From an uncultured Bacteroidota bacterium (GTDB taxonomy: Bacteria > Bacteroidota > Bacteroidia > Chitinophagales > Chitinophagaceae), in the NCBI GenBank assembly GCA_937928385.1, contig CALEZD010000079.1:296-64295 (forward strand): DNA of 64,000 nt, read 5' to 3'. Of the stretch, positions 1-64,000 are shown piece by piece. Below the pieces are notes generated by a model. That model searched no databases and was not told where the DNA came from. It saw only the letters and a list, made by a program, of their open reading frames with translations. The translations under genes were made by a program, and so were the position numbers. Position 1 is the first letter of the stretch. Each line of letters starts with the position of its first letter.

Positions 1-304
1 TTACGCAGATATTTATAGCAAACAAATATTATTTAGGTTTGAAAAAGGGAAAATAATAGCTATACCTTTTGAAGTTTATGATTTATAAATTGCTTGTTAA
101 ATAAGATAGTTAGTTTATCCCGCTGTTGGCGCAGAATACACCTCCACCATTAAATTCCCGCATATATTATTCGTTAATCCGTATTGTGTTGAATTATGCA
201 ACGTTTCTTATATGTTGATAACTTGTGTATTTTGACATGCCCTTAACATTGGCCCTGTGGCATAAGCGGTAAGTTTTCGTTATTTTTGATATAAATCGTG
301 AGAT

Positions 305-1717
305 ATGTATGATGATTTCATGGATGATGACTTGAATTCGCTGGATGATTTACTGAGGAGATACGAGGATGTGAAGAACGGAGAGTCGGCCGGCATAATG
401 GACGAAGAAGACTTTGAACGTGTTATTGAATACTACTTTCAGAACAGTAACGAAGAACAGGCCCTCCTGGCATGTGAAATAGCCCGCACTTATTACCCGT
501 TTTCCACTTCGGTATTATTATTAAGAGCAGAAATACTGGTACAGGCGCAAAAGTATGGCCAGGCAGTACATGCACTGGACGAACTGGAGCAATACGACCA
601 GGGCAACCTGGACGCTACGCTGCTGCGCTCTGATGTATTGGTCAGCCAGTTTAAATACGACCAGGCTGCTTTGTTCCTGGAGCAAAGGGCTGAAAACTTT
701 GAGGGCCGCGACAAAATAGAGGTGCTGCTGGAACTGACGGATGTGTATGACGAATGCGAGGAATTCGACGCGGTATTTGACACACTGCAACGTGTGCTGA
801 AAATTGACCCGCGCAATGAAGAGGGACTGCAAAAAATCTGCTTCTGGGCAGACTTTACCAAGCGTTTTGAAGACAGCATAACCGTACATACTACCATTAC
901 AGAAGAAGACCCTTATAACGCATTGGCATGGTTCAATATGGGTACAGCCTACCAGGGGTTGAAGCTGTATGAAAAAGCGATTGACTCCTACGAGTTTTGC
1001 GTGGCGATAGACGAGAAATTTGAATTTGCCTACCGCAATATGGCCGATGCCTATATGCGCCTGAAATGGTACGAGAAAGCCATAGAGGTGCTGGAAACAC
1101 ACATGGAACTGGCCAAGCCTGAGGATGTGATATTTGAAGCCATCGGCTACTGCTGGGAAAAGAAAAAGAATTTTCAACGGGCGAGGTATTTCTACCGCAA
1201 GGCTTCACAGCTGAGCCCGCAGGACGATAGTATATTCTATAAAATAGGCGAAACATACGCCCGCGAAAAGCAATGGGAAAAAGCGGTGAAAGCCTATTCA
1301 GTAGCATTGCACCTGGATAAGGACAACGCATCATATTGTATGGCTATTGGTAACTGCCTGATGGAAATGGACGCGGAAAACGAAGCATTGGTATGCTACC
1401 TGAACGCTGTAAAGCTGAAGCCGAATAATAAGACTACCTGGATGGCGCTGATAAAGGGCCTGTACCTGGCACACTATTATGATGAGGCGCTGACACAACT
1501 GGAAATAGCCCGCGAAAATTGCGGCGATAAGGCTGATTTCAGGTATTTTCACGCAGCATCTTTGCTGGAGCTGGGGAAATCAAAAGAGGCGTTGATACAA
1601 TTGGAAAAGGCGTTAAAAATTTCGCCGGCTAAAGTAAAAATGTTCACAGCGCTGAACCCTGAATACCTGCGCCGCAGTTCTGTGTCGGAACTGATAGCCC
1701 GGTACAAGAAGAAATAA
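305..1717 (+). CDS. TPR-repeat protein
   Basis: 470-aa ORF. It has repeated 34-residue helical motifs (e.g. ALAWFNMGTAYQGLKLYEKAIDSYEFCVAID, AYRNMADAYMRLKWYEKAIEVLE) typical of tetratricopeptide repeats. A hairpin follows at 1740-1769. Confidence 0.8.
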   Translation: MYDDFMDDDLNSLDDLLRRYEDVKNGESAGIMDEEDFERVIEYYFQNSNEEQALLACEIARTYYPFSTSVLLLRAEILVQAQKYGQAVHALDELEQYDQGNLDATLLRSDVLVSQFKYDQAALFLEQRAENFEGRDKIEVLLELTDVYDECEEFDAVFDTLQRVLKIDPRNEEGLQKICFWADFTKRFEDSITVHTTITEEDPYNALAWFNMGTAYQGLKLYEKAIDSYEFCVAIDEKFEFAYRNMADAYMRLKWYEKAIEVLETHMELAKPEDVIFEAIGYCWEKKKNFQRARYFYRKASQLSPQDDSIFYKIGETYAREKQWEKAVKAYSVALHLDKDNASYCMAIGNCLMEMDAENEALVCYLNAVKLKPNNKTTWMALIKGLYLAHYYDEALTQLEIARENCGDKADFRYFHAASLLELGKSKEALIQLEKALKISPAKVKMFTALNPEYLRRSSVSELIARYKKK

Positions 1718-1739
1718 TTCTCACATCATTTCGGAATAG

Positions 1740-1769
1740 ATAAGCCCCGGTTTTTAAGCCGGGGCTTAT
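1740..1769. terminator. Hairpin between convergent genes (possible bidirectional terminator)
   Basis: ATAAGCCCCGG (1740-1750) pairs with CCGGGGCTTAT (1759-1769) around an 8-nt loop. It lies between the stop of the TPR gene (+) and the stop of the SBP gene (-). There is no clean T-run. Confidence 0.5.
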
Positions 1770-1890
1770 CATTGTGTATGGCGTTAGCCCGATATTTACT
1801 TAGGCTAAAGCCGCCTTGATTAAATCATCTCCCCCTGACTTAAAAGTCAGGGCTATGGAAAAAATTTCATGCACTGCACCTGAAGTGCAA

Positions 1891-3528
1891 CTAATCTTTT
1901 AGCTGTACCCTTTTCAGGTCTATTACATTCATAGGTGTGGCGGCAAAGCCGCTGACACGCGGGCTGATGAAATGCGTCATCTGGTCGTAGAACAGGGGAA
2001 TGACCGGGGCGTTTTGCATTACTAAGCTGTCCATATTGCGGTATAATGTCCAGCGGGTGCTGTCGTTTTGCGCCAGCATAGCCTCATCGTACCAGCTGTT
2101 AAACTGAGGATGGTTGAAACGTGTGTAGTTGGGCGGGGCGGGCAGGTTGCCATTGAAGAATACCAGGTAAGTTTCCGCATCAGGATAATCGGCTATCCAT
2201 TGCCCGCGAAAGAATATGGCTTCCGACTTGCTCATCTGCTGCCGCAGTATATTCGACTGCATGATTTCTACCTCCACAGGTATGCCCACAGCCTGTAGCT
2301 GGTTGGCTACAAAATTTACAATATCTGCATATATATCCGGCGTAAGAACGGTAATGGGCGCTAAACCCTTGCCGCCCGGATAGCCTGCCTGCTCTAATAA
2401 TTCTGCTGCTTTGGCAGGATTATAATGATAGCCATAACTGTGCGCACTGTCGTAGCCGGGCATGCCCGCGGGTATAAAACCCGATGTAGCAGCTATGCCT
2501 ATTCCATTCCTGAAATAGGTGACGATTTTCTGCCTGTCCACAGCGTAGTTCATAGCTTGGCGCACCAGCACATTTTTTACAGGTGAGTTGGTCAGCAGTG
2601 CATTGGTGGTATCGGTGAGGAAACCTAAATATTCGGTATTCAGGTAAGTGCGTTTGCTCAGTACCAGTTTGTCTTTGTATTCTTCTTTCAGCTCACCCTT
2701 TTTTGTCAGCACCAGGTCTTTGAAAGAGCCGTCCAGTTCGTTCACAAAATCCAGTTCGCCCTGCAGGAAGCGGAAAAACTCGCTGGCCTTGCTGGTGGTG
2801 AAGCTGATTTTCACCGCATCCAGGTAAGGCAGGCTTGTGCTGTTATCATCCTGCTCGTGGTAACCGGGGTTTTTGTGCAGTATCAGCATATTGCCTTCAT
2901 CCCATAGTTCGAACATGAAAGGCCCTGTGCCACATGGATGTGTACGGAAGTCTTTGCCCCATTTACCCACCACTTCGTGCGGCACTATGCTGCAATATTG
3001 CATACTCAGTATCTCCGGCAACGGGCGGAAGGGGCGCAGCAGGTGAATGACGAATGTGGTATCATCTATGGCTACAAAGGGATTTTGCGCTGTGACACGG
3101 TCGTTGAATATCCATGCCCCGGGCGATGCGGTGGCGGGGTCAATAACCCGGTTGAAACTGTACACCACATCTGCGGCGGTCATTTTTCGTCCCTTCCCAC
3201 CTTCAAAAGCGGGATTGTCGTGGAAGTACACATCATTGCGCAGGATGAATGTATAGCTAAGGCCATCGGGGCTCATTGTCCAGCTTTTGGCCAGCGAGGG
3301 CACCAGGTGCAGGTTGCTGTCTGTAGCCACCAATGTATTGAACAGCATATTAGCCGTCCACATCATATACTGGTCTTTGGCAAATGCGGGGTCCAGCGAT
3401 TCCAGCGCCTTGCCCGACATATTCATGTGGAATACATTGTGCTCTTTATGCTGGCTACTGCCGCAAGCTGATAGTACCAGCAGTAGCGTCATACAGTAAT
3501 ATATACGGGAGCGAAACATAACACACAA
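1891..3528 (-). CDS. ABC-transporter substrate-binding lipoprotein, family 5 (oligopeptide/nickel type)
   Basis: 545-aa ORF with lipobox LLLVLSAC near the N-terminus. Size and motifs (LVPSLAKSW, AADVVYSF, GTGPFMF) fit the SBP_bac_5 fold. The true start is probably the Met at 3519. Confidence 0.8.
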   Translation of the reverse strand: MCVMFRSRIYYCMTLLLVLSACGSSQHKEHNVFHMNMSGKALESLDPAFAKDQYMMWTANMLFNTLVATDSNLHLVPSLAKSWTMSPDGLSYTFILRNDVYFHDNPAFEGGKGRKMTAADVVYSFNRVIDPATASPGAWIFNDRVTAQNPFVAIDDTTFVIHLLRPFRPLPEILSMQYCSIVPHEVVGKWGKDFRTHPCGTGPFMFELWDEGNMLILHKNPGYHEQDDNSTSLPYLDAVKISFTTSKASEFFRFLQGELDFVNELDGSFKDLVLTKKGELKEEYKDKLVLSKRTYLNTEYLGFLTDTTNALLTNSPVKNVLVRQAMNYAVDRQKIVTYFRNGIGIAATSGFIPAGMPGYDSAHSYGYHYNPAKAAELLEQAGYPGGKGLAPITVLTPDIYADIVNFVANQLQAVGIPVEVEIMQSNILRQQMSKSEAIFFRGQWIADYPDAETYLVFFNGNLPAPPNYTRFNHPQFNSWYDEAMLAQNDSTRWTLYRNMDSLVMQNAPVIPLFYDQMTHFISPRVSGFAATPMNVIDLKRVQLKD

Positions 3529-3719
3529 GATAATAGTAAATTGTTAAGCCATAGTGCAACAGAGCTGCCAACTGTTATACAATACATAATATTCTGTTAA
3601 CTATTCCTGTGATTATTAAGTTATTATGGAATTTTGCAGCCTACCTCATCTAAATAGTACAAGCAATTGCGGGCATAAACAGTTATTTTTGCCGCACATT
3701 TTAAAAAACGGGTGTATAT

Positions 3720-3947
3720 ATGAATCCGGACGAAAGAAGGATACACAATAAGGGCAATGGTTTTCGCGGGGCTGCGCATATCGGCATTGGCCTGCTGTAC
3801 ATTGCGGTGGGTTGCATGGTAGGCTATTATAAAACCTTTGGTGCCATCGTTCTTTCTAATACAGTGGCTTACAGCATAACCGCACTTATGGTGCTCTATG
3901 GAGTATTCAGAATATACCGGGGCTGGATGGATATGAGACGGAGCTAA
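3720..3947 (+). CDS. Small two-TM membrane protein (hypothetical)
   Basis: 75-aa ORF with two hydrophobic helices (IGIGLLYIAVGCMVGYY, AYSITALMVLYGVF), directly upstream of the binding-protein gene. It competes with a low-complexity antisense ORF at 3624-4010. Confidence 0.45.
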   Translation: MNPDERRIHNKGNGFRGAAHIGIGLLYIAVGCMVGYYKTFGAIVLSNTVAYSITALMVLYGVFRIYRGWMDMRRS

Positions 3948-3995
3948 GAATTGACAGAACAGTGACGCCGCTGTTAAATTAATGTTACAAGATAA

Positions 3996-4949
3996 ATGAG
4001 CATAACACATATAAATAAAATAATGCCTAAAATTGCGATTATGAAATCTGGCAGGTTGGTTTTGGCGCTTGGAATTTTGATGCTCTCAGCAATTAGTTGT
4101 GGTGAAGACAAAGCTAAAGACAAACCAACAGATACACTCACAAGCGGCACTATAGATATTTCTGTAGACGAAACTTACCGCCACGTTATACAGGAACAAC
4201 TGGAAGTATTTGACAGCAGCTACCCTGATGCTAAAATAAATGTGCAGTACAAGCCGGAGAGCGAATGTATCAAAGATTTTATGGATGGTAAAGTGAGGAT
4301 GATACTGGTGACACGTGACCTGGGTGCTGATGAAAAGGCAGTACTGGAAGGTAAGAAAATAGTGCCCACATCGCTGGATATTGCCAAAGATGCGGTAGCG
4401 GTAGTTGTAAACAATAAGAATGAAGATACCGTCTTCAGCATAACACAATTGAAAGGCATACTTACAGGGCAGTATAGCAAGAAATACAACGTGGTATTTG
4501 ACAACCCCGGTTCCAGCACGTTGAGGTATATGCTCGACTCGCTGATACCGGGCGAAAAGTTGGGCGATAATGTTTATGCGGCAAAAGGCAATGATTCTGT
4601 GATACAGTATGTAGTGGATAACCCCGATGCTATAGGTTTTGTAAGTGTGAGCCATATCAGTGATTATGAAGACCCCGAAGGGCTGGCGTTTATCAGCAGT
4701 GTGAAGGTAGCCACGATATTCAACGACAGCTTAGACAAAGGCTACAAACCTTACCAGGTTTATATAGCTCCGGAATGGTACCCGTTGACGCGCAAGCTGT
4801 ATTATGTACACCGCGATACCTACTCCGGACTCGCGGCGGGTTTTGCCAAGTTCCTGAGAGAGCAGCGCGGGCAGCTGGTGTTCAAACAGGCGAGGCTGTT
4901 CCCTACCAGGGTGAATATCATCTTCAGGGAAGCAGGCATGAACCAATAA
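3996..4949 (+). CDS. PstS-family (PBP-like-2) periplasmic binding lipoprotein
   Basis: 317-aa ORF with lipobox LSAISCG. Motifs GTIDISVDETY, MILVTRDL and DAIGFVSVSHI are typical of phosphate-binding-protein-like fold. The start may be the internal Met (MKSGRL). Confidence 0.7.
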   Translation: MSITHINKIMPKIAIMKSGRLVLALGILMLSAISCGEDKAKDKPTDTLTSGTIDISVDETYRHVIQEQLEVFDSSYPDAKINVQYKPESECIKDFMDGKVRMILVTRDLGADEKAVLEGKKIVPTSLDIAKDAVAVVVNNKNEDTVFSITQLKGILTGQYSKKYNVVFDNPGSSTLRYMLDSLIPGEKLGDNVYAAKGNDSVIQYVVDNPDAIGFVSVSHISDYEDPEGLAFISSVKVATIFNDSLDKGYKPYQVYIAPEWYPLTRKLYYVHRDTYSGLAAGFAKFLREQRGQLVFKQARLFPTRVNIIFREAGMNQ

Positions 4950-4999
4950 TATTTTTTTAATCAAAAGCGTATATATAAAAAGAACTATACCTAAACAAG

Positions 5000-6628
5000 G
5001 TGTCTAAAAAGATGAAAATGAAACAACTGATAGTAACTATTGCTGCTGCGGCCATGACGATAACCGCCACAGCACAGTCGTTGGAAGAAGGAATGAAAAT
5101 GTACAGGTATGAAAGGTATGCCAGTGCGAAAAAGATTTTACAACCACTATCTGCTACCGATGCTGCAGCTAACTATTACTACGGCCTGTCAGAATTGCAA
5201 CTGGGTAATGCTGATGCGGCGCTCAATGCATTTGTAAAATACCCCGAGGACTATGCCAACATCAGCGGCACGGTGAGGGTGAAGTTTGCTGTAGAAGGCG
5301 AAGCGGCGGGTATGCAGGCAGCACAGGCGCTGGCAGATATGGGCAAGAAAAAAGACTGGATACAGAAAAGATATGCTGCCGATGCCATCAATTATTCAAA
5401 AGGTGGTAATAAGCAACTGGCTGTAGACTGGTATAATGAGGTGCTGGAAAAAATGGTTACACCTGAATTGCTGGTAGCCTCAGGAGATGCCTACCTGCAG
5501 GTAAACGGTGGCGGTGGCCAGGCTATGACCAATTACGAAAAAGCCGTGGAGAAAGACCCGAACAACTCGCTGGCATATTCACGCATGGGTAAGCTGATGT
5601 ATAACGCCCGTAACTACGATAAAGCGCTGGAGCACTGGAATAAAGCACAAGAGGTAGACCCTACCAATCCGCTGCCTTACCGCGATATGGCTTATGCTTA
5701 CACTTACGTAGGAAAATATGAGCTGGCGAAAGAGAATATGGAAAAATATCTTGAATACTCTGATAAGTCTCTGGCGGATCAATATACTTATGCGGAAATA
5801 CTATACCAGGCTAAATATTTCCAGGAAGCGATTAATAAAATCAATGAGCTGAGGGGCCAGGGTTTAAACAAGTTAAGGTCTTATGGTATACTAGCCTACA
5901 GCTATATGGAACTGAAAGATTCAGATGCTGCACAAAAAGCTTTGGAAAATGCGCGTATTTATTTTGGCAACCAGAAGCCTGAAGAAATATTCACTAAAGA
6001 CTACCTGAAACAGGGACAGATATACCTGATGAATAACCTGGGGGACTCTGCAAACATAGCTTTCAGCAAATCGCTGAGCATGGATACAAGTGGTAACAAG
6101 ATAGAAGCCTACCGTGAAATCGCTGAATCATTCCGTAGCAACAGGGACTGGATAAACGCCGGCAAATGGTATGAAAAAATCTACGCAGACCTTGCCGAAG
6201 TAGCTACTGCCAATGATTATTTCTGGGGTGGTTATAGCTATTACCTGTCTATAACTACTGAGGGTATAGATACAGCGGCTATGCTGCAGAAAGCAGATAC
6301 TATTTTCGGAACTATGATAGTTAAGTTTCCTGAGCAGCCTTCGGGCTACTACTGGAGGGGGCGTGTAAATGCTGCGCGTGATGCTGAAGGCGAAAAATGC
6401 CTGGCAGCACCTTATTTTGAAACCTGGCTGGGGCTTGAAGTAGAAGGTGTTAAAAAGTCTGATAAAGATTTGCTGGTAGCCTATCAATACCTTGCATTGT
6501 GCAAATTCAGAACGAGCGTGTATGCAGAAGCTGTAAAATATGCTGACCTTATTTTGGCTATAGACCCCAACAACGAGTTTGGTAAACAGATAAAAGAGCT
6601 GGGTGAAAAGGAAATGAAAAAAGGATAA
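5000..6628 (+). CDS. Secreted TPR-repeat protein
   Basis: 542-aa ORF (GTG start in the track; ATG at 5012 is also possible). It has signal peptide LIVTIAAAAMTITATAQ and multiple TPR-like motifs (NSLAYSRMGKLMYNARNYDKALEHWNKAQEVDP). Confidence 0.75.
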   Translation: MSKKMKMKQLIVTIAAAAMTITATAQSLEEGMKMYRYERYASAKKILQPLSATDAAANYYYGLSELQLGNADAALNAFVKYPEDYANISGTVRVKFAVEGEAAGMQAAQALADMGKKKDWIQKRYAADAINYSKGGNKQLAVDWYNEVLEKMVTPELLVASGDAYLQVNGGGGQAMTNYEKAVEKDPNNSLAYSRMGKLMYNARNYDKALEHWNKAQEVDPTNPLPYRDMAYAYTYVGKYELAKENMEKYLEYSDKSLADQYTYAEILYQAKYFQEAINKINELRGQGLNKLRSYGILAYSYMELKDSDAAQKALENARIYFGNQKPEEIFTKDYLKQGQIYLMNNLGDSANIAFSKSLSMDTSGNKIEAYREIAESFRSNRDWINAGKWYEKIYADLAEVATANDYFWGGYSYYLSITTEGIDTAAMLQKADTIFGTMIVKFPEQPSGYYWRGRVNAARDAEGEKCLAAPYFETWLGLEVEGVKKSDKDLLVAYQYLALCKFRTSVYAEAVKYADLILAIDPNNEFGKQIKELGEKEMKKG

Positions 6629-6647
6629 TACCATCCGGGTAAACTAT

Positions 6648-6691
6648 AAAAAGAGAAAGCGTCCCATATATGCGGGACGCTTTCTCTTTTT
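6648..6691. terminator. Bidirectional rho-independent terminator
   Basis: AAAAAGAGAAAGCGTCCC (6648-6665) and GGGACGCTTTCTCTTTTT (6674-6691) form a perfect 18-nt inverted repeat with an 8-nt loop. A-run/T-run flanks are built in. It sits between the convergent TPR gene and clpC. Confidence 0.85.
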
Positions 6692-6709
6692 ATGAAAAAC
6701 TACTCATTA

Positions 6710-9247
6710 CTACTCTGCTTCTTTAGATTCACTTTTCTTTGAGGGTTTCTCTATTTTGAAAGTGAGTTTGCCTTCTTTTTCATCAAAGTCGGCCACTACA
6801 GTATCGCCTTCTTTTATCTTCTGGTTCAGCAGTTCTTCGGCCAGCGGGTCTTCCAGGTATTTCTGTATAGCCCTGTGCAGCGGCCTTGCACCAAACTGCT
6901 GGTCGTAGCCTTTTTCTGCTATGAACTTCTTAGCTGCCTCTTTCAGGTCCAGTTTGAAGCCCAGCGCCCCCAGACGCTTCAGCACATCTTTCATAATGAT
7001 GTCTATAATCAGCGCTATATGGCTTTCGTCCAGCTGGTTGAAGATAATCACATCATCTATCCTGTTGAGGAACTCGGGTGAGAAGGTACGCTTCAGGGCT
7101 TTCTCTATTACGCCCTTGCTTGCATCTTCTGCATTTTCTGCCCTGGCTGATGTGGTAAAGCCTACGCCTGCGCCAAAGTCTTTTAGCTGGCGTACGCCTA
7201 TGTTCGATGTCATGATGATCATCGTATTCTTAAAGTCTACTTTACGGCCCAGGCCGTCAGTCAGTTGGCCATCGTCCAGCACCTGCAGCAGTATGTTGAA
7301 TATATCCGGGTGCGCTTTTTCTATCTCGTCCAGCAGCACTACAGAGTAAGGCTTGCGGCGTACTTTTTCAGTAAGCTGTCCGCCCTCTTCGTAACCCACA
7401 TAACCCGGAGGCGCGCCTATCAGGCGGCTGAGTGAGAATTTTTCCATGTACTCACTCATATCCACGCGTATCAGGGCATCGTCACTGTCGAACATGTGGC
7501 GTGCCAGTGCACGGGCAAGTTCTGTTTTACCCACACCCGTTGGCCCCAGGAATATAAAGGAACCTATTGGCTTGCGGGGGTCTTTCAACCCCACCCTGTT
7601 TCGCTGTATGGCTTTCACCACTTTGCTTATCGCTTCGTCCTGGCCTATTACTGCACCTTTCAGGTCGTCGCCCATGCGGCGCAGTTTATGGCTTTCAGCC
7701 TCTACCATGCGCATTACCGGTATGCCGGTCATCATGCTGATGACTTCGGCAATATGTTCTTCGTTAATGGGGTAGCGCTTGCTCTTCGATTCTTCTTCCC
7801 ACTCAGCTTTAGCTTTGTCCAGCTCTTCGCCCAGGCGCTTTTCTTTATCGCGCAGTGCGGCGGCTTCTTCAAAACGCTGGCTCTTTACTACTTTATTCTT
7901 CTCTTGTTTGATGTCTTCTATCTTCTTCTCCAGGTCCAGTATGTTCTGCGGCACATTGATGTTCTTCAGGTGTACGCGCGCGCCTACTTCGTCCATTACG
8001 TCTATTGCTTTGTCGGGCAGCAGGCGGTCGGTCATATACCTGTCGCTCAGCTTCACGCAGGCTTCTATCGATTCCTGGTCGTAGTTGACATTATGGAAGT
8101 CTTCGTATTTCGATTTGATATTGTTCAGTATAGTTATGGTTTCTTCCACGCTTGGCGGGTCTACCATCACCTTCTGGAAACGGCGGTCTAAGGCACCGTC
8201 TTTCTCAATATACATACGGTACTCATCCAGCGTAGAAGCGCCTATGCATTGCAGGTCGCCACGCGCCAGTGCAGGTTTGAATATATTGGATGCATCCAGC
8301 GAGCCGGAAGCGCCACCCGCACCTACTATGGTATGTATCTCGTCAATAAAGAGGATGACATCGCGGTTCTTTTCCAGTTCGTTCATGATGGCTTTCATCC
8401 TTTCTTCAAACTGCCCGCGGTATTTGGTACCTGCCACCAATGCAGCCAGGTCCAGGCTGATAACACGTTTGTCGAACAACACACGCGATACTTTGCGCTG
8501 AACAATACGCAGCGCCAGGCCCTCTACTATAGCTGTTTTACCCACGCCGGGTTCGCCTATCAATATAGGGTTGTTCTTTTTCCTGCGGGATAGTATCTGA
8601 GATACGCGTTCTATTTCTTTTTCCCTGCCTACTATGGGGTCCAGGTTGCCCAGCTCTGCCATTTTGGTGATGTCCCTGCCAAAATTGTCCAGTACTGGTG
8701 TTTTTGACTTGGTATTGCCAGCTTGGCGGCGTTGCTGAAATTGGCGACGTTCGTCATCTTCCTCAAATTCCTCAGAGCCCGGGTCGTTGTAATCGCCACG
8801 GGGAGCTTCTCCCTGAACTATGCCCAGTTCGCTTTTGAATTTCTCATAATCCACTTCGTACTGGTGCAATATCTGGGTAGCCACGTTCTCTTTGTTCTTC
8901 AGGATTGACAGCATCAGGTGCTCTGTTTCTACCGTAGGGCTTTTCAGCGCCTTAGCTTCCAGTACTGTAATACGTATTACCTTCTCCGCCTGCTTGGTCA
9001 GGGGCAGGCTGTTGATATTTGCCAATGGCTTGTTGCCTTTGTCGCGGATAGCCATTTCCAGTTCCTTACGGAGGTCAAAGAGGTCTACGTGCAGGGTTTG
9101 CAGCACTTTAACCGCAAGTCCTTCCCCATCTCTTATCAGGCCCAGCAACAAGTGTTCGGTGCCAATGAAATCATTGCCCAATCTCAGCGCTTCCTCGCGG
9201 CTGTAGGAAATGATCTCTTTTACTTTCGGCGAAAAATTCTGATCCAT
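6710..9247 (-). CDS. clpC: ATP-dependent Clp protease ATP-binding subunit ClpC
   Basis: 845-aa ORF. It has duplicated N-terminal Clp_N repeat ([16 protein letters not shown] / [12 protein letters not shown]). There are two AAA+ modules with Walker [10 protein letters not shown] and GPTGVGKTE, a coiled-coil linker and ClpB_D2-small C-terminus. Confidence 0.93.
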
Positions 9248-9424
9248 TAATAAAGTCCTCGCTTTGTTTTTATAAAATTAACGAATAATCCGGTGTAGCT
9301 GGTATTAAGATTGGTTATATTCATATTGCTAACAACACATACTACAATATAAAACAAATAATACCGTGGAAATGTTATTTTTAATTAATGCTATTTTACA
9401 CTCCTGTTACTTAAACTACATTTT

Positions 9425-9799
9425 ATGGAGTTCAAATTTGATACCAAAACAACATATACGGTAATAACACCACAGACGGATGTGCTGGATAATAATTTGA
9501 CTGGCAAGCTGGCAGAGTTAATTAAAGCAGATTACGGCATTGACAGTAATAACTTCATTATTGACCTACAACATTGTATATCAGCCGACAATACGTCATT
9601 GGGAGGCTTGTTGCAGGTACACGATGATTGTTATGCCGCGCTGCGCTCTTTTGTACTCACCGGTACCCAACCCGAAGTATTGAAATTATTACAAAGCAAT
9701 GACGCTGCAGATAAACTAAACATTGCCCCTACCATGCAAGAGGCGGTAGATATCATCAGTATGGAAATACTGGAGAGGGATTTGTTGAGCGAAGAATAG
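9425..9799 (+). CDS. STAS-domain protein (anti-sigma-factor-antagonist-like)
   Basis: 124-aa ORF. The pattern IIDLQHCISADNTSLGGLL ... VLTGTQPEVLKLLQSNDAADKLNIAPTMQEAV matches the STAS beta-alpha layout. Confidence 0.55.
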   Translation: MEFKFDTKTTYTVITPQTDVLDNNLTGKLAELIKADYGIDSNNFIIDLQHCISADNTSLGGLLQVHDDCYAALRSFVLTGTQPEVLKLLQSNDAADKLNIAPTMQEAVDIISMEILERDLLSEE

Positions 9800-10050
9800 A
9801 CATTTATCGTATTTTTTTAAACAAAAACGGCTAAAATTGCATAATCAGGAAAAATGCGCGATTTTGCTGTACTTCCATTCTATAACTGTAACGCCCTGTT
9901 AATCTGTAGTTTTTTGGTATAAGGCGTTGATATGAAACGAGGATATAAGAGTTCAGGTTTTGCACTCAGGGAAATAAAGATTGGGCGGTTTTACATTTTA
10001 CTAAGCTTCCGCGGGTACCATCTGGCCGCTGGAAAGAAAATTGTTGTCAG

Positions 10051-10953
10051 ATGAATGTAACCATACTGGGAAATAACTCTGCATTACCGGCATTTGGCCG
10101 CAACCCAACAGCACAGGTGGTATCGGTATATGGTGAGCATCTGTTGATTGATTGCGGCGAAGGCACGCAGGTGCAGATGCAAAAGCACGGTATAAAGTGG
10201 AGTAAGCTGAATCATATATTCATCAGCCACCTGCATGGCGACCATTACTTCGGCTTGCCCGGGCTTATCAACAGTATGAGCTTGCTGGGCAGGCAGGCGG
10301 ACTTGCACCTGTACGCCCCTGCACCCATCATGCCCATGTTGCAAAATATACTCGATTGGGCCGATACGGTACTGACTTACCGGTTGCACTTTCACCCCAT
10401 GCCGGAGGGAAACGAATTATTGGTAGAAACTGATAATTTCAAAGTCACCTGCTTCCCTGTAGAGCACCGCATCGCCTGCCATGGTTTTTTGGTAGAAAGC
10501 AAAACCCGGGGAAGGAAAATTTTGCCCGCACAGTGCCGCGATTATGAGATACCCCGCTATTATTATGATAAGTTGAAGCAAGGAGAAGACTACGAGCACA
10601 AAGACGGTACGATTATTAAAAATGAATGGGTAACTACCGAAGGCCCTGAAGTGAAGAAATACGCTTTTTGCGCAGACACCCTGTTTACGGATTCTTTTAT
10701 ACCTTATATACAGGGTGTGGATACCATTTACCACGAAACCACCTACCTGCATGAAGATGCTGAGAAAGCCAAAGCGCGCTACCACAGTACACCCGTGCAG
10801 GCGGCTGAAGTGGCTAAAATGGCCGGCGCCAAACAGTTGCTTATAGGCCATTTCTCATCCAAGTACCGCGAGTTAGCCCCCTTTCGTGAACAGGCTATGA
10901 CAGTGTTCCCTAATACCCTGGTAGCAATAGAGGGGAATTGTTATGATATATAA
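10051..10953 (+). CDS. rnz: Ribonuclease Z
   Basis: 300-aa metallo-beta-lactamase fold with the HxHxDH motif (SHLHGDHYFGLPGL) and C-terminal LLIGHFSSKY. Length and layout are typical of short RNase Z. Confidence 0.85.
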   Translation: MNVTILGNNSALPAFGRNPTAQVVSVYGEHLLIDCGEGTQVQMQKHGIKWSKLNHIFISHLHGDHYFGLPGLINSMSLLGRQADLHLYAPAPIMPMLQNILDWADTVLTYRLHFHPMPEGNELLVETDNFKVTCFPVEHRIACHGFLVESKTRGRKILPAQCRDYEIPRYYYDKLKQGEDYEHKDGTIIKNEWVTTEGPEVKKYAFCADTLFTDSFIPYIQGVDTIYHETTYLHEDAEKAKARYHSTPVQAAEVAKMAGAKQLLIGHFSSKYRELAPFREQAMTVFPNTLVAIEGNCYDI

Positions 10954-11017
10954 GACATAACCGGGAGTTAGGTCACTACTATAAAAATGATACTTTTGAC
11001 GCCGATATATAGCCAGG

Positions 11018-11737
11018 ATGAAACAACTGTTGAAAAGAATACTGAAATCTATACCTATAGACTTTACTAAAAACCAGCAATATGACAGCCAGACCAAAAA
11101 GGTGATAGCTGAAGCGTGCGGTAAAGATAGTTGCTGTATAGACATAGGCGCGCACAAGGGCGAAGTGCTGGATATAATGCTGAAGCGTGCCCCCGGAGGC
11201 ATACATTATGCTTTTGAACCTATTCCGGATATGTACGAAGCGTTGGTTAAAAAATACACCGGGAACACTCATTGCAACATAAATAGCTATGCACTCAGCA
11301 ATCAAAAGGGCACTGCTACTTTCAACTATGTGGTGTCCAATCCATCCTATAGCGGGCTGATAAAACGTAAATACGACAGGCCTAATGAACAGGATACTAC
11401 AATTGAAGTACAGACCGAACTGCTGGACGATATACTGCCTGCAGGCTACAAGCCTGATTTGATAAAAATAGATGTGGAAGGCGGGGAACTGCTGGTGCTG
11501 GAAGGGGCTGTAAATACTTTAAAAACACACAAGCCGGTTGTTATATTCGAACACGGCCTGGGTGCGTCCGACTTTTATGGTTCCACCCCTGAGAAAGTGT
11601 ATGAGCTTTTTGCCTCCTGCACCATGCGTGTATCCACCATGCAACGCTGGCTGAATAACCGCCCGTCACTGCGCAAAGAAGAATTTGCAGCACATTATTA
11701 CCAAAAGAAGGATTATTATTTTATCGCCTATCCCTGA
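11018..11737 (+). CDS. FkbM-family SAM-dependent methyltransferase
   Basis: 239-aa ORF with IDIGAHKGE (SAM motif I), FEP, and LIKIDVEGGELLVLEGA, characteristic of FkbM-family methyltransferases. Confidence 0.75.
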   Translation: MKQLLKRILKSIPIDFTKNQQYDSQTKKVIAEACGKDSCCIDIGAHKGEVLDIMLKRAPGGIHYAFEPIPDMYEALVKKYTGNTHCNINSYALSNQKGTATFNYVVSNPSYSGLIKRKYDRPNEQDTTIEVQTELLDDILPAGYKPDLIKIDVEGGELLVLEGAVNTLKTHKPVVIFEHGLGASDFYGSTPEKVYELFASCTMRVSTMQRWLNNRPSLRKEEFAAHYYQKKDYYFIAYP

Positions 11738-11804
11738 TATTTACTGCGAACCAGGCTGGCCAGCAGCCGCAGTTGCCTCTGTAGTGAGGAAATATTGCAA
11801 CCAC

Positions 11805-11844
11805 CAAAAAAAAGCAGCCCCTGCTTGTGGCTGGGACTGCTTTA
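11805..11844. terminator. Possible bidirectional terminator
   Basis: An A8 run precedes GCAGCCCC (11814-11821), which pairs with GGGACTGC (11833-11840) with one mismatch, followed by TTTA. It sits between convergent FkbM and NifU genes. Confidence 0.45.
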
Positions 11845-11862
11845 TACTAACCACTAAAAATA

Positions 11863-12453
11863 TTATTCTGATTCGGCTACTACTTCTTTCACCTCGGGTA
11901 TCATGCGTTTCATCATGCCTTCAATGCCAGCTTTCAGCGTAATCATAGAAGAAGGGCAGCCTGAGCAAGAGCCCTGCATCATGAGTTTCACCACACCGGC
12001 GTCGTAGCCCTTGAAGCTGATAGCACCGCCATCCATTTCCACGGCAGGTTTTACGTAGTTTTCCAGCAGTTCTTTGATGCGCTTCACCACATCGGTATCA
12101 TCTTCATTTATCGTATTGCTTTCTTCTTTTTTCACCACCTGGTCTTCGTTCAACACCACTTTGCCCTCTTCCAGGTATTGCTTCAAAAACTCGCGTACAG
12201 ACGGAATGACTTCTTCCCACTGAGTATCGGGTGTTTTGGTCAACGTTACAAAGTTGCTGGCTATAAACACACCGCGTATAAAAGGAAATGCAAATAATTC
12301 TTTAGCCAGGGGCGAAGGTGCCGCACTGGTCTCATCAGGAAAGTCGATGCTTTTGCCTGGATACAACAGCTTGTTGGCTACAAACTTCATTGTCTCCGGG
12401 TTAGGAGTCATTTCCGTATAAATGCTCACGATGGTATTTCCTGTTTTCAACAT
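11863..12453 (-). CDS. NifU/Nfu-type Fe-S cluster assembly protein
   Basis: 196-aa ORF. It has an N-terminal Nfu_N-like domain (TPNPETMKF) and a C-terminal NifU domain with CxxC (GSCSGCPSS). Confidence 0.85.
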   Translation of the reverse strand: MLKTGNTIVSIYTEMTPNPETMKFVANKLLYPGKSIDFPDETSAAPSPLAKELFAFPFIRGVFIASNFVTLTKTPDTQWEEVIPSVREFLKQYLEEGKVVLNEDQVVKKEESNTINEDDTDVVKRIKELLENYVKPAVEMDGGAISFKGYDAGVVKLMMQGSCSGCPSSMITLKAGIEGMMKRMIPEVKEVVAESE

Positions 12454-12565
12454 TATTCAATCAGTTTTGTTAGCAAAAATAGACAATTAACCGCCCACCA
12501 CCAATCAAAAGCCCATATACGGCTATAATACAAATGCATTATTCAGAGATAAAAATTTACATGTT

Positions 12566-12760
12566 ATGAAAAATTCAATATTGATTTTCAGCTTAGCTAT
12601 TATTTGTTGTGGTACAAGTTCCTGTTCTTCAACCAGGGATACGAAAAAGGCTGACCCCAGGGCTCAGAGGTATATACCGGAAAGGCATAAAAACCAGGAT
12701 GAAGACGCTAACGCACCGGGACACCAGAAAGATGAAGTAAGGGAGGAGCATGCAAAGTAG
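12566..12760 (+). CDS. Small charged lipoprotein (hypothetical)
   Basis: 64-aa ORF with lipobox-like IICCGTSSC followed by a highly charged, low-complexity tail. Confidence 0.4.
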   Translation: MKNSILIFSLAIICCGTSSCSSTRDTKKADPRAQRYIPERHKNQDEDANAPGHQKDEVREEHAK

Positions 12761-12877
12761 GGCTTTAACATAGTTTTTTAAAACTATTAGCCTTATGCTG
12801 TGTTGTATCAAGTGTAAAGTTCTTAAAACGTAAGCAAGGGCAATAAGAACATATTGTTAACCAAAAATTGATAAGTT

Positions 12878-13489
12878 ATGAGAACGAAAATAGTAATGCT
12901 GGCACTGGGCCTGGGATTTTTACTGCCTGGTGCATACGCACAGAAAAGTAAATACGACATTAATTACCCTGTATGTAAAGCGGGTGGTGATTATGTAGTA
13001 TGTGATAAAGATGATGCAATGCGTAGCGCACAGCATTTGTCTTCAGGCAGGAATGTTCCTGCAAAGGGATATACAGAGCCTGACTGCAAAACTACCGTAG
13101 TGTATGTGAACAAGAGCAACCAGGCAAACGAAGCCCTGACAGTTACCTACGAAATGCCTAATGACGAGCATGCCATATTGGAACCCGAATGTACGGCAGC
13201 GTTGGCGTACCCTACCAGCACTACACAATATGGTAAGAACCCCAAAGTGTGTGACAATACGGTGGTGTGTCTGAAACATCAGAAAAAAGACATCAAGCCC
13301 GTAGCCGTGGTAAGTGCTAAGAAGAATCCCCGCATTACCGCTACTTACGACATGCCCGGCGATTTATATGCCGGTGAGGAAGTAATGTCTAACGATGGGG
13401 TAGAAAAAAACAGAAAACGTAATATTAATTACCTGGATTTTGGCCCTTCAAAGGTGCCTAATGATGGGGGCTTAGCTACCAGGTACTAA
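12878..13489 (+). CDS. Secreted Cys-containing protein with internal duplication (hypothetical)
   Basis: 203-aa ORF with signal peptide MLALGLGFLLPGAYAQ. Two modules each carry a C-x(n)-VVC motif and a TY(E/D)MP(N/G)D motif. A strong terminator follows. Confidence 0.6.
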   Translation: MRTKIVMLALGLGFLLPGAYAQKSKYDINYPVCKAGGDYVVCDKDDAMRSAQHLSSGRNVPAKGYTEPDCKTTVVYVNKSNQANEALTVTYEMPNDEHAILEPECTAALAYPTSTTQYGKNPKVCDNTVVCLKHQKKDIKPVAVVSAKKNPRITATYDMPGDLYAGEEVMSNDGVEKNRKRNINYLDFGPSKVPNDGGLATRY

Positions 13490-13513
13490 CAAGTGCCGTG
13501 TAGGCCAAGCAGG

Positions 13514-13542
13514 AAAAGTGCCGCTATTATAGCGGCACTTTT
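13514..13542 (+). terminator. Rho-independent terminator
   Basis: AAAAGTGCCGCT (13514-13525) and AGCGGCACTTTT (13531-13542) form a perfect 12-bp stem with a 5-nt loop, followed by a T-rich tail. Confidence 0.8.
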
Positions 13543-13597
13543 ATTATTACGGCAACATAGCCCCCCGTTTAATTGTTAAATAGGTAGTAACAGAAAG

Positions 13598-14536
13598 ATG
13601 AGCGCACTGAAATATTATTGGCGTATGCTGAAGGAAACAGCAAATGAGTTTGTAGATGACAACGTTACCAAGCTCAGCGCATCTCTTGCATATTATACGG
13701 CGTTTTCATTAGGCCCCTTGCTGCTGGTTGTTATTTCCGTCACGGGGCTTTTCTTCGAAACAAACGATGTGATGTGGAGTGTGTATTGGCAAATGGAGGA
13801 CCTGGTAGGAAAATCCAGCGCCGATCAGTTGTTTACTATCATTCAGCAACTGCGCGACCAGAACGCAAAGACATTCAGCATCATTGGCATAGGTATATTG
13901 ATATTCGGCGCTACTACCGTATTTGCAGATATACAGGATTCCATCAACTATATATGGTCTATTAAAGCAAAGCCACAACGTGGCTGGCTGAAATATCTTC
14001 AAAACAGGCTTTTGTCCTTCTCGCTGGTGCTGGGCATTGCCTTCCTGCTCATCGTATCATTGTTCGTCAGCTCGCTTACCGATATATTGTCCAAAAGCTT
14101 GTTTCGCACTTTGCAAGACGACTTGGTGGTACTCATTCAAATATTCAACCTGCTGTTTAATTTTGTTATTATTACACTGTTGTTCGCCTCTATATACAAA
14201 TTCTTACCCGATGCCATTATCAGGTGGAAGGATGCACTACGCGGGGCATTTTTTACGGGACTGTTATTTATGCTGGGCAAATACCTCATCGGCCTGTACA
14301 TATCATCGTCTGAAATGGACAATACCTACGGAGCGGCTGCATCTATTATTATCATTTTGTCCTGGGTATACTATACGGCTATCATTTTGTACTTCGGAGC
14401 GGAGTTTACAAAAGTATATGCCATGAGGGCGGGGGGCAAAATACAACTGAAGGGCAGTGCTGTGTTTATAGTAAAAAATGAATCGGAACTACTGCCTAAA
14501 GACGAAGCGGCAAACCTGGAAAAACTAAAGAAATAA
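13598..14536 (+). CDS. YihY/BrkB-family membrane protein
   Basis: 312-aa ORF with about 6 TM helices and the N-terminal signature LSASLAYYTAFSLGPLLLV typical of the YihY/virulence factor BrkB family. Confidence 0.8.
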   Translation: MSALKYYWRMLKETANEFVDDNVTKLSASLAYYTAFSLGPLLLVVISVTGLFFETNDVMWSVYWQMEDLVGKSSADQLFTIIQQLRDQNAKTFSIIGIGILIFGATTVFADIQDSINYIWSIKAKPQRGWLKYLQNRLLSFSLVLGIAFLLIVSLFVSSLTDILSKSLFRTLQDDLVVLIQIFNLLFNFVIITLLFASIYKFLPDAIIRWKDALRGAFFTGLLFMLGKYLIGLYISSSEMDNTYGAAASIIIILSWVYYTAIILYFGAEFTKVYAMRAGGKIQLKGSAVFIVKNESELLPKDEAANLEKLKK

Positions 14537-14543
14537 TAAAGCG

Positions 14544-15983
14544 CTACTTCGTCATCAGGGCTCTAACCGATGCCAGCGATACAAACCTGAACAGGAATAT
14601 CAGCACCAACCCAAATAACGCATACAGCAGCATGGCATACAGCCAGTTAATCTGCAATAGTGTACAGGAATAACCCGCAGCACCCAACAGCAGCACATAA
14701 CCTATATGCGCAGCTACCAGCTTTATCCCCTTATCCAGTTGCAACTTCTTGCCTGAGAAAAATATATACATAAAGGCCAGGGTAGTTTGTGTAATGAAAG
14801 CCACCTGCGCCGCACCCAGGGCCTGTCGCTCAGGTATCAGCCACAGGTTCAGCGATAGGTTGATAACTACACCTGCTATGGCTACTTTGTTCAATAAAAT
14901 AAGATTGCCATTGGCGGTGAGCAGGGTAGAGTAGATGTACATGATGCAATAGGCCGGAAAACAAGCCATCAGCCATGCGAATACCTGTCCGCTGTATACA
15001 TTCATATCTGTGTAGAGCCATTGCATAATATCGGTGCCGAAGAACACTGCTGCGCCTGTAGCTATAAAAGCAAGAGGCAGCAAGATGTTAACAGATAACC
15101 TGACGATGGGTTGAATGTCCTGTTTTTGCGATAGCAGCCGCCCGAACATGGGCAATAGCATGCCAGAAAACAAAATGCCGAACATATTGCCTACATCCAG
15201 CAGGCGATAGCCGGCAGCATATATTCCCGCAAAGTTTTTACTATCCGGCCCGCTGATGCGCTCTATCAGTATCGTATCGGCCCGCGTATGTACTGCCATC
15301 AGGAACACAAGCGTGGCGTAGGGAATGCTTTTCCTGATGATAGCGCCCACCTGCTTTATGTTGAGCGACGGGGTGAAGGACACCGAAGCCATCCGGCGCA
15401 TGATGTACAATGCCAGTACTATAGCCACCGCATAACAGGCTATCTGCGCCAGTATAAACCATTCAATCTTAAACTCCGGCATTCCGGGCCAAAACAGCAG
15501 CACACTGCACAAGGCTATCATCAGCAACCTGTCTGTGACAGACAGAAGGGCATCGAGCCTGAACTTGTGCAGGGCCGATACATTGCTGCGCAGGAAGAGC
15601 ATCAGAGAGTTGAGCGACTGTATGGCGATAATACCCCCCAGCAGCAGCATTTCCGCATTAGTAAAGCCAATGGCCCACCCGGCCACAAATACTACCACTG
15701 CATAAGCCACCACCAGCACCAGCCTGGCCGACAGCATTGCAGGAAACAAACTGCGCAACTTGCCCGGAGAGCCCGATATAATATGTGTATTATAATATGT
15801 AAGCCCAAAATCGAGGATAATATTGAATATCAGCCCCAGGTTGACCAATGCCTGGTAGGTACCATAACCTGCATGGCCCACCCTATTCTGCACCGTCCTG
15901 TCTATGAGGAACACCCACAGGGGCTTCACCAGCAGGTTGACGGCTATTACAAACAAGAGGTTTTTTACAAAAAATCGGCGCAT
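14544..15983 (-). CDS. MOP-superfamily oligosaccharide flippase (Wzx-like)
   Basis: 479-aa polytopic membrane ORF with about 12-14 hydrophobic segments. Its layout matches polysaccharide-biosynthesis (Polysacc_synt) proteins. It is divergent from a GT4 gene. Confidence 0.75.
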   Translation of the reverse strand: MRRFFVKNLLFVIAVNLLVKPLWVFLIDRTVQNRVGHAGYGTYQALVNLGLIFNIILDFGLTYYNTHIISGSPGKLRSLFPAMLSARLVLVVAYAVVVFVAGWAIGFTNAEMLLLGGIIAIQSLNSLMLFLRSNVSALHKFRLDALLSVTDRLLMIALCSVLLFWPGMPEFKIEWFILAQIACYAVAIVLALYIMRRMASVSFTPSLNIKQVGAIIRKSIPYATLVFLMAVHTRADTILIERISGPDSKNFAGIYAAGYRLLDVGNMFGILFSGMLLPMFGRLLSQKQDIQPIVRLSVNILLPLAFIATGAAVFFGTDIMQWLYTDMNVYSGQVFAWLMACFPAYCIMYIYSTLLTANGNLILLNKVAIAGVVINLSLNLWLIPERQALGAAQVAFITQTTLAFMYIFFSGKKLQLDKGIKLVAAHIGYVLLLGAAGYSCTLLQINWLYAMLLYALFGLVLIFLFRFVSLASVRALMTK

Positions 15984-16038
15984 CCGGCTATTATTGGTTG
16001 GCTGTGTTGGGTAAAATTATATTTTTGTCGCCATTACT

Positions 16039-17163
16039 ATGCGTATAGGTGTTAATACCAGGCTTTTATTGAAAGGAAAGTTGGAAGGAATAGGATGGTT
16101 TACCTACCAGACATTAGAAAGGATGGTACATCAGCATCCTGAGCACGACTTTTTCTTTTTTTTCGACCGCCCCTACGATGAATCCTTTGTGTTTTCATCT
16201 AACGTGACCCCTATAGTAATACCCCCGCAGGCAAGACACCCTGTATTGTTCACGCTTTGGTTCGACTGGACACTGCCTTATGTACTGAGGAAGTATAAAA
16301 TAGACGTATTCCTGTCGCCCGACGGATATTGCTCGCTACGCACACAAGTGCCCACCTGCCTGGTTATTCACGACCTGGCTTTTGAGCATTACCCCGAACA
16401 TTTCAAGCTGAGCCACAAATACTACTGGAAGTTTTTCCAGCCCCGCTTTGCGCGCAAAGCCAAGCGCATAGTTACGGTATCCGAATATTCCAAGCTGGAT
16501 ATCATCAGCCACTATGGCATAGATGCCGCCAAAATAGATGTGGCCTGCAACGGTGCGCACGAAGCATACCGCCCCCTGCGCTGGGATGAGAAAGAAGCCG
16601 TGAAAAAGAAGTATGCCGATGGCTGCGAATATTTTGTATTTGCCGGCGCGCTGCACCCTCGCAAGAATATCGTGAACCTGCTGAAGGCTTTTGTGGCCTT
16701 TAAGAAAATGCAGCGTAGCGATATGAAGCTGGTGATAGTAGGCCGCCTGGCGTGGAAGTATGACGAGGTGCTGGAAATGAAAGAGAACATGCCCTATAAA
16801 GATGATGTGAAATGGGTGGGTTATATGAACGTGGATGAGCTGAGCCAGGTAACCGGTGGCGCGTATGCTATGGTGTACCCTTCCTACTTCGAGGGCTTTG
16901 GCATACCCATACTCGAGGCGCTGAAGTGTGACGTGCCTGCCATCGTCGGCCATACATCATCTATGCCCGAGGTAGCGGGAGAGGCCGGACTGCTGGTGGA
17001 CCCCACAAACGTGGATGATATAGCCGCAAAAATGGAGCAGCTCTATAAAGACGAGAACCTCCGTGCCAAACTGATAGCTGCTGCCCCTGCACAGGTAAAA
17101 AAATTCACCTGGGAAAAAGCCGCTGATGTGCTTTGGGATAATATTGTAAGGTGTTTGAAGTGA
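16039..17163 (+). CDS. Glycosyltransferase family 4
   Basis: 374-aa ORF with a C-terminal GT-B motif YPSYFEGFGIPILEALKCDVPAIVGHTSSMPEVAG (E-x7-E). Confidence 0.85.
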   Translation: MRIGVNTRLLLKGKLEGIGWFTYQTLERMVHQHPEHDFFFFFDRPYDESFVFSSNVTPIVIPPQARHPVLFTLWFDWTLPYVLRKYKIDVFLSPDGYCSLRTQVPTCLVIHDLAFEHYPEHFKLSHKYYWKFFQPRFARKAKRIVTVSEYSKLDIISHYGIDAAKIDVACNGAHEAYRPLRWDEKEAVKKKYADGCEYFVFAGALHPRKNIVNLLKAFVAFKKMQRSDMKLVIVGRLAWKYDEVLEMKENMPYKDDVKWVGYMNVDELSQVTGGAYAMVYPSYFEGFGIPILEALKCDVPAIVGHTSSMPEVAGEAGLLVDPTNVDDIAAKMEQLYKDENLRAKLIAAAPAQVKKFTWEKAADVLWDNIVRCLK

Positions 17164-17216
17164 TAAACCGCTTTTAGCTCATTTTTTTCAGGTAGGTTAA
17201 GGGAGTCCCGTACTAG

Positions 17217-17954
17217 TTAATCATCTAATCGTTTCCAATCTCTGTCAAATAAAATTTTCAATTCGTTCTTGAAGTCGAAGGAAAGAATTTCTTTTGGTTC
17301 GGATTCTTTGTCTACTATTATTTCGAAAGCCATTATCTCATCTTTGTCATCAAACGTTTTATTATTATCGCTGTCTTTTTGGGCGGTCAATATTACCTTA
17401 TCGAGTGATTTTATGTATTGCCAATTCCGCAAGTTGTAACCGCCAGGCGAAATTTGTCTGAAGTGGTTTCCTTCCTTATCGGAAATGAAAAGATATACCG
17501 GGTCTTGTTGTGTTAGCTTTTTGTCTCTATCATAGTCGTCTATGGTTGCTGTGTAAAATATATAATTGACCTTGAGCTCTGTATGCAATCTATAGTCGTC
17601 ACCGTATTTCAGATGGTGCTCTCTGATTAATATCTTCTTATCAGTTAACAGGTGATATTCATTGGTTTTGCCGTTAAAGAAAATAATATTCCAGTAACTG
17701 TTATACGGAATTTCCTTGTAAGACGACCTGTCCGAGTATTTTGCCGACTCCCCCGTTGTGAGCGGAAGCATAAGAATTCCTGAACTGTCGATTTCTGTAA
17801 AATTGCTGATTTGAAGATTTATTCTATTCTTTGGGTCATTCAGAATTGTGGTTGAGTCAGTTGTATTGCCGGCTGTTTCCGCGCCGGTTGGTTTATTTTG
17901 CTGACAGGAAACTAAGAATGAAAACAGCGGTAGTATAAGCAAGTACTTTTTCAA
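17217..17954 (-). CDS. Lipoprotein (hypothetical)
   Basis: 245-aa ORF with lipobox LFSFLVSCQQ. I recognised no family. It is the last gene of the Hpt operon. Confidence 0.6.
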   Translation of the reverse strand: MKKYLLILPLFSFLVSCQQNKPTGAETAGNTTDSTTILNDPKNRINLQISNFTEIDSSGILMLPLTTGESAKYSDRSSYKEIPYNSYWNIIFFNGKTNEYHLLTDKKILIREHHLKYGDDYRLHTELKVNYIFYTATIDDYDRDKKLTQQDPVYLFISDKEGNHFRQISPGGYNLRNWQYIKSLDKVILTAQKDSDNNKTFDDKDEIMAFEIIVDKESEPKEILSFDFKNELKILFDRDWKRLDD

Positions 17955-17982
17955 ATGTCCTCCTTAATTTTAAGATAATAAT

Positions 17983-18360
17983 CTATTTACCCTCTTTTTC
18001 CAGGTTATCTATTGCTTCACGCATAGACTCCATGTCACCCATGTTTTCCCAGCCTATCATGCTTCCGATGTATATAAAATATGCCACACATAGCAAGGAG
18101 AATACTAAACCTATAATCGCACATATACGGCCGGCATTCAGGTTGTTAAAAGATGCTTTGGTGTACATATAAGGGTTGGTTTTGTACAGTTTTATATCCT
18201 TAGCTGCCAACACTAATGCTATTATGGCCAGAATAGCACCTATCCCCCAACAGCAGCAGGTAATAATGCCTATAATACCTAATACCAATACAGCAGTAGC
18301 ATTGGGTAGCGCTACCTGGGGCTGGTTAATATCCTGCTGTGGTTGGGTATAGTCTGTCAT
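17983..18360 (-). CDS. CCC-motif small membrane protein
   Basis: 125-aa ORF with two TM helices. The first contains IIGIITCCCWGIGAIL, as in the Bacteroidota CCC-motif/DUF4190-like membrane proteins. Its start overlaps the upstream stop by 4 nt. Confidence 0.6.
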   Translation of the reverse strand: MTDYTQPQQDINQPQVALPNATAVLVLGIIGIITCCCWGIGAILAIIALVLAAKDIKLYKTNPYMYTKASFNNLNAGRICAIIGLVFSLLCVAYFIYIGSMIGWENMGDMESMREAIDNLEKEGK

Positions 18361-18677
18361 ATCAGTTGATGGTTTAGAATTTTATAAAAATAGTTAACCG
18401 CCATTACAGCTACTGTAATTATAAACAATATTTTTAGAATATAAGCGCCATGTTTAAAGCTGAATGTCAAATGAAGCAGCAGGAATATCAGTGTAACTAA
18501 TACAAACAGTGTAGGCGGATATAAATTCCAGGATGATGCGATATCCCCCTTAATTAACGCCAGCAAAGAGCGTTGCAACCCACAACCGGGGCAGTCCAGG
18601 TAAAAGAATTTTTTTGACGGGCAGGTGAGTAAATATTGTTCAACCCCACTGATATTTGCAACTGATATTAGCATCAT
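18357..18677 (-). CDS. DUF2752-like membrane protein
   Basis: 106-aa ORF with N-terminal CPSKKFFYLDCPGCGLQRS (a C-x-x-C pair) followed by TM helices, the hallmark of DUF2752. Confidence 0.65.
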   Translation of the reverse strand: MMLISVANISGVEQYLLTCPSKKFFYLDCPGCGLQRSLLALIKGDIASSWNLYPPTLFVLVTLIFLLLHLTFSFKHGAYILKILFIITVAVMAVNYFYKILNHQLI

Positions 18678-19057
18678 GACGCGGCTTTGTTCTTTTCGTA
18701 TTCGGCCATCAGCAAGGGGCGTGCCTGCAGGTAGGTAGCTGATATATGCCCGGACAGTTCAGCAATTTCATCTTTACCTGCTGTAGTTCTGGCTTCAGCT
18801 ATATCCCTGCCCAAGGTTTCTATTTTCAGTAGCCCCTCGTACATATCCTTTACCTTTACAATACCCGCACTGGATTTTAAAGCATGAGCCTGCTTGTATA
18901 TAGCATCGTAATCAATAGCCTCTTCTGTTAACTGCTGCAAATTGCTTAAGCCATTATCTACAGTATTCAGAAATATTTCCAATAACTCATATTTGTATTT
19001 AGGGTCGCCACCTGATAATTCTTCTAACAAACTAAAATCTACTAATTGCTCCTTCAT
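18674..19057 (-). CDS. Stand-alone Hpt (histidine phosphotransfer) domain protein
   Basis: 127-aa four-helix-bundle-like ORF with the phospho-accepting motif QAHALKSSAG. Confidence 0.75.
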   Translation of the reverse strand: MKEQLVDFSLLEELSGGDPKYKYELLEIFLNTVDNGLSNLQQLTEEAIDYDAIYKQAHALKSSAGIVKVKDMYEGLLKIETLGRDIAEARTTAGKDEIAELSGHISATYLQARPLLMAEYEKNKAAS

Positions 19058-19273
19058 ATTATAAAATGATTAATATTATTGAAAATAACGCCGATACTAA
19101 CAAAAATATAAAAGATGGCACGGTATTTTCTGTGTATCAATAAATTATTAAGGAATAAAAAATTACATAATATAAATATACGTTTGTTGTTGATATGCAT
19201 TCAATTGCAATTCTTGCATGAATGAAAACATCAAATAAATAACAAAAGATGCAATAAAACATTTAGTATTTGT

Positions 19274-19281
19274 TAGATTTG
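19274..19281 (+). promoter_or_regulatory. Candidate Bacteroidota -7 promoter box (TAnnTTTG)
   Basis: TAGATTTG lies about 100 nt upstream of the capD-like ATG, in an AT-rich divergent intergenic region. I saw no clear -33 TTTG. Confidence 0.3.
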
Positions 19282-19380
19282 CGTTGGAAAACAGAGAGAT
19301 AGAAACCGGATTATATGGTATTTGTAGCTGTATATAAATAGTTGTTACAGCAATAGATATCGCTAGATTAAACAAAAAAC

Positions 19381-21321
19381 ATGCAATATAAAATACGTAT
19401 CCTGCCGCGTTGGTTTATCTTCCTGCTGGACCTGGCCTGCATACAACTTTGCATTTTCTTTTCATTTATACTACGATTCAACTTTAACCTTGAAGAGGTA
19501 GCTCATTACAATATCTCTTTCATACTCATTGCATCCCTATTGTTGAATGGTATATTATTTTACCTGTTGAAAAGCTATGCAGGGATTATCCGCTACACAA
19601 ATATTGAAGATACCTTCAGGTTGCTGATAGTAAATTCTATAGCAGCCATATTTTATTTCTCTATCAACTTTGGCGTCAACTTCTTTGCCGGGGATGTAAA
19701 CCTGTTCCCTACATCGGTAGTAGTTATCAACTTTTTCATTACCAACTTTGTGCTGATTACCTACAGGCTGCTGGTGCGCTATACTTTCAACTATTATAAG
19801 GCCACGCAAAGTGAAACTGTAAAAGTACGTGCCGCTGTGTTTGATACAGGAGAGTACGGGTTGCAAACTAAAAAGGTAATCAACAACTTCCCCAGCAGTA
19901 ATATACAGGTAGTAGCTTTTATAGATGACTTACTGAGCAGAAGCGGAAAGCTGATGGAGAATATTCCTATTTACAATACGGATGACCACAGCTTTCAGCG
20001 CCTGAAAGAAGAGGGTGTAGAGCTATTGATAATCGCCAACAGGAATATATCTAAAGAGCAACTGGTACACCTGGTAGATACGGGCCTGAAATATGGTATG
20101 AAGGTACAGCAGGTGCCGCCCATACGCGAGTGGTTGAATGGCCAGCTGGGTGCACAGCAACTCAAGGATATAAAAATTGAAGACCTGCTGGAGCGCGAGG
20201 TAATAAAAATACATAACGATAAAATACACTTCGAGCTGAAGGGTAAGCGGATACTGGTAACCGGTGCAGCCGGCTCTATAGGCAGCGAGCTGGTAAGGCA
20301 ACTGGTTAATTACAGGCCATCGCTGATAATAATGTGCGATAAGGCCGAAACCCCTATGCACGACCTGCACCTGGAAATACTGGAAAATTACAAACATGCC
20401 AGCGTAAAAACCTACCTGGGCGATATAACAGACCGCATCAGGATGGAGCACTTGTTTGAGATATATAACCCTGAAGTAGTATTTCACGCTGCCGCATATA
20501 AGCACGTGCCGCTGATGGAAGACAATCCCTCGATAGCTGTGCTGAACAATGTGCTGGGTACAAAAAACCTGGCAGAACTGGCTGTAATCAACGGGGTGGA
20601 AAAATTTGTAATGGTATCAACCGACAAAGCAGTGAACCCCACCAACATTATGGGTGCTACCAAGCGGATTGCAGAAATATTTACCCAGAGCTACTACAAA
20701 GACCTGGTGAAAGTACAGACCGATAGTAGCGATAAGCATAAGATTACCAAGTTTGTGACTACACGCTTCGGCAATGTGCTGGGTTCTAACGGATCGGTAA
20801 TACCGAGGTTCAAAAAGCAACTGGACAAAGGCGGGCCTATTACCGTTACCCACCCTGAAATAACGCGATTCTTTATGACAATACCCGAAGCCTGTCAATT
20901 GGTAATTGAAGCAGGTGTAATGGGACAAGGCAGTGAGATATTTGTGTTTGATATGGGTAAAGCGGTGAAGATTGTAGACCTGGCACGCCGCATCATAAAG
21001 CTGGCCGGTAAAGAACCGGACGTGGATATAAAAATAGAATATACAGGCCTGCGCCCGGGCGAGAAACTGTACGAAGAGCTGCTGAACGATTCGGAAAACG
21101 TGATGCCTACTTACCATGACAAAATCATGATAGCCAAGGTGGCGGAATATGACTTTGAGCTGGTTCGGGAAAAGATAAGTACGCTGATAGCCAGTGCCAA
21201 GCAACACTATACACTGGAAACAGTGGGATTGATAAAGGACCTGGTACCCGAGTATGTCAGCAACAACTCTGCCTATCAGACTAATAGCCACGCTGACAAA
21301 AAACTCTCGCAGGGGGGATAA
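19381..21321 (+). CDS. Membrane-anchored NDP-sugar 4,6-dehydratase/epimerase (CapD/WbpM/PglF family)
   Basis: 646-aa ORF with four N-terminal TM helices. It has a Rossmann motif VTGAAGSIGSEL and the catalytic region AAAYKHVPLME ... VSTDKAVNPTNIMGATKR. Confidence 0.9.
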   Translation: MQYKIRILPRWFIFLLDLACIQLCIFFSFILRFNFNLEEVAHYNISFILIASLLLNGILFYLLKSYAGIIRYTNIEDTFRLLIVNSIAAIFYFSINFGVNFFAGDVNLFPTSVVVINFFITNFVLITYRLLVRYTFNYYKATQSETVKVRAAVFDTGEYGLQTKKVINNFPSSNIQVVAFIDDLLSRSGKLMENIPIYNTDDHSFQRLKEEGVELLIIANRNISKEQLVHLVDTGLKYGMKVQQVPPIREWLNGQLGAQQLKDIKIEDLLEREVIKIHNDKIHFELKGKRILVTGAAGSIGSELVRQLVNYRPSLIIMCDKAETPMHDLHLEILENYKHASVKTYLGDITDRIRMEHLFEIYNPEVVFHAAAYKHVPLMEDNPSIAVLNNVLGTKNLAELAVINGVEKFVMVSTDKAVNPTNIMGATKRIAEIFTQSYYKDLVKVQTDSSDKHKITKFVTTRFGNVLGSNGSVIPRFKKQLDKGGPITVTHPEITRFFMTIPEACQLVIEAGVMGQGSEIFVFDMGKAVKIVDLARRIIKLAGKEPDVDIKIEYTGLRPGEKLYEELLNDSENVMPTYHDKIMIAKVAEYDFELVREKISTLIASAKQHYTLETVGLIKDLVPEYVSNNSAYQTNSHADKKLSQGG

Positions 21322-21342
21322 ACAAACTAAAAACTTATACTG

Positions 21343-21373
21343 ATAGCCGCACTTAACGTGTGGCTATTTTTTT
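21343..21373 (+). terminator. Rho-independent terminator of the capD-like gene
   Basis: ATAGCCGCAC (21343-21352) and GTGTGGCTAT (21358-21367) form a 10-bp stem with one G-U pair, followed by a T-run of about 7. It overlaps the 3' end of the converging sugar-transferase CDS. Confidence 0.7.
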
Positions 21374-21943
21374 GATGGTAAGCGCGATGATGCGCAGATA
21401 ATTGAATAAGGTGGGGGATGAAATATAAGCCTGGTTGAGCCTTATCTTTTCAGGCATCACCTGCTCTATATAATACCTCTCCGGCTCGGGCTGCGCTGCC
21501 AGCAGGTTGTTCTCGTCTATAAATGTTATGGAAGCTATATCAGTAATGCCGGGTTTTACATTTAATATTTTTCGCTGTTCGGCGGTGTACAGGTCTGTGT
21601 AGCGTTTCACCTCAGGGCGCGGCCCTACAATGCTCATATCACCAATCAGCACATTGAATAGCTGGGGTAACTCATCTAACTTATACTTGCGGAGGAAGGA
21701 ACCGAAAGGGGTAATACGCGGATCGTCACCGCCATAGGTCAGCAGGTCTACCTTGTCGGAATCGGCACGCATAGTACGGAACTTGTACAGGTAAAATTCC
21801 TTGCCGTATTTGCCCACCCGCTTTTGCTTGTAAAATACATTGCCGCATGTATCCGTTTTGATGCGGATAGCAATATATAAGATGAGCGGACTTAGTATTA
21901 TCAATCCTGATAAGGAAAACAGGACGTCAATCAATCTTTTCAT
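21353..21943 (-). CDS. Undecaprenyl-phosphate sugar-phosphate transferase (PglC/WcfS-like small bacterial sugar transferase)
   Basis: 196-aa ORF with a single N-terminal re-entrant helix. It carries the signature YKFRTM ... [21 protein letters not shown]. Confidence 0.9.
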
Positions 21944-23157
21944 GAAACCACCTCAATGTACGCTTTTTCTACCTGTTCCTCAACATAGGCGCAATCCTCA
22001 TCGGTAAGCTGTACATAGATAGGCAGTGAAATTTCGCAGGCATAATTCCTGTAGGTGTCGGGATAATCTTCCAATTTATACCCACGCTCTTTATACACTG
22101 TAAGCATAGGCAACGGCAGGAAATGCACGTTGACACTCACACCCGATGCCATTATTTTTTCTATAATGTTGTCGCGTTGGTCTTCAGAGATACCTTTTAT
22201 ACGCAATTGGTACAGGTAGTGCGATGAAGCTTTATGGTTGTTGTAGCCGGGAGGAATGATAGCCCAGTCTTTATCCTTAAAGAAATTAGTATAGTGGTCA
22301 TATACCCGCCTTCTTTCCGGCAGCATAAAATCAGGGTACTTGCGCAGTTGTGCCAGGCCTATCGCTGCACATACATCTGTCAGGTTGGCCTTGATACCAT
22401 CTGTAACTATATCATACCGCCAGTTTCCAGTCTTCTTTTTGGCGAAGGCGTCTTTATCCTGACCGTTCATAGAATTCAGCTTCAGCCATTTGTACACTTC
22501 TTCGTTGCTGAAAGGCGCAGGCAGGTTCAGGCAGATGATACCGCCTTCGGCAGTAGTCACATTTTTCACGCTGTGCATGGATATAATAGATATATCAACA
22601 AATTGCACCGCAGGCTTACCATTATACACAGCACCTATAGAGTGGGCTGCATCAGCAATCACTACCGGTCGGCCGAATTGCTTTTGTATATCATTTGAAG
22701 GCTGAAAATGTTTAATCACATCGTCAGCCGACATGAGCGGATTGATAGTATCATAATCACATGGCCATCCGCCTATATCCACACAAAGTATAGCTTTGGT
22801 GCGTGGGGTAATAGCCTGTTTTATTTTTTCGGGGTCGATGTTGAAATCATCCTGCACATCCACCATCACGGGCGTGGCACCGGTATGCAATACACTCAAC
22901 CCCGTAGCTGCAAAAGTATATGCGGGAATAATCACTTCATCTCCGGGCCCAATGCCCAGCCATTTGAAAACCAAAGCTGCACCGGATGACCATGAGTTGG
23001 TACACACAGTTCTCTCCAGCCCGAACATGCGGGCAGTAAGTTCTTCCAGTTCACGCACTTTTGGGCCGGAGGTAATCCAACCAGACCTTAGTGTTTCCGT
23101 AACAGCCGCTATCACATCATCGTCAATATATGGCGGCGCAAAATCTATTTTCCGCAT
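21940..23157 (-). CDS. DegT/DnrJ/EryC1/StrS-family PLP aminotransferase
   Basis: 405-aa ORF with N-terminal SGWITSGPKVRELE and catalytic-Lys region SMHSVKNVTTAEGG. There is a 4-nt overlap with the sugar-transferase gene. Confidence 0.9.
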   Translation of the reverse strand: MRKIDFAPPYIDDDVIAAVTETLRSGWITSGPKVRELEELTARMFGLERTVCTNSWSSGAALVFKWLGIGPGDEVIIPAYTFAATGLSVLHTGATPVMVDVQDDFNIDPEKIKQAITPRTKAILCVDIGGWPCDYDTINPLMSADDVIKHFQPSNDIQKQFGRPVVIADAAHSIGAVYNGKPAVQFVDISIISMHSVKNVTTAEGGIICLNLPAPFSNEEVYKWLKLNSMNGQDKDAFAKKKTGNWRYDIVTDGIKANLTDVCAAIGLAQLRKYPDFMLPERRRVYDHYTNFFKDKDWAIIPPGYNNHKASSHYLYQLRIKGISEDQRDNIIEKIMASGVSVNVHFLPLPMLTVYKERGYKLEDYPDTYRNYACEISLPIYVQLTDEDCAYVEEQVEKAYIEVVS

Positions 23158-23158
23158 C

Positions 23159-24175
23159 TTAATTCTTTAGGGCGTATATACGTTCTATTATGTCCACCAC
23201 CTTTGTCCCTTCCAGGACATTGGTCGTTATCTCCGACCTGCCTTTAAGTACGTCCACCACATTCTGTATAACAAAATGGTGGTTGGCCTTAGCAGCTGTA
23301 TAACCTGCAACCTGTTCAACAGGCGAAGATATACTTTCCTTTAATTCATAGTCTTTTATATGGCAATATTCTAATTTGTCCATATACTGCCCGCCTATTT
23401 TCACTGTTCCTTTCTCGGCTACTATTACCATAGTACTTTCCATGTTCCTGTCCCATACGGACGTAGAATAGCTGAGCGAGCCCATGCCCCCATTGACGAA
23501 GCTGAAACTGATAGCTGCGCTATCCTCAAAATCTATCATGCCCTTATGGTTGTTGTTGGCAAAACGGGCGGTTATCCCATGTACATCGCCAAATAGCCAG
23601 TACAGCAAATCGATATAATGGCTGAACTGAGTAAACAAGGTTCCCCCGTCCAGGGCGGCTGTGCCATGCCAGGTATTGCCTGTATAGTATCGTTCATCCC
23701 TGTTCCAATAGCAATGGACGTCTATCATGTATATATCGCCCAGTTTGCCTTCCTCCATCAGTCCTTTCAGCCATTGCATGGCAGGCGAGTAACGGTTTTG
23801 CATGACACAAAATACCTGTTTACCGGTGGTACGGGCACATTGCAGTATGGCATCACAATCTGTGGTTGTCAGTGCAATCGGTTTTTCAATGACCACATCG
23901 GCACCGGCGTTCATACATGCTATGGCTTGTGCGGCATGCAGGGCATTGGGGGTAGCAATACATATTATATCGGCTGAAATGCCTGATTGCAGGAAACTAT
24001 CCAACGAGGCGAAAAAAGGTACGGAGTAAGTACCGGCTGCTTTTACTTCCAGGATGGGGTTTTCATCAATTATGGCTATCAGCTCAGCTTCAGGATGAGC
24101 AGCCACCATGTCAGCATGGCGGGTGCCTATATGCCCCAGCCCCAGTATTGCAAAACGTATCTGCTTATCTCCCAT
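23159..24175 (-). CDS. Gfo/Idh/MocA-family oxidoreductase (WbpB/WlbA-like)
   Basis: 338-aa ORF with N-terminal Rossmann FAILGLGHIGTRHA, then EKP and FCVMQNRYSP. The layout resembles UDP-GlcNAcA 3-dehydrogenases. Confidence 0.8.
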   Translation of the reverse strand: MGDKQIRFAILGLGHIGTRHADMVAAHPEAELIAIIDENPILEVKAAGTYSVPFFASLDSFLQSGISADIICIATPNALHAAQAIACMNAGADVVIEKPIALTTTDCDAILQCARTTGKQVFCVMQNRYSPAMQWLKGLMEEGKLGDIYMIDVHCYWNRDERYYTGNTWHGTAALDGGTLFTQFSHYIDLLYWLFGDVHGITARFANNNHKGMIDFEDSAAISFSFVNGGMGSLSYSTSVWDRNMESTMVIVAEKGTVKIGGQYMDKLEYCHIKDYELKESISSPVEQVAGYTAAKANHHFVIQNVVDVLKGRSEITTNVLEGTKVVDIIERIYALKN

Positions 24176-24187
24176 CTATCTACACGA

Positions 24188-24910
24188 TTATTTCCTCGCC
24201 ACAGTAAAAGCGATGTATTTGCTACCCGGAGGCAGTAAAGGCTGCAAACACCTGTTAATCATATACATCGTATTATTGACTGCTTTGTTTGAAAAAAAGG
24301 TTGGTAAAATACCAAATGTTTTGGTTTGCACAAGGCTGAAGGGGCCGAATAATTTATCTAACTCTGATAAGGAGAGGTAATACCATCCTTTACTTCCTTT
24401 CAGCCTATGGCGCATATAACGGTTGAGGATGCCACCCTGCAGGTTTTCGGCAGAAAAAAAATATCCACCGGGCTTTAATAGCCGGTGGATATGCTGCATA
24501 GCTTGTTCAAGTGCCTCGAAATTGCGGGATGAAGATCTGCCCCGGGTGGGTTTTACCCCGCCGATTACAGATTTGCCGATGATAACATCAAACTGTTCCT
24601 GCGGCCATTCATCATTTACTATGTCGAGTCGTTTGTATTCAATTCTGTCGGTTACTCCATGTTTTTTGTGCAGGGCTGAGGCGGATGCGGCAATGTCTGT
24701 AATATCTGTACAGGTGACGTGGAAACCCATCAATGCCAGCCAGAGGGACAACCCCCCGTTTCGTTCGCCTATTGCCAGGACTTTACCGTCATGGGGCAGT
24801 TGTTCCAATACAGGCTGCCAGTAATGCATCAACCGCGACCAGTTGCGTACATCCCATTCAATTATATCCTGTACGGGAAAATCATTTGTTGCCTTGCCTG
24901 CCAATATCAA
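24188..24910 (-). CDS. Class I SAM-dependent methyltransferase
   Basis: 240-aa ORF with motif I VLAIGERNGGLSLWLALMG and post-I TCTDI. The start is uncertain (29-nt overlap with wecB). Confidence 0.75.
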   Translation of the reverse strand: MILAGKATNDFPVQDIIEWDVRNWSRLMHYWQPVLEQLPHDGKVLAIGERNGGLSLWLALMGFHVTCTDITDIAASASALHKKHGVTDRIEYKRLDIVNDEWPQEQFDVIIGKSVIGGVKPTRGRSSSRNFEALEQAMQHIHRLLKPGGYFFSAENLQGGILNRYMRHRLKGSKGWYYLSLSELDKLFGPFSLVQTKTFGILPTFFSNKAVNNTMYMINRCLQPLLPPGSKYIAFTVARK

Positions 24911-25985
24911 GTAGTGTTTTTACAATACGCTGTGCCGTTTTGCCATCCCATAGGTCGGGGATAGCGCCCTGCTTCCAGTTACCTGTAAAAATACTATTCA
25001 AAGCGGATTCCAGTTTATTTAAATCATCCCCTACCAATTCATTAGTTCCGATAGTTACCGTTTCGGGACGTTCGGTGTTGCTGCGCAGGGTAATGCAGGG
25101 CACACCCATCACGGTGGTTTCCTCCTGTATGCCACCCGAATCGGTAACTACAGCCTTGCAATGGCTGACTAGGTATATAAAGGAGAGGTAGCTCAGGGGT
25201 TCTGTTACCAATAATTTTGGGTGAGTGAAGCCCGAAGCCTCCAACGACTTCATGGTGCGGGGGTGTATAGGAAATATAATATGGTAACCCGGATTGTTTT
25301 TTACCAGTGTTTCCAATATGGCTTTCAGCTTTGCAGGGTCGTCGGCATTGTGCGGGCGGTGCAATGTCAATACCAGGCATTTTGATAAATCAAGCCCGTA
25401 TTGACTAACTAACTGAGGCTCTATAAGGCGGTGCCTGTTCATATACAGGCTGTCTATCATAATATTGCCTACATAATAAACATGTGCAGCGTTGACACCT
25501 GTACGCATCAGGTTTTCATTAGCAGTTTCAGTAGGTGTGAAAAAGTAATCAGAGATAGAGTCTGTAACTATACGGTTAATCTCTTCGGGCATGGTCATAT
25601 CAAATGAGCGGATACCCGCCTCTACGTGCGCTACCTTTATATTCAACTTTTTGGCTACAATGCTGCATGCCAGCGTTGAATTGACATCACCTACTACTAT
25701 CACTATATCACAAGGGTTCTCCAGCAGTTCCTGCTCAAAGCCAATCATAATATTGGCCGTTTGCACAGCCTGTGTTCCGGAGCCTGCATTAAGATTGACA
25801 TCCGGCAAAGGTATCTCCAGTTCATCGAAGAATATACGGCTGAGATTATCATCGTAATGCTGGCCCGTATGCACCAGGCGATAACCAATCTCCCCGCCTT
25901 CATCACGCACACGTACTATCTCCCTGATCAATGGAGCTATTTTCAGAAAATTTGGTCGTGCACCTGCTACTATCGTTACCTTCAT
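24882..25985 (-). CDS. wecB: UDP-N-acetylglucosamine 2-epimerase (non-hydrolysing, WecB/WbpI type)
   Basis: 367-aa ORF with RPNFLKIAPL, HTGQHYD, GSGTQAVQT and HVEAGIRSFDMTMPEEINR signatures. Confidence 0.9.
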   Translation of the reverse strand: MKVTIVAGARPNFLKIAPLIREIVRVRDEGGEIGYRLVHTGQHYDDNLSRIFFDELEIPLPDVNLNAGSGTQAVQTANIMIGFEQELLENPCDIVIVVGDVNSTLACSIVAKKLNIKVAHVEAGIRSFDMTMPEEINRIVTDSISDYFFTPTETANENLMRTGVNAAHVYYVGNIMIDSLYMNRHRLIEPQLVSQYGLDLSKCLVLTLHRPHNADDPAKLKAILETLVKNNPGYHIIFPIHPRTMKSLEASGFTHPKLLVTEPLSYLSFIYLVSHCKAVVTDSGGIQEETTVMGVPCITLRSNTERPETVTIGTNELVGDDLNKLESALNSIFTGNWKQGAIPDLWDGKTAQRIVKTLLDIGRQGNK

Positions 25986-27187
25986 TATTCTCCTTTGAGC
26001 AAAAACTGGTTGAGGTGTTCTACCTGTATTTCCCGGTTGAACACATTCCTTGCTGCCTTAATGCAATTTGCTTTTATCTTGTTCAATTGTTCCATATTCA
26101 TAGCTGCAACCTCTTTTATCTTCGTTGATATTTCAGTATAATCACCGGGGGTACACGTCCAACCGGTATAGTATTCGTGGATGATGCGCTCTCCTTCGCC
26201 CCCACCTGAAAATATTATGGGTAGGCCTGCAGCCATAGCCTCGTATATCTTGGAAGGGATAGCTCCATAAATCGGTGTTACCAACGGTATTAAAGTTACG
26301 TCATACTGCATCAATGTTGCCGGTATGGCTTCGCGCGATACGCTTTTGTGCAGGAAGATTCCCCGCTGCGGGTTTTTATTTATAAATTCCCGGATGTCAT
26401 TTTTCTGTGAGCCTTCGCCGTATATATGCAACTCGGCACCAAGCGCTGCAAAATCAACATGTGTGCAAATATCTTTTACCCCCTGTGCAATGCCTAACAG
26501 GCCTGCATATACTATGCGCAACTTAGTTGATGGCGCCGTTACTACCGTGTCTCTTATTTGTTCAAAGCGATTGAAGTCAACACCATTTCGAAAGAGTATG
26601 GTTCGTTTGCTCCCGGTTATCTCCAGCCTGTCAGTTATTTCCGACGACTGGCCCATGCAGGCAAATGAACGACGATAGAGGTAGCGTTCCAGTTTCTCCA
26701 GCCGTTTATACATATAGCCTTCTGATATAGCACCCAGGCGTAATGCAGATAAGGGCCAGATGTCGGACACATTCATGATGTGTTTTGCCCCTGCAATACG
26801 AGCCAATGCAAGCCCTGTGAGTCCGAGTGTAAGCGGTGGTGACTCCGTAATAATATACGCGGGTTTAAAGGCCCTGACACGAGCTAAAGAAAACATAGCT
26901 GTAAAGCCGAAGGATAACATACTAACGATGCGGGGGAAAGATTTTTTGGAATGAGATGCATACAATGCATACCGCCTGATATCAATTCCATCTTTTTCAT
27001 CCTTCATTACAAACAACCCACGATAGCCATCGAATACGCGGCCGGTAGGGTAGTTGGGCATAGCCGTGATAATGAGTATTTCCCAGCCACGTTTTTGCAG
27101 CCCAATCACCGTTTCATAAAGACGGGATTGCGGCGCACCCATTTCGGGCGGAAAATATTTAGTGAGCAGTACTAGTTTTTTGTTCAA
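25985..27187 (-). CDS. Glycosyltransferase family 4 (WbuB-like)
   Basis: 400-aa ORF with N-terminal LTKYFPPEMGAPQSRLYE ... PNYPTG, typical of WbuB-like GT4 enzymes, and a C-terminal GT-B domain. Confidence 0.85.
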   Translation of the reverse strand: MNKKLVLLTKYFPPEMGAPQSRLYETVIGLQKRGWEILIITAMPNYPTGRVFDGYRGLFVMKDEKDGIDIRRYALYASHSKKSFPRIVSMLSFGFTAMFSLARVRAFKPAYIITESPPLTLGLTGLALARIAGAKHIMNVSDIWPLSALRLGAISEGYMYKRLEKLERYLYRRSFACMGQSSEITDRLEITGSKRTILFRNGVDFNRFEQIRDTVVTAPSTKLRIVYAGLLGIAQGVKDICTHVDFAALGAELHIYGEGSQKNDIREFINKNPQRGIFLHKSVSREAIPATLMQYDVTLIPLVTPIYGAIPSKIYEAMAAGLPIIFSGGGEGERIIHEYYTGWTCTPGDYTEISTKIKEVAAMNMEQLNKIKANCIKAARNVFNREIQVEHLNQFLLKGE

Positions 27188-28491
27188 ATCAGTTCCGAAT
27201 AAAAATGTTTCAGCTTTCCTGATGCAGGGCGTTCTATATATTGTACCCTGTTCAGTATGATGTCCAGTCCGGGCTCAAGATATAAGCTAATTTTCTGTTT
27301 TACCAATTCCCTCTCTTCAGTTGTCAAATCGCGGTCGGCAACAATATCAAATATGAATTGGTGGCTTTTAGTTTGCCTGATGATAAATTCTTTTAATACA
27401 CCACTGGATTCCAAAACACTGCGGGATATATAATAAAAAGTAAGGCCTGCCGCTTTTTTACCCGAGGGCAGTATTATCATATCGTTGGTGCGGCCATGCA
27501 ACTGTTGCAGGTTTCGGTGTATGCCAATCCTTGTATTATCTATAACGCCTACATCGCCGGTTTCGTACCGTATCATAGGCAGAGCGGTATTGTATAATGA
27601 CGTGGACAGTATTTTCCCCACGTGTGTTTCTGTCAGCAGGGTTTCTTCGGTCAGTTTCCAGTTACCATCGGGTGCATCAAATGCGGTAATGCAGGTTTCT
27701 GATAAGCCATACTCGCGTATATGCGGCACTCCGAACCCCTTTGTCAGTATCTCGTGGTCTTCAGGCGCTGCTGTTTCTGAAGTGCTGATACAGATATTGA
27801 CAGAGGGGCAAATTTCCTTTATAGTTATACCCTTGCTGATAAGATAACGGGCAAACATGACTAACGCGCTTGTGTAACCATATATGTAATCAAACCTGTT
27901 ATTACGGAAGCGGTAAATGAATTGCTCCATAGCTTTATCCGACAGATCAAATACACTGAATCGCTCCCTGTTCATCAGCCTGTCTTTCAGCAGCTCTGCT
28001 TTGTGGGCCAAAAATTCTTTTGGTATACCGTAGAAACGTGCTTGCCTGGAAGCTAATGTCAACCCATACCACCTATACCTGTCGTCTATCACTGCCCACG
28101 TCATGGCATGGGCCATCTTATCCTTAGCATAAAAGAATGGCGTGCCGGTGGAACCGGATGTATTACTGGTATGGCAGTCTCTAAGGGTTACACCATTTGT
28201 GATGATGCTGTTTAAAGGTTGCTGTAAATCTTTCTTAGTGACAATGGGTAAGTCTTCCCACCTGTCGGGCAGTATATTGCTTGTAAGTTTTCTGTACAAG
28301 GGATTGTGCCGATAATGAAAATGCACTTGTTGCCATGCTTTTTCCTGCTGCCAATTAATGAACTCGTCCGCGCTCATAGATTGCAGCCTGGCCAACTCAG
28401 CTTTAGCCTGTGCAAAGGGATAACCTTTAAGTTGTAATATTTTCTCAAACAGGCTCAGGATGCTGCAATTGAATTGAACAGTTTTTGCCAC
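27184..28491 (-). CDS. CapK-like adenylate-forming enzyme (phenylacetate-CoA ligase / F390 synthetase family)
   Basis: 435-aa ORF with AMP-binding P-loop-like TSNTSGSTGTPFFY, plus YETGD and a C-terminal GKLKHF. Confidence 0.8.
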   Translation of the reverse strand: MAKTVQFNCSILSLFEKILQLKGYPFAQAKAELARLQSMSADEFINWQQEKAWQQVHFHYRHNPLYRKLTSNILPDRWEDLPIVTKKDLQQPLNSIITNGVTLRDCHTSNTSGSTGTPFFYAKDKMAHAMTWAVIDDRYRWYGLTLASRQARFYGIPKEFLAHKAELLKDRLMNRERFSVFDLSDKAMEQFIYRFRNNRFDYIYGYTSALVMFARYLISKGITIKEICPSVNICISTSETAAPEDHEILTKGFGVPHIREYGLSETCITAFDAPDGNWKLTEETLLTETHVGKILSTSLYNTALPMIRYETGDVGVIDNTRIGIHRNLQQLHGRTNDMIILPSGKKAAGLTFYYISRSVLESSGVLKEFIIRQTKSHQFIFDIVADRDLTTEERELVKQKISLYLEPGLDIILNRVQYIERPASGKLKHFYSELI

Positions 28492-29495
28492 TTACCTTTT
28501 ATAATGCACCAGTCAAATTGTTCCGCATATTTACGTGCATTTAGGCTGACAGATGCCGAGAGCTCCTCATTATGTATCAGTTGTTGAATAGCATCAGACA
28601 TTTCACTCACTTCTCCGGGATTTACCAGTAACCCATTTTGCTTATCCTTTATGATATACGGGATGCCACCCACATTAGTAGATACTACAGACAGGCCTAG
28701 CGCCATCGCTTCCAACACACTTACCGGCAGGTTATCGTAGTTAGTGGTATTGATGAAAATATCTTTTTCCCGTGCCAGCGTAGTCCATTCCTCTTTACTC
28801 AGCTTACCTGTAAATGTTATTTGTTGCTCTACACCTAATTCTGTACTAAGTAGGTTACATTTTTTCATGCTGCCGTCCACATCAGGGCCTACCATAGTTA
28901 AGTGAACACCGGGGTAATGTTGCTTCAATTCATGAACAACATGGATAGCCATCTGCGGGTTATAAGTTTCATGAAAAGAACGTACCCATAATAGTTGTGG
29001 TTGCAAATCTGTACGCTGCTTGAACGTATACGCATTCAAAGAGATACTATTTTCGATAACAGTTCCCTTATATCCGGCCTGCTCCAGGTAATGCAACAGA
29101 TAAGGAGAAACTGCTATGTTGGTGACACTGTTGCCAAAAACAGTTTTGCATTTGTCGGGAGAACGCTGAAACCGTGCCGGCAGGTTGCCGCCATGCAGGA
29201 TAGGTATATATTTTATGCCCAGCCACGCACACAGTTTTGCAGACATCCATGCATAATAAAATGCTGTAGTGCTATAAGCGTCTATTACAACCAGGTCAAC
29301 TAGTTTCCTGTATTTCCATATACGATATAACATATCCCGCAAACGAGCGGACTGCTTCAGCTTGTTGCTGGCATAGTAGAGTGTATGGCCCTCCTGTTCC
29401 AGCAATGGGCCGAGCGTATCGATAGATGTGGGCGTTCTGCCATGCACAGCCAGTTTGTTTCCTATATACAATATGCGCAGTTTATTGTCCGGCAC
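28455..29495 (-). CDS. Glycosyltransferase family 4
   Basis: 346-aa ORF with motif NYDNLPVSVLEAMALGLSVVSTNVGGIPYII. Confidence 0.85.
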   Translation of the reverse strand: MPDNKLRILYIGNKLAVHGRTPTSIDTLGPLLEQEGHTLYYASNKLKQSARLRDMLYRIWKYRKLVDLVVIDAYSTTAFYYAWMSAKLCAWLGIKYIPILHGGNLPARFQRSPDKCKTVFGNSVTNIAVSPYLLHYLEQAGYKGTVIENSISLNAYTFKQRTDLQPQLLWVRSFHETYNPQMAIHVVHELKQHYPGVHLTMVGPDVDGSMKKCNLLSTELGVEQQITFTGKLSKEEWTTLAREKDIFINTTNYDNLPVSVLEAMALGLSVVSTNVGGIPYIIKDKQNGLLVNPGEVSEMSDAIQQLIHNEELSASVSLNARKYAEQFDWCIIKGKWQKLFNSIAAS

Positions 29496-30840
29496 GTGTC
29501 TTTCTTATATATACGGGGATAGCTGCCAGTACATAGCAAACGATAGTAGTATTGGTACGCATGGCAGAGTGCATTGAGGTAAGTAATGCCATACAAAACA
29601 ATGCCGCGCTTATACCCATCCACAACCTGTACCGTTGTTTGCGTAGCCAGTAAACAGGAAACAACAGTAACACAATGGCCGCCAGCAAACCACCTAAGCC
29701 GTGCTCGCTCATCAGGCGTGTCACCTCAGTATGTGCGGCTGAATCGGGTGGCGCGCCATAACGGGTCCGTAAATCTTTTGCTCCACCGGGCCCGGCGCCA
29801 AACAGGAAATACTCTTTAAATATATTCCAGTCGGCAGTAATGAGCGTCGTACGGCCTGATGTAACCTTATTCCATGTTTTCTCCTGTTCACCCGAAATGG
29901 TGGCGATGGTTTCTCCGCTATAACGTTGTGTGAGTTTATGCCCGGTCAGTTCATCTACCTTATTAAAAACAAATACTCCCAGTGCAGCGAAAACAATCAT
30001 GATGGCAGAATAGCGGATAAATGTTTTTCGATTGACTATCATAGCAAAACCAATAGCTACATATACAGATGCTACTGCTGTAAATACACCACCACGCGAA
30101 AAAGTAAGAAAGCTGCGGAAAAACAGGAACGCAATGAGCAGGTAACATGCCCAGCGTGCTACTATTGGCCTTTTGAGCAGGAGCAGCAACATGGTGTATA
30201 ATATTCCCAATCCTAATACGGTAGCCACCTGGTTGGTGCCACCACCCGCCGCCTTGAAGTTGGCCCCCAGCATAAAGTTAACACTGCTGATAGCAGGCGT
30301 TTTCAGTATGAGGTACATAACAACAAATACTATGGGCATCAACCCAAACTGCAGTGTCTTGGCAAATCTTTCAATATCCCATCTTTCACGGGCTGCCAGC
30401 ATCAACAGGAATGCGAGTTCTAATGTGGGCAGAATGTTGAATACCCATTGGTCGAAGCTAAACCCGGCCAGGTTAACGATGAGGCTCGGTAATAATAATA
30501 CCACTATTAACGACCCTGTTTTATACAGAGGTTTGTTAGAAGCAGTTTTTATATGATGCAGTAATATAGCAGCTATGGCAAAGAGCAGGTAATATTTACC
30601 AATCTCATCAGGTACAACGGCACCTTTTACCATACGCGCCCATACCTCCACTATTGGCGATGCCGCGATACAATACCATATCCAGTCCTGCCTGCCGGAT
30701 ACTAAGGCAGCCAATGTGATGAGAAATACAGCAGCCCATACAGCCGTTACCAGCAGGGGTACATAACACGCAACCGTGCCGATTGCCACCAATGCAGCTA
30801 CCTGTAGTATGTTGAGCTTATTTGCTTTGTATGCGCTCAT
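29482..30840 (-). CDS. O-antigen polymerase/ligase-family membrane protein (Wzy-like)
   Basis: 452-aa ORF with at least 10 TM segments and a large loop region (about residues 300-390, containing SAAHTE). This is typical of the Wzy_C/O-antigen ligase family. Confidence 0.7.
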   Translation of the reverse strand: MSAYKANKLNILQVAALVAIGTVACYVPLLVTAVWAAVFLITLAALVSGRQDWIWYCIAASPIVEVWARMVKGAVVPDEIGKYYLLFAIAAILLHHIKTASNKPLYKTGSLIVVLLLPSLIVNLAGFSFDQWVFNILPTLELAFLLMLAARERWDIERFAKTLQFGLMPIVFVVMYLILKTPAISSVNFMLGANFKAAGGGTNQVATVLGLGILYTMLLLLLKRPIVARWACYLLIAFLFFRSFLTFSRGGVFTAVASVYVAIGFAMIVNRKTFIRYSAIMIVFAALGVFVFNKVDELTGHKLTQRYSGETIATISGEQEKTWNKVTSGRTTLITADWNIFKEYFLFGAGPGGAKDLRTRYGAPPDSAAHTEVTRLMSEHGLGGLLAAIVLLLFPVYWLRKQRYRLWMGISAALFCMALLTSMHSAMRTNTTIVCYVLAAIPVYIRKTRAGQ

Positions 30841-31982
30841 TCATCAACATTGTACACCTTAGCCATACGTTGCCTGAAACGTTCGTACGTGAATAGCCTG
30901 CTCATTTCAATAGTATTTTGACTAATACCCGAAAGTTGAGCATTGCCAGCTACACGATTAAGCGTTTCTATTATACTATGTGGTGTATTATCAGTCATCA
31001 GGAAACCATTAACCCCATCAGTTATCTGCCGTGTTATGGCAGACAGCGATGTGGTAACCGGTATACAGCCATAGGCAGCAGCTTCTGCAACCACCTTCGG
31101 GAAACTCTCTGAACTGCTGGGGAGTACCAGGAAATGGGCGTCTGCATATAATTTATTCAATACCTCCCTGCTGATATCGCCTGCCACAGTAATTCGTAAT
31201 TTTTTATTAGCCTTCGCGCTTTCTTTTACTTCATCTAACAACCTGCCGCCTCCGGCAATATGTAATTGTGTATAACACGTATTGAGTTTTTCACTCTGTA
31301 GTGCGTCCAATAACTGCATGATACCCTTAGTAGGCATCAGGTTGCCGACAAACAACAGGTGCAATTCTTTGCTGAAGTTTTTTTGCAGGCCGACGGCATT
31401 CATTGCTTCTATTTCGTGCCCATATATGCATGGGTTTTGCATATCGTGCACGTTTGCAGATTCCTCTTCGTTCTTACCGCTGATAATCACTTTAATATTA
31501 GGCTTACGTACCCGTTTCAGCAAACTTCTCTGTACCCGGTAGGTGAACGGAATGTTTTTGTCCGTCCACTCCCCGGCATATTTGTGCGCGTATATTCTTT
31601 TTTTATCCAACAATGAAAGTAATATCATCAGGAATGCAGGATGCGAAGGCCCACGTGTATGTACATGGGTAGCATGGGGCAAATACTTTAATATCCTGAA
31701 CAGGAAGACAGGATATGCCGCTAGTACGAAGAATATATTTTTCCAGCCGTTGCGACTGACGCAAGGTAACATCTCTGCATGTATCTTATTACTGTCAACC
31801 GGTTTCAGCGTAGCCTTTTTATGTAAAGTTCTTGCACCCAACCAAATGATATTGTCGAACATATCGCCTACGACCTTTAACTCGCGCAATACGGGATCGA
31901 AGACCAACAATTGGCCAGCATCATAATACATGGCGGTATCAGATACTACTAAGAGTGTACGCTTTTGTATATCTCCAGGCAC
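30837..31982 (-). CDS. Glycosyltransferase (GT-B, family 4/1-like)
   Basis: 381-aa ORF with motif LPSSSESFPKVVAEAAAYGCIPVTT. Confidence 0.8.
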   Translation of the reverse strand: MPGDIQKRTLLVVSDTAMYYDAGQLLVFDPVLRELKVVGDMFDNIIWLGARTLHKKATLKPVDSNKIHAEMLPCVSRNGWKNIFFVLAAYPVFLFRILKYLPHATHVHTRGPSHPAFLMILLSLLDKKRIYAHKYAGEWTDKNIPFTYRVQRSLLKRVRKPNIKVIISGKNEEESANVHDMQNPCIYGHEIEAMNAVGLQKNFSKELHLLFVGNLMPTKGIMQLLDALQSEKLNTCYTQLHIAGGGRLLDEVKESAKANKKLRITVAGDISREVLNKLYADAHFLVLPSSSESFPKVVAEAAAYGCIPVTTSLSAITRQITDGVNGFLMTDNTPHSIIETLNRVAGNAQLSGISQNTIEMSRLFTYERFRQRMAKVYNVDE

Positions 31983-32971
31983 CTGTTAATATAATCTTCG
32001 GGGTTGAACTTCTTTTTATATACTTCGCGCATTTTGTCCGGCAATTCAGTGTCAGTAATTATTTCCCGGATGCGTTGTTCCCATTGTGATTGTTCAAAGT
32101 TCTGCATAAGCAGTTGAGGCAATTCAGCTGACACTGTTTCTGCCGCACTGCCTGTTTTGTGAGCGATAAATGGTAAACCAGCGGCCAGGTATTCTATCAA
32201 CACCAGTGGCCCTGTTTCCTTAGGTGAACAGTGTATGGCAAGATTGTATTGCTGATAAAGCTGTGAAAAATCAGTTATACCGTTAATGATACGAATGCTT
32301 CCGTCATTGCCTGACAGAGCAAGTAACATATGATAATAGTCCTGTTCAATAATATTGCCGTAAATATCAAGTTGCCATCCCATACGCCTGCACAATTCAA
32401 TAGCAAACTCAATATTTTTCACTTGCCTGATATTGGCAACTATCATGGCTTTTTTACCGTTCGCCTTAATTGTTGAGCGTCTGATTTCAGGCATGGCAGT
32501 ATTTTCAAGAAGGAAAACATTTTGTTTGGCAATCTCTATTGTATTTTCCGCCCAGGTGGTTTGCTCCTTATTAACACCTATATAATATAGTGGCTTGAAA
32601 ATGCCCTTGAGTCGCACAGGAATATCAATAGTAGCGGCGGCATGGTCGTGGAGTATAAGTTTGTACTTGCCACCAAACAGCAATTGCGCTAACCTGATGT
32701 AAGCATATACATGCCTGAGGTGGGTGTGCACTATATCGTAACTGCTGCATATTCTATGTGCTTTATACAAAGTGAAAGGGTTGAATTTATTACCCCTGTT
32801 CAGCACATGAATTTTCAGCCTGCTGTCTAATTCTTTATCCAACGCACTACCTGCCGTAAAAAGTAATACGCCGGTATGAGCATTGCGTTCTGCAAGCAGC
32901 CCCGTGAGATTGACGAACAGTCGTTCAGCCCCACCTGTTTCCAACCTGTCTATAACATGCAGTACTTTCAT
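31949..32971 (-). CDS. Glycosyltransferase family 4
   Basis: 340-aa ORF with N-terminal KVLHVIDRLETGGAERL and C-terminal PKETGPLVLIEYLAAGLPFIAHKTGS. Confidence 0.8.
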   Translation of the reverse strand: MKVLHVIDRLETGGAERLFVNLTGLLAERNAHTGVLLFTAGSALDKELDSRLKIHVLNRGNKFNPFTLYKAHRICSSYDIVHTHLRHVYAYIRLAQLLFGGKYKLILHDHAAATIDIPVRLKGIFKPLYYIGVNKEQTTWAENTIEIAKQNVFLLENTAMPEIRRSTIKANGKKAMIVANIRQVKNIEFAIELCRRMGWQLDIYGNIIEQDYYHMLLALSGNDGSIRIINGITDFSQLYQQYNLAIHCSPKETGPLVLIEYLAAGLPFIAHKTGSAAETVSAELPQLLMQNFEQSQWEQRIREIITDTELPDKMREVYKKKFNPEDYINRCLEIYKSVHS

Positions 32972-34587
32972 TGTGCTGCTCTTCGTTTGGCCAATTCTTC
33001 GTTGGCGATAGCCAGGTTGGTTTTATATCCTTTACGCAATGCCGGTATCTTATACAAAAGGAACAGTAAACGCGCGATTTTCTTCATGATATTTCCGTTG
33101 ATGATAAGCTGGTTCATATACTTGATACGCACATGGCTTTTCAACTGTTTGTCGGAAAAGTATTTTTTTGCAATAAATATTTCGCTGGGACCGGGGTTCA
33201 GAACTTTAGTAATGGTGTTTTTAGTCATGAAGTTGGTCACAACTCTTGCATTGTGTGCCCTCAGTCCGCCTGATGGTGCACGGTGATGGCCTATTTCAGC
33301 CGAAGGATCGAATATCATTAAGGCACCATTCAAATGGCAGCGCATAGCCAGGTCGTGGTCGGCCTTTACATTCCGGTTAAAAAACATATCCATTTTCCCC
33401 GCCTGTTCCACTACCGACTTTTTGATTAGTGTAATTGGAAATGTATCGGACATATAATAATGATAGTTAGGTTCGCCATACACTATGCCTTTTTCCCTTA
33501 CGTTGGATGCTACCATGTCGGCATCGAAGCGTTGCATGGTTTGCAACATTTTTTCAATGAGTGCAGGTTGTATATCATAGGCATCGTCGCCAAAAAAGAA
33601 AATATATTCCCCGGTGGCTTCATCTATCAGTTTGTTCCAGGCCAGGCATTGTCCTTTTTCATCTTGCGGAAAATAGCGGACAGTAAGATTCGGATACTTC
33701 CCGAAATCAATTTGTTGCCTTCGTTCTTTGTCAGTCTGGTCGGTAATTAATACTTCGTGCGGGAGTATAGTTTGTTCATTCAACTCACGCAGTTCCTCTT
33801 CCAGGTAAGGATACCTGTCAAGTGTGGGTGCCAGTACTGAAACAGTAGCATATTTTACAGGCGTATTTGTTTGTACAGATGAATGTAAAGCAGGTAGCGC
33901 CTGAATAGATTTTATATTTTTTGTACTACGCCAGGCTTTTAAGTTTTCGAAAAAGCCAGGTTTATTGAACAATATCCATCCTTGCCATTTTTTAGTAAAA
34001 AACCGGCGGGCGAATACCCATTCATCTTTGAGAGGTATGTTGACAATATCTGTTACGGATTTGTTTAGCAGCGCGGCATGATACCGGATAATACCACCTT
34101 GTTTCAGTACCTGGTAGCCATAGGCTATACCTGCCATTTCCAGGGTGTCATACTCTATTGAAAACAAGCCGGTCTTTTTAAGTACATCCGTCCTGATAAG
34201 GCACACACGAAAACTCAACCGGAAATTACTGTGTATTCTCTCATCTGTGCCATCAACATTATACATCCATGTAGGGTGTACATAGTTGAGTACATCCGGC
34301 AGGCCACGCGTACCTAAACGTAAGCCTGCATGAAATGCGTCCACTGGACTTGTTGCCAGTTGTTGTATCAATTCAGTATCGGGTGCTCCTAATGCAAAGT
34401 CCCAAAAAACTATCCATTCGGCGTCAGTAGTTGCAATAACCTCGCTGACAATTTCATGCAGCTTTCGAACAGTTAGTTCCGATGAATACGATTTCCCGTA
34501 TGGCCATTGCACGTTGGCAGCATCTTCAGAAAAATATACCAGGTCGGCCCTAATGTCCATTATGCAATAGCCTGTAAAAGGCTTCAA
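32968..34587 (-). CDS. Glycosyltransferase family 2 with extra N-terminal domain
   Basis: 539-aa ORF. The C-terminal half has GT-A motifs (VSVLAPTLDRYPYL, ITDQTD, FFFGDDAY). The roughly 250-aa N-terminal half resembles a degenerate GT-A C-lobe. Confidence 0.7.
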   Translation of the reverse strand: MKPFTGYCIMDIRADLVYFSEDAANVQWPYGKSYSSELTVRKLHEIVSEVIATTDAEWIVFWDFALGAPDTELIQQLATSPVDAFHAGLRLGTRGLPDVLNYVHPTWMYNVDGTDERIHSNFRLSFRVCLIRTDVLKKTGLFSIEYDTLEMAGIAYGYQVLKQGGIIRYHAALLNKSVTDIVNIPLKDEWVFARRFFTKKWQGWILFNKPGFFENLKAWRSTKNIKSIQALPALHSSVQTNTPVKYATVSVLAPTLDRYPYLEEELRELNEQTILPHEVLITDQTDKERRQQIDFGKYPNLTVRYFPQDEKGQCLAWNKLIDEATGEYIFFFGDDAYDIQPALIEKMLQTMQRFDADMVASNVREKGIVYGEPNYHYYMSDTFPITLIKKSVVEQAGKMDMFFNRNVKADHDLAMRCHLNGALMIFDPSAEIGHHRAPSGGLRAHNARVVTNFMTKNTITKVLNPGPSEIFIAKKYFSDKQLKSHVRIKYMNQLIINGNIMKKIARLLFLLYKIPALRKGYKTNLAIANEELAKRRAAQ

Positions 34588-35770
34588 ACTTTTTCAATTG
34601 TTCCTCAATAGTGAAATTATCTGTCACGTGCTGCCTGCCGAGCTTACCTATTGCGAGAAGGAGTACCTTATTATTATAGCACCATTCTAATTTTTCAGCT
34701 ATTGCTTTTACATCATAAACAGGCACAACGAAGCCTGTTACGCCGTTCTGAACATTTTCTGACAGGCCATCTGCATTAGTAGTAACAACGGGTAGTTCCA
34801 TAGCCTGGGCTTCCAGTACGGCATTGCTGAACCCTTCTGATATAGCAGGGTGCAGAAACACATGCGCTTCCTCCAGGTGCTGTTTTACATCTTCCGAAGT
34901 ATGTGCAGGTATTATACGAACCTCCTCTTCAAGCCCTAACTCTGAAATAGCGAACAGTACTGGTTGCTTGTAATTGCCATCAGCAATTATCCGGTACTCA
35001 ACAGGTATGCCTTTTCCCTTTAACAGCGCTACAGCTTGTATACCATATTCATATCCTTTTTTCCATGCCAGCCGGCCAACGCTTACTATGGTAAATTTAT
35101 AGGAAGACTTAGTGTTCCCGGACGGCGTAAAAAAATCAGTATCAATACCCGGCGGGATTAAGGTTTCAATTCTGTTGGGTTGATAGCCACGTTTTATAGC
35201 TCGTGTTTTCAGATCATTGCCCAGGAAGTGGAAGGCGTCAAAATTCTGCCATACCTTTTTATAATAATTTTTGTCTTCAAGCCCGGTATAATTTATATCA
35301 TAACCCCGGAAACTGACGCTCGTTTTACAACGTACATAATCTTTTATATCGCTGAATTGGTGGGCCAGCGTGCCGTATTCAAAGTGTATGATGTCAGGCT
35401 GTAAATACAGTATTGGGAAGTACAAACTAAACCGTGTAAATACTTTCCGGTAATTCCATCCGTGATTTTTAATAAGCCTGAACAGTAAAGGCCAACTGAT
35501 TTGTGGAGCAAAAATTAACCCGGCGAGGTTTTTGAATAAGATCCTAACTATATTCTTTGTATCCAGTTTTTCGTAAAACAGGTGAATGTGTCTGGACGGT
35601 AGTTTATTAGTGTACTTCTGGTAAAACAATTTTCTATTTGCATTACTGTCCCAACAAATAAAATGAACATTGAACTTTTGAGACAGGCCAAATAGCTTAT
35701 ACTTCAGGAAATCAGTAGCAGGTAATGGAACTGAATTTGCAACCAGTAGTATTTTCAGCTTTCTGCTCAT
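34550..35770 (-). CDS. Glycosyltransferase family 4
   Basis: 406-aa ORF with WKKGYEYGIQA and HPAISEGFSNAVLEAQAMELPVVTTNADGLSENV. It is a paralogue of the 44297-45445 product. Confidence 0.85.
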   Translation of the reverse strand: MSRKLKILLVANSVPLPATDFLKYKLFGLSQKFNVHFICWDSNANRKLFYQKYTNKLPSRHIHLFYEKLDTKNIVRILFKNLAGLIFAPQISWPLLFRLIKNHGWNYRKVFTRFSLYFPILYLQPDIIHFEYGTLAHQFSDIKDYVRCKTSVSFRGYDINYTGLEDKNYYKKVWQNFDAFHFLGNDLKTRAIKRGYQPNRIETLIPPGIDTDFFTPSGNTKSSYKFTIVSVGRLAWKKGYEYGIQAVALLKGKGIPVEYRIIADGNYKQPVLFAISELGLEEEVRIIPAHTSEDVKQHLEEAHVFLHPAISEGFSNAVLEAQAMELPVVTTNADGLSENVQNGVTGFVVPVYDVKAIAEKLEWCYNNKVLLLAIGKLGRQHVTDNFTIEEQLKKFEAFYRLLHNGH

Positions 35771-37023
35771 AGTTTTAACAAAGCTTCTTTGAATTTCTCA
35801 TCCAGCTTTTCTTTAAAATCACCGGTTATCCCAAACCTGTGCTGGAACCACTTTACTTCATAGCCGCCTTCTGCAATATGTTTGTCGGCAGGCAGATATA
35901 TTCTTGTGCCTGCAAGGCAGCCTATCTTTAGGGTTGGGTAGTTGTTCAATGCCGCAGCAACAATGTCTTTATATTCCGCCAATACTTCAGCTGAAACGCC
36001 TATAAACTGAATATTATCCGCAAAACTCAACTTCCTGAAGTCAATATTATGGGTATCGTCCTCACCAATTATTTCATTTAGCGGCAGCTTGTATTGTGTG
36101 GTTGAAAGTTTTGTAACAGGTGTATTAGTTGATGATTTCAATACTGCTTTTGTTTCTTTCCACAATAAGCCAATCCACTCCAGGTAGTGGCTGGTGGATG
36201 GGAAACGTGTGTATTTAGGCCCAAACTGGAAAAAGTAATTAATCCTGTCTTTGAGACGAGTGTGTGTGATCGGTGTTACATCCGGCTTTATATTTCCTGC
36301 AAACCCGATAAAGAAGACAACAGACAATTTTTCATTCTGCAGGTAACCTCTCAGTTCATTTCTTATCAGCCCGGGAAAATCGGCAGATACCTGGCTGCGG
36401 TGCCTGAACCCGACAGGATGACAGGCATAGTTCCATAATACCATTTCGGATTGACCTGATTCATTTTTCAGGTGTATGAAATGGATGTCATCATCCTTCA
36501 CCCCATCATAGTCAGGGTACATCAAGGTTTTCCAGTATAATTTGAGCCCGCCTTTAGGCCGTAATAGTTTTTTACGCCGGTTGACATTTAAAGATGATTT
36601 GCCAGTTCCGTACGATACAGAAACCTTTTTATAATCCGCTGTCAACGTGTTTTGTGTCAGATGTTTTAATTTTTCTGTCACCAACTTATAATAATCTTCG
36701 TCCACTCGTCCGAGACCCGGCTTTTCCCTATCTAATCCCGGTGCGAAATGTGTATGGGATGCAGCCATCCATATATCCTTCTCCTGAAGATTGTATTGAG
36801 CACCGAATTGCTTTATTATTATCTGTGTAAACTCTTCCGGTACAAATAAGGTGTCGATAGAGTATAGCAAAACATATTTTCCTTCCTGCTGTAGCACAGC
36901 CAGGTTGATTTCCAGCCTGTCATGTATTTTGCTGTAAGCGCCGTGACGCTCCGCAAATCCGGCAAGGGCAATAGGCTTGTCCGGGGTTATATCAATATTA
37001 CCTGCTGAAAGGAATAAGTCCAT
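35767..37023 (-). CDS. Neutral/alkaline-ceramidase-like hydrolase domain protein
   Basis: 418-aa ORF. The N-terminal pattern GNIDITPDKPIALAGFAERHG..KIHDRLEINLAVL ... MAASHTHFAPG parallels the ceramidase_alk catalytic-domain pattern (DIT..GY..GIH..L.ARA ... THTHSGPG). Confidence 0.55.
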   Translation of the reverse strand: MDLFLSAGNIDITPDKPIALAGFAERHGAYSKIHDRLEINLAVLQQEGKYVLLYSIDTLFVPEEFTQIIIKQFGAQYNLQEKDIWMAASHTHFAPGLDREKPGLGRVDEDYYKLVTEKLKHLTQNTLTADYKKVSVSYGTGKSSLNVNRRKKLLRPKGGLKLYWKTLMYPDYDGVKDDDIHFIHLKNESGQSEMVLWNYACHPVGFRHRSQVSADFPGLIRNELRGYLQNEKLSVVFFIGFAGNIKPDVTPITHTRLKDRINYFFQFGPKYTRFPSTSHYLEWIGLLWKETKAVLKSSTNTPVTKLSTTQYKLPLNEIIGEDDTHNIDFRKLSFADNIQFIGVSAEVLAEYKDIVAAALNNYPTLKIGCLAGTRIYLPADKHIAEGGYEVKWFQHRFGITGDFKEKLDEKFKEALLKL

Positions 37024-37026
37024 GAA

Positions 37027-38793
37027 TTATTGTTTACGTTTTATGATGTAGTTACCTATTACCAGCGCGTCAATTTCAGAGTTCAGCAATACGTCAATAG
37101 CCTGTTCGCTATTGGCGACTATCGGGTAGCCGTGCAGGTTAAATGATGTGTTGAGCACGCAGGATATACCTGTTAGCTTTTTAAATTCACTGATGATGGC
37201 ATATAGTTCAGGGCTTCTTGCTTTGGTTACGGTTTGTGCCCTTGCGGTAAAATCTGCCTGGTGAATACCGCAGGTTATTTTGTCCCTTGCTGCTTCCCTG
37301 GTGTCAAATGCAAACATCATATAGGGAGAGCCTTGCTTTTGTAAAGATGCGGGAATTTCTATCATGGTTGCTGCATCCTCCCAAAGCATTGCCGGTGCGA
37401 ACGGCATCCAGAAGTCGCGTTTCTTTACGCTCCTGTTTATCTTATTGACATTCTGCATGCGCGATGGATTGGCGAGTATGGAACGGTTGCCTAATGCTCG
37501 CGCGCCGAACTCCATCTTTCCGCTGCAATGGGCAACGATCAAGTTGTTGCTCAGCATAGTAGCTACGCTGTTTGCTATATCAGATGAATTTTCTATTGTT
37601 ATTTGGCTACTATATTTATCTAAAGCCACAGACAAATCATTTGAACATTCCGGACCGAGCGTATAAGTATTCAATAAGTCACAGGCTTTGGCATACTTAC
37701 TGTTGTATACATGGAATGCAGCACCGAAGATATTTGACTCATCACCACAGGAGGGGAATATATCTATATATTCTATTTCGGATAATTGAGAGAGTAGTTT
37801 ATTCAGTTTCACATTCATGAAAACACCTCCAGAACACAGTATTTTTTTAATACCATATTTCCTGGTATTGCCCTTTACCCAACGCACGACAATATCTTCC
37901 GCAAAAGCCTGTAATCCGGCTGCTATATTATCAAACCGCGCACCGGTCAGGTTTTTTATTACTTCTGCAAAGAATACAGAATGGTTGATAAAATAAGGAT
38001 TAGCAAATTCGGTATCGTCATTTACCAATTTCAGGTAGTGTTCGAAAAAGGCCTTGTATTTTTCCGCATAGTCCGGGTTCACATAAGGTGCCAGCCCCAT
38101 TAGTTTGTATTCATGTTCGTGACTGCGAAAACCCAGGTGATGTGTTATAGCGGAATATATATTACCAACAGAGTATTCATTTCCGGCTGATTTCCTTTCA
38201 ATCTTTCCCTGGTGACCGATACTCACAGTAGAGCGCAGGTTATCTCCACCCCCATCCAGCGTGAAGATGAGGTATTGCTCATCCGTATTTTCTGCCAATC
38301 CGTAATATACCGAAGCTGCATGACAAAGATGATGCTCTACATGTATCACCTTATTTATGTCTAACCCGTAGGTTTCAAGTTTTTTATATAACTGTTCGTT
38401 GAAACTTTTATCAGCTTTTTGTTCTTCTTTAGCCTGTATGTATGATTTATATAAGCCTGCTGACTTCAGTTTGTTTTTAATATCCAGTTTGGTGCGTTCC
38501 AGCTTGACGTTATATGCCAGCAGTTTTCCATAGTTATAATGGTAACCGTAACGCTTGTAAAATTTATCGCGGGAGATATCGCTTAGTATCTCATCGCATA
38601 CCGCAATGTCTGTTAAATCACCCGGGTTGAAATAGCCTTGTCCTATGAGATACTGTAGGGCCTGCTCCGGAAATCCAAACCAGTTTTTAATCCTGTTGAA
38701 GCGTTCCTCTTCCACACAAATAACAGGTCGCCCATCCCTGAACAATCCGACTGAACTGTTTATACCTGCATTTATAGCTAATATCAAACTCAA
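37027..38793 (-). CDS. Carbamoyltransferase (NodU/CmcH family)
   Basis: 588-aa ORF with N-terminal ILAINAGINSSVGLFRDGRPVICVEEERFNRIKN and HHLCHAAS, plus a C-terminal carbamoyltransferase domain (NTSFNLHGYPIV). Confidence 0.85.
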   Translation of the reverse strand: MSLILAINAGINSSVGLFRDGRPVICVEEERFNRIKNWFGFPEQALQYLIGQGYFNPGDLTDIAVCDEILSDISRDKFYKRYGYHYNYGKLLAYNVKLERTKLDIKNKLKSAGLYKSYIQAKEEQKADKSFNEQLYKKLETYGLDINKVIHVEHHLCHAASVYYGLAENTDEQYLIFTLDGGGDNLRSTVSIGHQGKIERKSAGNEYSVGNIYSAITHHLGFRSHEHEYKLMGLAPYVNPDYAEKYKAFFEHYLKLVNDDTEFANPYFINHSVFFAEVIKNLTGARFDNIAAGLQAFAEDIVVRWVKGNTRKYGIKKILCSGGVFMNVKLNKLLSQLSEIEYIDIFPSCGDESNIFGAAFHVYNSKYAKACDLLNTYTLGPECSNDLSVALDKYSSQITIENSSDIANSVATMLSNNLIVAHCSGKMEFGARALGNRSILANPSRMQNVNKINRSVKKRDFWMPFAPAMLWEDAATMIEIPASLQKQGSPYMMFAFDTREAARDKITCGIHQADFTARAQTVTKARSPELYAIISEFKKLTGISCVLNTSFNLHGYPIVANSEQAIDVLLNSEIDALVIGNYIIKRKQ

Positions 38794-40040
38794 TGTATCG
38801 TATTTTGTTTTGCCAACATGGTGTCTAACACTTGTTGCATCAACGCAGCAGTGAACTTTTCAGCCCCCTCAATATTCAGATGCTCCGGGTCAAATACATT
38901 CCCCGGCCAGATGTAATCAAGCTGCGAAAGGTTATTCTCTTGCAGGTCTGACACATCAATGTAAGTAATGTTTTCATGGCGTAATTTGGCTATTTCCTTG
39001 TCAAACCATGAATGCCCGCCGGTATTCAATACTATATCGTTGTATATGGACTGTGGCAATTTTACTAGTACCAGTTTACAGCCTTTTTTTTGGAGAAAGC
39101 CAGCCAAATTTACTATTTCTTCTATCCTCGCTTCGTCAAATGTATTATCCTTAATGTTAACAACTGCCGCAGATTGCAAATATTTTATGAATTCTGTTTC
39201 GTTATCCAGGTATTTTTTGTCTATGGATTTCCGGTACATATTTCCACCTCTGAACCAATCATCGTATTTGTTCTTCAAAGTAGTTGTTACATCGTAACGC
39301 AACTGGGGCATGCATAGGTACTGTTCTATCAATTGGTCAAAAGAGGGTTTTTCTTCCCTGCTTTTTATCGCTTCTTTCACATACTCATGGCTGTGTTGGT
39401 TTTTATAGCTCTCCAGCATTTCCACCTTGTTCATTCCATATAGCACTACCGTTCCGGGTTTAAACGTTAAACCGATAGAATCAGCATAGCGCATAAACCA
39501 TGATGCTATGAAAGGAGTGTTATTTCCAGTAGTGAAATCCAATAAGTATTTGTCCGGGTGCTTTTCGTAAAATACCTGTCTGCTGAAGTCACAAAAGAAG
39601 ATAGAACTGCCCAGCAGTATTAAATCGGGTGCATGGTGTTTCCACAATTCATATCGTAGCCCCGGGTGTTCCCTTAATATATGTGGTTGACATTTATACC
39701 TGAATTGCGGTAAAGTAAACTCGGCGGATGTGGGTGTAGAAACGGGATAGTCATTATTGAGAATTATACTGTCATACATACCGTACATCCTGTTTAGGAT
39801 GATTTTTCCATGTTCAGTCTGCCGTTCCATGAACTTAAGGCGGTACGTTTCTTCATTAATTATGCTGATCTGTTCAGGACGTATGCTTAGTTGATTGGGG
39901 TAAATAGTATAGTACACTTTATTCGCAACTAATAACAATGCTAACGGCGAAAATAATATGATGACTACAAGTCTGTACCGCAAGTTGTCAAAAATTAAAA
40001 TATAGAAACTGCGGGTTATCTCCGAGTAACACCACCGCAA
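38790..40040 (-). CDS. DltD/AlgJ-like SGNH-type partner of the MBOAT acyltransferase
   Basis: 416-aa ORF with an N-terminal TM anchor, a candidate Ser block LILLGSSIFF and a C-terminal DPEHLN (D-x-x-H). It sits immediately downstream of the MBOAT gene. The start is uncertain (53-nt overlap). Confidence 0.5.
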   Translation of the reverse strand: MRWCYSEITRSFYILIFDNLRYRLVVIILFSPLALLLVANKVYYTIYPNQLSIRPEQISIINEETYRLKFMERQTEHGKIILNRMYGMYDSIILNNDYPVSTPTSAEFTLPQFRYKCQPHILREHPGLRYELWKHHAPDLILLGSSIFFCDFSRQVFYEKHPDKYLLDFTTGNNTPFIASWFMRYADSIGLTFKPGTVVLYGMNKVEMLESYKNQHSHEYVKEAIKSREEKPSFDQLIEQYLCMPQLRYDVTTTLKNKYDDWFRGGNMYRKSIDKKYLDNETEFIKYLQSAAVVNIKDNTFDEARIEEIVNLAGFLQKKGCKLVLVKLPQSIYNDIVLNTGGHSWFDKEIAKLRHENITYIDVSDLQENNLSQLDYIWPGNVFDPEHLNIEGAEKFTAALMQQVLDTMLAKQNTIH

Positions 40041-41454
40041 ACAGGAACAATGAGTATATCCAGATAACCCTTCCTGTTCTCAATTGGCTATTCAATAATA
40101 TTTCCTGCGAATTTTTGAAAAATACTGCAAGCACAAAAAATACCCCGAGGTACAATAATATACGGTTGGAATAAAAAGGCTTCTCCAGCAAAGTACTGTT
40201 CCATTCGCCAAAAGATACTATGCCTGAACGGGCTAAGACACTAATCTTTTGCAAGCCTTCGGGCAATACTATACCCGTCATACCTGACATTCCTTTCAAT
40301 ACTTTTATGGCATCTTCCCAACTGTTCGCCCTGAAGAACACCCATGCAGCATTTACAAATCCAAACGTGAGCGCCCAGGAAACGAATATTGGTAGGTTCA
40401 CTTTTGTCAGCCTGAACAAACGTTCCACTATAATAGCCATACCATGCAGAAAACCCCAGAAGACAAATGTCCATGCTGCCCCGTGCCATAGCCCGCCTAG
40501 AATGAATACCACCAGGAGGTTGTACAATTCTCTGCCGAAGCCTCTTTTATTACCTCCCAATGGTATGTACAGGTAGTCGCGCAAAAACCTGCTGAGTGTA
40601 ATATGCCATCTCCTCCAGAAGTCAGCTATACCCGTTGCTTTGTATGGCGAATTGAAGTTGACCGGTATCCTGATATTGAACATCAATCCCAATCCCACTG
40701 CCATATCGCAGTATCCGCTGAAGTCATAATAGAGTTGGAAGGTATAAGACAGTGATGTTATCCATGCTTCAGCGAAGTTGAGTACAGGTGCGGTGTCAAA
40801 ACCATTGTTGGCCCATATGGCAAATGTATCTGCAATCACTACTTTCTTTACCAACCCCATCATTACCAGCAAACTGCCTCGCACCAGGTTTTCATAATTA
40901 ATATACCTGTTTTCTTTTTGTGCGAATTGTGGCAACATCTCGCCATGGTGCACAATAGGCCCGGCTATCAGTTGTGGAAAAAATGTTACGAACAATGAAT
41001 AGTTTACCAGGCTATACTCTTTTGTTTGGCCTTTGTAGCAATCTACAAGGAACGCAATGGTTTGGAAAGTAATAAAGCTGATGCCCAGTGGTAGTATTAT
41101 ATCCTGTACGCGGAATGAAGTATTCAACAGGTGATTAGCGTTATCAATAAAAAAGTTGCAATACTTATAGTACCCCAGCAATGACAGGTTAACTATCACC
41201 CCAAATATCAACAAGGCTTTCCTGCTGAGTGTTGTTTTATTTAGAGATAGCTGCCTGCCTACAATAAAATTGAACATTATGGTGAACAGCAACAGAAATA
41301 CATATACAGGGTTCCACCAACCATAAAAAACAAAAGAAGCCAACAACAGGAAAAACTTCCCATTCTCAAACGAGGTATATTTATTCAATAAGAAATAAAT
41401 AATCCACGTGAGCGGAAGAAAGACCAGTAAGAACCCGTACGAATTAAAGAGCAT
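39988..41454 (-). CDS. MBOAT-family O-acyltransferase (AlgI/DltB-like)
   Basis: 488-aa polytopic ORF with conserved FWRRWHITLSRFLRDYLYIPLGGN and WHG motifs. Confidence 0.9.
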   Translation of the reverse strand: MLFNSYGFLLVFLPLTWIIYFLLNKYTSFENGKFFLLLASFVFYGWWNPVYVFLLLFTIMFNFIVGRQLSLNKTTLSRKALLIFGVIVNLSLLGYYKYCNFFIDNANHLLNTSFRVQDIILPLGISFITFQTIAFLVDCYKGQTKEYSLVNYSLFVTFFPQLIAGPIVHHGEMLPQFAQKENRYINYENLVRGSLLVMMGLVKKVVIADTFAIWANNGFDTAPVLNFAEAWITSLSYTFQLYYDFSGYCDMAVGLGLMFNIRIPVNFNSPYKATGIADFWRRWHITLSRFLRDYLYIPLGGNKRGFGRELYNLLVVFILGGLWHGAAWTFVFWGFLHGMAIIVERLFRLTKVNLPIFVSWALTFGFVNAAWVFFRANSWEDAIKVLKGMSGMTGIVLPEGLQKISVLARSGIVSFGEWNSTLLEKPFYSNRILLYLGVFFVLAVFFKNSQEILLNSQLRTGRVIWIYSLFLFAVVLLGDNPQFLYFNF

Positions 41455-43167
41455 TTACTTAAATACTTTATCAAGAAATACGGCAAACGTCAGTAGCATG
41501 GAAACAGCATAGCCGTTTGCCGCTATAGGGCGATTGTGTAAATCATCCAGCAATTCTTTTATTTTATATCCAGGTACTAGTTCGCTCAACAATTTATTGC
41601 CTAACAATCTCTGCTCCAGGTTTATCTTTCCGTTTGGGTTCAGGTAAAATACTTCCCAGTTTCTTTGTACCGGTTTGGTTTTAGTTATAGTCCTTTGAAT
41701 TTTTTTTACAGCCCTGTACGCAACATTCCTGTTATTGAAATATTTGTAGTTATACAAATCCGCATCATACTCCTGCCAGGTAATTCTTGCCAGGTCTTCA
41801 TGATGCTGTTTCAGATAGGCTATCTGCAGTTCACGGTTCTTTGCCAAATCGCCAGGAATGGTGCAAAACAAGTCAACAATACGTTTATCGTAAAATGGCA
41901 GTACAGGCATAACAGCTGCCTGGTACATACGCAAGCTGGCAGCCGTCCACCGGAAAGACCATTGGTCAGTCTTATATATTTTCATCAGGAAGTCCGCACT
42001 GTCGATGTGGCTGTATTGCGATACGAAGGATTGAAAATAGTCGTTCAGATATGCGGAACTGTCTTTAACATGCTGCTGACAAATATTGTCCAACAGCCAT
42101 TGCGAACCTTTTTTAATGATTTTTTTTTGAAAAGCCGGAACTAAATCAGCTTTCTCCTCAATATTCATACTATCCATCCATACATCGCCCCAATGGCCGC
42201 CTACCACCACGTCGGCGTTATGTTTCAACCAATCTGTAGCAGATGCCTGACGCGTACCATCTACATACTGGAATAACTCAACCGCCTCAGCAATTTCATC
42301 CAGTTGTTCAAACAAATAATCAGGCAATTGATATGAATGTATAGGTAAATTCCTTGCTTTGGCTATTTGCCTCCCTATCTGTATTTCAGGTGAATCGGCA
42401 GTATAGCCATAACAAAGCGCCTGGAGGCTTTTATAGTGCCAACCACCTCTTGATGTCAATTCACCCGCAAGCAAACGACTGTCTAATCCCCCCGATACTG
42501 GAATGACTGTACGCTTATTGTCTGTAGCAATAGTCAAGGAGGAGTGCAGAATGCCCTTTAATTCATTAATAGAACTTTCAGCCGGTTTTTCTGTTGGCTG
42601 ATAATCCCATTGCCACCAGCGTTTTTTTTCTAACAGGTTCAGGTCAGAATCAAAGTGATAATAGCATGCGGGCTCAAATATGTTTATGCCTTGTAAGTAA
42701 GTAGTATCATTGGGGAAATAGCCCATTGCCATGAAGCCTGTAATGCCTTCCCAATTTAGTTTTTTATTCGTTTTTGCTTTTGCCAACGCCAGGTAGTTGG
42801 TGGATATGATTTTATCTTTAGACCAATATGCGTGATAACTACCCATCCGGTTGGTAAACACATATACATCGCCGGATGTTATGGCAGTAACGAATATGAT
42901 ATAGTGCCCTGCAGGGTCATTGTATTTGTTGTCAGGATTGTGGATAAAATTGACACACCTGTTGAGCAACTCCGGTTTGTCAATCTTTTCATATAACTGA
43001 CCTATCAGGACCAGTTTATGTTTTTCGTTTTCAACTTCTGTAATGAAGTCGCTATTGCCGGGCAAACTGAGCCAGGTATTGCCTGATATATGGTGCCAAT
43101 CATTATTACTACCTCGCTTGTACGATGGTGCATTACCGCCTATCCATATATCGTAAAAGGCACTCAT
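41455..43167 (-). CDS. Asparagine-synthetase-B-family amidoligase lacking the N-terminal catalytic Cys
   Basis: 570-aa ORF with PP-loop VIPVSGGLDSRLLAGE in the central domain. The N-terminus is MSAFYD rather than the MCG expected of class II glutamine amidotransferases. Confidence 0.7.
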   Translation of the reverse strand: MSAFYDIWIGGNAPSYKRGSNNDWHHISGNTWLSLPGNSDFITEVENEKHKLVLIGQLYEKIDKPELLNRCVNFIHNPDNKYNDPAGHYIIFVTAITSGDVYVFTNRMGSYHAYWSKDKIISTNYLALAKAKTNKKLNWEGITGFMAMGYFPNDTTYLQGINIFEPACYYHFDSDLNLLEKKRWWQWDYQPTEKPAESSINELKGILHSSLTIATDNKRTVIPVSGGLDSRLLAGELTSRGGWHYKSLQALCYGYTADSPEIQIGRQIAKARNLPIHSYQLPDYLFEQLDEIAEAVELFQYVDGTRQASATDWLKHNADVVVGGHWGDVWMDSMNIEEKADLVPAFQKKIIKKGSQWLLDNICQQHVKDSSAYLNDYFQSFVSQYSHIDSADFLMKIYKTDQWSFRWTAASLRMYQAAVMPVLPFYDKRIVDLFCTIPGDLAKNRELQIAYLKQHHEDLARITWQEYDADLYNYKYFNNRNVAYRAVKKIQRTITKTKPVQRNWEVFYLNPNGKINLEQRLLGNKLLSELVPGYKIKELLDDLHNRPIAANGYAVSMLLTFAVFLDKVFK

Positions 43168-44285
43168 CGGTGTTTCATCAACTTGCTATACAACGCTTCA
43201 AATTTTTGCACTTCTTTCTGAATGGTATATTCTCCATATACTTTATCCAGTGCTCTTTCAGCCAGCTCTTTCGGGTAAGATGGTTTATTGATGAACTCTC
43301 GCAGGCAATCAGCCAATGCATCTGCTTTTTCAGGTTTGAATACTAAGCCTGTTTTGCCGTGCTGTATCAAATCACGATTGCCGGCAACGTCGCTTACTAT
43401 GCAGGGCGTACCAGCTGCCATGGCCTCTAATACAGAAACCGGGCAGCCTTCTTCATGGCCCATGTAAGTAGAAGTAGGCAGTACAAAGGCATTGCTGGCA
43501 TTCAGTAAGCTATTCACATTACTATAATGACCTGCTATTTTCACCCTGTCCTGCACCCCCAGTTTTTTTATTAACGCATCCAGTTCAGCTTTGTATTCAT
43601 TATCTCTTATTGCACCAGCTATGATTACATAGGTTTGTTCCACTTTGGCAGCCGCTTTTATTAAAGTCGCCTGGTCTTTAGCACGTACTAACTGTGCTAT
43701 GCAACTTACCATTAATGCCCTGTCCGGAATGCTAAATTCCTGCCTTGCAGACATGTCATACCCGGGTTTGAACTGCTCCGTATCCACACCCCCATGTATT
43801 AAATGTGACTTGCGCTTGTATCGCTTTGATGCAAAGAATGTTTCGAACATGGTAGTATTGCGTGCCACTACTGCGCTGGAAAGCATAGTTTTTGTTTTCC
43901 ATGCTTTTCGTCCCCAGTTCATGTTCTTTTTTACATACAGGTATTTTGCACCTGCCCAGCGCGCTACCAGCGCTTCTGAAAAATCTGAAGACCAGTTGAA
44001 CGACTGCCATATATCAAAGTCAAGCGACCTGAAGTCGCGGGCGTATGCCCTTGCACTTCTTATTTTATTTGCCAGGCTGGCCTGTTCGTCCGCTACAAAG
44101 GGTTGCACCACTATGGGCATCTTTTTTGCTATCACTTCATCAAACAGTTCGCCCCCTACCTGTTGCACGCCTATCCATGCTTCAAAAAGATTCTTGTCCA
44201 GGCGCTCCGCGATATTCAGCATTTCTCTGCCGCTGCCTGCTGTAGTTAAGTTGGGCAACGCAAACAGTACTTTTATTTTTTCCAA
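43164..44285 (-). CDS. Glycosyltransferase family 4
   Basis: 373-aa ORF with motif HEEGCPVSVLEAMAAGTPCIVSDVAGNRDLI. Confidence 0.85.
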   Translation of the reverse strand: MEKIKVLFALPNLTTAGSGREMLNIAERLDKNLFEAWIGVQQVGGELFDEVIAKKMPIVVQPFVADEQASLANKIRSARAYARDFRSLDFDIWQSFNWSSDFSEALVARWAGAKYLYVKKNMNWGRKAWKTKTMLSSAVVARNTTMFETFFASKRYKRKSHLIHGGVDTEQFKPGYDMSARQEFSIPDRALMVSCIAQLVRAKDQATLIKAAAKVEQTYVIIAGAIRDNEYKAELDALIKKLGVQDRVKIAGHYSNVNSLLNASNAFVLPTSTYMGHEEGCPVSVLEAMAAGTPCIVSDVAGNRDLIQHGKTGLVFKPEKADALADCLREFINKPSYPKELAERALDKVYGEYTIQKEVQKFEALYSKLMKHR

Positions 44286-44296
44286 TTATTAACCGG

Positions 44297-45445
44297 TTAG
44301 TAATTATAGAATTTTCTGAAAGAATCCACAAATGCTTGCCTGTTGTGTTGTTCTACAACTATTTTTTTCGCTTCAGTTGCCATAGCAAATCGTTGTTCTT
44401 TATTCAAAGAATACAAATTGCTTAATGCTTCTTTCAATGCGTGTATATCTCTGGCAGGCACTACATATCCTGACTTGCCTCTTTGTATTACTTCTGCTAT
44501 ACCACCCACACCTGTTGAGATGACAGGTGTACCTGAAGCCATAGCTTCCAGCACTGCATTGGCTATTCCCTCTTCCACACTAGGCAGCAACAACACGTCA
44601 TGCTTTTCTATTTCTTTCAAAACATCATTATGCGGCAACCCATTTACTATGTGTACCTCATCATTTATATCTTGTTGATGTAGCTGGTATTGAATACTTG
44701 CAGGCGTCTTTCCTTCTGCAATCAGAGTATAGGTAAATGGGATTCCTTCTCTTTTTAACATTCCTAGCGCATCCAGGGCATATTCATATCCTTTCTTCCA
44801 AAAGAAACGCCCGACAGAAATAATACGTAACTCCGGGTGGGGTGTTTTGGGCTGTATTTCTTTTTGCAGCAATTTGTCATCCACAAAGGAATAGATGATA
44901 TTGGTAGCCTCCGGCCTTGCTCCATATTGTGCTGCCTCATTCGCAATAGCTTTGCTCACTGCATGAAACCGATGTACCCTGGGAAACAGCCGCATGTAGC
45001 TCTCTTTTATTTCCGGTGTTGTGATAGGCGTGTAGTTGATATGCGCGCCGCGCAAGCTTACTAATATTTTATGGGGATATAAATCGAACAACAAATCCCT
45101 GTTATGAATAAAGGCTGCCCACTGCACATGTATCCTGTCCGGCTTTGAATATATTATTGGCAGGTAGAACAGTAAATCGTTATACAATTGCATAATCCCC
45201 CTGCTGCTCTTTACAATCCCCACAAAATGCCTGAATCCTGTCGCTAACAATAGTCTGATAATAAACAATACTTTGGCAAACACGCGTTCAGGGATCACGA
45301 TTACCGTTACATTCTGGTGATATTTAAAAGCTCCTGTCTTTTTGCCTATGATGGTAATGTCAAAACCGTCTTCTGCCATAGCATTGACCTGTGCGTCAAT
45401 GAAAGTGGTAGAAGGAACCGAGCCTGTTAGTACAGTTATATTCAT
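44297..45445 (-). CDS. Glycosyltransferase family 4
   Basis: 382-aa ORF with WKKGYEYALDA and PSVEEGIANAVLEAMASGTPVISTGVGGIAEVI. Confidence 0.85.
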   Translation of the reverse strand: MNITVLTGSVPSTTFIDAQVNAMAEDGFDITIIGKKTGAFKYHQNVTVIVIPERVFAKVLFIIRLLLATGFRHFVGIVKSSRGIMQLYNDLLFYLPIIYSKPDRIHVQWAAFIHNRDLLFDLYPHKILVSLRGAHINYTPITTPEIKESYMRLFPRVHRFHAVSKAIANEAAQYGARPEATNIIYSFVDDKLLQKEIQPKTPHPELRIISVGRFFWKKGYEYALDALGMLKREGIPFTYTLIAEGKTPASIQYQLHQQDINDEVHIVNGLPHNDVLKEIEKHDVLLLPSVEEGIANAVLEAMASGTPVISTGVGGIAEVIQRGKSGYVVPARDIHALKEALSNLYSLNKEQRFAMATEAKKIVVEQHNRQAFVDSFRKFYNY

Positions 45446-46944
45446 GCGCTATGTATGCCGTATATCCTGTTGAAAGGTTGTTGCGCTTTAGGAAAGGTAG
45501 CGGCAAGAAAATATGAAATGGTTTTAAGTTCTTTTGGAAAGAGAAGTTTTACAAACAGGTTATATACAAGTATAACAGCAATAGCTACTATAGCTATTAT
45601 CCAAAGTGGGTATATCCCTTCAAAGATAGCAGACACATAACTGCCCGTAATTCCTAAAACAGCCACTACAGCTATAATGCTCAGGAAATAAGGATAAAGG
45701 TCTTTGTACCACCGCATGTTGGGTAATTCAACCGCGTTCATAGTCAATCTTATACGCCAGTTGTAAAATACGGCACGTACAATTACTAAAGATAAAGCCA
45801 CACCAACAATACCACCATAATAAGCTCCTATGGCAGAACCAACCAGGTGCACGGGCGTAAAAAATAAGTTGACCTTAAAAGATTCTTTATTTCTGTGGTA
45901 AGCATTCATCACGATACTGAATGAACTGGTGACTGTACGCAATGCTGAATATATTATGAGTATCTGCATGGGCAATACAGCGTCTACCCACTGTGGGCCA
46001 TACATCAGTAGTATTATAGGCTTGGCTGTCAGTAGCATGATACCCAGGAAAGGCAGCAATACGAACGAGAATGTTTTCAGGAAACTCATATAGTGATGAT
46101 AGAACTTACTTTTATCATTCACGTATTTAGGCAATACAGACGACAGGATATTATTAGACACCATTATCAGTTGCGTGGTGAAAAGTTCTGCCATCTGCAT
46201 GGCAATGTTGTAAATACCCAGCATACTCAGCCCAAGCATTTTACTTAGGATAAATTTATCTCCATGGTCAGCCATACGCCTTAACAGCCCGGAGCCTATG
46301 AGATGTTTCGTGAAGTGGTATATTTCTTTCCAGCGCTCTGTGTACAGCCTCGTACCCGGTTTTAATTTAGTTGCCCTGTAAAACACCCATGTTTGTATGG
46401 GCGTGAGCAGCAGGGTAGGTAGAATAAGACTGTATACCCCAAACCCGGCAAAAACTGCCACCAGTTTGCCTAAGGGAATAAGTATGATAAACGGAGTTTG
46501 TATCCTTACCTGTTTATCAAACATCATGTTCCTGCTCAACCATGTTTTAGGAATAACAGCCAATTGCGAAAACACGAATATCCCACCTACTATAAAACTG
46601 ATGTCTCTTATCCGAGGTTCGTTTTGAAATACTGTCCATAAAGGCACTATGAGCAGGAAAACCCCAAGCACAACAAGCGTTATGACAATATTGAACCAAA
46701 ATGCCGCCCTGAATGTTTCCTTTACATCATCTTTACGGTATGCCAGCAGATATTCGCTCAGGCCTGTAGTGCCGAATACAGATACAAGGTACAGCAATAC
46801 TTCGGTAATGCTGACCAGCCCAAAGTCGTAGGGTGTTAGCTCACGTGCCAGCACAACGATGGTGGTCAGGCCCATCAGCTTTTCCAGCATGTTGCGCTGC
46901 AATATTTTTACAAATCCTTTTGCTGCTTTTTTCCCGATACTCAT
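45442..46944 (-). CDS. MOP-superfamily polysaccharide flippase (Wzx)
   Basis: 500-aa ORF with about 12-14 TM segments and the Polysacc_synt layout. It lies inside the operon between GT and sugar-nucleotide genes. Confidence 0.8.
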   Translation of the reverse strand: MSIGKKAAKGFVKILQRNMLEKLMGLTTIVVLARELTPYDFGLVSITEVLLYLVSVFGTTGLSEYLLAYRKDDVKETFRAAFWFNIVITLVVLGVFLLIVPLWTVFQNEPRIRDISFIVGGIFVFSQLAVIPKTWLSRNMMFDKQVRIQTPFIILIPLGKLVAVFAGFGVYSLILPTLLLTPIQTWVFYRATKLKPGTRLYTERWKEIYHFTKHLIGSGLLRRMADHGDKFILSKMLGLSMLGIYNIAMQMAELFTTQLIMVSNNILSSVLPKYVNDKSKFYHHYMSFLKTFSFVLLPFLGIMLLTAKPIILLMYGPQWVDAVLPMQILIIYSALRTVTSSFSIVMNAYHRNKESFKVNLFFTPVHLVGSAIGAYYGGIVGVALSLVIVRAVFYNWRIRLTMNAVELPNMRWYKDLYPYFLSIIAVVAVLGITGSYVSAIFEGIYPLWIIAIVAIAVILVYNLFVKLLFPKELKTISYFLAATFPKAQQPFNRIYGIHSA

Positions 46945-46964
46945 ATGTATCGTTAAAGAGAGAA

Positions 46965-47537
46965 TTATTCCAGGCGGATTACTTTACCACCTTCAAGTTT
47001 ATATAGCTGTTTGCTTTCCGGGCAAACAGCAAAACCGTTATTGTCAAACTCCAGTTTGTGCCCGTACTCGCTCATCCAGCCGGATTGCCTTGCCGGGTTG
47101 CCGATTACCAGTGCATAGGGCGGTACGTCTTTAGTAATAACTGCGCCTGCGCCTATAAAGGCATATTCACCTATATTGTTGCCGCATACTATGGTTGCGT
47201 TGGCACCTATCGTTGCGCCCTTGCCTACAAATGTTGTTTCATACTTATCCCTGCGTGCCACGGCACTACGCGGGTTAGTAATATTGGTAAATACGCAGGA
47301 GGGCCCCAGAAAAACATCATCGCCGCAGGTAACCCCGGTGTATATAGATACGTTGTTCTGCACTTTTACATTGTTGCCCAACACCACACCGGGAGATATT
47401 ACTACGTTTTGGCCAATGTTACAGCCATTACCTATTGTGCTCCCGCTCATGAGATGAGAGAAGTGCCAGATTTTTGTATCAGCACCTATACTGCAATTAT
47501 CATCAATAACTGCTGTAGGATGTGCAAAAAAACTCAT
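46965..47537 (-). CDS. Left-handed beta-helix N-acetyltransferase (WbpD/WlbB-like)
   Basis: 190-aa ORF with hexapeptide repeats. Conserved strings are TKIWHFSHLMSGSTIGNGCNIGQNVVISPGV, FTNITNPRS and GNPARQSGWMSEYG, characteristic of UDP-GlcNAc3NA N-acetyltransferases. Confidence 0.85.
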   Translation of the reverse strand: MSFFAHPTAVIDDNCSIGADTKIWHFSHLMSGSTIGNGCNIGQNVVISPGVVLGNNVKVQNNVSIYTGVTCGDDVFLGPSCVFTNITNPRSAVARRDKYETTFVGKGATIGANATIVCGNNIGEYAFIGAGAVITKDVPPYALVIGNPARQSGWMSEYGHKLEFDNNGFAVCPESKQLYKLEGGKVIRLE

Positions 47538-47546
47538 TAATATAAA

Positions 47547-48839
47547 TTACAATCTTGAATCTACCTGCGACCGGTCCAGGCAGCCCTTTACATCGTAAAT
47601 GATGCCACCCGGTGCCAGCCACGCTTTCCAGTCTGTACCCAGGAATTCATTATGTGCTACTGCCAGTACCACCGCATTGTATTGTCCCTGCTCGGGTAAT
47701 TCAGTAGTGGTAGTTACACCATACTCGTGCATTACTTCATCGGTGCTTGCCCACGGATCATATACGGTCAGTGCGATGTCGTATGATTTGAGTTCAGCAA
47801 TGATATCTACCACCCGCGTGTTGCGTACATCGGGGCAGTTCTCTTTGAAAGTGATGCCCAGTACAAGTATTTTAGAGTCTTTAACCGGCATATCCCGCTT
47901 TATCATCTGCTTCACCACCTCATTGGCTATGTAGCCACCCATGCTATCGTTCAGCCTGCGGCCGGCCAGTATTATTTCCGGATGGTAGCCTACTTCCTGT
48001 GCTTTTTGCGCCAGGTAGTACGGGTCAACACCTATGCAGTGGCCGCCTACCAGTCCGGGTTTAAACGGCAGGAAATTCCATTTGGTGCCTGCCGCTGCCA
48101 ATACATCAGATGTGTCAATACCCATGCGGTTGAAAATCTTAGCCAGTTCGTTTACAAAGGCTATATTGATATCCCTCTGGGCGTTTTCAATCACTTTAGC
48201 GGCTTCAGCTACTTTTATACTTGCAGCCTTGTGCGTACCGGCGGTGATGATACTTTTATACAGTTGGTCTACCTTTTCAGCCACTTCGTCATTTGACCCC
48301 GAAGTAACTTTTTTGATTTTCGTTACGGTATGGTTTTTATCGCCGGGGTTGATGCGCTCGGGTGAATAGCCACAATAAAAATCGGTATTAAATTTCAGGC
48401 CGGATATTTTCTCTAATACAGGCACACACTCGTCTTCGGTAACACCCGGGTAAACGGTAGATTCGTACACCACAATATCACCTTTGGCTAATACTTTACC
48501 TACAGTTTCACTCGCCTTATACAATGGTGTAAGGTCGGGGCGGTTGTATTTATCCACCGGGGTGGGCACTGTCACTATATAAAAATTGCAATCAGCGATA
48601 TCTTCCAGCTTATTGGTGCAGTACAACCCTTTGTCAGAAGGTGGTGTTGATACTATGACTGCCTGCAACTCATTATCTTCTACCTCCAGTGTATTATCCT
48701 TTCCGGCCTGAAGTTCTGCAATGCGTTTCTGGTTGATGTCAAAACCTAAAGTTGGAAACTTTTTAGCAAATTCTGCCGCCAGTGGAAGGCCCACATATCC
48801 AAGGCCAATTACTGCAATTCTAATATTATTGTCTGCCAT
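47547..48839 (-). CDS. UDP-N-acetylhexosamine 6-dehydrogenase (TviB/WbpO/WbpA family)
   Basis: 430-aa ORF with N-terminal [46 protein letters not shown] and catalytic-Cys region [14 protein letters not shown]. Confidence 0.9.
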
Positions 48840-48863
48840 TGTTCAGAGTGTATATTGCCTGTG

Positions 48864-51248
48864 TTATGCTTTCTTGTTAAGCTTGTTTTTCAATTTATTA
48901 AGTACCCCTTTGCCTTTGCCATCTTCAAAATAATCGGCACCATAGCTTCCATACCCATACCCATATACGCCTCCTTTACTTTTCATATCGTTGACAACAA
49001 GGTTCATTTTCTGCATCTTGCCTGTACGCATCAGCTCATCTGCATTTCGCAACTGTTCTTTATATGTATAGTTCATCCTGCATACATACAATACTGTATC
49101 TGAGTATTTACCCAACAGTTGTGCATCTGTTACCAGGCCTACCGGTGCAGAGTCAACAACAATATAGTCATATTCTGATTTCAGCGTGTCAAAAAGCTCA
49201 TTAAGCTTTTTGGACGAAAGTAGTTCGGACGGATTGGGCGGCACAGCCCCCGACGGCATTACGTATAATGAAGGGGCAACACCTGACGGTTGTATTATCT
49301 CTCTTATGCCTGCCTGCCCTATTATGTATTGGGTAAACCCTTTTTTGTTTATAAAACCCAACGCTTCTGAAATCTTTGGTTTGCGCAGGTCGAGTTCCAG
49401 CAGTGCTACCTTCTCTCCTGAGAGGGAAAGCGTAACTGCAAGATTGAGGGCAACAAAAGATTTTCCCTCTCCGCTCATGCTGGATGTCATTAGTATTACT
49501 TTTTCATCTTCGCTGGCCAGTAAGAATTGCATATTGGTGCGCAGTGCCCTGAATTGTTCTGCAATTACTGTTTTACTTTCTTTAAAGACCACTACCTCCT
49601 CTCCTGTGTCGCTATGCCCTATTTCCGCAATGATACTCATGGAGGTCAGATTCTTTATCTCATCCTTACTGCCGATTTTTACGTTGAAAATCTCCTTAAT
49701 AAAAATCCAAAGGCCGGGAACAATAATGCCCAAAGCAAATGCAGCCAGGTATATACGCATAGGCTTGGGCGAATATGGTACTGTATCGCTTTTCGCAGGG
49801 TCTACTATGCGAGCATTTGCCACGGTAGATGATTTGGATATAGCGTTTTCTTCCCTCTTCTTTAGCAAAAAGAGGTATAATTCCTGTTTGATGTTCTGCT
49901 GGCGCGAGTATTCCAGATAGATACGCTCCTCTTCGGGTACCTGCCTGATTTGGTCATCAACAAATCCTGCACGGCTCTCAAGTTCTTTTATCGATACTTT
50001 TATGCCTTGCTTCATGATAGAGAGTGACCGTACCAGGTCTTCGCGAATATTCTCCAGTTGCTTGTCCAGGTTCATTACAAATGGGTTATTCTCGGTATTG
50101 GTCATCAGCAGCGCAGCTTTTTTGAGCTGCAGGTCGTTATAGCTTTTCATGGCGTTCATAGCGGCATCATCTTCTACCAGCAGCGACGATGGAACTATCC
50201 TGTCTTTGTTCCTGTCGTCATTCAGGTATTGCTCCAGCGATTCTACCACACGCAGCTTTACTTCTTTTTCAGTCAATTGCCGTGCATACTCACTGGTATA
50301 GTCCAGCAGCATTTTCGATTGTTCAGACAAATCTGTCAGCTTACGGCTGCTTTTGAATTGTTCTATATTTTTTTCAATGCCTGACAATTCATAAGTAACA
50401 CCTTTCAGGCGCTCATCTATGAATTCTACCGTAGCGTCAAGTGTCTTATTCCTGTCGTCAATATTGGCTTGCAGGTATGCTTTAATAAGTTCGTTCAGAA
50501 TATCTTCTCCCCGCTCGGGCAACACATCTGAAATGGAAAGTTGCAATATAGATGCCTTACTAACCGGGTCAACGTCCAACTGGCGCAGGGTTTTTATAGC
50601 CTGGTATTCAGTGGCTTTTATTTCTATACTGCAATTTGTCAGGTCGTAAGCCGGGTTAGCCAGCTTCCTCCTGTCTTTTATTATCACAGGGCCGATAGGC
50701 AGGTTAACAGTGTCTCCCCAAACTCCCTTCCATGAATTCTTTTTGTCAGTTATCACAAAACCTTCGTCACCCTTCGTTTCCAGCTGGTATTTATACCTGA
50801 GTGGCACATTGCCGTTATCAAACAACGGCACGAGCCTGAATGGTAAATCTGTATAATAATATTCGCTGGTTTTTATTCTGCCCGGTGCGTAGTAGTGTAT
50901 GTTCAATTGCAGCTCATCCACTACTCTTTTCATTAGTGTACGGCTTTTGAAAATCTCTACCTCGTTCTCTATATTGGCAGCAGTTGTTTGCAGCCCAAGC
51001 TCTTGCAGCAGTTGCCCTTCGCCTATACTACCCGATTTCTTTTCGTCTTTTATCAATACCTTGGCATAGGTCATGTACCTGGGCGTAGCGTAGCGTAGAT
51101 ATATATATGCTGATAGCATAGCAATTACTACACATACTGCCATTACCGGCCAATAAGACAATACAACTGATAACAGCCTTTCAGTTTTGATACTGTTATC
51201 ACTGCCCTTCCGCTCTTCTTTAAATATCGGCTCAAGGCTATCCTGCAT
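48864..51248 (-). CDS. wzc: Polysaccharide co-polymerase / BY-tyrosine kinase (Wzc/GumC family)
   Basis: 794-aa ORF. It has an N-terminal Wzz-like domain with two TM helices and a coiled-coil periplasmic region. Walker A is SSMSGEGKSFVALNLA, Walker B is IVVDSAP, and the C-terminal Tyr cluster is VYGYGYGSYGADY. Confidence 0.9.
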   Translation of the reverse strand: MQDSLEPIFKEERKGSDNSIKTERLLSVVLSYWPVMAVCVVIAMLSAYIYLRYATPRYMTYAKVLIKDEKKSGSIGEGQLLQELGLQTTAANIENEVEIFKSRTLMKRVVDELQLNIHYYAPGRIKTSEYYYTDLPFRLVPLFDNGNVPLRYKYQLETKGDEGFVITDKKNSWKGVWGDTVNLPIGPVIIKDRRKLANPAYDLTNCSIEIKATEYQAIKTLRQLDVDPVSKASILQLSISDVLPERGEDILNELIKAYLQANIDDRNKTLDATVEFIDERLKGVTYELSGIEKNIEQFKSSRKLTDLSEQSKMLLDYTSEYARQLTEKEVKLRVVESLEQYLNDDRNKDRIVPSSLLVEDDAAMNAMKSYNDLQLKKAALLMTNTENNPFVMNLDKQLENIREDLVRSLSIMKQGIKVSIKELESRAGFVDDQIRQVPEEERIYLEYSRQQNIKQELYLFLLKKREENAISKSSTVANARIVDPAKSDTVPYSPKPMRIYLAAFALGIIVPGLWIFIKEIFNVKIGSKDEIKNLTSMSIIAEIGHSDTGEEVVVFKESKTVIAEQFRALRTNMQFLLASEDEKVILMTSSMSGEGKSFVALNLAVTLSLSGEKVALLELDLRKPKISEALGFINKKGFTQYIIGQAGIREIIQPSGVAPSLYVMPSGAVPPNPSELLSSKKLNELFDTLKSEYDYIVVDSAPVGLVTDAQLLGKYSDTVLYVCRMNYTYKEQLRNADELMRTGKMQKMNLVVNDMKSKGGVYGYGYGSYGADYFEDGKGKGVLNKLKNKLNKKA

Positions 51249-51265
51249 AGATGATGAACCCTATG

Positions 51266-52081
51266 TTAGTTTAATCTTGTAATCAGGGTTACAGCAGTCA
51301 AAGATACTGTAATAACCCCAAGCATCAGGGTCACAAACCTGGTGGAACGCTCGTCGGTAGTGCCCGCTCTTGCAAATGCTTTCAGCGGCTCCACATAAAT
51401 CTTATCTCCCGACTGCAAATAGTAATATTTTGAATTGACGATATCAGTGGAGTTAATATTAACCCGGGTAAAAACAGATTCTCCATTCTCTTCCCTGATA
51501 ACTATTATATTATCCCTTTTACCTCCTAAAGTCATATCGCCGGCAAGCCCCAGTGCATCAATAATATTTATTTTTTCATTGGCCACTACAAACAGGCCGG
51601 GGCGTTTAACCTCACCCAATACGGTAATGTAAAAGCTTGCTATCCTTACATTAATAAGAGGGTCTTTATAATATTTCAACGCTTTCGACCGCACTAATTC
51701 TTTCACTTCCATAGTTGTGAGGCCTTCTACTGCCAGTTTACCTAATATAGGTATTTCCACCATCCCGTTTTTATCTACCATGTACCCTTTTATTTGGGTG
51801 GTAGATGCGGTTGATTCCTCTCCTTTGGCCTGCTGTACAGCAGTGATGCCCCCTATGTTAGCATCTATGGTAGTTACTTCAATGTTTAATATATCACCTT
51901 TGTGTATCACAGGTTCGCGGTATTCAGCATTCCGGACACGTTTCTCCACAGCAATACTGTCTGCTACGTCTTGAAAATATGCTACTTGTTTTGCGCTGTT
52001 ACATGCTGAAAAAGCTATGATAACAGCCAGCAGCGATATAAATGCAACACGGGTATGAATTCCTGGCATAAACAATTTCAT
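51266..52081 (-). CDS. wza: Polysaccharide export outer-membrane lipoprotein (Wza/BexD family)
   Basis: 271-aa ORF with lipobox IIAFSAC, a Poly_export motif (IHKGDILNIEV) and an SLBB-like domain (GEVKRPG). It has a C-terminal hydrophobic helix. Confidence 0.85.
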   Translation of the reverse strand: MKLFMPGIHTRVAFISLLAVIIAFSACNSAKQVAYFQDVADSIAVEKRVRNAEYREPVIHKGDILNIEVTTIDANIGGITAVQQAKGEESTASTTQIKGYMVDKNGMVEIPILGKLAVEGLTTMEVKELVRSKALKYYKDPLINVRIASFYITVLGEVKRPGLFVVANEKINIIDALGLAGDMTLGGKRDNIIVIREENGESVFTRVNINSTDIVNSKYYYLQSGDKIYVEPLKAFARAGTTDERSTRFVTLMLGVITVSLTAVTLITRLN

Positions 52082-52176
52082 TGTAAACGTGATATTTTGC
52101 CCAAATGTAGTGAAAAAGACAGGCGATTTATATAATTGGCCATTACTATTCTATAAATGCTATTTTCCGGCATATA

Positions 52177-52671
52177 CTACTTCCCGGCCTTACTCAGCGA
52201 TTGTAACGGCAATTTTGCCGTCATATTCAGCCCAAGCGTACGCAAGTGAAGAATAGCTTTATTCCCTTTTATCATCAGTATCTTTCCTTCAGCATCCTTC
52301 AGCGGCCCTTCTGTTACTCTTATATTCTGGCCTGTCTTTAGCTCTACGGTTATTTCTGCGTCTTTATAATCATTCAGAAAGCTTTTAATAGCCTGTATTT
52401 CACCGCTCCTTACCACTCCCGGCGCTCCATTCCACCATAAAAACCGGACAACACCCGGGGTAAGTAATACCTCTATGCTATCTTTTTTATAGTCTTCGAG
52501 CTGTACAAACACATAAGATTTAAAAACAGGTTCAGCCACTTTTTTCTTGCGGTCGCTCCATTGTCTTACCTCCTCTTTCAGCGGGCAATACACATCAATA
52601 CCTTTTTCGATAAGTAGTGCCGTGACTTTTTTTTCATTTCGGGGTTTGGTATATAATACGTACCATTTCAT
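52177..52671 (-). CDS. UpxY-family (NusG-like) transcription antiterminator
   Basis: 164-aa ORF with NGN domain start KWYVLYTKPRNEKKV and a C-terminal KOW-like GPLKDAEGKILMIKGNKAILHL. Confidence 0.85.
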   Translation of the reverse strand: MKWYVLYTKPRNEKKVTALLIEKGIDVYCPLKEEVRQWSDRKKKVAEPVFKSYVFVQLEDYKKDSIEVLLTPGVVRFLWWNGAPGVVRSGEIQAIKSFLNDYKDAEITVELKTGQNIRVTEGPLKDAEGKILMIKGNKAILHLRTLGLNMTAKLPLQSLSKAGK

Positions 52672-52676
52672 AGTTC

Positions 52677-53213
52677 TTAGCCTTTATGCTCCCACAATAA
52701 CAGGTGTGCGCTGATTTCGTCCGAGGTGTTTTTTTCTTCCCATTCAGCCACATCGTATATTATAAATCTCACTTTTTTATTTATCATCTTCTCAGCCTTG
52801 CTCACCATATCCAACAGGTATTTTTTGTCTATCTCTCCTACAAATGTCAGGTCTATTATACCGGAGTCCCTGCCCAGTGCGTAATCTCCTGTCAGGTACA
52901 CCTTTTCCAGTTTACCCATCCGCTCAATTATAGCATCTATTATCTTATCAACACCTATGTACTTCAGCAATATGCTATGAATATCCCTGAACAGTGGGTG
53001 GCTATCATTTGCTTTATACATTTTTTTATTGCCTTTGTTCTCCGACAACAACATATTCGCTTCCTCAAACCGGTTTAACTCTACGCGTACACTATTAGTG
53101 CTTTCGTCAAACTCCTCGGCCAGTCCACGTAAATAGGCCGTAGTGCCCGGATTGAGGAACAACCGCAACAGCAGTTTTATCCTGGTGCGCGATGATATTA
53201 GTGTTTCCAGCAT
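52677..53213 (-). CDS. Winged-helix (ArsR-like) regulator with C-terminal nucleotidyltransferase-like domain
   Basis: 178-aa ORF. The N-terminus (RTRIKLLLRLFLNPGTTAYLRGLAEEFDESTNSVRVELNRFEEANML) has a wHTH layout. The C-terminal LTGDYALGRDSGIIDLTFVG resembles the minimal NTase G-S/x ... D-x-D motif. Its stop is 5 nt from the upxY start. Confidence 0.55.
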   Translation of the reverse strand: MLETLISSRTRIKLLLRLFLNPGTTAYLRGLAEEFDESTNSVRVELNRFEEANMLLSENKGNKKMYKANDSHPLFRDIHSILLKYIGVDKIIDAIIERMGKLEKVYLTGDYALGRDSGIIDLTFVGEIDKKYLLDMVSKAEKMINKKVRFIIYDVAEWEEKNTSDEISAHLLLWEHKG

Positions 53214-53281
53214 GTCATTATTTTTAAGAGCTATTTGCCTTTGGGCATGGCTTCGCCATTGTCAGCCACATAAGACGACAA

Positions 53282-53310
53282 CAGGTTGAGTAAAATAATT
53301 ACTCAACCTG
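53282..53310. terminator. 11-bp perfect inverted repeat (terminator of upstream gene or 5'-leader structure)
   Basis: CAGGTTGAGTA (53282-53292) and TACTCAACCTG (53300-53310) flank a 7-nt loop. There is no adjacent T-run on either strand. Confidence 0.4.
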
Positions 53311-53313
53311 TAA

Positions 53314-53321
53314 CAAAAATA
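53314..53321 (-). promoter_or_regulatory. Candidate -7 promoter box (TAnnTTTG) for regulator-upxY-wza transcript
   Basis: The minus strand reads TATTTTTG, immediately upstream of the 53282-53310 hairpin and about 100 nt upstream of the regulator start. Confidence 0.3.
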
Positions 53322-53359
53322 TGAATAAAAAATGCTAAAGTAAAGGGGTGCAGCCTCGT

Positions 53360-54412
53360 TTATAAGGCTAAGGTTTTGATGTCTTCCTGGGCTTTTACGA
53401 AGTCATTGTGCTTACCGATATCCAACCAGTACCCAAGTATCGGGAAGGAAACCAGCTTTTTGCCCTGGCTGATGATGGAATCCATCAGGTCGGTCACATT
53501 GTAAAATTCGTTATGCGGAACTAATGACAACAACTCTTTTTTGATGATATAAATGCCTGCATTTGAATAATAGGTGTAGCAAGGTTTCTCTTTCAATGCG
53601 TTTACAAAGTTTCCGTTGTCCACTTCCATCACTCCATAAGGCACTTCGACACTATACATAGTAGTGGCTACTGCCATATCGGCCCCGGACCTGAGAAATG
53701 CCTGGAAAAAACCATTGAAATCTATATCTGTCAGCAGGTCAGAGTTCATCACCATCACATAGTCGTGCTCCAGTTCTTCTACCATTTTTACCGAACCCAG
53801 GGTACCCAGCGGCTTATCTTCATGTACATAGCTGATAGACACACCCTTATCGCTGCCGTCTTTAAAGTAATCCTGTATCTGTTCGGCCAGGTAGTTAACG
53901 CTCAGGTAAATGTTTTTGATGCCGAATTTCACCAGCCTGTCAATATTATGCTCCAGTATAGGTTTATCGCCTACCTGCAACATGGGCTTGGGGGTATCTG
54001 CTGTCAAAGGCATCAGGCGCTGGCCACGGCCACCGGCCATTATAAATACATCTGCCGGTACTACCGATTGTATTTCAGATAAATTCAGGATTTTAACTAC
54101 TTTCCGGTCCCTGTCTACTACCGGTATCACCATGAAGTTCCTCAACCTCATGTTGTTGAAATCCGTCTTATGTATTTCGTCCTGGTACACAAACAGCGGG
54201 TCGGGCTGAAGGTAATCCATCAGTGAGTTATCGAAGGTCAGCCCTTTGATAAATCCGCGGCGCAGGTCGCCGTCCGTCAGCGAGCCAATGAGCTTTTCCT
54301 GCTCATCTACCACTATCAGGATGGTATTTTTCTTCAGGTCGTTCAGCTTTATCAGCGCGTCCCGCACTGTTTCGTAGCTGTATAAAATGTGTTTCTTGTC
54401 TGTGTTGTACAT
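53360..54412 (-). CDS. CBS-domain sugar-1-phosphate nucleotidyltransferase (PtmE-like)
   Basis: 350-aa ORF with an N-terminal CBS pair (LIGSLTDGDLRRG). The C-terminal NTP-transferase domain has IMAGGRGQRLMPLTADTPKPML. Confidence 0.85.
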   Translation of the reverse strand: MYNTDKKHILYSYETVRDALIKLNDLKKNTILIVVDEQEKLIGSLTDGDLRRGFIKGLTFDNSLMDYLQPDPLFVYQDEIHKTDFNNMRLRNFMVIPVVDRDRKVVKILNLSEIQSVVPADVFIMAGGRGQRLMPLTADTPKPMLQVGDKPILEHNIDRLVKFGIKNIYLSVNYLAEQIQDYFKDGSDKGVSISYVHEDKPLGTLGSVKMVEELEHDYVMVMNSDLLTDIDFNGFFQAFLRSGADMAVATTMYSVEVPYGVMEVDNGNFVNALKEKPCYTYYSNAGIYIIKKELLSLVPHNEFYNVTDLMDSIISQGKKLVSFPILGYWLDIGKHNDFVKAQEDIKTLAL

Positions 54413-54558
54413 AGTGTTTTCTTTTTCTCAGTCCTTATACTGGTTGCAAAGTATAACCGCAGTAGTATATAGCGGAAAAAAGCTAATGGGATAACATCAG
54501 GACAACATGGTGATAACAAACGATTTACATTTCGGAAAGCCCCCGGTTAGTGATGCCA

Positions 54559-54622
54559 TTTAACTCGTTAGTGAATGTTTTTTTATTTGCCTCGTTGAGA
54601 CCGCTATCGCTAAGTTTGTATC
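54559..54622 (+). repeat. Copy 1 of 64-nt direct repeat (137-bp period)
   Basis: TTTAACTCGTTAGTGAATGT...GCCTCGTTGAGACCGCTATCGCTAAGTTTGTATC is near-identical to 54696-54759. Confidence 0.9.
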
Positions 54623-54642
54623 ATTTTGTATCGTTTTGTATC
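54615..54642 (+). repeat. Three 10-bp-phased TTTGTATC iterons
   Basis: TTTGTATC occurs at 54615-22, 54625-32 and 54635-42, exactly one helical turn apart. The TGTATC core recurs at 54754-59 and 54785-90. Confidence 0.85.
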
Positions 54643-54695
54643 GCCACAGGGGGTATCGCAGGATTTTATATTCCTGTTACGATGGAGCAGGCTGT

Positions 54696-54759
54696 TTTAA
54701 CTCGTTAGTGAATGTCTTTTTTATTTGCCTCGTTGAGATCGCTATCGCTAAGTTGTATC
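54696..54759 (+). repeat. Copy 2 of 64-nt direct repeat
   Basis: Same sequence as copy 1 apart from a few substitutions or indels. It is followed by the 16-bp perfect palindrome CCCCGCCGCGGCGGGG (54759-54774) and a second TGTATCGCCACAGGGGTATC (54785-54804; compare 54637-54657). Confidence 0.9.
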
Positions 54760-55641
54760 CCCGCCGCGGCGGGGCAGGCTGTTGTGTATCGCCACAGGGG
54801 TATCAGCCTGAAGTTTTTCTGCCAAGCGGGGAAAAGACTGTACAGCCGGGGGCGGGGCTACGGTATCGCCGTCCTCCGTTTCTGCTTCTTCTTCCTGCGC
54901 ACCCTCGCCGGCATAGTAGCCCGATTCTTCCAACTGCTCATCGGCAAATTTTTTCAGCTCGCGCCATTTCTCGTAATTACGCGTCTGCTCCTCTTCCATC
55001 CTTTTGATATCTTCATTTGTAGGCACATAGTCCAATACCCGCAGCCCCTTTTCTGCATATTCGCGGGCCATGTACGGGTTGTCACGTACTGTTTTTGCGC
55101 GCATGCCGGGGTTGTAGTCCGGGCCATAGCGCATCTCGTTATATTCTTCCAGTTCATTTACAAACTGCCTATAGGATGGGGTTTGGGATTTCGGCTTTTC
55201 GCCAACCGGTTCATCACCAGGCTGCCCCTTGCGGCTGTACCAGTCGTTGGCCAGTTTGGTATCGGCCTCTATAGCGCGTATGATCATAAAGGGCGGCATA
55301 TCAGTTTCCACCATTTCCAGCCTGTCTTTTACCCGGTAGTGTCTTTTTATTTTCACTTCACCCGCTATGATGGCCCGCAGTTGGCGGCGTTTCAGCAGCA
55401 TGGTAGCATACTCCTGCTCTGCCAGCCGCTGTTCTTCTTCGTGGTAGCGGTTAACGGCTTCCTGCTGGGTGGCTGCGAGCCGCTCGCTGATGTATTGCCT
55501 GACATCGGGGTGGTTGGCCAGCCTGCGGGCGGCAATTTTGAGCGCCTCGCCTGTGGCATGGGGGTAGGCAGCTTTGTAGGCTTGGTCTTTATCGCCCGAG
55601 AGGAGGTAATGGTGGGCGAAGAGTTCATGTTCTATTTTCAT
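54748..55641 (-). CDS. Terminase-small-subunit-like (Terminase_2/HTH) protein, orphan
   Basis: The ORF track gives 54748-55740. I prefer Met34 (55641), where MKIEHELFAHHYLLSGDKDQAYKAAYPHATGEALKIAARRLANHPDVRQYISERL matches the TerS N-terminal HTH pattern (F..EYL..gn...AA..AGYs...A...a.rLL.np.V...I). The C-terminal tail is acidic. Confidence 0.5.
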   Translation of the reverse strand: MKIEHELFAHHYLLSGDKDQAYKAAYPHATGEALKIAARRLANHPDVRQYISERLAATQQEAVNRYHEEEQRLAEQEYATMLLKRRQLRAIIAGEVKIKRHYRVKDRLEMVETDMPPFMIIRAIEADTKLANDWYSRKGQPGDEPVGEKPKSQTPSYRQFVNELEEYNEMRYGPDYNPGMRAKTVRDNPYMAREYAEKGLRVLDYVPTNEDIKRMEEEQTRNYEKWRELKKFADEQLEESGYYAGEGAQEEEAETEDGDTVAPPPAVQSFPRLAEKLQADTPVAIHNSLPRRGGDTT

Positions 55642-55805
55642 AGTGATGGCTATTGCGGCCCATCCCGAGGGAAAGGCCGGGTTTTCCGATAATACAAATA
55701 TAGCAATTTTATACGAAATCAGCAATATTTGTGAATTCAAAATTCAAAACTCAAAATTCAAAAGAGGTGTTGTGTGTCCGGCGCGAAAGGCTCCCGGCCC
55801 CTCCA

Positions 55806-55850
55806 CTGGCGCCGGTCTTCCGAAGGGTGACCTGTGTCAGATTAAGTCAC
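55806..55850 (+). repeat. 45-nt REP-like element, copy A
   Basis: CTGGCGCCGGTCTTCCGAAGGGTGACCTGTGTCAGATTAAGTCAC contains a 7-bp stem (GGGTGAC at 55825-31, GTCACCC at 55846-52). It is followed by the palindrome CCGGTCTGAGACCGG (55851-55865). Confidence 0.85.
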
Positions 55851-55912
55851 CCGGTCTGAGACCGGCATTATTTGTTTGTCAGCTTAATAATATATTCGTT
55901 GAAAAATAGCAT

Positions 55913-56464
55913 ATGTCAGGCAGGTACAAAGTCAGGGAGAGTTTCAAGCCTCATTTCGTTACGAGTACAGTAGTGGGTTGGGCGGACGCAATCAGCAGGC
56001 CGGAATACAAAGACATCATACTGGATAGCCTGCGTTATTGCCGTCAGCATAAAAACCTGTTGATACATGCCTGGGTAATTATGAATAACCATATTCACCT
56101 GATAGTAAGTGCAGCCAATGATGCGGACCTACCGGATATTATCCGGGATTTTAAGAAATACACCAGCGGCAGGTTGATTGAAGCCATTTCATCCAACACG
56201 ACTGAAAGCAGGAAGAAATGGTTGCTGAATATGTTTTTGTTTGCAGGGAAAGGTAATCATGATAATGAGCGCTACCAGTTTTGGCAAAAAGATTATCATC
56301 CGATTGAATTGAGCAATGATACTTTATTCCAGCAGAGGTTGGACTATCTGCATGAAAACCCGGTGCGTGCGGGTATAGTGCGTGAGCCGCAACATTATTT
56401 GTATAGCAGCGCTATAGACTACTATGAACAGAAGCCGGGCTTACTTGCCCTGGATATGTTTTAG
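55913..56464 (+). CDS. rayT: REP-associated tyrosine transposase (RayT; IS200-like Y1 transposase)
   Basis: 183-aa ORF with the HUH motif (NHIHLIV), preceded by FVTSTVVGWADAISRPEYKD, and a C-terminal Tyr region (NPVRAGIVREPQHYLYSS). Confidence 0.85.
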   Translation: MSGRYKVRESFKPHFVTSTVVGWADAISRPEYKDIILDSLRYCRQHKNLLIHAWVIMNNHIHLIVSAANDADLPDIIRDFKKYTSGRLIEAISSNTTESRKKWLLNMFLFAGKGNHDNERYQFWQKDYHPIELSNDTLFQQRLDYLHENPVRAGIVREPQHYLYSSAIDYYEQKPGLLALDMF

Positions 56465-56490
56465 TGCTTTCATCTGCTTTTGGTACTCTG

Positions 56491-56512
56491 AATGCCGGTC
56501 AGAGACCGGGTA
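56491..56512 (+). repeat. Right inverted REP arm downstream of rayT
   Basis: AATGCCGGTCAGAGACCGGGTA has the hairpin core CCGGTC-aga-GACCGG (56495-56509). It matches the reverse complement of 55848-55869 at 19 of 21 positions by eye. Confidence 0.8.
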
Positions 56513-56855
56513 AACTAGCAGACACGGATGCCCGCCCGGATGAACCCCGCCAGAATGAACTTGTCGGGCTGGCGTTCGGACGGGCCCTGCTGAACATCCG
56601 CGCCAGTGGGGAAACCATGACAATTAGATTAGCGACCAATTAAATTTTAGCCACACACTGTAATATCTATAATTTGTAAGGTGTACATTTTCAATACCTG
56701 TAATTTTTATGAAAAAAGTAAACGAGAAAAACACCCCCCTTTTGTAAGGATAATGTTTTATAACATTGTTTACAAGTTTGAAGAACCGGTTCAACATTTG
56801 TATGCGTTAGCTGAAAAGCAGAAATAGAGTAGGCATTAACCATAAATTTTAAAAT

Positions 56856-57212
56856 ATGAAAAAAATTATTATGGCAGCATCTTTGCTTGCCTTAATACTT
56901 AGCACCAATGTTACTTATGCTAAGGAAATACGATATCAATCCAAGACGTCATATACTAATAGGAATTTTGAAACTGTTGAGGCAACTGACGATAAACCAC
57001 CAGGTGCCAGATGCCCGGATGTGCCAGGCACTTGCTCAATAACTGTTATTATCTACGATGACTTTACCGGCGATATTGAGATGGAAGCAATGGTTATACC
57101 ATTTAATGACCCTAATCCAAATCCAACTCAAGAATCAACTGATGCTATCCTTAACGATATTTGTATGATCGTTGAAAGCAATGGTGTCATTTATAATGAC
57201 TATCAACCTTAA
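56856..57212 (+). CDS. Small secreted protein (hypothetical)
   Basis: 118-aa ORF with signal peptide MAASLLALILSTNVTYA. It is AT-rich with a Pro/Asn-rich patch NDPNPNPTQ. I recognised no family. Confidence 0.55.
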   Translation: MKKIIMAASLLALILSTNVTYAKEIRYQSKTSYTNRNFETVEATDDKPPGARCPDVPGTCSITVIIYDDFTGDIEMEAMVIPFNDPNPNPTQESTDAILNDICMIVESNGVIYNDYQP

Positions 57213-57257
57213 TAAATACATCTATAATGTGCGTTAATGGCATATAGTTAAAATGAT

Positions 57258-57287
57258 CAGGCTGCCTTGATATTCTAAGGCAGCCTG
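57258..57287 (+). terminator. Intercistronic hairpin (attenuator/terminator)
   Basis: CAGGCTGCCTT (57258-57268) and AAGGCAGCCTG (57277-57287) form a perfect 11-bp stem with an 8-nt loop, between the 118-aa and 477-aa genes. Confidence 0.55.
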
Positions 57288-57309
57288 TATCGTTAATAGT
57301 TATAATAAA

Positions 57310-58743
57310 ATGAAAGTAGTTACATTATTTTTTGTCGCAATCCTAATTTTTACTAATCAAAGTCTGGCACAATGCTTCGTACTAAAAGCAAATATGCGTG
57401 ATTGTGCATTATGCGTTGTGGGTATCTCTAGTTTCAATCCTGTAAAAACAGGGTTACCCGCTTTTGCGATTTTCAATGAATCAAACAGAGAAGATAGTGC
57501 TGATATTGAATATGCCGGTAAGTTTTCTGAACGCGGTATAAAACTTCTGTTCAACGATAACTGGAATGATAAATTAAATTGCGACAACAGCTTGTCATGT
57601 GTTTTTGGGCTAAATAAAGAGGGTAAAGCAGTTTACAAATCATCACTAAAATCAATAGACTCTGCACAGCTTAGCACTTTCCTGTCAAACAATGCGGCAG
57701 AAAAAAGTGCACATAGTAAGCAGAGAGATTCGTTTTTATATACAAACAATGATTTTGGCACAATCAAGATCCTTAATGCCGTAGATAAGCAGTTGATAAA
57801 TACCATAAGTTTCGCCGATTTCGACCTTCAATTGCTGGCCAACAAAATGCATGGGGTAGAAAAGCAAAGGTTTGAAAAATATGGTACCATAATTAACAAA
57901 AGAACTAGTGCCCTCTTGGGGAAATTTCAGAACTTCAGAGTTGACAATATGGGGAACTTATACGTAAAGATATTATTTCATAATACCATGGATAGCCTTA
58001 CCGCTAATATTACAGATGAGCACGCTATTGCCCATTACGATGCCAGGGGTAATTACAAAGATGTTTACCTAATAGAAGTACCCGAAACTGTTTCTTTTCA
58101 TGACTATGATTTTTTACAGGCTAATGAAGATACGCTGTATGCGCTGACTTACGACCGTACTAAGCATAGAGAGCCTGAAAAGCCAATGAGCGAAATCAAT
58201 TTTATTGGCCGCTATGTGAAAAATAGCGGAAATTACCGGTTCTCCGGTTTTGTGCAGTTTAAAATGCCGTATATATATCAATTGAAATTTGGGTATTCTT
58301 ATTTAGGTTCCGGAATTTCCACATATCCATTATTTGTCTCTAAATTCTCTAATTCAGTTTATAACATAGAAACAAATAAATCGGTATTGATTATTGATAG
58401 TGCACAATACATTGCAGGTATAGATACATCATCCTTTAACCCTGAAAAATCTATTGAAACACATGAAAAACTCGATGTACGTGGTATAAAGCCAGTGTAT
58501 GATAAGTCTGATTTATATGCTATGCCTTATTTATACGACGGCAGACTTTATATTAATTATTACACAGCCAACCTGGAAAAAAAACATACCTATCATTGGG
58601 GAGAGGCTACTATAGGGGGCAAACCAATTGTTTCTGCGGCTATAAAAGATGGACAGGATGTCTTTTCTGTAATTTATGCTGATAAACATAAAACATGGAA
58701 ATCCGTCGCAATCCCGATGAGTCTTTTCTATCCCGGGACATAA
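57310..58743 (+). CDS. Secreted protein with N-terminal CxxC, possibly beta-propeller-like (hypothetical)
   Basis: 477-aa ORF with signal peptide FFVAILIFTNQSLAQ and an early CALC motif. It is beta-rich and Asn/Tyr-rich (e.g. VDNMGNLYVKILF), reminiscent of Bacteroidota 6-bladed propeller lipoprotein families. That assignment is not secure. Confidence 0.55.
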   Translation: MKVVTLFFVAILIFTNQSLAQCFVLKANMRDCALCVVGISSFNPVKTGLPAFAIFNESNREDSADIEYAGKFSERGIKLLFNDNWNDKLNCDNSLSCVFGLNKEGKAVYKSSLKSIDSAQLSTFLSNNAAEKSAHSKQRDSFLYTNNDFGTIKILNAVDKQLINTISFADFDLQLLANKMHGVEKQRFEKYGTIINKRTSALLGKFQNFRVDNMGNLYVKILFHNTMDSLTANITDEHAIAHYDARGNYKDVYLIEVPETVSFHDYDFLQANEDTLYALTYDRTKHREPEKPMSEINFIGRYVKNSGNYRFSGFVQFKMPYIYQLKFGYSYLGSGISTYPLFVSKFSNSVYNIETNKSVLIIDSAQYIAGIDTSSFNPEKSIETHEKLDVRGIKPVYDKSDLYAMPYLYDGRLYINYYTANLEKKHTYHWGEATIGGKPIVSAAIKDGQDVFSVIYADKHKTWKSVAIPMSLFYPGT

Positions 58744-58754
58744 TAAGACCTTTT

Positions 58755-58799
58755 CTGGCGCCGGTCTTCCAATGGGTGACCTGTGTCAGATCAAGTCAT
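58755..58799 (+). repeat. 45-nt REP-like element, copy B
   Basis: CTGGCGCCGGTCTTCCAATGGGTGACCTGTGTCAGATCAAGTCAT is in the same orientation as copy A and matches it at 41 of 45 positions by eye. Confidence 0.85.
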
Positions 58800-59010
58800 C
58801 TGCACCGAAGCCCAGCCTCTTTCTCCCGTCACTACGAGGCACGAAGCAGTCTCGCCAAATGAGGAGTGGGTTCGGTGTTACGCGAGATTATCTCGTTCAT
58901 TATATCTTGTCATTTGCCTCAATGATTGCTTCGCAGTTGCTTCCGCCATAACGCAACGGGCGTTACTATGTCGCAATGACCCCGCCTTGACGGACGGGGC
59001 AGGCAGCTAG
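58800..59010. repeat. Cluster of short GC-rich imperfect palindromes (REP/BIME-like intergenic filler)
   Basis: It contains GTCACTACGAGGCACGAAGCAGTCTCGC, CGAGATTATCTCG, GATTGCTTCGC...GTCGCAATGAC and CCCCGCC-ttgacg-GACGGGG (58980-58999). These motifs resemble the widespread Bacteroidota ...CGCAATGAC / GATTGCTTCG... intergenic repeats. Confidence 0.5.
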
Positions 59011-59032
59011 TAGGAAATGCCTACTCTATATA

Positions 59033-60175
59033 TCAAGGCCTGTAGCTACTGGGGATATTCACCACACGGTCTTCCAGCCATTCTGAATTACTCAAATCGC
59101 TGCACTGGCAGTGGCTGAACATGGGGAGTTTATTCATCAGCCGCCATATAGGGCGTGTCATTACGCCGCTGTTGTTGGTTGCTTCAAGGAAGGCGTTTCT
59201 TTCCTCAAGGTTATTCAATACTACACAGTTGAGCCAGTAGTTGGCAATGCTGCCGGGTTGCTCAGTAACAAACCCGATATCCGTATTTGAAAAGTATTGA
59301 CGGTATGATTCTGCAAGGTTGCGTTTATTGGCCAATATATTTTCCAGTTGTTCCAGTTGCGCGCAGGCCAGTGCTGCATTCAGGTTAGGCATCCGGAAGT
59401 TGTAGCCTATTTCATCATGCACAAACTCCCAGGGGTGGGGCACCTTTGCGGTGGTAGATATATGTTTGGCGTGTTTGGCCAGCGCTTCATCATTAGTAAC
59501 AATAGCTCCGCCACCGCCGCAGGTAACTGTTTTATTACCGTTAAAACTGAACGTGCCTAATTTACCGAAGGTGCCGGTATGTATGCCTTGGTAATAGCTA
59601 CCCAGCGATTCTGCTGCATCTTCTACCAGTACTATATGCCAGCGTTCGCATATTGTCACCAGTTCATCAATACGGGCAGGAAAACCGAATGTATGCATGG
59701 GTATGCAGGCGGCTATTTTTCTGCCGGTTGTTTTGTTGTAAGCCGCACCGTCTTTTACTACCGCATGTTCCTGCAGAAATTGTTCCAGCGCATCGGGCGA
59801 CATGCCCATGGTATCCCTGTCCACATCAATAAATACAGGTATAGCGTTGCTGTGTACTATAGCATTGGCAGTGGCCACAAAAGTGAGCGGCTGTGTTATT
59901 ACTTCATCTCCGGCCTTTACGCCCGCTACCACCAGCGATAGTTGTAAAGCAACAGTGCCATTGGTAGTGGCTACCGCATATTTGGCGCCGGTTATTTCGG
60001 CCATCATTTCTTCAAAACGATTGACATAAGCCCCAACTGAAGACACAAAAGTGGAATCAATAGTATCTGCCAGGTACTTTTTTTCGTTACCGCCAAAGTA
60101 TGGGGCATGCAACGGTACAAAGCCTTCAGGGGCATTGAATACCTCCCTGATGTATTGAATAACGGGACTAAACAT
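59033..60175 (-). CDS. LegC-family PLP aminotransferase (DegT superfamily)
   Basis: 380-aa ORF with N-terminal PLHAPYFGGNEKKYLADTIDSTFVSSVGAYVNRFEE ... GAKYAVATTNGTVALQLSL and the Lys region FSFNGNKTVTCGGGGAI. Confidence 0.85.
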   Translation of the reverse strand: MFSPVIQYIREVFNAPEGFVPLHAPYFGGNEKKYLADTIDSTFVSSVGAYVNRFEEMMAEITGAKYAVATTNGTVALQLSLVVAGVKAGDEVITQPLTFVATANAIVHSNAIPVFIDVDRDTMGMSPDALEQFLQEHAVVKDGAAYNKTTGRKIAACIPMHTFGFPARIDELVTICERWHIVLVEDAAESLGSYYQGIHTGTFGKLGTFSFNGNKTVTCGGGGAIVTNDEALAKHAKHISTTAKVPHPWEFVHDEIGYNFRMPNLNAALACAQLEQLENILANKRNLAESYRQYFSNTDIGFVTEQPGSIANYWLNCVVLNNLEERNAFLEATNNSGVMTRPIWRLMNKLPMFSHCQCSDLSNSEWLEDRVVNIPSSYRP

Positions 60176-61145
60176 TTTTATACTTGCTGTCGTCAGGGTT
60201 CAGAATAAAGCCGGCGTCCAGCACTTCCTTTATTTGCCTGATGCCATCAGGAACTGTGAACATCAGTTCAAAGCCCAGTTTTTCCTTGATTTTTGAAAAA
60301 TTAACCCTGTAATCGCGTGGGTCTTCATTTTTAGATACATACTTCACTTTAGCACCGGGTATCTGTTTTATGATTTCATCCACTATCATTTGCTTCTGAT
60401 AGTTTTCTGCTGTATCACCTACATTAAATACATCAAAGGCTACCTTTTCTTCGGGCGACTCGATTACTTTTACTACCGAACGGGCCAGGTCGTACACATG
60501 GCAATACGGCCTCCAGAATTGCTCGCCAAATACCACCAGTTCCCTGCCCAGTGCCAGCTCTTTGGTAAACTCATTCACCGTCAGGTCGAACCTTGGCCGT
60601 AATGATAAACCGTATACCGTGGAGAAACGCAGGCAGGTAGGTTTGCAGGTGTTGGTTTTTGGTTGCGATAATAAATATTGTTCGGTGGCTACTTTTGTTT
60701 CAGCATACAAGGATACGGGTGCCAGTGCAGAATCTTCGTGTACAAAAGCTTCCGGGTCGTCCATCTTACCATAGTTGCTACAGGTAGAGGCGAATATGAA
60801 TTTCTTCACGCCCTTTTCATTAGCTACATCGTACAGCAGTTTGCTACCTTCCAGATTGGTGCTTTTTGATAATTCAGGGTCCTGGGCACATGCCGGGTCG
60901 CCCACTATGGCTGCCAGGTGCGCCACACAGTCCATGCCTGCTACCGCCTTTTCTACATCAGCCCTATTGCGGACATCCCCTTTTATAAATTCAAAATTCG
61001 GGTAGTTAAACATATCGATGATGGGTTCTCCTCCATACATCAAGCTGTCCATTACACGTACATGGTATCCCTTCTCTAATAACTGCCGGGTTAATACAGA
61101 ACCTATATAACCTGCACCTCCGGTAACTAAAACTTTTTCAGACAT
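60168..61145 (-). CDS. NAD-dependent NDP-sugar 4,6-dehydratase/epimerase (LegB-like extended SDR)
   Basis: 325-aa ORF with VLVTGGAGYIGSVLTRQLLEKGY, the catalytic YAETK, and RFSTVYGLSLRPRFDLTVNEF. It overlaps the aminotransferase gene by 8 nt. Confidence 0.85.
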   Translation of the reverse strand: MSEKVLVTGGAGYIGSVLTRQLLEKGYHVRVMDSLMYGGEPIIDMFNYPNFEFIKGDVRNRADVEKAVAGMDCVAHLAAIVGDPACAQDPELSKSTNLEGSKLLYDVANEKGVKKFIFASTCSNYGKMDDPEAFVHEDSALAPVSLYAETKVATEQYLLSQPKTNTCKPTCLRFSTVYGLSLRPRFDLTVNEFTKELALGRELVVFGEQFWRPYCHVYDLARSVVKVIESPEEKVAFDVFNVGDTAENYQKQMIVDEIIKQIPGAKVKYVSKNEDPRDYRVNFSKIKEKLGFELMFTVPDGIRQIKEVLDAGFILNPDDSKYKNV

Positions 61146-61253
61146 AAATATTATTTCACGTGTTGATAAGCGCGTAAATATATATCATAAAGTTTAGGCT
61201 TAGCCTATGGACTAAGGCTATTGACTATCAATAACTTCCGCTTAACGGTTAGA

Positions 61254-62039
61254 TTAAAATTGAATTAAAGGGTTCCTCAGGGGTTTGCTTTGCAACAGGG
61301 CCATTATATCCTCTTTCCGGGTGATGTTTTGCACCACTTCCGTATGCCTCAGGTTATGCATATCCGTTCCCACATAATCATACATCCCCATCGCAAACAG
61401 TTTTTCGGCCACCTGTTTCACCGGTTTGCCGTAATAACCCATGAGTGAATTGATATTCATTTGCAGATAACAGCCCCTGTTTTTCAATTCTTCGTACTTG
61501 TCCAGGTCATGGTGATAGTACATATACCTTTCAGGATGCGCCATGATAGGTTGGTACCCTCTTGAGGTAAGCCTGAATATAATTTCACCAAGTTGTATAG
61601 GCTCAAACATGAATGATATTTCCACCAGTACCTCGTTCTTCCATACGGTAAGCAGTTGTTCCGTATCCAGCAGTTGCAGGAAGTAATCATCTATATAATA
61701 TTCTGCCGCCGCGTGTATGGGCATATCTATGCCACGTTCGGTAAGCGCGCTTTTTACTTCGGCAAGTTGATTAAGTATGATTGCGGGTGTATTAGGGTAA
61801 TTATCTACTTTGATATGCGGGGTGGTTACTATGCGTTTATACCCCAGTTGCTTCATCTGTGTGATTAGTTCTATGCTTTCTTCCATGGTCTGTGCACCAT
61901 CGTCTATGCCGGGCAAAAAATGAGAGTGCATATCGGCTCCCAGGAAAGACATGTCGTGTACAAGCGGCTGTCCGTTATAAGCCACTTCAATTTTTTCCTT
62001 TTTTTTCGAGCCAAACAATCTTGAAAACATATAAAGCAA
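61254..62039 (-). CDS. cpsB: PHP-family protein-tyrosine phosphatase (CpsB/CapC/YwqE type)
   Basis: 261-aa ORF with metal-binding motifs DMHSHFLPGIDDGA, TPH and AHPERY. The start may be Met4 (62030). Confidence 0.8.
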   Translation of the reverse strand: MLYMFSRLFGSKKKEKIEVAYNGQPLVHDMSFLGADMHSHFLPGIDDGAQTMEESIELITQMKQLGYKRIVTTPHIKVDNYPNTPAIILNQLAEVKSALTERGIDMPIHAAAEYYIDDYFLQLLDTEQLLTVWKNEVLVEISFMFEPIQLGEIIFRLTSRGYQPIMAHPERYMYYHHDLDKYEELKNRGCYLQMNINSLMGYYGKPVKQVAEKLFAMGMYDYVGTDMHNLRHTEVVQNITRKEDIMALLQSKPLRNPLIQF

Positions 62040-62144
62040 TGCAGTTTTTGCCGGTATAAAAGTACATTATAGCTATAACAAAAGCGATGGGGCAGACCAG
62101 ATTACCATAATCTTCACAATTGTATATCTTACCATATATTACAT

Positions 62145-63641
62145 TTGCACTTTATGGGCATCGTATTTCGCCAGTCGGTAAAAACTACTATTGTCACATT
62201 TACGGGGGCAGGCCTTGGCGCGATTATAGTGCTGGTAAGCCCTATGCTGATGGAAAAGGCAGAGGTTGGTTTCGTCAGCACTTTAACTTACCTGGCCGCC
62301 ACTGTTCAGCTATTGGTCATGATGGGTACTTCGGCCCTGGTGGCTGTTTACACACAGCGTTACGGGCATTTTGACGAGCGCCGCAAAGCCTTGCTTACCA
62401 TCGGCATGTTGGTTACTGTTATCAGCAGCCTCATATTCAGTATCGCTTTCTTTGCGTTGAGGGTCCCCATTATAGGCTTGTACAATGCATCTGACCAGGC
62501 ATTGATAAGCAAGTACTATCATTTTATTCCCTTTGTTGTACTCTTCATGGCATTGGGTAATATTATAGAGCATTACCTGGTAGCAAATATGAAGGTAGCG
62601 CAGTCTGCTTTTGCCAAAGAGATCGTTCTCAGGTTGGTCAACTTATCGCTGCTGGGGCTTATTTATGCAGGGTATATCGGTTTCGGGCAATATATAGTCG
62701 GGAATGTATTCATGTATATGGTCCCCCTGCTGCTGTTCTTCATTTTTGCATCTAGGGTAAAAGGTTTTGGCTTTACACGAAACCTGAAGGTATTCAGCCT
62801 TGCAGAATATAAAGACATGCTGCATTTCTCCTGGTATCACCTGCTGGTAGGTTCTACACTTACCTTGCTGGGGTATATTGATACACTGATGATAGCTCCG
62901 CTGGATAATAACGGGCTGGAAGCAACTGCCATATATGCTATAGCTGTTTTTATCACATCTTTTATGTTCATGCCATACAGGTCAATGGCTACAGCTTCAT
63001 CCCCTATACTCAACCAGGCATATATTGATAAGGATATGCACAAAGTGCGCGACCTGTTTGCCCGTGCCGGGGTCAATATTTTTATTGCCGGAACGGGCAT
63101 GTTTGTGCTTATCGGGGTCAACCTGGATAACCTGGTTGCCGTGTTGCCACCGGGTTACGAACCTGTAAAGTATATCGTTTTAATACTTATGATCGGCAAG
63201 CTGGCTGATATGGCTACAGGCTTAAACAATGAACTTATCAGCATATCCCGGCACTATAAATTCAATTTCAGGCTGTCCGCTTTACTCTTGCTGATGGTTG
63301 TTGTACTCGATTGGGTATTCATACCTGTTTATGGTATTTATGGTGCTGCATGGGTGGCCAGTTGCACACTCGTTTTTTTTAATATAGTGAAGATGATTTT
63401 CCTGTATAATAAGCTGAAATTGAAGCCATTTACAGGCAAAACATGGTTGGTTCCTGTTGCCGGGCTATGCGCAGGACTGGCGGGGTATTTCTGGCCTTAC
63501 CTTATTAACCCCTATATAGATGCAGTAACCCGTACGTTTGTCGTAATGATTGCATACGTATCTGCATTGCTGTTGCTCAAACCGTCGGCGGACCTGAATA
63601 GCTACCTGGCCACGATAAGAAAGGACAAAAAACTGTTTTAA
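62145..63641 (+). CDS. MOP-superfamily polysaccharide flippase (third Wzx-like gene)
   Basis: 498-aa polytopic ORF with the Polysacc_synt layout, divergent from cpsB. Confidence 0.8.
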   Translation: MHFMGIVFRQSVKTTIVTFTGAGLGAIIVLVSPMLMEKAEVGFVSTLTYLAATVQLLVMMGTSALVAVYTQRYGHFDERRKALLTIGMLVTVISSLIFSIAFFALRVPIIGLYNASDQALISKYYHFIPFVVLFMALGNIIEHYLVANMKVAQSAFAKEIVLRLVNLSLLGLIYAGYIGFGQYIVGNVFMYMVPLLLFFIFASRVKGFGFTRNLKVFSLAEYKDMLHFSWYHLLVGSTLTLLGYIDTLMIAPLDNNGLEATAIYAIAVFITSFMFMPYRSMATASSPILNQAYIDKDMHKVRDLFARAGVNIFIAGTGMFVLIGVNLDNLVAVLPPGYEPVKYIVLILMIGKLADMATGLNNELISISRHYKFNFRLSALLLLMVVVLDWVFIPVYGIYGAAWVASCTLVFFNIVKMIFLYNKLKLKPFTGKTWLVPVAGLCAGLAGYFWPYLINPYIDAVTRTFVVMIAYVSALLLLKPSADLNSYLATIRKDKKLF

Positions 63642-63899
63642 TACGGTTTCAAACACCCGTTTTACCCGTCCGTCATATATATTTTGGCTCGAGGTATATT
63701 TTCAATAATTTGCATGTATTATCGTTATTAATGCTGAAAGCCTTACGGGCCAACATTCAGCGATATAAAAATTAATTAACGGTTGCATAATTGTCACAGG
63801 ATTGAAATTTATTATGCAACTGTAGTGAGGTAAATGGCAGACAGGGATACTTATTTTATATTTATAGACTGTTTGGCCGTATGATTTAAGAGGTAACAA

Positions 63900-64000
63900 A
63901 TGAACAGACAATTACGATACGCAAAATCAACTATACTGCGCCATATCCTTTTTATTATTGGTTTCGTGCTGATATTGCCCTACAGTAGTAAGGCTACACA
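63900..64000 (+). CDS. 5' fragment of a secreted/membrane protein gene (runs off the window)
   Basis: The ATG at 63900 opens MNRQLRYAKSTILRHILFIIGFVLILPYSSKAT..., a signal-peptide-like sequence. The frame is open to the window end. Confidence 0.3.
   Translation, partial: MNRQLRYAKSTILRHILFIIGFVLILPYSSKAT

Follow-up and report, generated by a model that had tools for sequence, protein, structure and literature searches.

A probable RayT-REP unit with inverted bipartite modules in a Chitinophagaceae genome

Here we report that a transposase locus in the 64-kb window (the whole stretch of DNA that was analysed) is, with a probability of about 80%, a REPtron whose RayT is of the class known from Bacteroidota, that is, TnpA-Y1 subclass 2.6 or Bertels group 5. 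Its 183-aa HUH/Y1 transposase homologue lies between inverted hairpin elements, as the initial annotation had proposed and as the open reading frame and pattern matches confirm. The proposed likeness to RayT/REP architecture is borne out by the NF047646 score of the protein, by flanking modules that are inverted and by rayT-less copies in relatives. The element also occurs elsewhere, as the partial third copy in the window and the copies in relatives show, and by its HMM scores the protein does not group with IS200/IS605 TnpA; the initial annotation had named the contrary of both together as grounds for abandoning its reading.

One further remark, that RayT/REP systems are much less documented in Bacteroidota, has to be corrected, as they were already described by Quentin et al. 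(PMC6006769). Because such systems are already on record in this phylum, the locus is a well-documented new example and not a new thing: its protein is already named by the standard annotation pipeline, its class is described, and the current picture of REP systems is left unchanged. What we add is the anatomy of a bipartite module, its covariation, the range of its orphan forms and indications that the unit may move as a whole.

The RayT protein

The 183-aa protein scores 107.4 bits against the NCBIfam model NF047646 (REP_Tyr_transpos; cut-off 80), with a match that spans residues 7-165 and profile positions 5-146 of 146. Against the IS200 model it reaches 27.7 bits, below the cut-off of 55, and against Pfam Y1_Tnp 33 bits; its assignment to RayT as opposed to IS200 is made on these curated HMM scores. 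The motifs are N59-H60-I61-H62, W124-Q125, Y145-LHENP and a C-terminal Y164-SS, with a HuH-to-Y spacing of 85 residues, and the Y motif has the form Y-x3-N-P (Y145-LHE-N), with no Y-x3-Q. The best sequence match in the PDB is E. coli TnpArep (4ER8), a weak one (E = 0.011) in which both motif regions are aligned. Judged by the fit of its motifs, the protein appears to belong to the Bacteroidetes RayT class, TnpA-Y1 subclass 2.6.

A protein search returned more than 1600 homologues, many of which already bear the name RayT or REP-associated tyrosine transposase; of those so named, the closest come from Taibaiella, Ferruginibacter and Polluticoccus. Exact look-ups of the window RayT, of its 118-aa neighbour and of P0021 gave no match. 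Purifying selection on the gene is strong, with a dN/dS of 0.045 against its syntenic Flavipsychrobacter orthologue in SMAG_U7314 (97.8% amino-acid identity) and of 0.08 against L001 (L numbers denote the loci compared). Catalytic motifs are complete in all eight RayT proteins compared.

Anatomy of the flanking modules

The initial annotation described two separate inverted pairs around rayT. Both pairs are present, but they are not separate: when the flanks of the window gene are aligned with those from L001, L002 and L004, whose RayT homologues are 83-89% identical, a repeat of ~66 nt emerges, so that the two pairs are the two ends of one bipartite module, carried inverted on each side of rayT (Table 1). 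The module runs from hairpin 1 (CCGGTC-N3-GACCGG) through GACAC and hairpin 2 to GCGCCAGTGG. In right-end orientation, the consensus drawn from these flanks is (T)GAAT(G/A)-CCGGTC-N3-GACCGG-(G/A)TGA-~8 nt-(A)GACAC in its first half and, following GACAC, GGATG-CCCTGCGGAA-CATCC-GCGCCAGTG in its second.

The inner pair, AATGCCGGTC-NN-AGACCGGGT, shows 0 mismatches to the pattern, and shuffles expect none; the pair first proposed is therefore real, with each of its spans (55848-55869 and 56491-56512) given one base too long. Each copy does carry CCGGTC-N3-GACCGG, as had been noted, and this palindrome occurs exactly twice in 64 kb, at those two places, where 0.01 occurrences are expected. The outer inverted pair is likewise real and was correctly placed on the left, while its right member, given as 56599-56608, has been moved to the position in Table 1.

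Table 1. Positions of the features of the rayT locus in the window
Feature	Position	Strand	Basis or detail
Left bipartite module, outer terminus at 55803	55803-55870	-	nhmmer E=1.4e-17 against module profile, and pattern matches
Left outer element CCACTGGCGC	55803-55812		outer inverted pair
Left module foot, CCA-CTGG	CTGG 55806-55809	+ (as read)
Left hairpin 2, GGTC / GACC	55814-55817 / 55829-55832	+ (as read)	loop TTCCGAAGGGT
Left GTGTC	55834-55838	+ (as read)	followed by spacer
Left inner element	55849-55869	-	letters ACCCGGTCTGAGACCGGCATT
Left CCGGTC-N3-GACCGG	55851-55865
Left hairpin 1, CCGGTC / GACCGG	55851-55856 / 55860-55865	+ (as read)
rayT, 183-aa Y1 HUH transposase ORF	55913-56464	+	NF047646 and Pfam Y1_Tnp matches
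Right bipartite module	56489-56609	+	nhmmer pieces 56489-56554 and 56584-56608; alignment with seven other ends
Right inner element	56491-56511	+	letters AATGCCGGTCAGAGACCGGGT
Right hairpin 1, CCGGTC-N3-GACCGG	56495-56509
Right GACAC	56521-56525
Right hairpin 2 arms, GGATG / CATCC	56526-56530 / 56595-56599
Direct GCCC repeats	56530-56533 and 56584-56587		border the nested mini-element
54-nt palindromic mini-element nested in right hairpin-2 loop	56534-56587	+	not in other right ends
Right terminus GCGCCAGTGG	56600-56609		outer inverted pair
AT-rich cassette	56612-58799
Third, partial module, left-end orientation	58754-58800	-	nhmmer E=1.1e-5, profile positions 22-66; pattern match

The outer CCACTGGCGC supplies the REP proper with its foot and stem, to which the CCGGTC hairpin is added as a second, accessory one. 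The canonical GT[AG]G foot is not found in the modules, where CTGG stands instead, the variant tabulated for subclass 2.6; no Rfam family matches the modules. Inverted bipartite modules lie on both sides of rayT in all eight loci that have both flanks (60-100% identity), the left module of L001 being without its outer terminus (profile positions 2-56 only). The outer limits of the unit can be read from its relatives: other flanks join precisely at 55802/55803 in runs X2 and X3 and likewise in L035, and homology to a relative's contig restarts at 56612, past the right module.

Hairpin 2 of the right module is interrupted in its loop by a palindromic mini-element between direct GCCC repeats. This insertion is in none of the other right ends aligned, nor in the X2 contigs (...GGATGCCC|TGCGGAACATCC). 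Its core, 56544-56584, is found in at least six different run X1 contigs with differing flanks, and the same composite of module and mini-element is present in L020 (UBA6221).

Beyond the two flanking modules, the 64-kb window holds one partial copy only. This third module keeps the hairpin-2/REP part, CTGGCGC...GTGTC at 58755-58787, and its hairpin 1 is degenerate; in the L032 homologue of this copy the stem changes are compensatory. The AT-rich cassette runs from just past the outer terminus of the right module to the inner edge of the third, and its identity to a relative is 97.8%, against only ~83% for the backbone of that relative.

Folding and covariation of the hairpins

Both hairpins are predicted by RNAalifold from 30 modules (alignment A1). 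Across these modules 97.9% of cells pair and four pairs are changed on both sides, in 26 cells, giving a covariation of 0.212 as against 0.084 in shuffles (0/500 reach 0.212) and at most 0.084 for slid partners. The 58 distinct modules include eight perfectly complementary variants of the hairpin-1 stem, among them CCGGTC/GACCGG, CCGGTT/AACCGG, CCAGTC/GACTGG, GCCAGT/ACTGGC, CCGATT/AATCGG and CCGGAC/GTCCGG, and at least 14 perfect variants of the hairpin-2 stem; GCGCCAG is retained in 45 of 57. Compensatory change supports both hairpins, in orphan modules too.

The two strands of the module are not equivalent. Column 40 (A) and column 66 (C) are opposed in every sequence, which makes an A x C mismatch on the top strand and a G.T wobble on the complementary one, and with that wobble the strand reading 5'-CTGG-CGC-stem-loop-stem-GTG-TC could form an uninterrupted 8-bp stem. 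This asymmetry (G.T versus A x C) predicts the active strand.

Module and RayT co-vary by lineage. The inverted bipartite modules of L033, with a RayT at 67% identity, have CCGGAC-AGA-GTCCGG and CAAGTC/GACTTG, and those of L034 (Taibaiella soli, RayT 60%) have GACAGTC-GGA-GACTGTC and CGAGAG/CTCTCG; the ACAC and GCGCCAG flanks are unchanged in both despite the differing hairpins. Since hairpin 1 changes with the lineage of RayT, it is a candidate specificity determinant.

Modules apart from rayT

Genome contigs were scanned with the pattern CCGGTY-NN-ARACCGGRT-N8-11-GACACRG, which misses roughly 40% of modules. It matched 27 stretches, 19 of them in Chitinophagaceae, namely several Flavipsychrobacter MAGs, Taibaiella, UBA6221, UBA5543, the 7.57-Mb genome 5N237 and one MAG whose label goes no further than Chitinophagaceae; the eight matches in unrelated phyla were treated as chance (E > 0.03 against the module profile). 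Scanning metagenomes for the REP proper yielded 27 further loci, nearly all with the full bipartite module, and a scan for the REP proper without hairpin 1 (CTGGCGC-N14-30-GTGTC) found none beyond the modules already known. With nhmmer, 70 modules were found over all fetched loci: 21 are linked to rayT, 39 are orphans, with no rayT in an inner flank of 800 nt or more, and 10 are unassignable.

The modules are extragenic, none lying inside a convincing gene; those ORFs that contain one are all short (at most 130 aa) and probably spurious. Orphans in relatives take the form of singlets, inverted doublets and a direct tandem array. The doublets of L011, at 1842-1905(-)/2036-2100(+) with a 130-nt spacer, and of L021, at 2963-3029(-)/3084-3148(+) with a 55-nt spacer, have their termini outward, and in L016 four copies follow one another in direct orientation, repeating every ~121 nt.

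This distribution bears on the simplest account of the palindromes, in which they are regulatory or terminator structures local to this one gene and belong to no repeat family. Left hairpin 1 is followed by a T-rich run and was called terminator-like, as that account would have it, but a 66-nt module that recurs at 31 rayT-less loci, either way round and also in arrays, and whose chance expectation in shuffles is nil, makes it extremely improbable.

Copy number looks low, at about 5-8 modules per related genome: 5-6 are found by exact pattern and 6-8 with nhmmer in the fetched loci, and the closest relative, U7314, has five further modules on three other contigs. These figures match or fall short of the modest frequency of flanking 16-mers reported for RAYT group 5, 31 occurrences. 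The small numbers in relatives, the two flanking copies and single partial copy of the 64-kb window, the missing canonical foot and the weak likeness to 4ER8 all count against the REPtron reading.

Persistence and mobility of the unit

In the window and in U7314 (L006) the unit occupies the same site, between TerS-like and DegT-type aminotransferase genes, and in UBA6221 (L011) a rayT-less doublet is found at that TerS-like/DegT-type site. Synteny of the unit or its remnant in these three genomes indicates vertical persistence. L032, a run X1 relative, has no unit at the window's site and 240 nt of unrelated palindromic DNA where it would sit. A possible relic of the right terminus in L032 (GCGCCAacgtGTGG) came from a weak local alignment (score 18) and was set aside.

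Other comparisons point to movement, and they raise the possibility that the whole 0.75-0.8-kb unit (CCACTGGCGC...rayT...GCGCCAGTGG) is an autonomous compact IS-like element, with orphans and doublets as its MITE-like deletion derivatives. In L052, from a relative at 55% identity, two 1004-nt units differ by 5 mismatches (99.5% identical); both run from CCACTGGCGC to GCGCCAGTTGG, and their flanks are unrelated on either side. Nearer to the window, the unit of L035 is 93% identical (rayT 93.4% in DNA, with third codon positions as close as those of the U7314 copy) and has an unrelated left context that joins precisely at CCACTGGCGC. Among the X2 contigs, the window's left flank runs into other DNA precisely at 55803, and a 95%-identical unit with a different left flank starts precisely at 55803. 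Units at 83-89% protein identity are found in four different neighbourhoods; in L004, the left terminus is abutted by all that remains of an AAA_21/AAA_15-type ATPase gene, a C-terminal fragment; and the doublets of L011 and L021 keep outward-facing termini, as deletion derivatives would.

Against an autonomous element stand the shared syntenic site in the window, L006 and L011 (the last with its doublet only) and the finding that neither the 64-kb window nor the 20-kb loci L033 and L034 contain a second whole unit. The L052 pair, moreover, comes from one low-coverage metagenome contig, and synonymous sites are saturated between most units in different contexts, so that ordinary rearrangement could explain those cases. 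Taken together, an autonomous element seems to us a possible reading, though one that we would not favour. It fits the same protein-family assignment as a REPtron and differs from it only in what moves: the whole unit, where a stationary, domesticated RayT would mobilise REPs alone.

The REPtron reading is itself compatible with some mobility, and here our observations depart from the literature, in which REPtrons are held not to transpose as a unit. From the comparisons above there is good evidence that units of this RayT family can duplicate whole, and moderate evidence that those of the window's own lineage can do so; the window unit, bounded by CCACTGGCGC...GCGCCAGTGG (55803-56609), is probably able to relocate whole. 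More tentative still than the autonomous element is a combined proposal, that such an element sheds MITE-like doublets and singlets and that module edges serve as breakpoints for cassette swaps in a surface-polysaccharide locus; we regard it as doubtful. Were the unit autonomous, it would be a still-living link from IS200-type insertion sequences to domesticated REPtrons.

The opposite possibility is that the system is a fossil, its RayT inactive and its modules neutral palindromes or ones co-opted by the host, for example as terminators or mRNA stabilisers. Low copy number would suit such a history, as would the many diverged or partial orphans (window 58754-58800, L026, L029), the nested insertion that breaks the window's right module and the loss of the unit at this site in the close relative L032. 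A dead enzyme is hard to square, however, with a dN/dS of 0.045-0.08 and catalytic motifs that are all intact, and drifting palindromes with compensatory change that keeps the hairpins even in orphans; the near-identical duplicate units of L052 argue in the same direction. As to co-option, the region is not enriched, relative to shuffles, in sites that resemble sigma-70 promoters or terminators. We consider the fossil explanation unlikely.

Proposed mechanism and significance

The mechanism of TnpArep and of IS608 TnpA is established for those enzymes, and by analogy with them a working model of the REPtron can be proposed. RayT would bind the folded module on single-stranded DNA, for instance on the lagging-strand template, and would recognise the conserved unpaired flanks, CTGG/GCGCCAG and GACAC. 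Cleavage would follow beside the hairpin through Tyr145, with a metal held by His60 and His62, and rejoining of the ends by RayT would copy or move modules to new extragenic sites. On this model a candidate cleavage and guide site is offered by the conserved flanks of hairpin 2. Binding, the position of cleavage, the active strand and the mobilisation of these modules by this copy of RayT are all inferred from the same analogy.

REP/RayT biology comes almost wholly from Enterobacteria and Pseudomonas. Subclass 2.6, in the sources cited here, is represented merely by a table of hand-picked hairpins. The present family supplies this subclass with a clean consensus, in which two covarying hairpins accompany conserved GACAC and GCGCCAG flanks, and with a natural set of variants in which hairpin 1 changes alongside the RayT lineage. 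Its modules could serve directly as substrates in a first biochemical assay of an enzyme of subclass 2.6, and the repeat family may be used as a rearrangement marker in Chitinophagaceae genomes.

Comparison with known systems

The unit would share with IS200/IS605 elements such as IS608 and ISDra2 the HUH/Y1 chemistry on single-stranded hairpins without target duplication, and it resembles them in its apparently precise ends and in its duplication in L052. It differs from them in its score against the IS200 model (27.7 against a cut-off of 55) and in its Y motif, Y-x3-N-P where those elements have Y-x3-Q. Their ends are not inverted repeats, whereas the unit described here ends in 66-nt inverted repeats, and, unlike IS200/IS605, it has no tnpB.

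Parallels are also found in E. coli, with its RayT/TnpArep (YafM), REP/BIME sequences and 4ER8 structure (Ton-Hoang et al. 2012; Messing et al. 2012; both cited after PMC6006769). There too a Y1 HUH enzyme gene lies between inverted REPs, and the REPs, which occur as singlets, doublets and arrays, are palindromic, extragenic and marked by a conserved 5' foot. The foot is GTAG in E. coli and CTGG here, classical REPs number in the hundreds as against about ten copies, and the module described here is bipartite. The protein also differs: its HUH and W/Y regions are ~30 residues further apart (query 83-123 versus 4ER8 chain 83-93).

The transposase-less inverted doublets of L011 and L021 resemble the REPINs of Pseudomonas and Enterobacteria (Bertels and Rainey 2011), and as in those systems the RayT gene is under purifying selection. 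They differ in having spacers of 55-130 nt and in belonging to far smaller populations, which contain no fewer singlets and direct tandem arrays than doublets.

The best match is TnpA-Y1 subclass 2.6 (Quentin et al. 2018, PMC6006769), which is RAYT group 5 (Bertels et al. 2017, PMC5581495). As described there, its proteins have ~179 aa, NH[LIV]H, WQ and YIH[QN]NP motifs, a median HuH-Y spacing of 82 and an SS motif (PMC6006769). The window RayT agrees in length (~180 aa), in NH[LIV]H, WQ and Y-x-H-x-NP, in its long HuH-Y spacing and in its C-terminal serine motif; the fourth residue of the Y motif, Q or N in the published motif, is E here. Both have 'atypical' flanking hairpins without GT[AG]G, and further copies lie elsewhere in the genomes of the subclass and in those of the window's relatives.

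Two features of the modules themselves depart from the published entries. The hairpins that Quentin Table S1 gives for the subclass are CTGG/CTAG-footed, single and of 24-49 nt (PMC6006769), whereas here a 66-nt bipartite module carries an inner hairpin as well, and the hairpin-2 loop has 10-11 nt as against mostly 3-4 nt in that table. The evidence for duplication of the whole unit is a further difference from subclass 2.6 REPtrons, and the Flavipsychrobacter/Taibaiella clade of Chitinophagaceae is not among the taxa named in the available parts of the subclass 2.6 paper and of its supplementary table.

The agreement in the REP proper (CTGG-CGC-stem-loop-stem-GTG-C) is nevertheless close, as it matches the tabulated motifs of Flexibacter litoralis (CTGGCGCAAGGTTCTACCTTGTGC), Spirosoma linguale (GCTGGCGCGAGCATATGCTCGTGCC), Zobellia (GCTAGCGCTCGT...ACGAGTGCC) and Pedobacter saltans (TGCTGTTCGACATGTTCCGCAGGGCATGTCGAAC) (PMC6006769), and the loop TTCCGCAGGG is common to the REP proper here and the Pedobacter saltans entry. 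Given that Table S1 lists this CTGG-footed form, hairpin 2 can be understood as the known REP of subclass 2.6, joined in these genomes to an accessory hairpin that changes with its RayT.

The cassette right of the rayT unit

To the right of the rayT unit lies an AT-rich cassette with one ORF of 118 aa and one of 477 aa, neither of which had a match in Pfam. Between the window and L032, a relative from metagenome run X1 without a rayT unit at this site, the cassette is 97.8% identical, whereas both flanking regions reach only ~83%. Of the inverted bipartite repeats bracketing rayT, the right module has its outer terminus 1-3 nt before the start of the high-identity block, which extends to the inner edge of a third, partial module; Flavipsychrobacter SMAG_U7314 lacks the cassette. 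Based on this identity contrast, the limits of the block and the lack in SMAG_U7314, we suggest that the cassette was exchanged recently, with the module edges as breakpoints. Within it, 20 nt 5' of the 118-aa ORF, sits a DUF805b RNA motif (Rfam, 37.4 bits vs a gathering score of 35.6).

The third module itself differs between L032 and the window at ~9 of 45 positions, within surrounding DNA that is 98-100% identical, and the changes leave the palindrome perfect (CTGACACCGGCCCCC-CAAC-GGGGGCCGGTGTCAG). This comparison suggests that the repeat evolves rapidly while its structure is constrained, or that it has undergone gene conversion.

Locations of the features described (~, approximate)
Feature	Sequence	Position	Strand
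330-aa ORF	window	54748-55740	-
AATTCAAAATTCAAAACTCAAAATTCAAAA tract	window	55731-55768	
54-nt mini-element	window	56534-56587	
Module with 54-nt insert	L020 (UBA6221)	6885-7007	
AT-rich cassette	window	56612-58799	
DUF805b motif	window	56801-56835	+
Third module, as compared	window	58755-58800	
Third module, as compared	L032	7886-7929	
Palindrome CCCGATAGCTATCGGG	L006 (SMAG_U7314)	~3835-3855	
Palindrome CCCGATAGCTATCGGG	L011 (UBA6221)	~2107-2143	
Palindrome CCCGATAGCTATCGGG	L032	~5545-5565	
Tandem duplication	L006	2888-3144	
Tandem modules	L016 (Chitinophagaceae 5N237)	4683-5107	
RayT unit, two copies	L052	2877-3880; 4906-5909	
Other REP type, recurrence	L052	6543-6617	

Left neighbourhood and duplications in relatives

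A 330-aa ORF left of the rayT unit keeps its position in UBA6221, SMAG_U7314 and the X1 relative and is thus not cargo of the unit. Its N-terminal part matches Terminase_2 weakly, with 21.7 bits against a cut-off of 26.1. Of the AATTCAAAATTCAAAACTCAAAATTCAAAA tract directly left of the unit, 30-35 nt recur at high word depth (39-55) in two sludge metagenomes, on several short, unrelated contigs; the tract is a further dispersed short repeat. Two relatives carry the palindrome CCCGATAGCTATCGGG immediately outside the left module, and a third carries it at its site without rayT; it is one more small palindrome that recurs at this hypervariable spot.

In SMAG_U7314, a ~193-nt tandem duplication of the final 33 rayT codons and the right module has produced two right ends. 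In Chitinophagaceae 5N237, four modules stand in direct tandem (period ~121 nt) 3' of a 1503-aa ORF, each copy followed by GTGCCAGTGAG. The metagenome contig L052, of a 55%-identical relative, carries a 1004-nt RayT unit twice, 99.5% identical, 1 kb apart and with unrelated flanks; both copies have an additional outer REP at the left, and another REP type (CTGGCGCAAGCATGC...GCGTGCTTGTGCC) lies within the RayT unit and recurs outside it.

A nested palindrome in the right module

Inside the hairpin 2 loop of the right module, between GCCC direct repeats, is a 54-nt palindromic mini-element (GCCCGCCCG...CGGACGGGC) containing the inner stem CGCCAG/CTGGCG. At least six separate contigs from a single sludge metagenome carry its core, with differing flanks, and the same combination of module and insert is present in UBA6221. 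The mini-element seems to represent a second family of mobile palindromes, small and nested, for which the hairpin 2 loop is possibly a preferred place.
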